The notes below the pieces were generated by a model. The model made no database searches. It was given only the letters and a program-made list of their open reading frames with translations, and had not been told where the DNA came from. Positions 1 to 64,000 of a stretch of 64,000 nucleotides of DNA are shown piece after piece. Source of the DNA: a virus (Duplodnaviria > Caudoviricetes); the IMG/VR virus record IMGVR_UViG_2896054739_000007, positions 98,560-162,559 of that record. The stretch is one strand, 5' to 3'. Made by a program: the position numbers and the translations under genes. Every line of letters begins with the position of its first letter. The first letter of the stretch is position 1.

Positions 1-183
1 TATGATAGATGTGACTAAAGGATTTTTTGTTTTCAAAACCTGATACTCTAACTGTTGCATTGTTTAAATGTATTCTCATATTGTGTACCTGCCTTTCATT
101 GTGGTTGTTTGTGTGTAGTTGTTGCTATATACTTCTTTGTTTTGGTGTGACACTTTATCTTTAACTTATGTATAGATTATAGC

Positions 184-316
184 ACGTAATACCTAGATTG
201 TCAACGTAATACCTAGTTTTTTATAGCAAAATAATACATAATTATTTTAGGTATTACCTAGTTATTTTTGTGCAGTTTGCTAATTGATTGACAACTTAGG
301 TAATACGTGTTAAAAT
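184..316. promoter_or_regulatory. Operator-like repeats overlapping a sigmaA-type promoter for the 353..559 gene
   Basis: ACGTAATACCTAG at 184-196 and 204-216; inverted/related copies at 248-257 and 297-308; TTGACA(288-293)-17 bp-TAAAAT(311-316). Confidence 0.55.
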
Positions 317-352
317 GCAATTTAAGATGGTTTTTAAAAAGGATGGTATAAA

Positions 353-559
353 ATGTCAGATAGAAAAAAACAGAGCGAATATCAAGCAAAATATGACGCT
401 GAGAACATGAAACAATATAGTGTGAAATACCCACTTTGGATATATGAAGCTGTAGAAAAAGCTATGTCTGATACTGGCATGAACCGGAATAAATGGACAA
501 CTACGGCTATTGTGGAAAAACTAAAAAGGGATGGATATATTCAGGGGAAAGAGGATTGA
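353..559 (+). CDS. Small ribbon-helix-helix-like DNA-binding protein
   Basis: 68 aa; QAKYDAENMKQYSVKYP...YEAVEKAM...NKWTTTAIVEKL pattern resembles RHH/HicB-C regulators; AAGGATGG SD. Confidence 0.5.
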   Translation: MSDRKKQSEYQAKYDAENMKQYSVKYPLWIYEAVEKAMSDTGMNRNKWTTTAIVEKLKRDGYIQGKED

Positions 560-577
560 TAGAAAGATGATTATGTG

Positions 578-690
578 GCATTTTGATATATTAGATAGCA
601 TTATGATATATTTTGAGTTGTGATATTATGATGTTGCTGGATAATATAGATGTAGCATTATGGTATATAAAAATAGCATTTTGATATATT
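578..690 (+). repeat. Four direct repeats GCATT(T/A)TG(A/G)TATAT (iteron- or binding-site-like)
   Basis: Copies start at 578, 598, 655 and 676. Confidence 0.6.
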
Positions 691-1379
691 TTGGCTTTAT
701 GCATCGAACTCGTCAAGCAAAATTACTTGACAGCACAGCAACTAGTGTAAAGTATTTTTACTTGACGGTATATTTGTTTGTATTTATTCAGATTCAAGTT
801 GCAGAAAATGGACAATTCATAACTTAAATATACCATAATACTATACTATTACTGTATGTTTTATAGCCCCAGGTGGGTTTACATTTTCATATAAATACCC
901 ATTTACCAAAAACCCCCCTATCTCTTCCATTCACACGTCACCCCTAAAAATTGTGTCCGAAACATAAACAATTCACAAAAATAATTCGGAGTCATATTCG
1001 GTGCCATTCCTAAAAATCATTATAAATCAATGTAATATAAATTTTCTGACAATTCAAATCTATTCCCAAACCACAAAATACAACCTAGAAATCTTCCAAA
1101 ACCCTTGAAAAATAAGCATTATTCCGAACTTACTCTAAAATTGCACTCAAGAAAAGAAATCATATACAAAATCACACTTAAAAATCATTCATCAAAATCT
1201 TAAAATATCCTGTAAAATCAATACTTTTACATTCTATTGTTCCATCAAAACTACTCTCCCACCGAACTCATAAATTAATCTCATACACATCACCTCATTT
1301 TTTAATAATATTTCCAACCAGAAAGAGAATATATTCTTGTACCAATTAATTCACACAAACACAAACGGAGGATATATTA

Positions 1380-1604
1380 ATGAACAAATACCAGATACAA
1401 ATTGACCACAGGACTGAAAACAAATGGGATTGGATATGTGTGTTTGCCAATTCAGATCAAGAAGTCATACAAAATGCAAAAATCAAATTATATGATTTTC
1501 AGAATCCTACATACTCACAATCTGATGATTACGATGTAAAATATTATTTTCTACTAAGACAGATGAGAAATCGTCTGTCTTATTTTTATGTAAAAGGCAA
1601 TTAA
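1380..1604 (+). CDS. Hypothetical protein
   Basis: ORF with GGAGG SD. Confidence 0.5.
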   Translation: MNKYQIQIDHRTENKWDWICVFANSDQEVIQNAKIKLYDFQNPTYSQSDDYDVKYYFLLRQMRNRLSYFYVKGN

Positions 1605-1832
1605 ATGGAGAAATAGTAAATATCCATCACAATATAAAAAATCATTTTCCTCAAACAGTATTCAGATAATGGGGGAGTATATTTTACATTATTTAGGATT
1701 TATCAGATATCTACTACCCTACTACCAATAAATATAACTTGAAAACTTATAAATCATTTCACATCAGAATGTAGAAGTAATAAGAAGAGCACATAACAAT
1801 ACCAAATTAAGAATGAAGGAGATAAATATATT

Positions 1833-2021
1833 ATGGCAAAACTAACTATCATACCTCAAAAATTTACATTTGAAAAACCAACCATCAAAAATGGTAAAGG
1901 TGAAACAATATCTCATGGAATCAGTGTAACCATAGATATAGATGCCTTTAAAGCTGACAAAGAAGAAATTAAAAAGGACTTAACAGCTATTTTTGCTGAA
2001 GTCCTTGAATACTTTGATTAA
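1833..2021 (+). CDS. Hypothetical protein
   Basis: ORF with AAGGAG SD. Confidence 0.6.
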   Translation: MAKLTIIPQKFTFEKPTIKNGKGETISHGISVTIDIDAFKADKEEIKKDLTAIFAEVLEYFD

Positions 2022-2384
2022 TTTTATCCAAGGCATTTTCTATTGTAGATCTAATACATACAAGGAATTTTATATCCAAAGAAAGAGAATATGTAAATAG
2101 ACATTGCTACTCTATCTTACAACTTGTAATTTATACCACCTGTAACTACCAACCATCAACAACCATCAACAATCAAAAATTTTTTAAAAGAGTAATGAAT
2201 TATGAAGCGTATGCGAATAATTCATTACGATAGTAGTCTTTATTTATATAATCAGTCTTTATTTATAAAAAGACGGCTGATTCTGCACACTGTAGTGTGA
2301 TATACTTTGCCATTTTTTCTTCAAGTATATCACACTCTGATGTGATATACATTAAAAATTAAGATAAAAGAAAGGAATAAAATC

Positions 2385-3236
2385 ATGAGAATTACAAACA
2401 AAAATACCACAAAACCAAGAAAAGGAAAAGTATATGAAAGCGAGTCATTCAAAGATGGTCAATTTACTGAAGAAGAATTAAAACAATATAGACTATCTGA
2501 TAATGAAATAGCCACAATCCTTGAATATCAGTCACTTTTGCCTATTTTACAAGAAAATGAAAATAATACAATTAGCGCAAAAGAACTACATAATCAATTA
2601 AAAGTTAGTCGAGATTTTTCAACTTGGATCAAACAACAAATTGAAGATTTGGAACTAGTTGAAAACATAGATTATTTTATTGATTCACCTTTAAAGGGGA
2701 GTGGATTAGTTGATTATCAGTTAAAGCTCAGCGATGCAAAGGAAATTGCAATGCTTGCCGGTTCTAAAGGTGGACGTACATCCGAAGAGCTAAAGAAAAT
2801 GTCCAAGTTAGTGAGAAAATATTTTATCGCTATAGAAAAAGCATTTAAAAATCGTACAAACTGGAATACAAACCGCAAAAACACCTTAATTAATTGCAAA
2901 GAATTGCGTGGTGCTTTAATCACAAAAAGAGAAGAATTACTTAATGGTGTTCCTGAATGGATTACTAATGGCAATTTATACTCTATTGAGTTTTCATTAC
3001 TAAATACTGTAATACTTGGAATGTCTGCAACACAGTATCGCAAAGAACATAATATATCTTCTAATGAACAGATACGAAATTATTTTTCTGAAGATCAATT
3101 AGATGATGTAGAAAGATTAGAACGATATGATGCACAGTTAATTATTTCTCAGGAAATTTACTCATACGAAGAGAGAAAACAAATATTACAAACAGAGTAT
3201 GATCGTGTAAAAAACAGAAAAACTAAGTGGGTATAA
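2385..3236 (+). CDS. AntA/AntB-family phage antirepressor-like protein
   Basis: ISAKELHNQLKVSRDFSTWIK...AKEIAM...RKYFIAIEK motif; paralog of 6045..6863. Confidence 0.8.
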   Translation: MRITNKNTTKPRKGKVYESESFKDGQFTEEELKQYRLSDNEIATILEYQSLLPILQENENNTISAKELHNQLKVSRDFSTWIKQQIEDLELVENIDYFIDSPLKGSGLVDYQLKLSDAKEIAMLAGSKGGRTSEELKKMSKLVRKYFIAIEKAFKNRTNWNTNRKNTLINCKELRGALITKREELLNGVPEWITNGNLYSIEFSLLNTVILGMSATQYRKEHNISSNEQIRNYFSEDQLDDVERLERYDAQLIISQEIYSYEERKQILQTEYDRVKNRKTKWV

Positions 3237-3255
3237 GAAAGGAGGCGTTTTTTAC

Positions 3256-4110
3256 ATAGAGAATAATAAATCACCAACAGCTACATTAGAATTACCAGAT
3301 ACAGTAAATCGTTTTGTAAAGATTCCAAAAGAAGTAATTTTGGCAAATACTTTACCAGAACACAGATTATCGGCTTTGCTCTATTTAAATTATAACCAAA
3401 CATGGGAAAATGTTGTTCACTACTCTCCTATTTATATGATTCAGTGGTGTAAGTATAAACCAAACTGGCATAGGGGTACTGAAAAAAATATTTTTACCAA
3501 GTTTAGAGATTGCATGGATTGGTTCTTTGAAAATGGATACATCATTGACTTTGATAAAGAGAAATATATACAGAATACCTTTCAGTCATCATTGATTAAT
3601 ATGGAAAAAATGAATCCAAAAAACAATTTTGGTATTTTATATGACTTTGAAGTAGAAACAATCAATAAGTATCAGTCACCATACAAGCCATTAAATAAAA
3701 GTATACTATTTCTTCTGTTATCTTATATAAAGGCATTTACTTGGATCAGAACGAATGAATCATCTGGACATTCTGAAAAATCTAAGAAGAATAAACCAGA
3801 AATATTTTATTCACAGTTTCAGTCTATAGCTGCTTTTATAGGTAGTGATAGAAAAATGATTGCAAAAGCAACAGAAGTATTAGAACAACTTGGTTTAATA
3901 AAAACCCATAGGATGCCAAGATATAAAGATTCCAATGATAATTGGCACACTGATGATATTATTTATATCTGTCCTTATCGGTATATATTGAGAAATAATC
4001 AAATAGTTCAATGTACAAAAGAAGAATATAACTATGAGAAGGAATTAGAATATGGGATTTTATTTTTGAGAAATCAGAATTATGTAAGTAAAAAATTCTA
4101 TCAAAATTAA
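3256..4110 (+). CDS. Hypothetical protein, possible winged-helix DNA-binding/replication protein (start probably ATA at 3256)
   Basis: Frame open from ATA 3256 behind AAAGGAGG; SQFQSIAAFIGSDRKMIAKATEVLEQLGLI is HTH-like. Confidence 0.55.
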   Translation: MENNKSPTATLELPDTVNRFVKIPKEVILANTLPEHRLSALLYLNYNQTWENVVHYSPIYMIQWCKYKPNWHRGTEKNIFTKFRDCMDWFFENGYIIDFDKEKYIQNTFQSSLINMEKMNPKNNFGILYDFEVETINKYQSPYKPLNKSILFLLLSYIKAFTWIRTNESSGHSEKSKKNKPEIFYSQFQSIAAFIGSDRKMIAKATEVLEQLGLIKTHRMPRYKDSNDNWHTDDIIYICPYRYILRNNQIVQCTKEEYNYEKELEYGILFLRNQNYVSKKFYQN

Positions 4111-4268
4111 TTCCAAAACACAGAAATAAGTATTGTAAACATGAATCAATATCCATCATCACCACTATCATACCACCAAAAAAGGAGAATCGAAAACCAT
4201 GACGACAAAGAAGACAACATTAACAACCAAAATTTTATCAAACAGAAAAGGAGAATTTACAGTAACTA

Positions 4269-4487
4269 ATGACACAGACAACTAACAGATATGGAATTTA
4301 TGAAGTAGATCACACAAAATTTGGAGGACTAATTTACCCTTCCGATTTCAATACATATTATCGAGGGAAAGATAATACAAACGGATCTCAGATAGCAAGT
4401 CGTATAGAAGCAGATAAGCAAAGAGAAGAAAAACTTTGGAAGAAAAATCGAGAAGGTATTGAAAGGAATAAAAATTATGGCAAGTAA
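4269..4487 (+). CDS. Hypothetical protein
   Basis: ORF with AAGGAG SD, in operon. Confidence 0.55.
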   Translation: MTQTTNRYGIYEVDHTKFGGLIYPSDFNTYYRGKDNTNGSQIASRIEADKQREEKLWKKNREGIERNKNYGK

Positions 4488-4836
4488 ATCTGGATACATA
4501 AACATTGATGAAAATGAAGAAATAACTATTGAAAAACCAAAACTATCAAATTCAGTTTCACTTTCAGAACAGGAAGTATGTATCAATTTTATGAGAGATG
4601 AAGATTATGCCACAATCTATACCTCAGATACTACATATATGACTAAATTAGATAAATTATGTAAAGCAAATCCAGATATGTACTCTCTCATTGCTGATAC
4701 AGGTAGAGGAAAAACATATCGTGTTGAAGATAAAACACTTATCAGTTTTAGAGCAAAGAAAAGAGAAATGTCTGATGAACAGAAAATTGCTGCAGGTGAA
4801 CGAATGAGACAATGGCAAGCCAATAAGAAGAATTAG
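4477..4836 (+). CDS. Conserved phage hypothetical protein
   Basis: MASKSG start behind AAAGGA; EQEVCINFMRDEDYATIYTSD pattern. Confidence 0.6.
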   Translation: MASKSGYINIDENEEITIEKPKLSNSVSLSEQEVCINFMRDEDYATIYTSDTTYMTKLDKLCKANPDMYSLIADTGRGKTYRVEDKTLISFRAKKREMSDEQKIAAGERMRQWQANKKN

Positions 4837-4982
4837 GATGGTGTTATTTGCTAGAAATTAAATGATGTACATTAGCGTAGAAAATTTTGACGTACTTAAT
4901 GATAAAAGTATCATCTAAAACTTTTCTTTCTGAAAATCTAATGTACATCTTAGAAATTTTTAAATGTGGAGGAATTTATAAA

Positions 4983-5387
4983 ATGTTAAAGGAAATGATG
5001 AACCCAAGATATCACGGAAATGCTCTCACAATTGACTTATCAAATTGGGGATATCCAAATTACATAGCTGAATGTGCATATCATTTTGACAAAAAAGAAA
5101 ATAAATATTCATTTTCAATGTGGTTGAATCGTACCGATTTGGAGGATCGGATGAAGTTATCTTCTAAGAAGGTTGATACACAATACATATCAGGAACTAG
5201 AGATACCATTATAGAGAATATCTGCAGAATTGTACACCATTGTGTCACTATCACTGATAACGGAAGCGGCAAAAAATATTTTGATCGCTTTGTAGAAAGA
5301 TACGAATATGAACTGACATGTTTTGAGCGTGGTAACGAGTTGTTTGAGAAGGAAAGACTGGCAAAACTAAATGATAACAAAGACTGA
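4983..5387 (+). CDS. Hypothetical protein
   Basis: ATG behind GGAGG within the 4887..5387 ORF. Confidence 0.55.
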   Translation: MLKEMMNPRYHGNALTIDLSNWGYPNYIAECAYHFDKKENKYSFSMWLNRTDLEDRMKLSSKKVDTQYISGTRDTIIENICRIVHHCVTITDNGSGKKYFDRFVERYEYELTCFERGNELFEKERLAKLNDNKD

Positions 5388-5805
5388 TTACAAATATTTT
5401 GAAAAAGCAAGACAAGCTGCCACTATATCTGATTTTTATAAAACCCACATTGGATGTGTGGCAGTGTATCAAGGAAATATTATAGGAATTGGTTGTAATT
5501 GTAACAAAACTCATCCAATACAGAAGAAATATAATAAATACCGCAAACCATCAGATATCATGTTACCAAAGTTACACGCAGAAATTAACTGTATAAATTC
5601 TATCAGACGTTTGAATATTAACTTTTCAAAAGTCAAGTTATACATATATAGAATTCGCAATGATCAGCCGTTTGGATTATCACGCCCTTGTCCTTCCTGT
5701 ATGGTAGCAATTAAGGATCTTAGAATTCAAGATATTTACTATACAACCAATGACGGATATGTACATGAACGAATAGAGAAATATGGTGTGGGAGGTGTTG
5801 CTTAA
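5371..5805 (+). CDS. Zn-dependent cytidine/dCMP deaminase-family protein
   Basis: HAE and PCPSC motifs; HIGCVAV. Confidence 0.85.
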   Translation: MITKTDYKYFEKARQAATISDFYKTHIGCVAVYQGNIIGIGCNCNKTHPIQKKYNKYRKPSDIMLPKLHAEINCINSIRRLNINFSKVKLYIYRIRNDQPFGLSRPCPSCMVAIKDLRIQDIYYTTNDGYVHERIEKYGVGGVA

Positions 5806-6029
5806 TCTGCGAGATATGTAGAATGACTCCTTGCCATTTCATGTGCCCTAATTATTCTCCCAAGAAAACTGTACACTATTGTTCTTCTTGTGGTGACGGA
5901 ATTTATGATGGAGAAGAATATATTGAAAATTTAGATGGTGAATATCGTCATTATGAATGTTTTCATGGCATGAGAGAATTATTGGAATGGCTTGGTTATA
6001 AGATTAGAACTATGCAAAATACAACTTGA
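5805..6029 (+). CDS. Small Cys-rich zinc-finger protein (start probably ATC at 5805)
   Basis: CEIC..PCHFMCPNY..CSSCGDGI..HYEC; GGAGGTG SD. Confidence 0.6.
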   Translation: MCEICRMTPCHFMCPNYSPKKTVHYCSSCGDGIYDGEEYIENLDGEYRHYECFHGMRELLEWLGYKIRTMQNTT

Positions 6030-6044
6030 AAATGAAAGGAAAGA

Positions 6045-6863
6045 ATGATGAACAAAAATAATAATAATCTGAGAAAGAATAGTTTCAAAGAAGAGGAACT
6101 GAAACAATATGTTAAAAACGGAGATCTGAAGGAATCTGATATTCAAATCATTTTAGAATATCAGAAACTATTACCTGTATTACAGCAAGAGGATGGTTCT
6201 TGGATTGATGCCAGGACATTACATAAAGAATTAAAAGTCGGGAAAGTTTTTGGTGCTTGGATTGCTGGACGTATTGATAAGTATGAATTTATAGAAAACG
6301 AAGATTATAAAGTTTGCTTTCCAAAACGGGAAAGCAAAAAAGGTAGTGGTGGGCATAACACAAAAGACTACTCTCTCACTCTTGATATGGCAAAGGAATT
6401 GTCTATGGTGGAGAATAATAAAATTGGGCGCATTTCTCGTAAATATTTTATCGCTATTGATAAAGCATTTAAAGCAAGACGCTTGTGGAATATTGATAGA
6501 TGGGAAACTTTAGAACATTATAAAAACTATCGCAAGATTATTAACCTATCCAAAAAGGAACTGATGCCTACAATGCCAGACTGGTGTAAAAAGCGTGGCG
6601 ATCAGGGAGTATTCATGGGAGAAGCTAACCTGCTTAACGAAATCATTATCGGCATGAGTGCATCAGACTATCGTTTTAAATACTGTCTACCTAAAGATGA
6701 GCCTGTAAGGAACCATTTCAATAACTTTGAACTCCAGATGGTCGCTGAGTTGGAAAAGTTTGATACAGATTTGATCCGTCTTCAGGAAATGTATGATTAT
6801 GAAGAAAGACGAAAGCTGCTTGCAAAAAAGTATCAGTCATTGCTCGATAATAATAATTTCTAG
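6045..6863 (+). CDS. AntA/AntB-family phage antirepressor-like protein
   Basis: IDARTLHKELKVGKVFGAWI...DYSLTLDMAKELSMVENN..GRISRKYFI. Confidence 0.85.
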   Translation: MMNKNNNNLRKNSFKEEELKQYVKNGDLKESDIQIILEYQKLLPVLQQEDGSWIDARTLHKELKVGKVFGAWIAGRIDKYEFIENEDYKVCFPKRESKKGSGGHNTKDYSLTLDMAKELSMVENNKIGRISRKYFIAIDKAFKARRLWNIDRWETLEHYKNYRKIINLSKKELMPTMPDWCKKRGDQGVFMGEANLLNEIIIGMSASDYRFKYCLPKDEPVRNHFNNFELQMVAELEKFDTDLIRLQEMYDYEERRKLLAKKYQSLLDNNNF

Positions 6864-6926
6864 GATAATGACTTAGAATAGAAATTTCATTGGTATAAAC
6901 ATCTTTTATTAAGCAAAGGAGGATAA

Positions 6927-9437
6927 ATGGCTGGAATTAGCGTACCTCAATATGAGATTTTTAAAATAGGAACTAATAAACTTAAATATTATAATTGGGA
7001 TTTAAGTATTACAAAAAAAGATGCATTCAAATTCCAGGAATTAGTGTCATTGTTTGAAGCACAGGAATTTCGTATAATGGCAAATAAAATTCTAAAACAA
7101 GAGATTTCAGAAATTGATTTCTCAAAGATATTTATACAAGTGGTTATAGATAAGAAATCAGATTTTGGTCGAGCTACTTGTAAGAAAGGCGTAACAGTTA
7201 ATGGAATAAATTATCGTAGATTTGTAGGAACAACTGGAGGATTAAAAAATAACACTCTTCTATTTTGTAATTCAAAATACATAGATGAATTAAATGAACT
7301 TTGCGAATGTAAAAGAAATAAAAGTATTCCACTTGTTCCAGCGAAATACGAAGCATATAAAGCACTGACTTGTTCAGCATCTCAACCAATTTGTATTCCT
7401 AATGGAATTTTGGTTGTAAAGGATTGTGTTACACAATATTTTGCAGATGTAATATCTTTAGATGATGGTAAAGATTCTGATGAACCTGTTATGGAAACAG
7501 TATTCCATAAGCAGCTTGAAAATACTGTATCAGATGGTTTTAATATATGTACCATTGAATATATGAAACGAGTATCCGAATTTTTAGGATTAGATTATAT
7601 ACCAAGTGGTGTTTGTTTAAGAAATGCGTGGTTAAAAGGAATGCTCTATCCGTTTCCAATTCTTGAATTTGTTGAAGAATTTAATAATGGTAATTACTTT
7701 ATAGAAGATATTTGGGGAAATATTCAGGATATTCGTGAATGCGAAATGATTATAACTGAATCATCTCTTAAACTATGGATGGCTTATGATAATATTGAAA
7801 GTTACGAAAATGCTTATAAAGAATGCGGCTATGGATTTTCTGTAACTAAAATATCACCTTATATATTAGAAGAACAACGAGAACTGAATTATCAGTATTT
7901 ACAGTCGTATGAATTTACAGATGATGATATAGAAGAACTTTGTACACCCACAATAAACTATTTGAAAGATGCTATGTGTGGTGACTACGCTTCCACTGTT
8001 AAGTTTTTAGGAATTACAGAAAATACAGAAGTTAATTCATGGCAACGAGCATTATATATAAGTGAATATATGTTGGGTGATCCATATGTAATTGATTCAG
8101 TACATAGATTTATTAAAAAGAAAATGAACGATGCTAAGATTGGTAAATTATTTGTACAAGGTAATTACCAAATTGCCAGTGGTGATCCGTTCGCCTTAAT
8201 GCAATCTATTTGTGGATTAGAAGTTACAGGATTGCTTAAAGAAGGTGAATGTTATTCTAAGTTTTGGATTGATAAAAACGAAAATAATGTTGTTGTTTTT
8301 AGAAGTCCAATGACAAGTCATAACAATATACGAATGTGTAGGGTGAATAATGCTGAAGAATGTAAACGTTGGTATCAATATATGGATACTATTATGATTA
8401 TTAATGCTTGGGATTCATTTTGTATGGCAGAAAATGGATGTGACTGGGATAGTGATATTTTATTTTCAACAAATAATGATGTACTAAAAAGACGTTATAA
8501 GAAACTTCCTGCTATTGAATGTGTACAACGTAATACATCAAAAATCATTGTTACTGAGGAAGAAGTAAAAAAGACGAATAAAAATGGTATGGGTAATCAG
8601 GTCGGTACTATTACTAATTATGTGACATCTATGATGGAAGTGCAATCACATTTTGAAAAAGAATCTAAGGAATATAAAGAATTGGAATATAGAATTGGTT
8701 GTGGACAGCTCTATCAACAGGCAGAATTAGACAAGATTAAGGGAATTGTTGCAACTCCTATGCCCAGTCGTTGGTATAATATGAGAGCCTGTGCAGATGA
8801 TAGGTATTTACAATCTATATGCGCATATCGCAAACCATATTTTATGATTTACATTTACGAAGAAACTAAACGTGATTATAAGAAATATATAAAAGAAAGC
8901 AACGATAAATGCTATGCCATATATAACTGTTCTATTCAATATTTATATGAAAATATTGATGTTTTATCCGATGAGCAGAAAGAATTTTTATTTTGGTATG
9001 AATTTAAAATGCCTGTTGGTATAGGAAAATGTTCAATGAATCAAATCTGCCGATATATTGAAAATCAATTAGATGGTTATAAATCTCAATTGCGCAGAAA
9101 TTCATTATTTGACTATAACACTTTAAAAACAAAAAGACGTTGCACAGAAGAACATAGACTGGCTCTTAAAGAATTGGAACAATATTATTGTGAATGTGTA
9201 AGAGAATACAAAAAACAGAAACATCATGATAAAGGTGAATCAAATAGAAATAGGCACTTTCTTTATACTAAATTTAATCAAGAAGCAAAAGAAATATGTC
9301 CTAATGATGAAGAACGTCTAAATATCATTTTAGACATCACTTATGGTTATAAAGGAAATAAACAGTTTTGCTGGGATTGTATTGGTGAAAACATTATTTT
9401 AAGATTGGAGGAGCTAAACACTGTACATACTAAATGA
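6927..9437 (+). CDS. YonO-like single-subunit DNA-dependent RNA polymerase (RdRP-related double-psi barrel)
   Basis: 836 aa; VSDG, RNAWLKGML, FRSP and NGCDWDSD (DxDGD-type metal site); SPbeta-like context. Confidence 0.8.
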   Translation: MAGISVPQYEIFKIGTNKLKYYNWDLSITKKDAFKFQELVSLFEAQEFRIMANKILKQEISEIDFSKIFIQVVIDKKSDFGRATCKKGVTVNGINYRRFVGTTGGLKNNTLLFCNSKYIDELNELCECKRNKSIPLVPAKYEAYKALTCSASQPICIPNGILVVKDCVTQYFADVISLDDGKDSDEPVMETVFHKQLENTVSDGFNICTIEYMKRVSEFLGLDYIPSGVCLRNAWLKGMLYPFPILEFVEEFNNGNYFIEDIWGNIQDIRECEMIITESSLKLWMAYDNIESYENAYKECGYGFSVTKISPYILEEQRELNYQYLQSYEFTDDDIEELCTPTINYLKDAMCGDYASTVKFLGITENTEVNSWQRALYISEYMLGDPYVIDSVHRFIKKKMNDAKIGKLFVQGNYQIASGDPFALMQSICGLEVTGLLKEGECYSKFWIDKNENNVVVFRSPMTSHNNIRMCRVNNAEECKRWYQYMDTIMIINAWDSFCMAENGCDWDSDILFSTNNDVLKRRYKKLPAIECVQRNTSKIIVTEEEVKKTNKNGMGNQVGTITNYVTSMMEVQSHFEKESKEYKELEYRIGCGQLYQQAELDKIKGIVATPMPSRWYNMRACADDRYLQSICAYRKPYFMIYIYEETKRDYKKYIKESNDKCYAIYNCSIQYLYENIDVLSDEQKEFLFWYEFKMPVGIGKCSMNQICRYIENQLDGYKSQLRRNSLFDYNTLKTKRRCTEEHRLALKELEQYYCECVREYKKQKHHDKGESNRNRHFLYTKFNQEAKEICPNDEERLNIILDITYGYKGNKQFCWDCIGENIILRLEELNTVHTK

Positions 9438-10218
9438 GAAAGAATATATAAGAGACATCTTGGTTTCAAAAAAGAAACCAGACGCTCTCTCTATGGGATA
9501 TTTCATAACACTTATTGCTAAATACTATTTTTCTGATGAATTGAATACAAAACAATTATCTAATATTGTTAAAGAGAGAATACTGGCATTTGATTTAGAA
9601 AATTATCAAGAATATAAATATCACAATAAAATCGTGAGTACATGTGAAGGTCTATTTAATAATTCTATTGACAGAACATTTAAGGAAAGAGAATACATAC
9701 CTATATTTGAAAACGAGTTAAAATTTATCAGTTCATTGCCTAATGATAGGCAAAAGAAATTAATGTTTACATTCTTTGCTGTTGCAAGATATATGGATTG
9801 TGATGGATGGATTAATAAAAAGACTTCAAAAGATATTTCAGAAGTATTTAAACTTGCAAATGTTACTCTTGCTTCCGATAAGCGAAATGAATTATTACAC
9901 GAATTATATGCTAATGGATATATTACTTTTGGGAAAAAAGTTAATAACTTAAATATAAAAGTTAGCTTAGATAATTCTGGAGAGATAAGTTATAAAGTAA
10001 GAGAATTTAGTAATATCGGTAATCAATATATCGGCAATTTTAAAAAGGGTTATAAACAATGTAAAAGTTGTGGCAAAAATTACAGAATTAAATCAGAAAA
10101 TGATTATTCTAGTAAGTATTGCCAAAAATGTGCAAAAGAAAAACATAAACAAGTTAATCGTATTTGCATGAAAAAATCAAGAGAAAAGGAAAAAAGTGTA
10201 CAAAGCCTTGTGTCATAA
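9421..10218 (+). CDS. Conserved protein downstream of RNAP with C-terminal zinc finger (start probably CTG at 9421)
   Basis: CKSCGK...YCQKC; frame open from CTG behind GGAGGAG. Confidence 0.6.
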   Translation: MYILNEKEYIRDILVSKKKPDALSMGYFITLIAKYYFSDELNTKQLSNIVKERILAFDLENYQEYKYHNKIVSTCEGLFNNSIDRTFKEREYIPIFENELKFISSLPNDRQKKLMFTFFAVARYMDCDGWINKKTSKDISEVFKLANVTLASDKRNELLHELYANGYITFGKKVNNLNIKVSLDNSGEISYKVREFSNIGNQYIGNFKKGYKQCKSCGKNYRIKSENDYSSKYCQKCAKEKHKQVNRICMKKSREKEKSVQSLVS

Positions 10219-10378
10219 AAGTCTTATTTTCCAAGGTTTTCAAACATTTTTTCAGAAAAAATGTTATTTTCTTTTAATGGTATATAAAGAAAATGACAAT
10301 AAAATTTATCTTTCCTTGGCAATAAAAGAAAAATAATAAATGTAACATAAAATATATTAGTTAAGATAAAGGAGCGAT

Positions 10379-11017
10379 TTGAATATGAGAAAAATAAGTA
10401 TTACGGAAGCACTTAATGAGTTGAAGTTGTATGATTCAAAAATCACAAAGGCAATTACCAACGCTACTCTTTGTGGCGCTGCTAAAAAATCATCTGATAA
10501 AGTTGGCGTTGTAAAGAAGGAAGACTTTGAAGATCGTGCAAAGGCATCTTATCAGTCTGTCACTGATTTAATTGCAAATAGAAACACTCTAAAATCTGCT
10601 GTTGTAAAGTCAAATGCAATTACGGAAGTCACTGTTGCTGATAAAATTATGACTGTTGCAGAAGCTATTGAGCGTAAAAATTCTATTGAGTATGATGAAA
10701 CTTTACTTAATGAAATGAAACGTCAATATGCAAACGCTACTGCTACTGTTGATAAGGAAAATAAGAAAGTGGATGCTAAGGTAGATGATTTACTTACTAC
10801 TCTTGTTGGGAAAGATTCTGATAAGAAATTGAGTAAAGAGGATCAGGAAGCTGTTGAGAAACCTTATAGAGAGAAAAATGAATTTGAATTTGTAGACCCT
10901 CTTGGGTTGTATGAAAAGATTCAGACTCTTGAAGCAGACATTGATGGTTTTAAGTCTAATGTGGATACGGTGCTTGTTCTTTCTAACGCAACAACCTTCA
11001 TTGAAGTAGATTTCTAA
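10379..11017 (+). CDS. Coiled-coil phage protein of unknown function
   Basis: ISITEALNELKLYDSKI...MTVAEAIERK...LSNATTFIEV; followed by a structured RNA. Confidence 0.75.
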   Translation: MNMRKISITEALNELKLYDSKITKAITNATLCGAAKKSSDKVGVVKKEDFEDRAKASYQSVTDLIANRNTLKSAVVKSNAITEVTVADKIMTVAEAIERKNSIEYDETLLNEMKRQYANATATVDKENKKVDAKVDDLLTTLVGKDSDKKLSKEDQEAVEKPYREKNEFEFVDPLGLYEKIQTLEADIDGFKSNVDTVLVLSNATTFIEVDF

Positions 11018-11031
11018 CTTTTAAACTATAT

Positions 11032-11428
11032 TGTAGTTATTACGAAAACCTAAAACTTACATCCTGTCACCTATGCAGGACATCATAGGTAAAAACAAGA
11101 TGAAAGTTTAATGCTTTCTAATGAACAAAATTCCAATATTATATAGGAATATTCGATAGAATATTTGAATGAAAATTTATCAAATGGTGATAAATTTACA
11201 TATACAGATTATTGAGATAACATCGTTTACTGCTCAATAGGTATTTATGTAAATACTTTTGGAAATGAAAATTCAAAACTCAGCATTTAAAACTTAAAAC
11301 TCACTTGTCAAAATTCTTTATTTGTAAAGTTTAAAATATAATTACTAAAATTCGATAAAATCCATGATTGAGTTTTATTCGTGTTGTGTAATTGACGATT
11401 AGGTTTGTACATGGCTGTAATAACTACA
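11032..11428 (+). ncRNA. Putative ~400-nt structured RNA with pseudoknot and heptamer repeats
   Basis: Perfect 12-bp terminal stem 11032-11043/11417-11428; H-type pseudoknot 11062-11090; 7-nt periodic AAAA(C/T)T(C/T) tract 11268-11353. Confidence 0.55.
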
Positions 11429-11520
11429 TTAAAATATTTGAGATTATAAGTATTCTTATATTCATTTCTTATACAGGTGGCGGTACTGCTATTCTAGCGG
11501 TATCGTCATTTGTTTCTTTT

Positions 11521-11595
11521 ACGGACTTAACTCAGTATGGTAAGAGTGGTGTTCTTATAAAGCACTGGTCATTGGTTCAAATCCAATAGTCCGTA
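11521..11595 (+). tRNA. tRNA-Ile (anticodon UAU)
   Basis: Cloverleaf: ACGGACT/AGTCCGT acceptor, GTGTT-CTTATAA-AGCAC anticodon arm, ATTGG-TTCAAAT-CCAAT T arm; no encoded CCA. Confidence 0.85.
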
Positions 11596-11715
11596 TTTTT
11601 TTGTCTGTTTAGTACAAACAGTCCTCCGTAGCCAGGCTCTCCGTCAATAGCCCACAAATTGTAAAATATTATAGAGTTTAAAATAAAATATACATATGAA
11701 AGGAAAATTTCATTT

Positions 11716-11946
11716 ATGGCAAAATCTAAACTAATTTTCAAAAGAAGTACGACTGATAAATTATCAGTAAAAGGTGTTTTATCAGAGGATGGAACATTTA
11801 TTACATATACTGATGAAAATGATGTAGAACAGGATGTAAAAGTAGCTGATTTGTTAAAAGTATTCATCAATCAGCCAATTGAATTTGGAGTAAGTCTTAA
11901 ATCAGATGAAGATTTAGACTTAATTACGTCGGAAGATGATGAATAG
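11716..11946 (+). CDS. Small acidic phage protein (YonK-like by context)
   Basis: 76 aa, acidic C-terminus, upstream of metallophosphoesterase as in SPbeta-like phages. Confidence 0.5.
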   Translation: MAKSKLIFKRSTTDKLSVKGVLSEDGTFITYTDENDVEQDVKVADLLKVFINQPIEFGVSLKSDEDLDLITSEDDE

Positions 11947-11953
11947 AAAGTAG

Positions 11954-13171
11954 GTGGGTATTATTACTGACTTACATAGATTAGAAAATGAGAATGAAGA
12001 ACAGTTTATATTTAGGCTCGGTTCTGCTAAAGATTCTGGAATTCTTGATATGAGTTGGGAAGAAATAGCTACAATTATAAATTCAGAATTCAGGTCTGAC
12101 GAATCTGAGTACAGGAGCGAGGCAGCATACAGGAAGCCCTATCAGCAAGCTAAGAGATATTTAGATGCTAACGCTTTTAAGACTTGTAAAGATGAAGATT
12201 CTTATTTTAAAGAGTTACAGATTCAAAAACAAGATATAAGGAAGGAAAAGCAAAAACTTTTTGATGAGCGTACAGCCCTAAATAAAACATTACGTGAAAA
12301 TGCAAGAATTGAAGAAGATTTATCCAAATTAGAACGCTTAATTAAAGAGAATGGTTCTACCACTCTTCCACTAGTGAATAATTTTATTGCATCTGCTGAC
12401 AATGATTTATTTATCTGTTTATCTGATTTTCATTTAGGAATTGACACAGATAATTATTTCGGAAAATATAATTCCGACATTGCTGCTAATAGATTATCTC
12501 AGTATTTATCAAAAATAATTGAAATACAAAAGATACATAAGTCGGAAAATGCGTATGTCGGTATATTAGGTGATATTCTTAATGGCGAAATCCATTTTAC
12601 AACGCAATTGGAAAATAGAGAAAATGTCACTGAGCAAATTCAAAAGAGTGCGGAGTTAATTTCTGCATTTATTTATGAATTGAGTAAACATTTTAGAAGT
12701 GTATATATAAATGGAGTGGCGGGGAATCACTCAAGGACATCATTTAAGGATCAGGTTCTTAGAGGAAACCGATTAGATAATCTTATACCCTGGTATATAA
12801 AAGCAAAATTAGACCATTTGCAGAATGTAATTTTTATTGATGATGAAAATTATGATTCTACTATTGCCACTTGCATAATTCGTGGCAATGAATATCTTAT
12901 GGTACATGGCGATTGGGATAGTTACTCTGAATCTGGTGTGTCTAAATTGGTTATGATGCTTAATTTCAAACCAAAAGGAATCTTTTATGGGCATTTACAT
13001 AGATGTTCATATGATGATATTGCAAACGTAAAAATTATTAGAAGTGGTAGTTTTAGCGGAACCACTGATGATTATACCATTTCTAAGAGACTTAGTGGAA
13101 AGCCTTCACAAATGGTTTGCGTAATTGATAATGATGGAATAAAGGCTTGTTATCCTGTTTCATTAGATTAA
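11954..13171 (+). CDS. Calcineurin-like metallophosphoesterase
   Basis: SDFHLG, GDILNG, GNHSR, VHGD and GHLH motifs. Confidence 0.85.
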   Translation: MGIITDLHRLENENEEQFIFRLGSAKDSGILDMSWEEIATIINSEFRSDESEYRSEAAYRKPYQQAKRYLDANAFKTCKDEDSYFKELQIQKQDIRKEKQKLFDERTALNKTLRENARIEEDLSKLERLIKENGSTTLPLVNNFIASADNDLFICLSDFHLGIDTDNYFGKYNSDIAANRLSQYLSKIIEIQKIHKSENAYVGILGDILNGEIHFTTQLENRENVTEQIQKSAELISAFIYELSKHFRSVYINGVAGNHSRTSFKDQVLRGNRLDNLIPWYIKAKLDHLQNVIFIDDENYDSTIATCIIRGNEYLMVHGDWDSYSESGVSKLVMMLNFKPKGIFYGHLHRCSYDDIANVKIIRSGSFSGTTDDYTISKRLSGKPSQMVCVIDNDGIKACYPVSLD

Positions 13172-13200
13172 CAAATAGATTACTAATTTTAAGGAGAAAT

Positions 13201-13371
13201 ATGAACGAAGATAAAAAAGTACCTGTTTTAGATTTTGAGGAAATGGTTGATTGGATTCAGTTAGAAACAAAATATGATAGAGATACAATTCAACATATTC
13301 TTGAAATGGAAACTGAATGGTTAAAACAAACAGGAGTTGTCATTGAAGAAGGAGAAAGCCCTAATGAATAA
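13201..13371 (+). CDS. Hypothetical protein
   Basis: MNEDKK start behind AAGGAG. Confidence 0.5.
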   Translation: MNEDKKVPVLDFEEMVDWIQLETKYDRDTIQHILEMETEWLKQTGVVIEEGESPNE

Positions 13372-13509
13372 ATTTCTATTCTACATAAAACAGTTATTAC
13401 CACTAAAATATCACTCAAAATATAGTCTCCAGAATGGAGAAAAACAGCTCGCAATCTGGAGACAATGGTTTGGTAAACCATTTGAGATCCAACATTTTAC
13501 ATTAGCAGA

Positions 13510-13641
13510 TTAATGGAACTCTGTACCATTACATTTAGGACAAGGTGGTAATGTGTCTGTGTTGTCATCTAACACTACTATCTGTCCACAATTATCACAG
13601 GTATATGTACCTGCCCCTGGCTTTTCACCTGTAGTTGCCAT
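13510..13641 (-). CDS. Small zinc-ribbon protein (43 aa), not in ORF track
   Basis: MATTGEKPGAGTYTCDNCGQ...LPPCPKCNGTEFH; AGGAG SD. Confidence 0.75.
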   Translation of the reverse strand: MATTGEKPGAGTYTCDNCGQIVVLDDNTDTLPPCPKCNGTEFH

Positions 13642-13835
13642 ATTCCCTATCTCCTCTCTTGTGTGATGATATTATTGTACTACAGATTGGAAAGTTATGG
13701 AATATTATTTAACAACAGAATCGTCACGAGTGGATGATTATTATATTTGGTTGACAAAGCCATAAACACATGTGTTGGAGAGTACGTGCTACTCTCCTAT
13801 TTTATTAAAATGCAAAAATAAAGGAGATTTTTATA

Positions 13836-14111
13836 ATGGTAAAGAATAATATGATTAAAGCAATTGCATCTGAGGCAGAAGTCACAAATAAGGTTGCAGA
13901 GGCAGTTATGAATGCCTATGGAAAATTTGTACTTGAATCACTAAACGAGAATCGTGATGAAAAAATTCCTCTTCCTTGGATTGGTACGTTTTCTGTAAAA
14001 CATGTTGCTGAGAGAAGTGGTGTTGCTGCTCTTGCAGGAGGCAAGGAATGGACAAAACCTGCTCATGACGAATTGAAGTTTACAATTTCAAAATCTGTCA
14101 AAGGGCTGTAA
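13836..14111 (+). CDS. hup: HU-family histone-like DNA-binding protein
   Basis: MVKNNMIKAIA...IGTFSVKHVAERSG...PAHDELKFTISKSVK. Confidence 0.85.
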   Translation: MVKNNMIKAIASEAEVTNKVAEAVMNAYGKFVLESLNENRDEKIPLPWIGTFSVKHVAERSGVAALAGGKEWTKPAHDELKFTISKSVKGL

Positions 14112-14566
14112 TTCAGACTGGCGGTGACAATATTGTATGATAAAATTGTAAAATCTGTAGATTTGACAGATGATGAACTAACAATCCTCAAAGAACTACT
14201 CTTCTATCGTTTAGATGAATGTGTATCTATTGGAGAGGAAATTACTGTGAGAGAGTTGATGGAAAAGTTAGAAAATTGATGTTTATAGTATCTGATACTT
14301 AATCAGAGTTTATAAAGCAAGGCTTACGTTCAGAAAATGGGCGTAGGTCTTATTTGTTTGGAGAAGTATAACTTAGAGATTTGCAGTGAGTGAAAATGAC
14401 TGTCGATCAGTGAAGCGACTGATTACCTTTAGACGGATAAACCATTGGTGGTACGCATGTGTAGGGTATGCTCCTACCACACCAACAATGGAGAGACTTG
14501 TGGGATAATTACCCACCACTCTCCTTTTACTGAAAATAAAATTTTTGAATAAAAGGAGAAAAGTAA

Positions 14567-15325
14567 ATGAATGAAATTTTAAATCAACACAAAAATACTA
14601 TCACAACGCTTGAAATTGCCGAAATGCTTGGAATGAAGCACTATAAAGTTCTTGAGAAATTAGAAGGTACGAAAGACGGAAAAACAAAAGGCATTATTGA
14701 TATTCTTAACGCCCACGATTTCGTGGTGGTTGAATATTTTATAAAATCATCGTATGTAGATGCAAAAGGTGAAGAAAGACCTTGTTATCTCGTTACAAAA
14801 CTTGGATGTGATTTTCTTGCAAATAAATTTACTGGTGAAAAGGGTGTTTTGTTTACTGCAAAATATGTAAAGCGTTTTGATGAAATGGAACAAGAACTTA
14901 AAAATCCATACAAACTACCGACTACATATAAAGAGGCATTAGTTCAATTACTTGAAAAAGTAGAAGAGAATGAAAAACTGATTGAAGAAAATAATCACAA
15001 GCAAATAGTTATCAATGGGCTTACAGATGAAATTCCTTTATATGAAAAGCCTGATATTATTAATAGAATTTGCAAGAAGTCTCAGGGAGGATATGCAAAC
15101 AGATATAATGAACTATACAAATGTTTTCGTGAAAATTTTCATACAGATCTAAAAATGAAATGTGAAAATTATAATGAAAAACAGATAAAGAAGAAAGATC
15201 AACTTACAACAATTCGTTATGCTGAAAAATTTGGATATATAGATGATTTATATACTTGCTGTGTAAAGTTATATGAATCAGAAGTCAGAGAAATTTTAAA
15301 AGAATTAGACGAATTACATAGGTAA
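14567..15325 (+). CDS. Rha-family phage regulatory protein
   Basis: TITTLEIAEM...CYLVTKLGCDFLANKFTGEKGVLFTAKYVKRFDEME. Confidence 0.85.
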   Translation: MNEILNQHKNTITTLEIAEMLGMKHYKVLEKLEGTKDGKTKGIIDILNAHDFVVVEYFIKSSYVDAKGEERPCYLVTKLGCDFLANKFTGEKGVLFTAKYVKRFDEMEQELKNPYKLPTTYKEALVQLLEKVEENEKLIEENNHKQIVINGLTDEIPLYEKPDIINRICKKSQGGYANRYNELYKCFRENFHTDLKMKCENYNEKQIKKKDQLTTIRYAEKFGYIDDLYTCCVKLYESEVREILKELDELHR

Positions 15326-15538
15326 GTTTTATAGAGATATGGTATTGGTGAAAGTAAATACCCTACCAGTGATGAGGCTGGTTACTTATTGAACGGAAGG
15401 AAGTGAATATTTTATGTTCACTTCTTTTTTGTTTGGAGAAAAATATAGTGTCCAATGTGATTTCTTAGGGAATCATTTGGCTTACGGACTGGTATGGACT
15501 GTAAGCTAAATTGGTATCGGAACCTGCATTTGGAATTT

Positions 15539-15623
15539 GGGAGAGGATAAGGAAGTCTAGCTAACTTCTGAAGGTGGTACTCCGTATCCCACCGCCCTCT
15601 TCTATTTTAATTTTGATACGGAG
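15539..15623 (+). promoter_or_regulatory. Structured leader with loop complementary to the translation-initiation region
   Basis: Closing stem plus two hairpins; loop CTCCGTATC (15580-15588) is complementary to GATACGGAG (15615-15623). Confidence 0.55.
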
Positions 15624-15640
15624 AGATCGGAGAAATATGA

Positions 15641-17605
15641 ATGGGAAAAGCAGTTTATTTAGATGTTGGTAATAGAAAAGTATTAGCAACAAAAATAACT
15701 TATAATGATTTGATTATTCTATATAAACAATATATAGAAAAATATAGCAGTGTTCCTATGCTTACTCAATGTTCATCTAAATACAATCTTCCGCAAGCAG
15801 GAATTGTTAAATCTGTTGTTAAAAATGAGGGTATTTCATATAATGAATTTTTATTACAATTTGGAAAAGTAAGAACTTTAGATGTAAATGGAACACATAA
15901 AAATATTAGAGATTTGAAATATGATGACTTGGTTATTTTATATAATCAATATATAAATAAATTTCATGAATTTCCAACAGCAAATAAATGTACATATCAA
16001 TATAATTTACCCTCAAGACAAATCATTTTAAAAATATTAAAAGATTGCCAAATATCTATTGATGAATTTAATAAACAATTTAGCATAAAAGACAAAAGAC
16101 GTATTTATGAAGATATTCATATTGGTGATATTATTGGCAGATGGAAAATAATAGGAAAAGGACAAAGTAAACAATCTAAAAAGAATAAAAATATTCCTTA
16201 TTGGATTTCTCAATGTACATGTGGAAGCGGAATAATTAAAGAGGTTAGTGAAAATGCTCTAAAAAGAAAACAATCATTAAGTTGTGGATGTTTGAGAAAT
16301 GAGGCCGTTGCAAACTTAAAGGGAAGCATTCGTTCACAATCATTTTATGATTGGTGCATAGAGCAACATCATGAGGAATGGTTAAAAAGATGGGACTATG
16401 ATTTAAATAATTTAGATCCAAAACATATCTCATATTGTGCACATAAACAAGTCTATTTTAAATGTGATAAAGGAATTCATAATAGTACAAAATATGAATT
16501 GGCACATGTTTCTAATATGGACATTATACGATGTAAGTATTGTAATTCTTTTGCACAAAAGTTAATAGACGAAAAAGGTGAAAATGCTTTAGAATTATAC
16601 TGGGATTATGATAAAAACAAACAAAATCCATGGGAAATTCCTGCATATTCAAAAGAACATGTGTGGATTAAATGTACCAAAACAGATTATCATGGGTCAT
16701 ATAAGGTTTCCAGACAAAATGCTTTAAGAAACGAGTGTCCATATTGTTCTCATATAAGGATTCATCCAAAAGATAGTTTTGCTCAATGGATGATTGACAA
16801 ATATGGCAAAAATAATTTTGAAAAAATATGGAATTATGATATGAATACAATTAATCCATTTGCAATAGCACCTTCTACAAGAACATCAAAAGTTTGGTTG
16901 AATTGTATAGATACAACATATCATCCTCCAACTCATGTATATCCTAATGATGTAAAAAATCATGAACATCATTGTAGTTATTGTGCTAAAAAATCTGTTT
17001 GCAAAGAAGATAGTCTTGGTTATATATATCCAGAGTCATTTAAATATTGGTCTGATAAAAATAATAAGACGCCTTATGAATACTTACCATATTCAAGTCA
17101 AAAAGTATGGTGGAAATGTAAGGATGATATTCACAAAGATTATATTAGAAGTATTTGTGATAGTGTAAATTATGAGTTTAGATGTCCTAAGTGTTCATAT
17201 GAAAAAGGTATATCATTTTTACAAGAAAAAGTGGATACATACATTACGGATAAATATGGATATAATACGCTTCATGAACATAATTGTAATATTGTTCCTA
17301 TTAATCCAAAAACAAATTTTCCATTACCTTTTGATAATGAAATTGTCGAATTGAAATTGATTATTGAAGTCCATGGGAAACAACATTACGAAATAACAGG
17401 ATTTACACAATTAACAGCAAAGCATTATAATACTACGCCTGAATATGAATTAAAATATCAAAAATGGAAAGATAAATACAAAAAGGAATATGCTTTAAAA
17501 AATGGATATAATTTTTTAGAAATACCATATTGGACTGAAATCGACAATACATATCAGTCATTAATAGATAACAAAATTAAAACGATTTTAAAAGAAGCGG
17601 TTTAA
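15641..17605 (+). CDS. Multi-zinc-ribbon protein with C-terminal PD-(D/E)XK/Vsr-like endonuclease (free-standing homing endonuclease-like)
   Basis: Repeated WDYDKN..P..VWWKC..H..CPYC units; LPFDNEI..LIIEVHGKQHY..NFLEIPYW. Confidence 0.75.
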   Translation: MGKAVYLDVGNRKVLATKITYNDLIILYKQYIEKYSSVPMLTQCSSKYNLPQAGIVKSVVKNEGISYNEFLLQFGKVRTLDVNGTHKNIRDLKYDDLVILYNQYINKFHEFPTANKCTYQYNLPSRQIILKILKDCQISIDEFNKQFSIKDKRRIYEDIHIGDIIGRWKIIGKGQSKQSKKNKNIPYWISQCTCGSGIIKEVSENALKRKQSLSCGCLRNEAVANLKGSIRSQSFYDWCIEQHHEEWLKRWDYDLNNLDPKHISYCAHKQVYFKCDKGIHNSTKYELAHVSNMDIIRCKYCNSFAQKLIDEKGENALELYWDYDKNKQNPWEIPAYSKEHVWIKCTKTDYHGSYKVSRQNALRNECPYCSHIRIHPKDSFAQWMIDKYGKNNFEKIWNYDMNTINPFAIAPSTRTSKVWLNCIDTTYHPPTHVYPNDVKNHEHHCSYCAKKSVCKEDSLGYIYPESFKYWSDKNNKTPYEYLPYSSQKVWWKCKDDIHKDYIRSICDSVNYEFRCPKCSYEKGISFLQEKVDTYITDKYGYNTLHEHNCNIVPINPKTNFPLPFDNEIVELKLIIEVHGKQHYEITGFTQLTAKHYNTTPEYELKYQKWKDKYKKEYALKNGYNFLEIPYWTEIDNTYQSLIDNKIKTILKEAV

Positions 17606-17648
17606 TATTTAATCACTTCTTTTTTTGTTTGAAAGGAAGTGATACTTA

Positions 17649-18602
17649 ATGCCAGAACGCAGTAAACGAATTTGTCTTTATGATGAAGAAAAAGCAAAAC
17701 ATATAAATCCAGAAACATTAAAATTGTTCCAAAAATATCAGATAGATATGTCAATTCGTGATTTATCTAAAAATACTATTTTACAGTATAATTCAGATCT
17801 TATGCAGTGGTTTATTTATATGTATAACAATCAATTTAATTTATCTGTAGTCGAGGCTAAAGATGAAGATCTCGAAGAATACTATTATTGGAGAAAACAG
17901 CAAGGGAATAATGTTAATAGACAAAAACGTGTAATGGCTTCTATTTCTGCTTTCTATAAGTTTTTGCGTAAGAAAAAATTAATCGTAGAATCTCCTGTTG
18001 AATTTATTGAACGTCCAAAAGCAGGACAACCAATTACTGTGCAAACATATCTTACAAAAGATCAAGTACAGTTAATGCGTGAGAAATTACAGGAGCATGG
18101 AGATATTCAATTACAGACTTATGCTTTTGTTTCCTTAACTACTATGGCAAGAGTAAATGCTGTTGCAAATTTACGTTGGGAACAGATTGATTGGGATGAA
18201 AGAATATTTTCGGACGTATTAGAAAAAGAGGGTAAAATTGTTGAATTATCTTTTTCGGAAGAAACAAAGAGATATCTTGAAAATCTTGTACAGTACAGAA
18301 AAGATAATGAGATAAATGATTATGGTTGGGTATTTATTAGTCCTTACGTTACTGAAGATAAACCTATAAATAATGGAACTTTGAATGATTGGTGTAAGGT
18401 AATTGGAGAAATGATCGGTGAACCAACACTTCACTGCCACGATTTTCGTCATTCATATGCCACGTTGCTTAAAAATGAAGGCGTAAATTTAGAGGATGTA
18501 TCTGTTATGTTAAATCATTCTGGAACTGATGTCACGAAGAAATTCTACATAAAAACGGATACTTCCAAAGTTCGTAAAATAAAGGATTCTATCAACATTT
18601 GA
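17649..18602 (+). CDS. Tyrosine recombinase/integrase (XerD-like)
   Basis: TMARVNAV, EKEGK, HDFRHSYAT, LNHSGTDVTKKFY catalytic motifs. Confidence 0.9.
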   Translation: MPERSKRICLYDEEKAKHINPETLKLFQKYQIDMSIRDLSKNTILQYNSDLMQWFIYMYNNQFNLSVVEAKDEDLEEYYYWRKQQGNNVNRQKRVMASISAFYKFLRKKKLIVESPVEFIERPKAGQPITVQTYLTKDQVQLMREKLQEHGDIQLQTYAFVSLTTMARVNAVANLRWEQIDWDERIFSDVLEKEGKIVELSFSEETKRYLENLVQYRKDNEINDYGWVFISPYVTEDKPINNGTLNDWCKVIGEMIGEPTLHCHDFRHSYATLLKNEGVNLEDVSVMLNHSGTDVTKKFYIKTDTSKVRKIKDSINI

Positions 18603-18698
18603 CCCAATAAATCTCCAATTTCATCCAAGCACAACAATATATCCGCAATTACGTAACAAAACATTGACAACAGTTACGAATTGGTTTAAGATATTCTG

Positions 18699-18845
18699 TA
18701 GAAAGAGATTCTACACAAAACAAACAGCATCCGTTAGACGGTTGAGCCATAATTTGGTCGATTAATGGCTAATAAAACAAAATTGAATTATTAACACAAA
18801 AGTAACCGCTTTATTTCTCATGGCGGTTATTTTTGTGCCTTTTAT
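18699..18845 (+). ncRNA. Putative antisense antitoxin RNA of a type I TA locus
   Basis: TTGACA(18664)-17 bp-TAAGAT(18687) promoter; ends at hairpin 18795-18837 overlapping the toxin 3' end. Confidence 0.55.
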
Positions 18846-18930
18846 CAAGGAACTTGACTATGTAAGCTGAAACTACTCCGCTTACAACGCCAATAACTAA
18901 AGGTATTACAATTAGTTCACAAATTGTCAC
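18811..18930 (-). CDS. Fst/Ldr-like type I toxin peptide (39 aa), not in ORF track
   Basis: MTICELIVIPLVIGVVSGVVSAYIVKFLDKRHKNNRHEK; AAAGGAGGGTG SD; minus-strand TTGACA(19089)-17 bp-TAGAAT promoter. Confidence 0.75.
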   Translation of the reverse strand: MTICELIVIPLVIGVVSGVVSAYIVKFLDKRHKNNRHEK

Positions 18931-19235
18931 TTCTTTTATCACCCTCCTTTCTGAGCAAGGGTATCTATAAGATTAACAGAACATCGCTGTCCTGACGTGA
19001 CTCAACCGCCTAACCGTCTTATCTAGCCAAAATAAAACGTGGATGCTGCTTGCACTTATTATTCTACAAAATATCCCATATATTGTCAAATAAATAGTAA
19101 CAAAAAAAACTATAACAGGCTGACAACTGATAAGGAAAGTGTTGAGAGATTAAATTAGCGAATGGCTGCTGGGCAGTCTGACATTCTGGAAAGACAGAAT
19201 ATTCAGGAGAGTTTTCAGCACTCTCCTATTTTCAT

Positions 19236-19793
19236 GGGTAGGTGGCACAGCGGGGATAATAATACAATACATGAGGTGATATTTATAAGACAATGCTATG
19301 TTTGGAATCTTAGTAGGGAAGAAATACAAGAAAAAGTAAATCATTGTAATAGTATATGTGATATGCTTGAAATTTTTGGATTTAAAAAAACAAGCGGAAG
19401 TATGGCTAAAGTAATGAAAAATATAATCGATACATATAACATAAACACATCACACTTTAAACCATATAAAAGAACAAATCAAAAGCCAAAATATTCTTTA
19501 TCTGAAATATTAGTCTGTAATTCCACCTATACAAATATTGCAAAATTAAAAGAACGAATTATAAAAGCTGGCATTTTAGAATATAGATGCGAATGCTGTG
19601 GTAATAAAGGAGTATGGAATGGACAAAAATTAACATTACAACTAGATCATAAAAATGGTGATCATACTAATCATTCTATTAATAATTTAAGATTTCTTTG
19701 TCCAAATTGTCATTCTCAAACTGAAACATTTGCGGGTAGAAATGCTAAATATGGTAGCAGATAACATCAGAGGTTCAAATCCTCTCCTGCCCA
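19236..19793 (+). pseudogene. tRNA interrupted by an HNH endonuclease gene
   Basis: 5' piece GGGTAGG-TG-GCAC-AGCGG (19236-19253) and 3' piece AGAGG-TTCAAAT-CCTCT-CCTGCCC-A (19769-19793) form acceptor and T arms around the HNH ORF; anticodon arm not recoverable. Confidence 0.6.
19285..19764 (+). CDS. HNH endonuclease (start probably ATA at 19285)
   Basis: CECCG..LQLDHKNGDHTNHSINNLRFLCPNCHSQT; GAGGTG SD. Confidence 0.85.
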   Translation: MRQCYVWNLSREEIQEKVNHCNSICDMLEIFGFKKTSGSMAKVMKNIIDTYNINTSHFKPYKRTNQKPKYSLSEILVCNSTYTNIAKLKERIIKAGILEYRCECCGNKGVWNGQKLTLQLDHKNGDHTNHSINNLRFLCPNCHSQTETFAGRNAKYGSR

Positions 19794-19834
19794 CTATATA
19801 AAAACAAAAATATAAAAAGAAAGTTGGTAAATAA

Positions 19835-20125
19835 ATGGAAACTCATGATATTGATAGACCTTTAAAGATGGGAGAAATCAGAAGTGTTAGAAGTAATGGT
19901 GGAACAACTCTGAATATGCTGGAATTGCTTTTCTCTCCCACTACCATAGCAAAATTTGAAGTAAATAGAAATACAAATAAGGTTGATTTTTTAATAGATA
20001 ATGTTGATTTAAAGTACCAGGATCTAAGATGTTCTCTCAGTAAAGATGTACTTAGAGATTTGTACATCTATATCAGGGATCTCTATAATGAATTGAATGA
20101 TAAAGAAAGCGAGGAAAACAAATAA
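19835..20125 (+). CDS. Hypothetical protein
   Basis: ORF coupled to next gene (TAATG overlap). Confidence 0.6.
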   Translation: METHDIDRPLKMGEIRSVRSNGGTTLNMLELLFSPTTIAKFEVNRNTNKVDFLIDNVDLKYQDLRCSLSKDVLRDLYIYIRDLYNELNDKESEENK

Positions 20126-20583
20126 TGAGAATTGAGCCAAAAAGAGATATTGAGGCGGGAAAATATTCAACTCTTCTAGTACCAATTTGGGGTACAAGCA
20201 CTATGACAGAAGCAGATGAACTTGAGATGGCAAAGGATTTTCCACAAGTATTACGTTATGCAGACATAGAATTTAAAGGTAAATTCATTGTTACTAACGG
20301 GAATCCTATTATGTCAGACACAGAGGATGCTGTTGAGGTAGTTTTAGATTTAAATGACCAAAAAATCCCGATTAATGAGAATTTAAGTATTAGTTTGGAA
20401 CTTGATTATAATAAGGTTTCAAAAGAGTTATTGGATGAAAAATATCTAACTACGCAGGAATTATATACACAGGCACAGATTATTTTATTTGAATCAAAGA
20501 TTAAGACAAAAATTCATGAACTTTTAGAAATTGCCAGAAGCAACGTAAATGACTTTTTGGTTACATCTGAGGAAGTTCTGTAA
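20125..20583 (+). CDS. Hypothetical protein
   Basis: ORF with GAGG SD. Confidence 0.65.
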   Translation: MRIEPKRDIEAGKYSTLLVPIWGTSTMTEADELEMAKDFPQVLRYADIEFKGKFIVTNGNPIMSDTEDAVEVVLDLNDQKIPINENLSISLELDYNKVSKELLDEKYLTTQELYTQAQIILFESKIKTKIHELLEIARSNVNDFLVTSEEVL

Positions 20584-20631
20584 AAAAGTATCTGTATTGT
20601 GGAGAGTGGCTGTACTGCTCTCCTATTGTTT

Positions 20632-20714
20632 GCAAAGTAAACCCATAAGGTTTGGGACTCCGTTGCTAACGGATGTGTTCTAAAAGGAATGGATTTCGAT
20701 TGTTCCGCTTTGCG
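20632..20714 (+). tRNA. tRNA-Ser (GCU), degenerate
   Basis: GCAAAGT/GCTTTGC acceptor, TCCG-TTGCTAA-CGGA anticodon arm, long variable arm, imperfect T arm. Confidence 0.6.
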
Positions 20715-20719
20715 TTTAT

Positions 20720-20813
20720 GGTGACGTACCGAAATCTGGTTATAACGGCGCAGACTTGAAATCTGATGTGTTATGGAAAACATGACCTGTGGGTTCAAAT
20801 CCTACCGTCACCG
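20720..20813 (+). tRNA. tRNA-Ser (UGA)
   Basis: GGTGACG/CGTCACC acceptor, CAGA-CTTGAAA-TCTG anticodon arm, long variable arm, GTGGG-TTCAAAT-CCTAC T arm, G discriminator. Confidence 0.9.
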
Positions 20814-20911
20814 CTTCAAATAAGCATTTTATTGGATAATTTTTATAAAGTTGTTGAAATTCCACGTAACAATATGATATGATGTATATATATGAATAAG
20901 GTGGAAATGCT

Positions 20912-21875
20912 ATGCAAAAGATATTCAAAAATAAAGAATTAAAAAATGCCATTTCACTAATTTTGACGGTTAGTATTGGTTTAATCGGATCATCTATGGG
21001 TAGCTGGAATGCAAAAGAAGATAAATTTTTCCAATTAAAGTTAGTTTCACTTGTTGTTTTATCTTTTATATTTATAATATTTCTTATTTTTTCTTATATA
21101 TATGATCGAAAAGAAAGCAAAATATTAGATGAATGCTATGATGAAATAAAAAATCTAAAATCTGAAATTAAATTAAAAGAAAAAGAAATCAAAGCTTATG
21201 AAAAAAGTCAACTTGCGTTATCTGCAATCTTAGAAACAAGTGCAGATGATATAAATACTACAGCAAATAACATTAAAAAAAATGATGTAATTTCGCTTGA
21301 TAATTGGAATTTTAGAAAAGAATGTAACTGGATTTGCGAAAAAATCTTAAGTATAATTTCTGATTTATCAATTAATGGTGAAGATTTTGTCGTAAGTATT
21401 TTTCAATTAAATCCATTGTCAAAAGGAAAATCTAAAAGTATTACAATGATTGCGCATTCTAGCAAATTTAGAAACACTCCAGATATTTATGGAAAACCAT
21501 TATCTTTTAGAAGAAACTCTGAATTCTATGCGGTAAAGCTATTTAAAAAAAAATAAACATGAACCAGATGTACTTATTGATAAGAATGAAGTAAATGAAA
21601 GATTTATATATAAAGATGAAAATAATCATCCTGACTATTCTCAATACATTGCAATGCCTATACATTGTAGTGGAAATGATATGCTTTCATTATTACAAAT
21701 CATAGCTTTTGGAGAATCAAAATTGGGGAATACTAAAATTGAAATTACCCAAAAAATCAACAAATATTTACTTCCTTATATCCGCTTAGGACTTATGTCA
21801 TATAAATGCGAAAAAGCTCTTCTTGCCAGTGGCTATTTAGTAGAGAAAATGAAGGGAGGTGCAGGTAATGAATAG
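20912..21875 (+). pseudogene. Membrane-anchored protein (two N-terminal TM helices, GAF-like C-terminus), frameshifted at an A9 run
   Basis: ORFs 20912..21556 and 21654..21875 join if A9 at 21545-21553 is read as A8. Confidence 0.6.
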
Positions 21876-22062
21876 TATTAAACAAGCATTATTATCAGAA
21901 GATGAATATGTCAAAAAAATACTAAGCCCCCTTTATAATAGTAATGAATCTCAAGAAGCTGTCATAAATAATAACCAAAAACAAATAGATGAGCTACTTA
22001 ATACAGAGAAACGTATAAAAGAGCAAATGGAAGAACTTTTATTAAAGTATGCAAATCAATAA
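21868..22062 (+). CDS. Hypothetical protein
   Basis: MNSIKQ start behind GGAGGTG. Confidence 0.5.
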   Translation: MNSIKQALLSEDEYVKKILSPLYNSNESQEAVINNNQKQIDELLNTEKRIKEQMEELLLKYANQ

Positions 22063-22296
22063 TTTGTAGCAAACAACATAACAAAAAGACTGTTAAACTA
22101 TGATATGACAGTCTTTTTGTATAGTTAGAAGAATGGTTTAATTCACTACATAGTAAATACATTATGAAATAGAGCCTTATTGTTCAGTAAAGAGATATTA
22201 TAATACGCTGAGTATGATATTTTCAGAGTCAGAGTTGCCTCCAACAATATCTACGATTTATAATAAATCAAAAGAATTAAATCTCCTGCTCTTTTT

Positions 22297-23019
22297 TTAA
22301 TATGCAGTGAAGGCATCTAATGTATTATCTCTTGCACTCTCATCATTATAATCAAGTGAAATCATTATTACTCTGTCACCAACAATACGAAAATAGTTAT
22401 CTTTATATCTGAAAACATTGTTAAAGTCTACCATGTAACTAACCATAATGTAATCATCGTTACCTATTCTTATAGTTTTATCATCACTAATCAGTACATA
22501 ATTATAAAAGGGATGCCGATCTATTTGCGACTCAAATGACTCAATAAACTGGAAAATATCTATTTCATCAGTCAATCTCTCTGTACATACTCCTGCAATA
22601 ATTGACTTGTCATCAGACATACTCATCATTTCAAATACAGTAGTAAGCTTTGCTTTCCCTAACTCATTTTGATTAAAAACTATAGAAGGACTTCCATCTT
22701 CAAACTCATTCATCTTATCAAGCTCTTCTTCTGTAGACATGTTCATTCCTGCTGGATTGGTATATCGAAGTCCAATAAACTTACTTTCCCAACCTGTTTT
22801 TGTTATAGTTCCTCTATAGTATTCCTCTTCTGTATTGTTTCCAGAAGTTTTTTGCATTAACATTGAAGGTCTAATCGTGAAAATAAGTGACATTATCGTT
22901 AATATAACAGCAATAATAGAAGCCCAATTAGGTTTATCTTTTATATATAAATATATACTAATGCCTCCTAAAACGATAGTCAAAAATAAAGATATATTCT
23001 CTCTCATATATACACCCAT
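22297..23019 (-). CDS. Membrane-anchored accessory (moron) protein
   Basis: Two N-terminal hydrophobic helices; GWESKFIGLRY..P soluble domain. Confidence 0.65.
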   Translation of the reverse strand: MGVYMRENISLFLTIVLGGISIYLYIKDKPNWASIIAVILTIMSLIFTIRPSMLMQKTSGNNTEEEYYRGTITKTGWESKFIGLRYTNPAGMNMSTEEELDKMNEFEDGSPSIVFNQNELGKAKLTTVFEMMSMSDDKSIIAGVCTERLTDEIDIFQFIESFESQIDRHPFYNYVLISDDKTIRIGNDDYIMVSYMVDFNNVFRYKDNYFRIVGDRVIMISLDYNDESARDNTLDAFTAY

Positions 23020-23401
23020 AAATAAAATTTAATAATAAACATTTCAAATTACAATTAAAGTATATCATACCAGATGTTTAAGTAAATGCTTTTGCCAGAA
23101 ATAGATAGTGTAATTTTACTTTAGGTCTTGAAATATATACGTAGTTTATCCAATATCACACCAAAATAGCATGGGACAACAATTTTCCTGCACAATACCA
23201 AATTTCATAGGAAATGTTTCTATTTCAAAAATCAAAGAAAATTTTACACTATCAAAAAATAAGATAATTGGTAGTCCGCTGGTTGGGACCAGACGCTGTA
23301 GGTCCAAGTCCTGCTATTCAGATTTTAGACAGTCATCATGGCTGTCTTTTTTAATTTCAATTATAACACAATATTTCAAAGAATGAAAGGATGGTGACAA
23401 C

Positions 23402-23522
23402 ATGCCAAGAAAAAAAATCACAATCATCTGGCAATAAACCGTTGCCAGCCAATCAACAAAAAGGGAAAAAAGTATGCACATGCTGTCACGAGGAGAAAAA
23501 TTTAACAGAAAAAAAGAAATAA
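23402..23522 (+). pseudogene. Truncated 5' remnant of a CxxC terminase-small-subunit-like gene
   Basis: MPRKK-(fs)-SQSSGNKPLPANQQKGKKVCTCCHEEKNLTE resembles the KKKCPICGDNKS start of 25060..26007. Confidence 0.45.
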
Positions 23523-23579
23523 ATAATAACGACTATGAGAGGATCGATTTTTGTGTTCGTTACACAAGTGGTTGTATCC

Positions 23580-23669
23580 GAGTAGAAGACGCAAGGAAAT
23601 CATGAGCCTTGTGAGTTGGTTACTAACCTCACCACTCTTCTACTCTTTTAATGATTTTTTTGAGGTTAG
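23580..23669 (+). promoter_or_regulatory. Structured leader with loop complementary to the translation-initiation region
   Basis: GAGTAGAAGA/TCTTCTACTC closing stem, two hairpins; loop CTAACCTC (23623-23630) is complementary to GAGGTTAG (23662-23669). Confidence 0.55.
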
Positions 23670-23688
23670 GGAAAGAAGGTTAGAAAAT

Positions 23689-25044
23689 ATGGGAAAGAGA
23701 ATAACTACAGAAGATTTTAAACACACTATTTTTGAATTAACTGGAAACGATTTTGAATTATTATCGGAATATAAAACAGCTAAAACCAAAGTGTTAATGA
23801 AGCATAATAAATGTGGCAACAAATTTGAAATTGCTCCAGATAATTTTAAATCTGGAAATCGGTGTCCATTTTGTGCTGGTAAGAGACATAATATTGACGA
23901 AGCTATTAAAAAAGCATCAAAATTAAATCTTTTACTTTTAGAAGATAAATATGTTGGAATATTTAACAAAATGAAATGTACATGTAATGCACATCCAGAA
24001 GAAGGAATTTTATATACATCAATGAGTGCTTTGAATCTTGGAAATACATGTTGTCCTAAATGCAGATATATAAAAGCAAGAATCACAGAAACAAAAAATA
24101 TAAACATTGATGATATAAGAAACGAATTCAAGGAAAGAAATTTAACTTTAATTTCTATGGAATATATAAATTGTAAAACTCCATTAACATATATTTGTAA
24201 TAAACATATTGAAGATGGTGAACAAATAGTTACATATGACGCATTTAAAAACAATACTAAATTTTGTTGTAATTCATGTGCTAAAGAACACATATCAAAT
24301 TTACACATGACACCAATAGAAGATATTAAAAAGATTGTAGAAGAACACAATTTTGAATTTATTAAAATATCAAAAAATGGTCGCAGAACTATGGTTCATT
24401 GTATATGTAATGAACATAGAGATAAAGGTATTCAAATAAAATCACTTTCTGGAATCAAAAGAGGTTTGGGATGTATTTATTGTGCTGGGATAGCAAAATT
24501 TACACAAGAAGAATTTGAATCTAAAGTCAAAGAAAATGATAGAAATATTCAGATTGTATCCAAATACAACGGAAATAAAAGCAAAGTAAATTGTAAGTGT
24601 AAACAATGCGGATACGAATGGTCTTCTATTGCTTCTAATTTAATGTATGGCGGTGGTTGCCCTAATTGTTCTGGTAGTAAGGGCGAAATGCGAATCCGAG
24701 ATTATTTAGATGATAATAATTTAAATTATGAAAGAGAGTTTTCTTTTGATGATTTATATGGTGATTGCAATAAACAGTTACGGTTTGATTTTGTAATATT
24801 TAATGAAGATGGAACTATCAAATGTCTTATTGAATATGATGGTATACAACACTTTAAGCCAATTAACTTCTGGGGTAATGAATATTCACATACACAAATT
24901 AGATTTGAAACATTGCAACGATACGATAATAGAAAAAGCAATTATTGTAAAGATAATGGAATTTTATTGATTCGTATTCCTTATACTGAGTTTGATAATA
25001 TAGAAAACATTTTAGAAAGTCGGCTGTCTTGTCAGTCGGCTTAA
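23689..25044 (+). CDS. Zinc-ribbon repeat protein with C-terminal PD-(D/E)XK endonuclease (homing endonuclease-like)
   Basis: Repeated C..H/CP.C units; SKGEMRI..LRFDF..LIEYDGIQHF..LLIRIPY; ATG 23689 preferred over the track start. Confidence 0.8.
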   Translation: MGKRITTEDFKHTIFELTGNDFELLSEYKTAKTKVLMKHNKCGNKFEIAPDNFKSGNRCPFCAGKRHNIDEAIKKASKLNLLLLEDKYVGIFNKMKCTCNAHPEEGILYTSMSALNLGNTCCPKCRYIKARITETKNINIDDIRNEFKERNLTLISMEYINCKTPLTYICNKHIEDGEQIVTYDAFKNNTKFCCNSCAKEHISNLHMTPIEDIKKIVEEHNFEFIKISKNGRRTMVHCICNEHRDKGIQIKSLSGIKRGLGCIYCAGIAKFTQEEFESKVKENDRNIQIVSKYNGNKSKVNCKCKQCGYEWSSIASNLMYGGGCPNCSGSKGEMRIRDYLDDNNLNYEREFSFDDLYGDCNKQLRFDFVIFNEDGTIKCLIEYDGIQHFKPINFWGNEYSHTQIRFETLQRYDNRKSNYCKDNGILLIRIPYTEFDNIENILESRLSCQSA

Positions 25045-25059
25045 TTTATTTGAAAGGAA

Positions 25060-26007
25060 GTGGCGATTATAGCTACAAAAAAGGAAACTATTAAAAAGAA
25101 ATGCCCTATTTGTGGCGATAATAAGTCTATTGCCACTGGTTTTTATAAATCATCTAGTCCTTTATTTTCATTAGATGGGTGTGTACCAATATGTATTTCA
25201 TGTGTGAAAAAGGAAGTTATAAATAAAGATGGCACTGTTAATGAAAATAAATTAAAAACAATGTGTCAGAGATTGGACAAGCCATATTATACAGATGGAT
25301 TAGATTCTGCATTTTTACAATGCAAAAAGGAACATGGCTATTTATCTGATGATGAAATCGCTAAATATGGAAATGAAATTATTGGTTTCTATTTTAAGAA
25401 TATCAATACATTGAGACAAAATAGAAATAAAAGTTTTGTAGATTCTGAAAAAGATGGTTTTTCTCATAAAACTGTGAATACCAATACACAAAATAAGAAA
25501 GAGCAAACAATACAAAGATATTCTGATATAAGAGATAAAAAGCAAAATACAGCTATATCTGTTACAAATAACACCATTGAACAAGAAGAACTTATTTATG
25601 ATGATAAATGGATGGGTAAGTATAGTCAAAAAGATATTGATTACTTAAATAGTTATTATGCTGGACTTGAACGAGACTACAAAATAATCACAGAAAACCA
25701 CCGTGACTACGCTCGTAAAATTGCAAAAGCAAGCCTTCAGATGGATAAAGCATTTGATGAAATGATAAATGGAATTGAAGGCGCTGACGCAAGGTATAAA
25801 AATGCAAGGGAAGCTTTTGACACCCTATCAAAATCTGCAAAATTCAGTGAAAGTACCAGAAGTGTAAATGATGTAGGTATAAGTAGTTTTTCTAAAGTTG
25901 CTGCTATGGTTGAATCCCATAATTGGATTCCAGAACATATTCCACTAAAGAAAGATACGATTGATGAAATGATAGACTATTTAAGCACTATCACAAAATC
26001 GCTATAA
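25060..26007 (+). CDS. Putative terminase small subunit (N-terminal CxxC zinc finger)
   Basis: CPICG..FYKS..PICISC; directly upstream of large terminase. Confidence 0.6.
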   Translation: MAIIATKKETIKKKCPICGDNKSIATGFYKSSSPLFSLDGCVPICISCVKKEVINKDGTVNENKLKTMCQRLDKPYYTDGLDSAFLQCKKEHGYLSDDEIAKYGNEIIGFYFKNINTLRQNRNKSFVDSEKDGFSHKTVNTNTQNKKEQTIQRYSDIRDKKQNTAISVTNNTIEQEELIYDDKWMGKYSQKDIDYLNSYYAGLERDYKIITENHRDYARKIAKASLQMDKAFDEMINGIEGADARYKNAREAFDTLSKSAKFSESTRSVNDVGISSFSKVAAMVESHNWIPEHIPLKKDTIDEMIDYLSTITKSL

Positions 26008-26011
26008 TGGT

Positions 26012-27793
26012 ATGCTTATGGATAAATATGAAAAGCAATTAAAAAAAGAAAAGCAACTTTATGATAAAAACCATTCAGAAGATTTTGATTCTACATTTTC
26101 CAATGATCCAATCAACGAGGCTTCTATTGATTATGAAGCGTGGACTGAATTTTTCTCATATTACAGATATTACATAGACGAATTTGCAATTAACATACTC
26201 CATGTAGACCTTTTCCCTTTTCAAAGAGTAATTCTTAGAGCAATGGGAAGAGGTCAATTTAGTTGCCTTATTGCTTGTCGTGGTATTGGTAAATCATGGA
26301 TTGTATGCTTGTTCTATGTATGTGTTTCTATTCTTTATCCGGGGTTAAAATGTGGTATAGCATCTGGTATGTCACAGCAGAGCCGAAATGTCATTATACA
26401 AAAATTAAAAGGCGAACTTTCTAAAAATGAAACTATTGCAAGAGAAATTAACTTTCCTATCAGGACTGGTGCTGATGACTGTTATGCAGAATTTAAAGGA
26501 GGTTCTGAGATTAGGGCTATTACTCTTGCGCAAGATCGTGGTGGTGAATCTGCGAGATCATGGAGATTCCATTACCTCTTAATTGATGAAGCACGGCTTG
26601 TAAAAGATGATATTATCGAAACTATTTTGATTCCTATGACTAAAACTAAACGCCCTAATGCTTTGAAATGGAAACAAAATGAAAAAGGTAAAGTAATCTT
26701 TATATCTTCTGCTTATCTGAAAACAAGTTCTCTATACAAAAGATTTAAGTACCATTATGAACAAATGATAGATGGTAATAAAAACTATATTGCTATGTGT
26801 TTTCCTTATCAAGTAGGAATTCAAGCAGGACTGTTTGGTGAAGATGATATTGAACAAGAATTATCTAAACCATCTATGACAAAGGATAAATTTGCTTATG
26901 AGTATGAAGGAATATTTGTTGGCTCTAGTGGAGAAAGTTATTTTCCTTATGAATTAACAAATGAGTGTCGTGTATTAGAAAGACCAGAGTTAGAACAACC
27001 AAAAAAATCTAATTCAATTTACATTATCACACATGACGTTGCTGTTTCTGATGCAAAAGGTTCTGATAATGCTTGTACTCATGTTATAAAACTTAAACCA
27101 AGACCAGACGGTACATATCTAAAGCAAATTGTGTTCACTAAAGTTGTTAATGGTATGCCACTAAATAAACAAAGAGATATGTTAAGAGAATTATTACATT
27201 TGAAATTTCCTAACACGGATCGAATATTGATTGACGCTCAAGGTGCTGGTGCTGGTTTGCCAAGTTTGTTTTATGAATCATGGGAATATAGAGATGAGCG
27301 TACTGGTAAAGTCACTGAATATCCACCATTGATACAAGATGATGACGAAGTTGGTATTAAAACAATAGAAGGTGCATTACCTATTATTCGTGCAATACAT
27401 GGTATGAATAATTTCGTAAATTTGTATTATCCATACATGAAAGCATGTTTTGAAAATCATACATTGGAATTGTTAAAGCAATCCGAGGAAATTGATTCTT
27501 TGTATAAGCAAGGACAACTTACTTTAGATGAATATGAACAGTATATACAACACGATATTCTTCAAAGTGAATTAAGCAACATTAAGCAAGATTTTACAAA
27601 TGCAGAAAAGATGACCTATACAAGAATTGTGAAATCTACTAAGCGAGATAGAGCAACAAGTCTTATGTATGGGTTAAGCATTTGTTGTGAAATGGAGAAT
27701 GAAAATAAAAACAAAATATATAAGAAGCAAACAAAAATCAATGTCTCCTCTCTCACTGCTCTTGCACGTAAACCAAAATTATATTCTCACTAG
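26012..27793 (+). CDS. terL: Terminase large subunit
   Basis: Walker A CRGIGKS, Walker B LLIDEAR, FISSA coupling motif, nuclease THDVA..SDN..IDAQG..KRDR. Confidence 0.92.
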   Translation: MLMDKYEKQLKKEKQLYDKNHSEDFDSTFSNDPINEASIDYEAWTEFFSYYRYYIDEFAINILHVDLFPFQRVILRAMGRGQFSCLIACRGIGKSWIVCLFYVCVSILYPGLKCGIASGMSQQSRNVIIQKLKGELSKNETIAREINFPIRTGADDCYAEFKGGSEIRAITLAQDRGGESARSWRFHYLLIDEARLVKDDIIETILIPMTKTKRPNALKWKQNEKGKVIFISSAYLKTSSLYKRFKYHYEQMIDGNKNYIAMCFPYQVGIQAGLFGEDDIEQELSKPSMTKDKFAYEYEGIFVGSSGESYFPYELTNECRVLERPELEQPKKSNSIYIITHDVAVSDAKGSDNACTHVIKLKPRPDGTYLKQIVFTKVVNGMPLNKQRDMLRELLHLKFPNTDRILIDAQGAGAGLPSLFYESWEYRDERTGKVTEYPPLIQDDDEVGIKTIEGALPIIRAIHGMNNFVNLYYPYMKACFENHTLELLKQSEEIDSLYKQGQLTLDEYEQYIQHDILQSELSNIKQDFTNAEKMTYTRIVKSTKRDRATSLMYGLSICCEMENENKNKIYKKQTKINVSSLTALARKPKLYSH

Positions 27794-27811
27794 GAAAGGC
27801 GGTGGTCAAAC

Positions 27812-29377
27812 ATCGAAGAAAATACAAATAACAACGGAGCAATAAAAGAACAGTTTCAAGAAGATAAAAAGAATGTGGATAATTTTCTTAATGGGAAATC
27901 ACCGACTTTCAATTTTGCAAGTTTGAAACGACTGGCGTTATCAGAGTTAGCATATAAAGGTGCTTTCAAATATAATCGTATTTGTGGATTTACAAGAAGT
28001 CAAATACTTCGTATCGTTCAAAACCCTGAACAGTATGGAAGTTCTATAATTCGTTTATCACAATATATGTATCTAAAAAGTGGTTATTATAAAAGACTTA
28101 TTGATTATTTTGTTAATATGGCTGTAGTAAACTGGACTGTTGATACCGAGATAAAACAAGAGAAAATGTTTTGTACTACTAAAACTGATAAAGCCAAGAA
28201 ACAATATCAAAAAGATTTTAAAAAGAATTATATCAAATTCACAGCGCAAGCAAACAAATTCAAACTAGATAATCGAATTACTGACATTATGAAAAAACTT
28301 TTTCTTGAAGATGCTTGTTTTGGATTTGTAACAGAAAATGATACTGATATTTCTATATTTTTTATTGATCCAAGATATTGTGAAATCAAAAAACTTTCCA
28401 ACGGTTCAATTTATCAATATGCTATCAATCGCAGCTTATTAAGTAATTCATATTTAAAAACACTTCCTTTAGAATTACAGGAATTATTAGAACAATCAAA
28501 GGAATTTTCTCTGAATAATATGGTTATGGTTCCATATGAAAATTCATTGTGTTTGAAGTATAATAATGATTTTACATATTTGTATAGTCCCTTCTTTCCT
28601 TTGATAGCCTCAATACTTGATATAGATGATATAAAAGATTTGGTCAAAGCAAAATCAGAAGCAGACGCATATAAACTAGTTTATTTCAAGATACCTGTTG
28701 ATGACGAAGGTCATATAACTATGGGTGATGAGTTAATCTATCCATTCGTTGAAATGGCAAAGTCTATCCTACCTGATCGCTTTGGCGTTGTACCATCCCC
28801 TATGGACTTACAGCTTATTGAGTCAAAATCTACTATATCAGATGATAAAAATAAGGTTGAACAGGCTGTTGAAAATTATTATGGAGAAGCCGGTGTATCT
28901 AAAGCACTCATATCTTCTGCTTCTAGCGGTTCTGAATTGAAATTGTCTATGAAGGTAGATTCTTCTGATATTTATCGTATATATCGCCAACTTGAATCAT
29001 GGATGGATTTGCAAATGAAACTTCGTAATTACATCTATGACGATTATCAATTTGTCTATCGAATTTTACCAGTTACTATTTTTGACGTAGATGACTATAT
29101 AGAAAAGAAATTAAAATTGGCACAAGCATCTCTACCAGTTAAAGGAGAATTATTAGCAGCAACGGGTGTAAATACCGCAAAGATGCTTGGAAATTCATTT
29201 ACAGAGCAGATGTTTAAAGAAGATATTTATGATAAGTGGGAAGTGTTAAAAACCTCATACACAACTGCAAATGATGGATCAGAAGGTGGTAGACCAATGA
29301 ATGATGATACTGATTTGGCTCCTTCTACAGATACGCAGCGTGGCAACGATTCAAACAATATGGATAATCGCATATAG
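27812..29377 (+). CDS. Portal protein (start probably ATC at 27812)
   Basis: Position after terL; ~520 aa; C-terminal EGGRP motif. Confidence 0.8.
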   Translation: MEENTNNNGAIKEQFQEDKKNVDNFLNGKSPTFNFASLKRLALSELAYKGAFKYNRICGFTRSQILRIVQNPEQYGSSIIRLSQYMYLKSGYYKRLIDYFVNMAVVNWTVDTEIKQEKMFCTTKTDKAKKQYQKDFKKNYIKFTAQANKFKLDNRITDIMKKLFLEDACFGFVTENDTDISIFFIDPRYCEIKKLSNGSIYQYAINRSLLSNSYLKTLPLELQELLEQSKEFSLNNMVMVPYENSLCLKYNNDFTYLYSPFFPLIASILDIDDIKDLVKAKSEADAYKLVYFKIPVDDEGHITMGDELIYPFVEMAKSILPDRFGVVPSPMDLQLIESKSTISDDKNKVEQAVENYYGEAGVSKALISSASSGSELKLSMKVDSSDIYRIYRQLESWMDLQMKLRNYIYDDYQFVYRILPVTIFDVDDYIEKKLKLAQASLPVKGELLAATGVNTAKMLGNSFTEQMFKEDIYDKWEVLKTSYTTANDGSEGGRPMNDDTDLAPSTDTQRGNDSNNMDNRI

Positions 29378-29396
29378 AAAGTTGGTGATTGAATAT

Positions 29397-29585
29397 ATGG
29401 GTGAGGTGTTGATTTTAGACCAAGTAAAGGCAGATATATTACAGTCGATTGGTTTCAAATATACAAAAAGAAACATTGATAATAAAGAAGTGTTTGTGTT
29501 TATACAAACAAATGAATTGATGAAGGAACTGAACTCAAAGTTTGAGCAAGGTTCTTTTTTATTTAATCCGAATGTTTGCTTGTAA
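29397..29585 (+). CDS. Hypothetical protein
   Basis: MGEVLILDQ start between portal and protease genes. Confidence 0.5.
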   Translation: MGEVLILDQVKADILQSIGFKYTKRNIDNKEVFVFIQTNELMKELNSKFEQGSFLFNPNVCL

Positions 29586-29608
29586 AAATTTGGGAAGGAG
29601 GATGTAGA

Positions 29609-31072
29609 TTGCCAAATACAGAATTAAAAAATATTGATATGACTGCAAAATTTACTAATTTTCAAGTCATCAATAAAGATTTTACTCGATGTAGATGTAA
29701 TGTCTTTTACACAGGACGTAATAGAAATTATTCTGATATAACAGAAGAAGCATTACAAAAATTTATTGCAAGAAAAGGTTATTCAAATGTTCCTGTTGTT
29801 GCACATCTTATGAAAGATGATGATGGAAATTATTATATCGGCGGTCATGATTCTAAAATTATCATAGATAATAATGGAATTGAACTTGTTAATGAATGTG
29901 TGCCGTTTGGCGTAATTCCAGAAGACTGTAATCCGTCTATGGATTTAATTACAGAGCGTTCAGGAGAACAACGTAAATATTTTTCAGTTGATATTATCTT
30001 ATGGACACATCGTTATCCAATTATGGAGGCAGCTTATAGTGATGAAATATATTTCAATCAATCAATGGAAATTTTCTTTGAAGATTACAACTATGATAAC
30101 GACTATGTTGTAGTTAATGACTTCTCTATGTCTGCATTATGTTTGCTAAGGCGTAGTATGGACGCAAATGAAAATATAGAACCTTGTTTTGAGTCTTCCA
30201 GGGTGAAGGCTTTTTCTATTGATACAGATAAATTCAAACAGAACTTTGAGCTGATGTTAGAAAAATTAAAACAGTATGAATCAGATGGTACTACTACCGC
30301 TGTTCAAAATAATGTAACAAACGAACCTAATAAGGAGGAAAAGAAATTTATGGATTTAGAAAAGTTGAAATCTTTTCTTTCTACTTTTACAGTTGGCGAA
30401 AGTGAAAATGCAACCGAGCAGTATGCATTTATTGACGCAACTGAAAATTCTTTTACGGTTATGGATAAGCATGATTGTCTTAAAGTTTATACCGTTGAAT
30501 TTGCACTTGATGACGATGGTAACATTGCTGCTGATTGGGATGGAAAAGTAGAAAAGAAATTTTCTGTAGTAGATTTTGAAACTGAAAATGCAGTATCTAT
30601 GAACGATTTAATTGACTTTAACAAAGTTATAGATAGGTGTGCAGAAGAAAAAGCATTTTCTATTACGGAGGAACTTACTGCAACATTTAATGAGGATATT
30701 GAAGCTAGAGATACCGCTTACGCTGAGTTAAATGATAAGTACACCAAAGCTGTCACAAGGCTTTCTGAGTATGAAAGTGCTGATGCAGAGGCAAAACGTC
30801 TTGCACATAAGAATGAGATTGACACAATCGTTGCTGACTTTGCAAAGAAGATTGGCAGAAGTCCAAAATTCTTAGTTTACAAAGCAAAACTTAATGCTGA
30901 TGAAGTAACAACAGAACAGGTTATGCACGACTTAACACTGATGGCAGGTCAGGAAATGGTAAGTAAATCTGCTTCTTTCTCTTATCAGCCACAGGAAACA
31001 AATGTAGCTTCTAAAAAAGATGATGAATTGACTAATAGATATGGTCATTTATTGGACAAGCACAGAAAATAA
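29609..31072 (+). CDS. Prohead protease/scaffold fusion
   Basis: GRNRNYS, FNQSMEI, ALCLL..EPCFE protease motifs; acidic coiled-coil C-half; internal ATG 30350 behind TAAGGAGG. Confidence 0.8.
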   Translation: MPNTELKNIDMTAKFTNFQVINKDFTRCRCNVFYTGRNRNYSDITEEALQKFIARKGYSNVPVVAHLMKDDDGNYYIGGHDSKIIIDNNGIELVNECVPFGVIPEDCNPSMDLITERSGEQRKYFSVDIILWTHRYPIMEAAYSDEIYFNQSMEIFFEDYNYDNDYVVVNDFSMSALCLLRRSMDANENIEPCFESSRVKAFSIDTDKFKQNFELMLEKLKQYESDGTTTAVQNNVTNEPNKEEKKFMDLEKLKSFLSTFTVGESENATEQYAFIDATENSFTVMDKHDCLKVYTVEFALDDDGNIAADWDGKVEKKFSVVDFETENAVSMNDLIDFNKVIDRCAEEKAFSITEELTATFNEDIEARDTAYAELNDKYTKAVTRLSEYESADAEAKRLAHKNEIDTIVADFAKKIGRSPKFLVYKAKLNADEVTTEQVMHDLTLMAGQEMVSKSASFSYQPQETNVASKKDDELTNRYGHLLDKHRK

Positions 31073-31087
31073 GGAGGGTTTTTAAAT

Positions 31088-31690
31088 ATGGCAAATTATA
31101 ATGTAGTCGAAACCACAAATATGTGGGGCGCAAAGTGTCTGTCTTTTCAGGCAACTTCTGATATTGAAAATGGAATGTTAGTTGCAAAGGGTGATTTAGT
31201 AACTGGTGAAACAGATATTTATACTGCTTCTGTTCCTACTACTTCTGATGAAGTATATCTTGTGGCAAATCCTGCATGGTCTTATGACAACAATCGAGCA
31301 ACCGATCAGAATGAAGAGAATTATATTAACAAGGCTGGTGTGCCTTTTAGAGTTTATCAGTTAAAGAAAGATAATAAGTTCAAGACTTATAGCACTGGTA
31401 TTACACCCATTACTGAAACAAAAGAAAGCGAAACAAAAGATGTACCTGTAGCAGTTGGTCAGTATATCACTGTTGATGGCTCTACAAATAAGCCTAAAGC
31501 AGTTGCTACGAAGCCTACTTCTGGTTTTGTTGGTAAGGTAATTGCCGTTGAGGAAATTGGTTTCCCTTACTGCATTGGTTCTATTGGTCAAAATGTTGTT
31601 ATCGGTTCTGGTGATTCCGCTGTTGGTATGGGATATTCCGCTGATACAAGAGTAACCAAAGTAACTATTGAAGTTATTAAGAATGTCTAA
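31088..31690 (+). CDS. Putative capsid decoration/cement protein
   Basis: DIENGMLV motif; position before MCP. Confidence 0.6.
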   Translation: MANYNVVETTNMWGAKCLSFQATSDIENGMLVAKGDLVTGETDIYTASVPTTSDEVYLVANPAWSYDNNRATDQNEENYINKAGVPFRVYQLKKDNKFKTYSTGITPITETKESETKDVPVAVGQYITVDGSTNKPKAVATKPTSGFVGKVIAVEEIGFPYCIGSIGQNVVIGSGDSAVGMGYSADTRVTKVTIEVIKNV

Positions 31691-31709
31691 TTAGGGAGGT
31701 ATATAAAAT

Positions 31710-32726
31710 ATGGGAAACTATCTTGTTGAATTAACAAATTTGATGAATGATTCTCTTACTGGCAGAGTTGGTCTGTTTGCAGAAGGTGCAGAAAAGTTTA
31801 CGGATCAGGCTATAAGAGAGGCGTTCTTTGATATTCTTGGTGAAGATAAACTTACTTGGCAGGGTTGGAGAAACCATAAGAATGAAATCTTTACTGTCAT
31901 GGAAAATGTACTTACAACCAATCTGCCTCTTGCATGGGAAGGTTCTCCTTTCTATGAGCAGTTCGTAGAAGTGAAGAACGGTGCATTAGGCGATAAGAAT
32001 GAGTTTGTAGTTGAGGACAATTCCGTTCTTGTTGCAACAAAATTTGCTGGTAATTACTGGTCTACTGACAGAACGAAGTTACAGGGCAAAAAGAGTTTTG
32101 GTGTATCTACGGAATGGATTTACATTCATATTTATGATGAATTAGAGAGATTCCTGAAGGGTACTGTTACTATTCCTGAAATGCTTGCTAAGTTGCAGAA
32201 AGGTTTCCAAAATGAAATTGATGCACGTATCTATACTGCTTTCAATGGTGCTGGTACATATCTTCCTTCCGCATTTCAAGAGTCTGGTTCTTATGATAGA
32301 ACTACTATGGCAAATCTGATTGAGAAGGTACAGGTTGCTTCTCAGAAAAATGTAGTTCTTGCTGGTACTCGTACTGCTCTTGCGCAGATTGCAGAAGGTA
32401 TGGACACAAAACTTATTTCCAATTCTCAGAAAGAAGAATTTGCAACTAATGGTTGCGTTCTGAATTTGACTGGTCTTGGTGTAAGTGCAATCATGATTCC
32501 TCAGACATTTGTTCGTGGTACTTATGATTTCAAAGTAGATAATAAGTCTATCTATGTTCTGCCTGATGCAGAGAAACCTATTAAGATGTACTTCGAGGGT
32601 GATACAAGGGCAAGAGACCTTACGGCACAGGATACGAACGATCAGACATACGACAGTCAGGTGCAGACAAAATTAGGAACCGGCATTGTGTTTAGCAATC
32701 TTATGGGCAAATATGCCGTATCTTAA
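31710..32726 (+). CDS. Major capsid protein
   Basis: 338 aa; position; FVEVKNGALGDKNEF and VVLAGTRTAL patterns; strongly biased codons. Confidence 0.8.
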   Translation: MGNYLVELTNLMNDSLTGRVGLFAEGAEKFTDQAIREAFFDILGEDKLTWQGWRNHKNEIFTVMENVLTTNLPLAWEGSPFYEQFVEVKNGALGDKNEFVVEDNSVLVATKFAGNYWSTDRTKLQGKKSFGVSTEWIYIHIYDELERFLKGTVTIPEMLAKLQKGFQNEIDARIYTAFNGAGTYLPSAFQESGSYDRTTMANLIEKVQVASQKNVVLAGTRTALAQIAEGMDTKLISNSQKEEFATNGCVLNLTGLGVSAIMIPQTFVRGTYDFKVDNKSIYVLPDAEKPIKMYFEGDTRARDLTAQDTNDQTYDSQVQTKLGTGIVFSNLMGKYAVS

Positions 32727-32814
32727 TTAGTAGATATATAAATTTTATTCAGCACCGATTAAGGTGTTATTTATGCCCAAATTGGTGCTGAAAATAAATC
32801 AATGAGGTAAATAT

Positions 32815-33024
32815 ATGGAAAAAGAACAGAAAAATTCATTTTTCCATTGCTACTCTTTTAACTTATATCATTTCTTAAAATCACAAGGTTTTAATTACAT
32901 TAAAAAGTCTAAAAACAAGACTAATAATTTGACTTATTTCACTTTTGAGAAATCAGAAGAATTAAATAAGACAATCAACACTTGGAATGAGTTAAAAGAA
33001 AAATCAAAGATGGAGGAATTATAA
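32815..33024 (+). CDS. Small phage protein (DUF5659-like)
   Basis: FFHCYSFNLYHFLKSQGF..YFTFEKSEEL. Confidence 0.55.
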   Translation: MEKEQKNSFFHCYSFNLYHFLKSQGFNYIKKSKNKTNNLTYFTFEKSEELNKTINTWNELKEKSKMEEL

Positions 33025-33026
33025 AC

Positions 33027-33794
33027 ATGGATTATACAAAAATGGAACTTGACGAATTAAAAGAATTAGCAAAGTCAAGAGGTCTTAAAGTAGGTAATAT
33101 TGGCAAAGATAAATTGATTGCAAAATTGAAAGAAAATGACGCATATACTGCTGTTTCTGCTGAAGACGATGATTTAGCAGAAAACGTAGATATGACGCAG
33201 ACTGTAGAACAGAACAATGTACCAAAAGATGTAGAAAAATCACAGGATGAAGTATCGGAAGATACTAAACCAGTGTCTTTGTTGGATGCTATTTCTGAAA
33301 CCATTGACGATTTAGATGAATCCGCTGACGATAAAGACGATTACGAAGATAAATTAGACCTTGATACTTCTATTCCAGTTAAATCTATTACATTTGGCGG
33401 TCTTACATATAAATCTAGGACAACAAACGCTGTAATCAGATGGAAACAGATTGGTGAAATTCAATACATGACGGTTGCAGAACTGAATGAAATGAATAAT
33501 TACAGTAGCGATTTCCTTAATAAACCATTGGTTATTCTTATGGACGAACGTGCTGTTAAAAAGTTCAGGCTTACTCCTGTATATGAGAATGTTGCAAAGC
33601 TAAACAATCTTAAATCAGTTTTTAATTCTGATTTGGCTACAATTAGCAAGGTCGTAGATGATGCTTTGCGTGTAAATATGCGAGATATTCTTATTAGCAA
33701 GGTAAGACAGATGTATAAGACAGGAAAATTAGTTGATGTCAATGTACTTCGACTGTTACAGGATAAATTACATTTTGATATTTTAAGTGAATAA
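33027..33794 (+). CDS. Virion morphogenesis-region protein with N-terminal helix-extension-helix (Rho-N-like) motif
   Basis: ELKELAKSRGLKVGNIGKDKLIAKL; position after MCP. Confidence 0.55.
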   Translation: MDYTKMELDELKELAKSRGLKVGNIGKDKLIAKLKENDAYTAVSAEDDDLAENVDMTQTVEQNNVPKDVEKSQDEVSEDTKPVSLLDAISETIDDLDESADDKDDYEDKLDLDTSIPVKSITFGGLTYKSRTTNAVIRWKQIGEIQYMTVAELNEMNNYSSDFLNKPLVILMDERAVKKFRLTPVYENVAKLNNLKSVFNSDLATISKVVDDALRVNMRDILISKVRQMYKTGKLVDVNVLRLLQDKLHFDILSE

Positions 33795-33805
33795 TATAAA
33801 GGCAG

Positions 33806-34267
33806 GTGATGGATATGGCTAATACTACATACAAAGAACTTGCCGATGCTGTTTTCCGCAGTATAAAGGATCGTTCTTTTTGTGATATATCAGAAGAAAT
33901 GGCTTATGACATTGTTATTGGCTATATCAGACCCGCCATCGTTAAATTTCAGTCATGCAAACAGGATCTATCACAAAGAGACGATGAACTTGGACAATTT
34001 AATTTTAGATTGACAGATGATACATTTATTCTGTTGTGTAACTATATGACGATAGAATGGCTTACAAGTGAGTTTATTTTGACAAGGGAAGCATTAAAGG
34101 CTCGTATGTCTACTGTTGATTTTCATAAGATTGATAACAAAGATATGCTTACAAAAGCAAAAGAATTACGTTCTGAACTTATGAAAGAGAATGATCAACT
34201 TGCAATCAATAAATCATACAGAAATTCCAAGTTGTTTGACTTAGTTACAAATAGAAAGAAGGTGTAA
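33806..34267 (+). CDS. Putative head-tail adaptor
   Basis: Synteny and size. Confidence 0.5.
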   Translation: MMDMANTTYKELADAVFRSIKDRSFCDISEEMAYDIVIGYIRPAIVKFQSCKQDLSQRDDELGQFNFRLTDDTFILLCNYMTIEWLTSEFILTREALKARMSTVDFHKIDNKDMLTKAKELRSELMKENDQLAINKSYRNSKLFDLVTNRKKV

Positions 34268-34270
34268 TGT

Positions 34271-35308
34271 ATGAGCCTTCAACTTATGAAAGAGCGAATC
34301 AAACATAGTGGTTCTACGGCACGAGAGGAAATGATAATTGATGGACAGAATCTATTAAAAGAAGAGTTAGAACATGATTCGTCTTACTCTCCCACTATGT
34401 ATTTCTGGAATCCAGTGTTGGGATGTGATGACAGACCTGCAAAAGTCAGAATATATAAACGGAAATATAGTTCGCTAAATGGAAACTATCAGAATTTTCT
34501 AACCACATATGACAATCCAATTAAGATTGGTGAGTATCTGCACGATACGAAAGATGATACATACTGGCTTATATATAATTCTTTCAATGTCAATGATGTA
34601 CATTATGAAGGGAAAATGATTCAGTGCAATTATCTTCTAAAATGGCAGCTTGCAAATGGGGAAATTATAGAGCGTTATTCTAATATAGTTTCTGCATCCA
34701 AGTATGATGTTGGAGAGACAGGTAATAGTACGCTTGTGCTGAGTTCTAACAACTATACTATCCTTATTGGATATTGTGAAGAAGGTTTTGAACTGGAAGG
34801 CAAACGAGTATTCATTGATATGAAGCCAACTAAGCCTACTAAGGTGTTCAAAATTACTCGTAGTGACGATGTTCTGTATAATTCTGGTAATATGGGTTCC
34901 TTGTTAAGTTTCATAGCTGATAAAACAGAATTCAATCCAAATGACGATAATCAGGAATTGAGGATATGTGATTATAATAAAAATACCACTCCTCTCCCAC
35001 CAACTCCACCAGAACCCGATGAAACGACAGATTTAAGGTGTGTAATTTCTGGGAATACAAATCTGAAAAATGGGTATAAGCGTCCTTATATTGTAAAATT
35101 CACAGATAAAAATAAAAATGATATTAGCTGGAGAGATGTTGATTTTAAATGGAATATAGTAGGCGATTTAGGACTCGTAGTAAATTCATATGAAAACAAA
35201 ATAGACTTATTAGTAGACAATGAAGATTTAATAGGATCTTCTTTTTTATTGCAAATAATTATCATAGGTAAAGTTTTAGCAGAATTTGAAATAACAATAA
35301 TTGAATGA
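34271..35308 (+). CDS. Putative head closure/neck protein
   Basis: IKIGEYL..YWLI..KMIQCNYLLKW pattern; synteny. Confidence 0.55.
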   Translation: MSLQLMKERIKHSGSTAREEMIIDGQNLLKEELEHDSSYSPTMYFWNPVLGCDDRPAKVRIYKRKYSSLNGNYQNFLTTYDNPIKIGEYLHDTKDDTYWLIYNSFNVNDVHYEGKMIQCNYLLKWQLANGEIIERYSNIVSASKYDVGETGNSTLVLSSNNYTILIGYCEEGFELEGKRVFIDMKPTKPTKVFKITRSDDVLYNSGNMGSLLSFIADKTEFNPNDDNQELRICDYNKNTTPLPPTPPEPDETTDLRCVISGNTNLKNGYKRPYIVKFTDKNKNDISWRDVDFKWNIVGDLGLVVNSYENKIDLLVDNEDLIGSSFLLQIIIIGKVLAEFEITIIE

Positions 35309-35319
35309 TAAAGGTGATT

Positions 35320-35913
35320 ATGTCAAATTTATATAATGCATCAAGATATAAAAATGTGATAATAAATCTCCTCTTGAAAAATAATGATTTTGTCACATTG
35401 ATGAATCCACAAAAGCCGCCACATAATCAGTTGGAAATACAAGATATGTTACTTGGTGGTACATGGTTTATTGACAGAAAGAAATATGAAGTTCAGGGAC
35501 AACTTTTTGATCATAATTTCGTAGACGATACTACTGACGAAGAAAAAACATTTGTGTTTGTTGAAACAGATATAAATATGATTAGACAAAATATTTTTAC
35601 TGACTTTGGCTTATATATATGCATTTTTACATCAAAATCTCTCATCAGAATAACAGATGATACCGTTCCTTCAATCAATGAAGTTGAAGGGATGGGTTAT
35701 GAAGTAGGTCATTATGGCAACCGCATAGATATTTTATGCGATACTGTAGATCGAATTCTAAAAGGAAATAGAAAAATTAAAGGTATTGGTAATATAGAAC
35801 CTGCTGAAAGGGGATTTTGCACATTATATTCTCCAAACAACAAATATTACGGAAAATGTTTAAAATACAACGTCACAAATTTAAACGAGGTTGAAAATAG
35901 TTGTGAAAATTAA
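35320..35913 (+). CDS. Putative tail completion protein
   Basis: Synteny; NRIDILCDTVDRIL. Confidence 0.45.
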   Translation: MSNLYNASRYKNVIINLLLKNNDFVTLMNPQKPPHNQLEIQDMLLGGTWFIDRKKYEVQGQLFDHNFVDDTTDEEKTFVFVETDINMIRQNIFTDFGLYICIFTSKSLIRITDDTVPSINEVEGMGYEVGHYGNRIDILCDTVDRILKGNRKIKGIGNIEPAERGFCTLYSPNNKYYGKCLKYNVTNLNEVENSCEN

Positions 35914-36661
35914 TAAAGAATATTTACTTCCATTTCTGATTTACAATAAACCTATCACCTACAATAATATTATACTATATCCTGTTACTATGAATGATGT
36001 TATTATGTTCCAAACTTTTTCAAATTCTATTACTGTAAGAAAAAATAGTATTTTTAGAAACAAACAGATTATAAAAATGAGTTATCTTGATTTCTTATTC
36101 TATTCTTTTGGAAATACGGATTTGGAAAATGAATATAAAATATCTGATTTATCTCAATATCTTTTTTTTGCGTTACAACTTTTAAGGTTATGTTGTAAAG
36201 ATCAAGAAGTCAAAATTTTTCAAGGAAACATATTTATAAACAATAAAATAGTCACTCCTGAAATATTTGATGATCTAAGAAGGATTATTATTATTCAGAA
36301 TGAAATAGATTTCGATATAGATGAATTTCTTAATTATGACACTGAACAGAAATTATTAAATGCACAACATTCGGTAAATAAAGAAGAAAACCAAGCGAAT
36401 ATTGAGGACTATATTGATTCTCTCATTATAGCTATGAATATTTCGGAAGAAAGAGTTATGCATATGACCATACGCAAATTTTGGAGATATATTAAACGTT
36501 ATCAATTACATGAAGGATATACTATTGCAAAAACTGGTGAATGTAGTGGTATGGTTTCTTTCAAAGAACCAATCAAACATTGGATGGCTTCTCTTGAAGT
36601 GGATGATAAATATAAAAATATTAAAATGGATGAAAATGAATTAAAGAGCAAAGTAAGTTAA
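35903..36661 (+). CDS. Putative tail assembly protein
   Basis: FDDLRRIIIIQN..MTIRKF; synteny. Confidence 0.45.
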   Translation: MKINKEYLLPFLIYNKPITYNNIILYPVTMNDVIMFQTFSNSITVRKNSIFRNKQIIKMSYLDFLFYSFGNTDLENEYKISDLSQYLFFALQLLRLCCKDQEVKIFQGNIFINNKIVTPEIFDDLRRIIIIQNEIDFDIDEFLNYDTEQKLLNAQHSVNKEENQANIEDYIDSLIIAMNISEERVMHMTIRKFWRYIKRYQLHEGYTIAKTGECSGMVSFKEPIKHWMASLEVDDKYKNIKMDENELKSKVS

Positions 36662-36714
36662 TAGCTTTGTTCTTTTTTTTGTTTCTTAGATAATAAAGAA
36701 AGTGAGGATTTTTA

Positions 36715-37728
36715 ATGTCTAAAAATGAAAAAAATTTTTTAGTAAGTACTGCAAATTTCGCTTTATATTATGACGATATTTTAGCATGTACTGGTACTAC
36801 AAACCTTAATACTTCTATTGAAGTTTCTATGCAGGAACAGAATGTTAATGCAGGTAAAGGGAATAAATTAATTTATTCTTTTAAGTATGGAAGAGAGTTA
36901 GGAGTGACACTTGAGGCCGCAGACTGGAAATTAGAATATATTGCATCTCAGGTTGGCTCTAAAATTACAGATGGTCTTACCGATGTATATAAACTTGCTG
37001 AATGTATCCAGATCAATGATGGAATCGGGGTGCTACCTACTGTTCCTATTGGAGACGTTGCTGTTGAGTTAAATAATGGGCTTATTATAACCACAACACC
37101 AGAAAAAACAACTATAGATCTAACTAAATATGGCATTGAAAAAGGGACTGTAAAAGTAACATATCAATATAATCGTATTGCAAAATCTATTACTATTGAT
37201 GCTGACAGTGCTCCTAATGTTTATAAACTTGTTCTTGACGCAGATAAGCATAATAATAATCTTGGGAAAGTTGGTAATGTTCAGGTAATCATTCCTTCAT
37301 ATCAACCAAGCGGTAATTTTACGATTAGCTTTACACCAGACGGCGTATCAAGTACAAATATTGATGGTAAAGCTCTTGCGGTTGAAGGAGATACATGCAC
37401 AGATGGTTCTAGTGTATATGCATATATTAAAGAGTTTGATGATACAGTCAAAGCTTTAAATGTGACAGAACTTGCTGCTACTCCAGCAAGCATAAATCTT
37501 AATTCTACTGACACAAGTAAAACAACAGCCATTTCGGTTATAGGATTAAAAGGAGCCTTATATTCACCAGTACAGTTAGATAATATTGACTGCGTTTTTG
37601 TAAGTGATGCTCCAGATATTGCTGTTGTGGATGAAAAAGGAATTGTATCTGCTGTAGCTTCTGGGACTGCTAAAATTACAGTTACATATAATGGTGTTTC
37701 TGATGAAATTGATGTCACTGTAGTCTAA
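36715..37728 (+). CDS. Major tail protein with C-terminal Ig-like domain
   Basis: C-terminal SDAPDIAVVDEKGIVSAVASGTAKITVTY (Big_2-like). Confidence 0.75.
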   Translation: MSKNEKNFLVSTANFALYYDDILACTGTTNLNTSIEVSMQEQNVNAGKGNKLIYSFKYGRELGVTLEAADWKLEYIASQVGSKITDGLTDVYKLAECIQINDGIGVLPTVPIGDVAVELNNGLIITTTPEKTTIDLTKYGIEKGTVKVTYQYNRIAKSITIDADSAPNVYKLVLDADKHNNNLGKVGNVQVIIPSYQPSGNFTISFTPDGVSSTNIDGKALAVEGDTCTDGSSVYAYIKEFDDTVKALNVTELAATPASINLNSTDTSKTTAISVIGLKGALYSPVQLDNIDCVFVSDAPDIAVVDEKGIVSAVASGTAKITVTYNGVSDEIDVTVV

Positions 37729-37790
37729 AAATAGTTTTAATAAAACGGATAGTTGAAAAATACTATCCGTTTATCTTTGGAGGACATTCA

Positions 37791-38051
37791 ATGGAAGAAG
37801 AAATAATTAAACAGAATAATGAACTAAGTAGGAATTTAAAAACACGCACTAAAAAGAAAAAGGATGATTTTAAAGAAAAGGAATGTAGCGTTATAAATTA
37901 TAACAATTCCTTAAAGACGTTGGACATAAATTTTGATGGATATGGGATTAGAATTAGAGATGTTAAGCACTTCAGCTGTCCTGCTACAACTGTGAATGTA
38001 AAATATAAAAGTGAAATAGGGCAACCTGATTTTTCTATTAAACTACTGTAG
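37791..38051 (+). CDS. Hypothetical protein
   Basis: ORF with GGAGG SD. Confidence 0.55.
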   Translation: MEEEIIKQNNELSRNLKTRTKKKKDDFKEKECSVINYNNSLKTLDINFDGYGIRIRDVKHFSCPATTVNVKYKSEIGQPDFSIKLL

Positions 38052-38426
38052 GTAAGTTATGTGTAAAAATTCTTATGAACAATTATCGGAACGTACTGGA
38101 AAAATAATGATCTTTTGTAATCTTATTGGAAATTCTGGAACAATAGATCAATTATGTATAAGTCAAAAATTTTGCAAAGATAAAGATAGGTATGTTGAGA
38201 TAGACCAAAAAAGAGATTGCAAATATTATGAATGAATTAATTTACATAAACGATAAGATATGGTGATAAATTCAAAAGTAAGGTTATTCAAGAGAATGAA
38301 TATAAAAGTAGATAACGTACCTGTGAGTGAACGGTTTTGGAATCAATAGTCAGGCAAGTTTACTACTTTCCTATTTTTAACAAGAATCAGAAAATATCTG
38401 GTTCTTTTTTATTGTAAAAAGAGAGG

Positions 38427-39224
38427 ATGATAAGAATGGCAAATACAATTTCCAATTATGGTTTGAATCTTATCAAAAGGTTTGAAGGGTGTCGGCTATC
38501 CGCATATAGAGATACTGTAGGGGTTATTACCATTGGATATGGTTGGACAAAACCAATAGATGGTAAACCACTAACAATGGGAACTAAAATTACACAGGCA
38601 AAAGCTGAATCATTATTAAAAGAAGGTCTTAAATCATATGAATCAAAAGTAAATAAATATGATAATAAATATCATTGGAATCAAAACCAGTTTGATGCAT
38701 TGGTGAGTTTCTGTTATAACATTGGAAATATCAATGGATTAACAGCAAATGGAACTCGTTCTATTTCACAAATTGCAGATAAATTTTTATCTTATAATAA
38801 AGCTAATGGACGAGTTATTGCAGGGTTGACATCAAGAAGAAAAGAAGAACGACAACTATTTTTAAAAACTGACATAACACAATCTGCTAATACAAACTAT
38901 CTAAACACCGTAAATAAATATACTCAGAAAGACTTTGTAAGAGATATACAAAAAGCTATTGGTGCAAAAGTTGACGGAATTGCAGGGAATGAAACCCTAT
39001 CAAAAACAGTAACAGTATCTATAACAAAAAATATTAAACATGCGGTTGTAAAACCAATACAGAAATATTTGAATACACTTGGATATAATTGTGGGACTGT
39101 TGATGGTATTACAGGGCAAAAATTTGATTCTGCCGTCAAAAAGTTTCAAGAAGCAAATGGATGTAAAATTGATGGAGAAATTACTGCCAGAAAGAAAACA
39201 TGGCAAAAATTATTAAAGTTTTAG
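38427..39224 (+). CDS. Endolysin: GH24 lysozyme plus peptidoglycan-binding domain
   Basis: LIKRFEGCRLSAYRD..TIGYG, NQFDALVSFCYNIG, GLTSRRKEE; VDGITG..AVKKFQ. Confidence 0.92.
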   Translation: MIRMANTISNYGLNLIKRFEGCRLSAYRDTVGVITIGYGWTKPIDGKPLTMGTKITQAKAESLLKEGLKSYESKVNKYDNKYHWNQNQFDALVSFCYNIGNINGLTANGTRSISQIADKFLSYNKANGRVIAGLTSRRKEERQLFLKTDITQSANTNYLNTVNKYTQKDFVRDIQKAIGAKVDGIAGNETLSKTVTVSITKNIKHAVVKPIQKYLNTLGYNCGTVDGITGQKFDSAVKKFQEANGCKIDGEITARKKTWQKLLKF

Positions 39225-39235
39225 CGTGAGGGAAA

Positions 39236-39607
39236 ATGAAAGAATTTAGTAAAAAATTACTATTTGCTGATTATATTATAGCAGTTATTTTGATAGTAGG
39301 TTTTTTTATTTGTATTGCTTTAAATGGTATGTATGTAAAAGAAGCATACAATTCTATCATTAATAGTGGAATAGATATTTCTTACTCTTCCATTCCACAG
39401 TTATATAATCTTGATGGTTTTGGAATTCTACTCGGAGCTTGGGTGGCACAGTTAGGTTTGTCATCAGGCGCATATTATTTAATGTCTCGTAGCGACCATA
39501 AGATTCAATTACCTATGGCAATGTTAAATACTATGCCAGATGAGATTAAATCACAGTTGGATTTGAATCAAGTTATAACAACCGTACTTTCAACAACTGA
39601 TAATTAG
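39236..39607 (+). CDS. Membrane protein of the lysis cassette
   Basis: Two TM helices; MKEFSKKLL start. Confidence 0.55.
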   Translation: MKEFSKKLLFADYIIAVILIVGFFICIALNGMYVKEAYNSIINSGIDISYSSIPQLYNLDGFGILLGAWVAQLGLSSGAYYLMSRSDHKIQLPMAMLNTMPDEIKSQLDLNQVITTVLSTTDN

Positions 39608-39623
39608 AGGAGGATTTTTATAT

Positions 39624-39929
39624 ATGACAACTACTATGTTTCTAATTCTGCTTTCTGGGTTCTCTGTAATAAGTAGTCTTGTAACTGAAGGTATTAAAAA
39701 TGTCGCAACAGATAAAGTAAATTTGTCTTATAATATTGTTGCACTTATTACTGCTCTTATTGTAGGAGGCGGAGGCACTGCTGTATATTATCAGCTAAAT
39801 GCTGTTCCTTTTACTGTAAATAATGTTATTTATGCAGTCCTAATGGGATTGGCAAGTGGCTTGGTATCTATGGTGGGATTCGATAAGGTTAAACAAGCAA
39901 TTGTGCAAATCACAAATAAGAAAGGCTGA
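39624..39929 (+). CDS. Holin-like protein
   Basis: Three TM helices; SLVTEGIK..SMVGFDKVKQAI. Confidence 0.7.
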   Translation: MTTTMFLILLSGFSVISSLVTEGIKNVATDKVNLSYNIVALITALIVGGGGTAVYYQLNAVPFTVNNVIYAVLMGLASGLVSMVGFDKVKQAIVQITNKKG

Positions 39930-39937
39930 TTTATGGA

Positions 39938-40510
39938 ATGGAAGAAATATTAACTAAATACCTAATAGATATTGATCCAATGATAATTGTAATTGCAGTT
40001 ATAATTCTGATTTTTATAGGTTGGATTATTGTAAAGAATAGAAAAATAATTTCTGATTTTTTTGATGATTTATACAACAGAAAGAAAAATAAAGAAGAGT
40101 TACTACAAACAATAAAAAATAATCAGTCTGCAATCAAAGAAATAATGGATAACAGAGTGCATGATCGTGAACAATCATTAACCATTCAAAGAGAGTTAAC
40201 TGATGCACAGAATAAGCTTTCAGAATCAATATTTAATATTTCCAAGAAAATAGATGATATGAAACGTAATACAGATGAGCGATTTATGGAAAGCGAACGA
40301 AAGAACAATAAGCGGATCAGGGCTGAGTTAAAAGACAAAATAAGTCAATCTTATCGGTATTATCATGAACTTGGGAAAATCAATGATATGGAGTTAGAAG
40401 CTCTGGAAGATTTGATTGAGGAATATGAAGAAGCTGACGGGAAAAATTCATTTGTACATTCAGTTGTACAAAAAGAAATGTATACATGGGAAAAGATTGA
40501 GCGAATGTAA
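39938..40510 (+). CDS. Membrane-anchored coiled-coil protein (holin-associated)
   Basis: N-terminal TM; C-terminal YEEADGKNSFV. Confidence 0.55.
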   Translation: MEEILTKYLIDIDPMIIVIAVIILIFIGWIIVKNRKIISDFFDDLYNRKKNKEELLQTIKNNQSAIKEIMDNRVHDREQSLTIQRELTDAQNKLSESIFNISKKIDDMKRNTDERFMESERKNNKRIRAELKDKISQSYRYYHELGKINDMELEALEDLIEEYEEADGKNSFVHSVVQKEMYTWEKIERM

Positions 40511-40640
40511 ATATAATTGAAAGAGCAATTTCATTGTGAGGTTGCTCTTTTTATTTGGAGAAGTATCTATATGAATACCAATAAATTGATATAGGTATTT
40601 CACATACCAAAATGTCAGAGGTTATTGAACTGGCATTATT

Positions 40641-40788
40641 ATAGAACAAACTTATATGGGTCGCTCCCAGATAAAAGTGGTGGTCAAATCTCCTACCACC
40701 ACTCTGTTCTATTTTTAGGAAATTTTAGGAGATGAATGTAGAAATAGAAATTGGAACTGAAAAATATTTTTTAATGTAAAGGAGATTT
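40641..40788 (+). promoter_or_regulatory. Structured leader with loop complementary to the SD
   Basis: ATAGAACA/TGTTCTAT closing stem, two hairpins; loop AAATCTCCT (40686-40694) is complementary to AGGAGATTT (40780-40788). Confidence 0.55.
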
Positions 40789-40794
40789 ATAGTT

Positions 40795-41682
40795 ATGTCA
40801 ATAGCTGATGAATATAAACAATTTTATACACAGATGTTAGAAATACAAACAAATTTTATATTAGATTATTATAAAAAGATGTTTGAAAAATTGAATGTTC
40901 AAGATTTTCTATATTTATATAAGACGTATTGTTTACATTCTACATCATCACATATAGAATATGTTTATTTTATGTATAACGAAGTGACAAATCTAATAAA
41001 AATAGGAAAATCAGAAAATCCTATACAAAGACTACGCTCTATAAATACTGTATTTAAAACGCAATTTGGACTCGAAGATAAAATACACCTTATCAATTTG
41101 ATTTGTGTTCCATCAGGAAAATCTTTATGTCTCGAAAAACAGATTCATGAAAAATTTAAAAATTATAGAAAAAATGGAGAATGGTTTTTGCTAAATAAAA
41201 ATCAAGTTTTTAGTTTGTTAAATTCTCCTATTATAAAAATGATATTTGATGACAATCTACATATCTATTATATTTATGATGAGGATTTTAAACAAGAATA
41301 TTCCTTTCAATTACCATCAAAAAAAGAACTATATGAATTCGCTTTAGATACTTTGGACAATTACACGATTGAAATTGCACTAGGTAATTTAGAAGCTGCG
41401 TTAGTAATGAAAAAATACATACATTCATCAGTTTGTAATGGACTAGCTAATAAATTTTTTGGTGTTGATATAAGAACTATGGATACACCATTCTCAATAA
41501 ATACTAACAAACATTCATGGGATATATTTAAATGGATGTACATAAATAATTATATATTATTAAAAAATGAAAATGGCAATAGCATCCTATTTTCAAAAGA
41601 AAATATGGAATATGTATATTATGAAGAAAAAATAATAGATTTGCTTAGAACAGACGGATATTATGATGCTGTAACTGAATAG
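40795..41682 (+). CDS. GIY-YIG-like (T5orf172/MUG113) nuclease-domain protein
   Basis: YVYFM..IKIGKSENPIQRL..LEKQIHEKFKNYRKNGEWF. Confidence 0.8.
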   Translation: MSIADEYKQFYTQMLEIQTNFILDYYKKMFEKLNVQDFLYLYKTYCLHSTSSHIEYVYFMYNEVTNLIKIGKSENPIQRLRSINTVFKTQFGLEDKIHLINLICVPSGKSLCLEKQIHEKFKNYRKNGEWFLLNKNQVFSLLNSPIIKMIFDDNLHIYYIYDEDFKQEYSFQLPSKKELYEFALDTLDNYTIEIALGNLEAALVMKKYIHSSVCNGLANKFFGVDIRTMDTPFSINTNKHSWDIFKWMYINNYILLKNENGNSILFSKENMEYVYYEEKIIDLLRTDGYYDAVTE

Positions 41683-41741
41683 ATAAAATCGCTACTCCAC
41701 TATCTATTAATTATGGATAGTGGAATTTTTATGTAAAGGAA

Positions 41742-51064: not shown

Positions 51065-51430
51065 TTAGAAAGGAAGTGATCCCAAATAACTTTGTATTTC
51101 ATTCCCTAAATAATATGCATAAATTATCCCTAACACTGTAAGGATAACAAAAAACAGCAACATATTCTTTATCGAATGAATATCTCTGCCCATGTTGATA
51201 AGAATTTCATCTTTATCTATTTGTTGCTTTTGCTCTGCTATTTGTTGTTCATGTTTTAAATTTTTGTAATACTCTGTTCTGTCTGATTTTAATATGTCAG
51301 ATGCAACTTTAACTGCTAATTCTGTATATCCACTTTCAGGTTTAGCAATCTCAGATAATTCTTCATTAGACATTTTATTGTATTTTTCAAATAAGCGGCT
51401 ATATTCGTTTGATTGATTTGACTGTGACAT
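51065..51430 (-). CDS. Membrane protein with C-terminal TM
   Basis: AAGGAG SD; IKNMLLFFVILTVLGIIYAY. Confidence 0.65.
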   Translation of the reverse strand: MSQSNQSNEYSRLFEKYNKMSNEELSEIAKPESGYTELAVKVASDILKSDRTEYYKNLKHEQQIAEQKQQIDKDEILINMGRDIHSIKNMLLFFVILTVLGIIYAYYLGNEIQSYLGSLPF

Positions 51431-51443
51431 AAGTAATTCTCCT

Positions 51444-53093
51444 TTAAGATTTACTTTTTTGAGATTGCTTCTTTCTAAAACTTACTACAACGTATTCTTT
51501 TGATTGTACTGAGAATCTATCTCCAGCCTTCTTATCTTTACAATAAGTATGCAAAAAAGCATGTTCATCATTTGGATTGTTTGGATCAATTTCAATTTGT
51601 TTTTTATCAAAATAACTGTAAATAATAATATTTTGTTTAATAGATTTTTTATTTTCTGTATCAACATCTTCTTCTGAAGAATATTTGTTAATTAAACTAT
51701 GTAACTTAACGGGATCAGAAATAACATATTTTCCCCTTTTTGAATCGGCATATAAAGATATACAACCCTCAGATTCTAAGTATTTTCTGATATTATTAAT
51801 AACATGCTGAGATTTTTCATAACCACTTTCTCTTAATATGCGGACATTAAACATTTCAGACAAATACCCTGTTTCAAAAACTCTATTTTCGTAGTTCTTA
51901 ATAGTTTTAAGGATATCTACAAATAGAATTTTAGGTATAGAAATACTATTGAAGTTTTTATTAAATTTCAGTTTATCTCCAACCTCTAATATATTTTCGT
52001 CTCTATTTATTGTCATTGAAACCGAATTAGAATTGATCCAATCCATTAATTTGGGCTTAAATTGTGCAAACCACTGACTGCAAATGATATAATCATTTTC
52101 ATTGATCTTTAATATAGGACTTGAATAATATCTTCTGTACTGATTATTATAATTAACTTGTTCACTTATAGGAAGTTTCTTATCAACCTGTTTTAATATA
52201 GGATAACATATACCAAATGTATTATGACACCAATCTTTATCAGTGAAGCGATTAATATCATCTTCTGTGGTATGAGTTTGAAAATATGCAGTAAAATATT
52301 CTTTAGCATATTGACCAATTTTAATTTCATCAGTCGATTCTTCTAGTTTTTGTGCCGTTTCCTGTAGTTTACTGTTTTCATTGTGTAAGGAAGTTAAATC
52401 TCTTCTAATAAAAATGTGACAATTACGTTTTGGTATTTCGTATTTTTCAAGCATTTTTATAATTATATTTCTTACAAAAGTCGCACTTACATTATACTCT
52501 ATGTAAATTTTTGAACCTTTTATACGAACACCCTCTCTTAATTCGCTTGAATCATAAGAAAAATATTTACACTTACGCCCTTGCATAGTTGTATCTGTAA
52601 GAAAACTTGCAAATATATCTTGATCTTTATTTAGTAGATATTGGCAACATTTATTAAATACATCTCTCCATTCATTTGCTTCAAGATATGTATTTTCAAT
52701 TTCTATACCTACTGGCTTTGTATATGTAAAGTCCTCATAAAGAGTATGTGGTATATTAGTATCTGCATTAAAAGATTTGTCATTATAATTAATATAATTA
52801 TTATTTGATTCAATCGCTTCCGCTGTTTGCACTTCATCTTCTAAATTATCTATTGTAATGTCGTTAGAAATATTATTAAGGTTTTGAATTATTTGTGCGA
52901 CTGTTTTAGCATGATTTTTATACTCATCTACTGAATCATAATCATCATTATCAATTAGGGTTGACATTGATTTGCCTAAATCTGATTTTATATTGATTAA
53001 TGTATCAACTATCAAATCAATGGCTTCACATAGGTCAATCGTTCTTTCTGGAAATTTTTGTTTGCAGAAATCAATTAATGATTCTATGTTCAT
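51444..53093 (-). CDS. Hypothetical protein (549 aa), possibly defence-related DNA-binding
   Basis: GGGAGG SD; HTLYEDFTYTKP..W; RRYY..YIICSQWF patterns; function not assignable. Confidence 0.6.
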   Translation of the reverse strand: MNIESLIDFCKQKFPERTIDLCEAIDLIVDTLINIKSDLGKSMSTLIDNDDYDSVDEYKNHAKTVAQIIQNLNNISNDITIDNLEDEVQTAEAIESNNNYINYNDKSFNADTNIPHTLYEDFTYTKPVGIEIENTYLEANEWRDVFNKCCQYLLNKDQDIFASFLTDTTMQGRKCKYFSYDSSELREGVRIKGSKIYIEYNVSATFVRNIIIKMLEKYEIPKRNCHIFIRRDLTSLHNENSKLQETAQKLEESTDEIKIGQYAKEYFTAYFQTHTTEDDINRFTDKDWCHNTFGICYPILKQVDKKLPISEQVNYNNQYRRYYSSPILKINENDYIICSQWFAQFKPKLMDWINSNSVSMTINRDENILEVGDKLKFNKNFNSISIPKILFVDILKTIKNYENRVFETGYLSEMFNVRILRESGYEKSQHVINNIRKYLESEGCISLYADSKRGKYVISDPVKLHSLINKYSSEEDVDTENKKSIKQNIIIYSYFDKKQIEIDPNNPNDEHAFLHTYCKDKKAGDRFSVQSKEYVVVSFRKKQSQKSKS

Positions 53094-53277
53094 AATTATC
53101 CTCCCTTAAAACAGATATTAAGAATATTTTATCACACTATGACAAATTTTGGTAGGGAGAACGTCAGTTTAACAATAAAAAAAGACTACCGTATAAATCA
53201 TATCAGAAGTTGGTGTGATTTATAGAGTAGTCTTATACTCTAAAATAAACTGAAAGGATGTGATTTCATTGAACTAA

Positions 53278-53735
53278 TTATTCTTTCACATATTCAATGC
53301 AAAATACTTTATCATCTGCACCGATAAAGGTTGTTACTATGCCTTCTTCACTTGTGCAAACAACTTTTTTACCATTTATTGTGTATGTTCCATTTTCTGT
53401 ATGAACTATTTTATTATTGGAGGTTACTGTGTATTCATAGGTTTTGTCTTCTTTGAAATTATATGTGAGAATCATATCTCCAAGTATATTTGTTATAGTG
53501 GTATCTTTATATGTTATTGATAATACACCTTCCCACAAAGAAACAATATAATTATCATATATAAATCCAAGCTCACGTTGATACTTTTCATCTTTGTTTA
53601 TATAGGTTATAATTTTATTATCTTTGACAGTGTATGTTCCACTTCCACTATCGGCGATATCAATATCTTCCCATAAATTATTTGTAGAATAATTTTCGCC
53701 ATCAAAAGTGTAATAAAGTTCATTATTAAAAGCAG
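53278..53735 (-). pseudogene. 5'-truncated lipocalin-like repeat protein
   Basis: Frame extends upstream of the TTG with repeated (S/N)GTYT motifs but has no SD or start. Confidence 0.4.
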
Positions 53736-53878
53736 AATAATATATTGCTTATTCTAAGGAAAATCATAGAGGACGTAAGAAGAAACAAATTAATATTAAT
53801 AATTTTCACCATGTTTAGAATGTATGTTCTTGTGGTATTTTGTCGAATGTTGGGGTATAATATTAATATTGACATTTT

Positions 53879-54532
53879 ATGTCAAAATATTTTGACTTCG
53901 ATTGGAGAACACTAATGAGTGTTGAACAAGACAAAAAGATACAGTCCTTATATGCTTCTTTGAAAAATGTTATGGTTCAAAATCTTGATAAAGATGAACA
54001 GGAACAATTGCTTGACTGGATGCATACTTTGATATTAGATACATCTAAAGAACGAAAATTTCAAAAAATTAATGGATTATTGAAATTACTAGATACAAAA
54101 GAATCCAAGCAATATGAAGAATTAGTTCAGAAAAAAGAATTGGTGCGACATAAAAATTATCCAACCAATTTAAAGATTGGAGATATTGTAAGCGTTAAAT
54201 ATGGATTTGGCTATTGTTCTGAAATTTCAAATACACATTATGGAATCGTTTTCTCTGAATATATAGCCGGACTGTACTTAATACTCCCATTATCTAGCGA
54301 ACCATTAAAAAAGAAAATTTTATATTTGGATAATTTGAATCTGCCAAATAAAGACGGAATTAAAAATAAAAGATCCTATATCCAATTAAATCATGCAAAA
54401 TTCATGTATTATAGGAGATTAGAAAAGATAAAGGGGAGGGGTACAATCAATATCGGTTCAGAAGAAATAAAACGTATTTCAAAAGAATTTATTGATTTCC
54501 TTAATCTTCCTATTGACACAGGCAGCAACTAA
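53879..54532 (+). CDS. PemK/MazF-like endoribonuclease
   Basis: KIGDIVSVKYGFGYCSEISNTHYGIV..LILPLSS. Confidence 0.7.
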   Translation: MSKYFDFDWRTLMSVEQDKKIQSLYASLKNVMVQNLDKDEQEQLLDWMHTLILDTSKERKFQKINGLLKLLDTKESKQYEELVQKKELVRHKNYPTNLKIGDIVSVKYGFGYCSEISNTHYGIVFSEYIAGLYLILPLSSEPLKKKILYLDNLNLPNKDGIKNKRSYIQLNHAKFMYYRRLEKIKGRGTINIGSEEIKRISKEFIDFLNLPIDTGSN

Positions 54533-54547
54533 TGCTATTATATAAAT

Positions 54548-54642
54548 ACACATTAAAATCTTTTTACCTACGGGTATTTAGATTGTTATATCATTTATTG
54601 TAACAAACCAATTTAAGACTCTACCTACGGGTAGGGTCTTTT
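54548..54642 (+). ncRNA. Putative small RNA downstream of the PemK-like gene
   Basis: TTGACA(54513)-17 bp-TATTAT(54536); two TACCTACGGGTA copies (54565, 54622); terminator 54615-54642. Confidence 0.5.
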
Positions 54643-54727
54643 GCTATACATTTTACATACAATAACTATTAATTTGTTTTTATAGAAAGAAAGGTGATTT
54701 ATATGATTGTATAAAATTTTGTTACTA

Positions 54728-55276
54728 TTACTCTTCTATCTCAAAACGTATTTCAATATTTCTTAAAATATTATCGTCAGCCATAATCAGTGTACCGTTT
54801 TTGCCATACCAAGTATAATAATCTGTTCCTAATTTATCAGATTTTAATTCAGTTTCATCAGGTTCGCCATTTAATTTGACAAGTTCTTCATATATATCTT
54901 TTGGCATCCAATGTGAAGTGTCTATGTCAAAGTCACATATACCTAACTTATTATCATAAAATACATACTCTTTTTTGCAGTCTGCTCCAAAAAAAGTAAC
55001 GTTTGTATAAGTTATAATTGTCATTTTTTCATTATGCACACTAATATCATTTTCAGTAGTGTATTCTTTGGAAAGCTCGATTTCAAAAAGTTCATCTAAA
55101 GTAATTGCTGTTGAAATATTATTAAGTACCAAAGTTCTTGTAGCTTTGCTATTTTCGATTCTGTTTTTTAATTTCTGTTCCTTTGCATAATTTATACTAC
55201 CAATAATAATGACTGGAATCAGAATTATTGAAAAGAATATGATTAAAAATATTTTTGATCTTTTGTCTAATTTCAT
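54728..55276 (-). CDS. Membrane-anchored protein
   Basis: N-terminal TM; GAGGAG SD. Confidence 0.7.
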   Translation of the reverse strand: MKLDKRSKIFLIIFFSIILIPVIIIGSINYAKEQKLKNRIENSKATRTLVLNNISTAITLDELFEIELSKEYTTENDISVHNEKMTIITYTNVTFFGADCKKEYVFYDNKLGICDFDIDTSHWMPKDIYEELVKLNGEPDETELKSDKLGTDYYTWYGKNGTLIMADDNILRNIEIRFEIEE

Positions 55277-55340
55277 AAGTCTCTCCTCGTATTTGAAATG
55301 ATAGGTTAATTATACCATTGTTCTGTCAAAAAGTATATAA

Positions 55341-55475
55341 GCGATTCTCCACAAATCGCCGTGACTCTCCACAAGTTGCAAATATTATAGTATGATATTC
55401 AAAACAATTAACAGTTCTGTTGACGAAACAAGAACGAATGTTTTGAATAGCATTTTGACGAAATACGTATTATAA
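55341..55475 (+). other. Second 3' splice-acceptor cassette with a 26-codon exon
   Basis: Two CTCCACA-loop hairpins, ATAGTATG|ATATTCAAAACA (G at 55394), reads IFKTINSSVDETRTNVLNSILTKYVL*. Confidence 0.75.
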
Positions 55476-55521
55476 TGTCATTAGTACCAAAATAAAAATA
55501 TGCTGTTTGAGGAATATCATT

Positions 55522-56109
55522 ATGATACTAAAGACATATCACGGAACAAATTTAAGTTCTGCGTTTGATATATGGCTACATGGAATAGATTTTAATAAAA
55601 GTCTGCCAAATTTGGATTTTGGTAAAGGATTTTATGTAACTGATTATAAAGAAAAAGCAATTGAACGAGCTTTAAAAAAGACAAACGATTATAACAGAAG
55701 ATATAACTGTAGAGAAGACCCATATCTGGTTGAAGTATCTATTGAAGATGATCTGTGGAAAGAAATGAATGCAAAATTTTTCTACCCAAGAGAAAAAGAT
55801 TGGTTCAATTTTGTTATAAATAATCGTTTAGAATTATCTTATTTGAATAAACATAATATATTTAACCATAACAAAGATAATAAATATGATATGGTTTATG
55901 GTGAAATAGCTGATGGTAAGATTGCTGAAATTGCCAATGCTATAAAAAACAGAAAACTAGAATTAAAAGATTTAAATTATTCAGATATCCTACCAAAATA
56001 TGGAGTATTTTACGGCAGTCAATATTCTTTTCATACTGAAAAATCTTTATCTTGCATAAAAAACATTTCTTGTGCTATAATAAAGAAAAGAAAATCAGGA
56101 AGGAGATAG
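55522..56109 (+). CDS. DUF3990-family (ADP-ribosyltransferase-like) protein
   Basis: YHGT..DFGKGFYVT..WFNFVINNR..YDMVYGEIADG..QYSFHTEKSL. Confidence 0.85.
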   Translation: MILKTYHGTNLSSAFDIWLHGIDFNKSLPNLDFGKGFYVTDYKEKAIERALKKTNDYNRRYNCREDPYLVEVSIEDDLWKEMNAKFFYPREKDWFNFVINNRLELSYLNKHNIFNHNKDNKYDMVYGEIADGKIAEIANAIKNRKLELKDLNYSDILPKYGVFYGSQYSFHTEKSLSCIKNISCAIIKKRKSGRR

Positions 56110-56115
56110 AATTAT

Positions 56116-56331
56116 ATGAGAAAAGATGCTAAACAATATATGCTATCTGTTGTTGAAACTATTATAAAAAAGTATAATTTATCTGAAATTGAATCATATA
56201 GATTGGTTAAATACTCTTTCTTATATGATTCACTTGTAAAATTTCCAGACGAAACTTTCCACGATGATATTGAAACAAATGCAGACATCATATATGGGGA
56301 TTATATTTCAGAAAATCTATTAAAGATGTAA
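56116..56331 (+). CDS. Small partner of DUF3990 protein (DUF3791-like, putative antitoxin)
   Basis: 71 aa, adjacent; DETFHDDIETNADII. Confidence 0.5.
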   Translation: MRKDAKQYMLSVVETIIKKYNLSEIESYRLVKYSFLYDSLVKFPDETFHDDIETNADIIYGDYISENLLKM

Positions 56332-56630
56332 AGACTATTATAATTTTGATTTAAGGGACGTAAGGAATTGGATTATATGCAATCCAATTCCTTATTTGTA
56401 TGCAAAATTGTACATAGAAATATAATAGGAAGGATGTGATTAAATTGATTGTATAAAATACTACTGCTCTTCTATCTCAAAATTATTCGTGTTCTTCCAG
56501 CTTTATAACTTTTATGACTTGTCCGATAATTCTATATTCATCTGGATACTTAGTAAAACGGTCATCATTAGTATATTCTCTTCTGTTAGGAGAATAAAAA
56601 ACACCGTCCTGCTCTATTAAAAAATGTATA

Positions 56631-57074
56631 TTACTTCATTTTATCAACAATACTTTGTATAAAGTCTGGATTGCTTGCTAAACCTTGTATAACACTGGAT
56701 GAAATTATACTTAATCCAGATATGGATATGCCACCGATTTGTTTCGCTTTATTTTTAACAGCTTCCCAAATTGTATTTGGACGAATAGTTTCAAGGAATT
56801 GATGTCCATTCCACGTAATATTCTCAATATTGCATAGAATCATTTTATGGTTTCCAGTATCATTAAATTTACCTTCAATAAAATGAACTTGTCTCAGATT
56901 ATAAATTGTATACCATATGTCTTCCTCTGTGTACTTATTTTTATATTTAATTAACATACACTCTGTTACCTGAGACAATGTTATAAATTCAAATGTATTA
57001 TCCTTACAATTAATTGCAAGTTGTTCTTCCAAATACAAAAGTGTATCCCTTACACAATCAGGATTAAGTCTCAT
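56631..57074 (-). CDS. DUF2513-family protein
   Basis: MRLNPDCVRDTLLYLE..ITWNGHQFLETIR..IW. Confidence 0.85.
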   Translation of the reverse strand: MRLNPDCVRDTLLYLEEQLAINCKDNTFEFITLSQVTECMLIKYKNKYTEEDIWYTIYNLRQVHFIEGKFNDTGNHKMILCNIENITWNGHQFLETIRPNTIWEAVKNKAKQIGGISISGLSIISSSVIQGLASNPDFIQSIVDKMK

Positions 57075-57489
57075 TTAATAACCTCCAATTTCATTATCAA
57101 TTATTTTTAGAAAGTAGGTTCTATATATGTTTTATAATAACACGATTCAAATGCTAGAACAAGTTTCAGAACAGTTAGAAAAAGAAAATTATATTGCAGA
57201 TATGCTTGTTCGTACACTTTATTCAAATGATGTAAATAATAGTGAATGTTATCGAATTATTAAATTGTTTAAAGAAAAAATTCTTGGGGATGTTACTATT
57301 TAAAATCCGAGTTACCTTTGTAATAGACCACTGCTTATATGTTCATATAAATCAACTCTTTAATACCATCTTCGCAACACAATGACATCTTTTGATTTCG
57401 TTAAATCCACCTATATCTTTATAATCAGGATTAATAGAACGTAAGCAATATGTCCCGTCTTCTAGTCATGTTTTCTTTTTGAAGACTAC

Positions 57490-58239
57490 CTAATCAGCAT
57501 GAAACCTACCAATGACCCTACCCTGTACTTCAAATCTATCGTTTTCAATAACGATAGGACTATATCTTTCTTGATCTGGATTCAAAGATATTAGTTTTTT
57601 AATATTTTTATCCTCATAATACTTTTTACAATATGCTGCTCCGTCATAAAAGAAAATTCCTATATCATCATTATTTAGTTCTTTTGTTTTATTGACATAT
57701 ACAAAATCACCATCTAAATAATCAGGATACATACTATCTCCACTTATTCTGGCGCAATAGTCAGCTTTTGAAGAAATAGGTGTTGCTGGATATAATTGCG
57801 GAACAGGGCTATCGTCTATATAAATATTTCCCTTACCTGCGGATACTGGCTGCGGATAAGTATCTATAAAAATAATTTCGCCCAAGTTGATTAGTTTATT
57901 TGTATTGTCAGAATATTGTATTGGTTTCTCTTGTTTTATATTAAATATAAAGTCTACTACTCTTCTATCCGAGTCGGTCAGATTATGATAGGCTGAGAGT
58001 ATTTTCTTTTCTTCTGGTGTTATCTCTTTGCCGTTGATATACTCTTTACCAGTGATAATATAATTTACTTCACCAAGACATTCGCATATTTTTAGGAAAT
58101 CATATACTTTACCTAAATTCTCATCACTTTCATAACGGGAAATCGCCTTAGCTCCATATTGTAATTTTTCAGCTAATTCGTCTTGTGTAAGTCCATTTTT
58201 AATTCTCATTTCCCGTAGCCTTGATCCAATATCTTTCAT
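57490..58239 (-). CDS. CI/LexA-like repressor (XRE HTH plus S24 peptidase)
   Basis: LTQDELAEKL..AISRYE; VSAGKG, GDSMYP, AYCKK. Confidence 0.92.
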   Translation of the reverse strand: MKDIGSRLREMRIKNGLTQDELAEKLQYGAKAISRYESDENLGKVYDFLKICECLGEVNYIITGKEYINGKEITPEEKKILSAYHNLTDSDRRVVDFIFNIKQEKPIQYSDNTNKLINLGEIIFIDTYPQPVSAGKGNIYIDDSPVPQLYPATPISSKADYCARISGDSMYPDYLDGDFVYVNKTKELNNDDIGIFFYDGAAYCKKYYEDKNIKKLISLNPDQERYSPIVIENDRFEVQGRVIGRFHAD

Positions 58240-58447
58240 AAACTATCCACCTCTTTGAATAGAATACCATATATCTTGGTTAAAATCTATAAAAAGTAGA
58301 ATTATATTGACAGGTTACATTTTATAGAATATAATTGTTTTATCTATCAAACATAGATATTGCAAAAAACGCATAAATAAGTATATGTTCTGATTGTATT
58401 ACTTGGTAAATAATGGTAAAATTAAGGAGGTAACGGAGGATATGGGG

Positions 58448-59977
58448 ATGCTTAAGTCGATTAGTTTGGAGAATTATAAGTGTTTTAAAGAAAAGACAGA
58501 TATAGATATTGCTCCTCTCACAGTTTTGTGTGGGGTAAATAGTAGTGGGAAAAGCTCTATTTTGAAGAGTTTGTTGATGTTGAAACAGAGTTATGAGAGT
58601 GAATCTTCTTCTCATTCTTTATTATTATCGGGTGATTATGTTGATAATGGTTCTTTTGATGATATTATTTATCATAATAAAAAAGATGACATTAACAAGA
58701 ACACAACTTTTAAAATTACAAATACCTATTTAATAAGAGATACCTCCAATGAACAAGGCAAGAACTTGGTTAAAAGACAGGATATTGTTTCTTTTAAGGA
58801 ATTAAAAAGAGTATTTTATCAAATTAAAGACATTAAAAAAGTTAAATATTTCAAATTACTTATTGAAATTATTGTGGAACGTCCTAATGAATCAGAAGCG
58901 TCTTTTGAATTTTATATAGAGAGTAATATTATCAGATCATATAATATAGAATTAGAATTATTAGATTCTAACCAAAAATCTATTGATGATTTAACACATT
59001 ACATTTATATAACAAAGAACGAACATTCCGAAAAAGCTGGCTGGGTTCTAAATGTTAATGGAATTCCTTCCACTAAAGGAACCATACCAACGATTCTTTG
59101 TAATTATCCTTGTACATGTTACTTTTCTGGTTTACAAATCAAAAATTTGTATGCAGATAGTATGCCAAGAGACGTTATTTATACTCTTCCAAATTTATTA
59201 TCAATATTCAAAATTGCTGCTTTTCAAACAGATGGTATTAACTTTATTGCTCCATTAAGAGAACAGCCAGTAAGAAGGTATAGTTTAAATGGTAATGTTG
59301 ATTCAGTTGGCATTTCTGGCGAAAAAATGCCTATGTTATTAGCAAAAGAATATAATAGTATAAAAACAGATTGTATACCTCCAATTGTGTTACAAAATGG
59401 CGAAAAAAAATATGTGAAATGGGGATTCAAAAAAGATACATTCAGTGGTTTAGTAAGAAGATGGATGAATTATTTAGAATTAGGTACTTTAGATTTAGCT
59501 AATAAAACAAATGGATTGATTTCACTTAATATTAATGAACATAATATTGTAGATGTTGGCTTTGGAGTGGGTCAAGCTCTTCCTATAATTGTTCAGGGAT
59601 TGTATATGAATAAAGACCAATCTTTATTACTTGAACAACCTGAAATACATCTTCATCCAGAAATGCAACTGCAAATGGCAGACTTTCTTATTGCTCTTGC
59701 TAAAAATGAAAAAAATGTAATAGTTGAAACTCATAGTGACCATTTTATTAATAGGATTATTCATCGTGTTATGCAAAATTATGATGAATTAAACGATATT
59801 ATCAAAATTTATATTGTTGAAAAGAACGAGGAAACACATAGTTCTAATGTACGTTTAAAGAAGATAGATAAATATAAGGGAACTGAAAAAGATAAGAGCA
59901 AATTCTTTTTTACTCAATATGATTCCGAAATAACAGATATTGTAGATACTGGCTTAAACAATATGATGGAGATATAA
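58448..59977 (+). CDS. ABC-type AAA ATPase (AAA_15/AAA_21, DUF3696-like), defence-associated
   Basis: LENYKCF, GVNSSGKSS, VGFGVGQALP, LLEQPEIHLHP, VETHSDH. Confidence 0.88.
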   Translation: MLKSISLENYKCFKEKTDIDIAPLTVLCGVNSSGKSSILKSLLMLKQSYESESSSHSLLLSGDYVDNGSFDDIIYHNKKDDINKNTTFKITNTYLIRDTSNEQGKNLVKRQDIVSFKELKRVFYQIKDIKKVKYFKLLIEIIVERPNESEASFEFYIESNIIRSYNIELELLDSNQKSIDDLTHYIYITKNEHSEKAGWVLNVNGIPSTKGTIPTILCNYPCTCYFSGLQIKNLYADSMPRDVIYTLPNLLSIFKIAAFQTDGINFIAPLREQPVRRYSLNGNVDSVGISGEKMPMLLAKEYNSIKTDCIPPIVLQNGEKKYVKWGFKKDTFSGLVRRWMNYLELGTLDLANKTNGLISLNINEHNIVDVGFGVGQALPIIVQGLYMNKDQSLLLEQPEIHLHPEMQLQMADFLIALAKNEKNVIVETHSDHFINRIIHRVMQNYDELNDIIKIYIVEKNEETHSSNVRLKKIDKYKGTEKDKSKFFFTQYDSEITDIVDTGLNNMMEI

Positions 59978-59980
59978 ATA

Positions 59981-60865
59981 ATGAAATTAGTAATTGACCC
60001 ATCTCTTATTTGGTCTTTACCTTATGATGAGGATAATTTTAAATATTTAGATGAGCTTATAAATTTTGTAAATAAACTTTTGGTTGAAAAACATATATCA
60101 AGTGATTTGCTGATACCTCTTCTACAAAAATTAAATAAAGAGCCGTTTGATAAATACCGGGAACCAACTTCTAAAAAGAAAGAAATTGTTAGAAAGTTAT
60201 TTGATTTGTTGGACACAACCGAAAGAATAATTTTGTCTGATTATAAATGTGCGGATGGGTTAATACCAAGTAGTTATATTTCTTCTTATAATGATGATGT
60301 GAATATCTATTTTAATAAGTTGATACAATATATTATTAAAAATACTATTGAATGTGTATTATTTCTATCTCCTGATAACTTTAAAATAAATGATGAAATT
60401 GCATCATTTGTTCATTACATAAGACATATTTATAAAGAAGAAAACTCATATCTTGCGATACTTATTAGTGAAGGTGTTGGGCTTAAAAAAGATATAATTA
60501 TTGCTCCGACATTAGATGAACCATTACCAAATAAATGGTTGACAAAAGAATATCAAACTACTAGAGAAGAATTAATTAAATCTGGGAAAGCATCAATTGC
60601 TGCATTCTTATCACTAGGGAAAGAGGTTTCTTTAAGAAATGGGTATTTATTTGATGAATATTTAACTAAAATCAATAATGGTGCAATTAGAGAAATATTT
60701 AAGTCTAAAACTAAGCCAATTATCTATCTATCAACTGATGTTGAGCATGGGGCTATAGAAGTATTCAATAATAAACCAGAACATCAAGGAGAAAGTAATT
60801 ATATTGGAGATATTAAAAAAGGATCAAAAGACCCAAAAAAACATAAAATTATATTACATAAATAA
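59981..60865 (+). CDS. Partner protein of the ATPase (possible effector)
   Basis: Starts 4 nt after the ATPase stop; C-terminal YLSTDVEHGAIEVF..HQGE. Confidence 0.6.
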   Translation: MKLVIDPSLIWSLPYDEDNFKYLDELINFVNKLLVEKHISSDLLIPLLQKLNKEPFDKYREPTSKKKEIVRKLFDLLDTTERIILSDYKCADGLIPSSYISSYNDDVNIYFNKLIQYIIKNTIECVLFLSPDNFKINDEIASFVHYIRHIYKEENSYLAILISEGVGLKKDIIIAPTLDEPLPNKWLTKEYQTTREELIKSGKASIAAFLSLGKEVSLRNGYLFDEYLTKINNGAIREIFKSKTKPIIYLSTDVEHGAIEVFNNKPEHQGESNYIGDIKKGSKDPKKHKIILHK

Positions 60866-60914
60866 AAGGCATCTTGTGATGCCCTTTATATTTTGAAAGG
60901 ATGTGATAATCTAT

Positions 60915-61469
60915 TTAAAACTTACTTCCACAATTCCCACATTTATATGTTTTACCTGCATCGTCTACTGCTCCAACTATGCCAAATGTTGCGGTTTTCA
61001 CCGCTCTTGTTGTCATAGCAATCTTTTTGATGTTAGTTGATCCGCAGATAGGACATTTAGGTATACAGCTTTGTTTGTCGTTTTCTTTTTGTATTCGGGC
61101 AAGATTTTTTGATTGCTGCTCTCCTATTTGTTTATTGTGATACTCAACAGTTTCATAATATCCTTGCTTGTTATTTTCAACTTGCTTGTTATATTCTTCT
61201 ATCGAAAATAATGAGTTTGAGGAAACCTCATTCATAATAAAGTTGTTTTCACGAGAAAGTAGTTCTTCTATTCTTCTTTTTGCTCCATCAGCCGTATTAA
61301 GCATATGAAGCTCAGAATATAATTTTGACCAATTTTCATTAAAAATGTTATATTTTTGTTTCATATCTTCTGGTAGTGTTTCCATTTTTGTGCCACAAAA
61401 ACTACACTTTTTTCCAAACAAAACGCCACCAACCCATCCACATTTCTTACAAAACATTACTTTTCCCAT
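60915..61469 (-). CDS. Zinc-ribbon protein
   Basis: CKKCG, CSFCG, PKCPICGSTNIKKI, YKCGNCGSKF. Confidence 0.8.
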   Translation of the reverse strand: MGKVMFCKKCGWVGGVLFGKKCSFCGTKMETLPEDMKQKYNIFNENWSKLYSELHMLNTADGAKRRIEELLSRENNFIMNEVSSNSLFSIEEYNKQVENNKQGYYETVEYHNKQIGEQQSKNLARIQKENDKQSCIPKCPICGSTNIKKIAMTTRAVKTATFGIVGAVDDAGKTYKCGNCGSKF

Positions 61470-61513
61470 GAAGAATCACCTCGTTATTTGTCTGTATTAT
61501 AGCATACAAAAAG

Positions 61514-64000: not shown

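Follow-up and report, generated by a model that had tools for sequence, protein, structure and literature searches.

A probable fossil 3′ splice-site module inside the cargo-filled tape-measure intron of a gut prophage

The tail tape-measure gene of a gut prophage is split by a putative intron of 15.5 kb that is filled with cargo genes. Our analysis of a 64,000-nt stretch of this prophage (hereafter the window) suggests that an internal site of this intron, at positions 55341-55475, is a fossil 3′ splice-site module. According to this reading, to which we assign a probability of about 0.6 from sequence comparisons, an acceptor and the start of an earlier exon 2 would have been internalised when a module made of cargo, acceptor and exon was grafted behind them, and the site would now be masked by a hairpin. 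The first-pass annotation of this DNA had proposed two readings, either a relic of this kind or an alternative site that is functional and yields a shortened tape-measure protein. The relic part is supported by the homology, synteny and recurrence of the site, which are described below; a functional alternative site with a truncated product is not the reading that we favour. In particular, the truncated protein put forward in the title of that annotation is unlikely, since the peptide and its stop vary among five copies of the site, the guide target is predicted to be hidden and copies other than that of the window show decay of an octamer shared by acceptors.

The window lies within a large SPbeta-like prophage carried by a Lachnospiraceae genome; among the relatives found, the closest is a prophage of Lachnospiraceae bacterium A4. 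The front of the tape-measure gene is an ORF located at 44112-46103, from which an unspliced mRNA would give a 663-aa product. Exon 1 proper (44112-46094, + strand) has 661 codons, encodes a PhageMin_Tail domain and ends with GTCGGT, its last codon being complete at 46094. Exon 2 (61604-64000, + strand) is a long frame devoid of a ribosome-binding site that runs past the contig end. When exon 1 cut at 46094 is joined to exon 2 starting at 61604, the product aligns with tape-measure proteins that have no interruption (L023, L026, L037, L052 and L063), each alignment running through residue 661 in a single segment. Therefore, the gene is split exactly at 46094/61604. A search of IMG/VR for an intron-less allele carrying the junction ..GTCGGT/ATATTCAA.. 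returned 74 matches, none of which lies in a tape-measure gene, and no GenBank phage matched either the exon-1/core region (megablast, blastn) or exon 2 (tblastn).

Other tape-measure genes are also interrupted. About half of the 46 related genes examined from IMG/VR (L018-L063) stop at a conserved ..KN[FVY][GD] and resume 1.7-7 kb downstream, and these interruptions have no detectable similarity to the ribozyme of the window; several unrelated intervening elements seem to share one insertion site in this gene. Furthermore, exon 1 of G187 and G167 contains a further gap of 1.5-1.8 kb (L204 7816-9338; L205 11897-10122), which is probably another intron at a second site.

Exon 1 of the window is directly followed by a structured RNA of about 390 nt (46095-46480, + strand), the ribozyme core. 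It harbors td-like P/Q elements (ACGGGGAA and AUCCGCAGG), and its helices show 24 compensatory pairs among six homologues. P1 associates GTCGGT (46089-46094) with the internal guide GCCGAC (46147-46152, + strand) and places a U.G wobble at the 5′ splice site; the equivalent in G167 is GTGGGT with GCCTAC. For the P3/P7 pseudoknot, a single 4-bp candidate, read by eye, covaries with L084. Rfam searches (window, 18.5 kb at E<=10, 600-nt core, gathering score, relatives) did not return group I or any other family of relevance. Since no Rfam model matches and P3/P7 is not assignable, the ribozyme is, judging from these sequence features, described here as group-I-like. The ribozyme guide extends over 46120-46146 (+ strand). 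Its 12 bases preceding GCCGAC are complementary to the first 12 bases of the distal exon 2, which is itself preceded by a G, and in relatives, too, each guide is complementary to the start of its own exon 2. Past the core, about 15 kb of DNA carry genes in both orientations, most of them defence-like. In the last core hairpin, the 3′ strand (ACAGTATATTATTCAG, 46460-46475) is acceptor-like and has no terminal G; it may stand in for an original 3′ splice site located nearby or be what remains of it.

Three hairpins located just after the core (46496-46599, + strand; z = -5.2) expose the loops GUGGAU, GUGGAG and GUGGAA. These loops are complementary to those of the hairpins that precede the acceptors, and GUGGAG exactly matches both CUCCACA loops of the internal site. 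GUGGA and CCACA are used by G187, G167, G373 and the clade of the window. In a second intron clade (L064-L071, G202, L084 and L095), the post-core loops are GUUUGA or GUUUGG and the acceptor hairpins carry UCAAACA. This covariation of loops between clades therefore indicates that the hairpins are real recognition ("address") elements, and the internal module bears the address of the window's own ribozyme. The distal acceptor (61510-61603, + strand; z = -5.8) consists of three address hairpins followed by ATAGTATG. A third copy of the module, with two hairpins, lies on the minus strand (46847-46915) in the leader of a 72-aa peptide gene (46821-46603) and is conserved in relatives. The 20-mer ATAGTATGATATTCACAACA, searched with at most 3 mismatches, is found three times in the window (46847-46866 on the minus strand, 55387-55406 and 61596-61615 on the plus strand), for 0.04 copies expected.

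Two DNA rearrangements were considered and rejected. If the DNA were excised from one TAGTATG repeat (46115-46122) to the other (61596-61603), a TAA would remain in frame, and DNA inversion between minus- and plus-strand modules would bring no exon beside the core.

The internal module carries the same elements. The two hairpins with CUCCACA loops, ATAGTATG, the 12 nt that nearly match the guide and the in-frame ORF of 26 codons are all present where the first-pass annotation had placed them, and a minus-strand gene encoding a membrane protein (54728-55276) lies back to back with the module, as it had also indicated. Address hairpin 1 (55341-55359, + strand) has a 6-bp stem (gcgatt/aatcgc) and a 7-nt CTCCACA loop; hairpin 2 (55361-55379, + strand) presents the same loop on a 6-bp stem that includes two G.U pairs (gtgact/agttgc). 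Folding of 55335-55410 gives z = -2.4, hairpin 1 being solid and hairpin 2 marginal in the minimum-energy fold. Taken by itself, the CTCCACA motif shows no enrichment in the window (18 occurrences, 14 expected); what matters is its hairpin context and clustering. The octamer ATAGTATG (55387-55394, + strand) ends in the would-be terminal G of the intron, so that the omega-G expected at a 3′ splice site is found at 55394, directly before the stub. The first seven bases of this octamer (AUAGUAU, 55387-55393) are complementary over 7 bp to AUACUAU of the core (46442-46448), a candidate P9.0-type pairing, although the same core strand has a predicted local partner and the complement is absent from L084.

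The guide (P10) target ATATTCAAAACA (55395-55406, + strand) matches the guide TGTTGTGAATGT (46135-46146) at 11 of 12 positions, in agreement with the initial claim, and pairing continues over 55408-55415. With the 27-nt guide, the stub pairs over 7+4+8 bp at -15.8 kcal/mol, compared with -16.4 kcal/mol for the distal site. The exon-2 stub itself (55395-55475, + strand) comprises 26 codons and a TAA (55473-55475) in frame with exon 1. Homology to real exon-2 starts covers its first 14 codons or so (about 45 nt), and the remainder is unrelated to them; a frame that stays open over 26 codons has no significance by itself. No further stub was found in the window. The first gene past the stub, which would belong to a segment added later, is a DUF3990 gene (55522-56109, + strand; PADLOC PDC-M13-like).

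The same bases can also be read as a promoter or another regulatory site unrelated to splicing, with TCCACA as -35 box, a 17-nt spacer and TATGAT as -10 box. Indeed, a promoter scan lists TCCACA-17-TATGAT at 55368-55396 (9/12), and the distal copy shows a spacing of 16 nt. However, such sites are as numerous in the window as in shuffled sequences (14 versus 14.8), the UCAAACA loops of the other clade do not fit a -35 box and have different spacings, and a transcript starting there would lack the hairpins. Moreover, the loops covary with the ribozyme-adjacent loops and the 12 nt past the G covary with the guide. We thus hold a promoter to be very improbable.

Evidence for a former splice site comes from relatives. 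The first-pass annotation had suggested that the mini-exon be searched against the exon-2 starts of related tape-measure genes, and this search is positive: IFKTINSSVDETR matches well past the guide-paired bases. Over nt 13-45, i.e. outside the bases constrained by the guide, the stub is identical to G373 at 24 of 33 positions and to G202 at 23 of 33, versus 13-15 of 33 for unrelated exon 2s. At the protein level, IFKTINSSVDETR of the stub compares with IFKTINSSVDKTR. In G373, four CCACA hairpins and ATAGTACG are followed by IFKTINSSVDKTRQTLALFNKDW.., a frame that stays open to the contig end, and in G202, IFKTIDSSVDNTRK.. heads a frame open over at least 1120 aa; the corresponding stub sequence is IFKTINSSVDETRT.. 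Furthermore, L095 and L132 show the same succession of the 54728-55276 gene, spacer and acceptor, and in both of them a frame that remains open up to the locus end follows the acceptor (624 aa in L095, 516 aa in L132). This exon-start homology and upstream synteny therefore suggest that the module and its stub were once a true 3′ end of the intron and the start of a tape-measure back half.

L095 and L132 were recovered from IMG/VR, together with L084, by a 15-mer acceptor pattern whose other matches are mostly due to chance. The acceptor of G131 spans a contig break and is not readable. A matrix of duplex energies between guides and exons does not separate cognate from non-cognate pairs; exon starts are all alike and the stub is not assignable to one guide by this means.

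The same stub, with an early stop, recurs in three metagenome contigs (L208, L209 and L210) and in Lachnospiraceae bacterium A4 (L211, the same as L190). All five copies share IFKTINSSVD and then diverge into the tails ECFGY, LFWIYILKK.., LFWV, LFWIFV and ETRTNVLNSILTKYVL, each ended by a stop, after 14-26 codons in total (14-24 in the copies outside the window). This lack of conservation of the peptide tail makes a selected truncated protein unlikely. The DNA flanking the stub is unrelated on both sides in all five copies, which probably derive from one event and are not independent. The octamer ATAGTAYG is present in about 13 of 15 real acceptors; within the stub family, it is intact in the window and mutated in the four other copies, and these substitutions point to a relaxed constraint as acceptor. 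CUCCACA-loop hairpins on different stems are found in three of the four other stub copies. In addition, the stub of L208-L211 forms a nearly perfect 19-bp inverted repeat.

Acceptors also occur in series. L208 and L210 each carry three acceptor modules spaced 0.8-2 kb apart, the last acceptor of L208 heading a 1705-aa frame, and G187 has a 44-codon stub located 1.4 kb before its real acceptor (1233 aa). In the closest relative (L190), the stub copy is decayed and has neither hairpins nor terminal G. Moreover, the stub of L208 sits behind a hairpin block that precedes a real exon in L190 (79% identity over 841 nt).

Two observations run against a mere relic. The window copy is the best preserved of its family, with two good loops, an intact octamer and a long-guide pairing close to that of the distal site, and a neutral relic need not look so intact. 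Furthermore, the real site of L190 tolerates a central mismatch identical to that of the stub.

The guide target of the stub is predicted to be masked in the free RNA. A hairpin (55392-55455, + strand) pairs 55396-55406 with 55439-55449 over 11 perfect bp, with AUG/CAU at its base and an energy of -16.6 kcal/mol; perfect inverted repeats of this length (11 bp) within 130 nt are found at only 3.3e-4 of the window positions. For the first 12 bases of the stub, the pairing probability is 0.89 in three sequence contexts, compared with 0.2-0.66 for about 13 real acceptors, and this value is the highest among the 15 acceptor modules compared, other copies of the stub family aside. In the stub copies of L208 and L210, the target has a pairing probability of 0.99-1.00 in all three folding contexts; in that of L209, it reaches 0.99 only in the short context, against 0.39 in both longer contexts. 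Other types of stub are unmasked. To our reading, a mask over the guide-pairing bases of a stub is a new feature described here.

The mask helix is retained in all five stub copies, with 95.8% of cells paired, a conservation that is biased for the left arm since the copies were located by exact-pattern scans whose pattern fixes this arm. The helix shows three one-sided wobble changes and no compensatory double change; therefore, selection at the RNA level is suggested, not proven. The mask could equally be a DNA palindrome. When the five copies are aligned, the end of the mask hairpin is precisely where the conserved unit stops, the flanks differing on both sides.

Another possibility is that the acceptor core and the stub palindrome form a unit maintained at the DNA level, either as a crossover joint or as the footprint of fold-back repair at a break made by a homing nuclease. 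Cargo cassettes would be exchanged through this joint, which would be kept for, or regenerated by, recombination and not for an RNA function. Such a unit would account for a stub hairpin of 42-57 nt that is conserved between different flanks in all five genomes, for stub break points that cluster 20-45 nt into the exon and for hairpin blocks swapped between stubs and real acceptors. The 19-bp inverted repeat of L208-L211 is what fold-back synthesis is expected to produce, and a DUF262/GmrSD_N nuclease-like gene adjoins the ribozyme in all relatives. However, no recombinase or nuclease is known to be linked with the site, the differences between the arms, just two or three in number, allow wobble pairing on the plus strand, and the fixed left arm of the search pattern biases its apparent conservation. 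We consider this explanation rather improbable; it overlaps the fossil explanation and does not exclude it.

Some of the cargo genes deserve mention in their own right. The DUF262/GmrSD_N protein (PADLOC NsnA-like) is encoded at 47090-48070, after the ribozyme and the peptide gene, and is found in every relative fetched with 38-78% identity; it may be the homing nuclease of the intron or have another intron-linked function instead of being free cargo. Genes encoding NsnB-like (AAA_15) and NsnC-like proteins (58442-60865) are located 10 kb from the NsnA-like gene, and no homologues of these two genes were found in the intron parts of relatives that were compared. A zinc-ribbon protein family, represented in the window at 60915-61469 (minus strand), recurs back to back with distal acceptors (L015, L043, L066, L127 and others); several copies occur per intron in relatives, and only the last 50 residues or so are widely conserved. 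In addition, the intron cargo of the G167 prophage includes a skipping-rope RNA (Rfam RF02924, 74.7 bits; L205 6499-6581).

Four strong plus-strand terminators, at 46894, 48090, 49704 and 50980, separate the core from either acceptor. Therefore, the two halves of the gene may meet in trans through kissing loops. If they do, any stub-bearing transcript could compete for the ribozyme, which would explain why the mask is kept. The first of these terminators corresponds to an acceptor hairpin of the minus-strand module: viewed on the plus strand (46894-46910), about 420 nt past the core, it is a terminator-like stem followed by TTTTTT, and it could end an exon-1-plus-ribozyme transcript.

These considerations bear on the other reading of the initial proposal, namely a working alternative or decoy acceptor, used in cis or docked in trans via kissing loops, for which the hairpin would be a conditional lock. 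Its use would give a 687-aa truncated protein, titrate the supply of full-length protein or place DUF3990 on a late transcript. The window copy indeed keeps all recognition elements, three of the four other copies retain CUCCACA loops on different stems, and the address loops covary with the post-core loops between clades. Moreover, the widely conserved copy at 46847-46915, located in a gene leader, indicates that modules can be kept outside the tape-measure gene, and the four terminators make an association in trans plausible. However, the guide target is sequestered with a pairing probability of 0.89, neither the peptide nor the position of its stop is conserved, and the octamer is mutated in four of the five copies. 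Besides, the 663-aa unspliced product already exists, so a stub product would add little, and what lies past the stub elsewhere is unrelated DNA, including the 3′ ends of minus-strand genes, with no consistent downstream gene. The start codon of DUF3990 is also sequestered in an ordinary way, 4 of 29 window genes being as paired. Weighing both sides, we find a functional acceptor of this kind unlikely.

There is an even slimmer chance that the masked stub is kept as a conditional acceptor docking the exon-1-plus-ribozyme RNA of its own prophage or of an infecting relative using the same loop code. If this were true, the full-length tape-measure protein would be throttled or a related superinfecting phage sabotaged, and DUF3990 could be coupled to late expression. 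A switch in which translation through the stub unlocks the start codon of DUF3990 was considered and rejected, because the pairing of this start is ordinary and the alternative folds are unstable.

We therefore return to the fossil module as the preferred reading. The module contains address hairpins, the octamer with its terminal G, the guide-pairing bases and the first 14 codons or so of an exon 2, and would formerly have headed the back half of a tape-measure gene. A DNA segment (now 55.4-64 kb) that brought more cargo, together with an acceptor of its own and a further exon 2, would then have been joined a few codons into the old exon. Such a joining would have cost nothing because everything upstream of the new acceptor leaves with the intron. 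The core shared by all acceptors, ATAGTATG/ATATTCAA.ACAAT, would have served as crossover point, and hence blocks on either side of it would be reshuffled among phages and stubs would accumulate in series. Acceptor modules would thus be portable, with crossovers inside or just past the shared core and stubs as leftovers. The module may be an old acceptor of its own lineage or may have been imported with cargo from another phage. By its address loops, terminal G and guide pairing, the fossil still looks legible to the ribozyme. However, since its guide-pairing bases are predicted to be buried in a stable and conserved hairpin, it would today probably be silent, or a weak decoy at most.

The distal acceptor retains possible traces of a comparable event. 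Alignment with the stub reveals a degenerate older exon-2 start (ATATTCGGAAATACAATAACAG, IFGNTITDV; 61634-61655, + strand), in frame and 10 codons inside exon 2, and the first 18 bases of the distal exon 2 resemble the minus-strand module at 46847. Therefore, the distal acceptor looks as if it had been grafted before an older exon start.

The stub can be viewed as direct sequence evidence for the way in which very large cargo-bearing introns evolve in phage tail genes. Units made of an acceptor and an exon start would be grafted whole, old acceptors would be fossilised and cargo would build up with the tail gene unharmed, phages swapping tail-gene ends and gaining cargo through the same modules. 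The stub also defines a discrimination task for the ribozyme, i.e. a near-perfect internal acceptor that is apparently neutralised by a hairpin, and together with its mask it provides a simple experimental handle on the choice of the 3′ site and on the cis or trans association of the two halves.

In the literature that we searched, no paper was found that describes address hairpins, acceptor arrays or fossil acceptors; several known systems nevertheless share parts of this organisation. The group I intron of phage T4 nrdD (sunY) reportedly has a remote 3′ splice junction, its core being located at the 5′ end of the intron and followed by an ORF and then by a small 3′-terminal element that pairs back (P9.0/P10). 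As in sunY, cargo lies here between a 5′ core and a remote 3′ splice site. However, the distance is 9-15 kb in our element, with many genes on both strands and several terminators, and the kissing-loop address hairpin arrays and the presence of more than one acceptor module, one of which is a stub with no exon behind, also distinguish it from sunY. The group II intron C.te.I1 is said to use alternative 3′ sites that lead to different functional protein isoforms. Here too, more than one sequence obeys the 3′-site rules of one ribozyme, but what stands for an alternative "exon" is a stub of 26 codons that is not conserved and has its pairing bases masked.

The same kind of host gene is occupied in prophages of the Bacillus cereus group by TMP-IVS1, TMP-IVS2 and TMP-IVS3, which are compact group I introns (IA1, IA2) of tape-measure genes (PMC2504315). 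These introns share with ours an in-frame insertion, an early intron stop codon and P1/P10 pairings fitted to the site. They differ from it by their size (a few hundred bases or one homing-endonuclease gene) and their single adjacent 3′ splice site (PMC2504315); besides, they are recognisable as IA1 or IA2, whereas the core described here matches no Rfam model. IStrons result from the fusion of a group I ribozyme with an IS200/IS605 or IS607 element (PMC4227781). They carry as cargo a transposon of 1-2 kb, complete with ends and a transposase of its own, and no fossil acceptors in series are described for them in PMC4227781; unlike them, our element carries 5-15 kb of mixed defence-like genes and no transposase. 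Both nevertheless associate a 5′ ribozyme, cargo genes and a 3′ splice site located beyond, so that the cargo is harmless once spliced out and the chimera can grow by DNA recombination.
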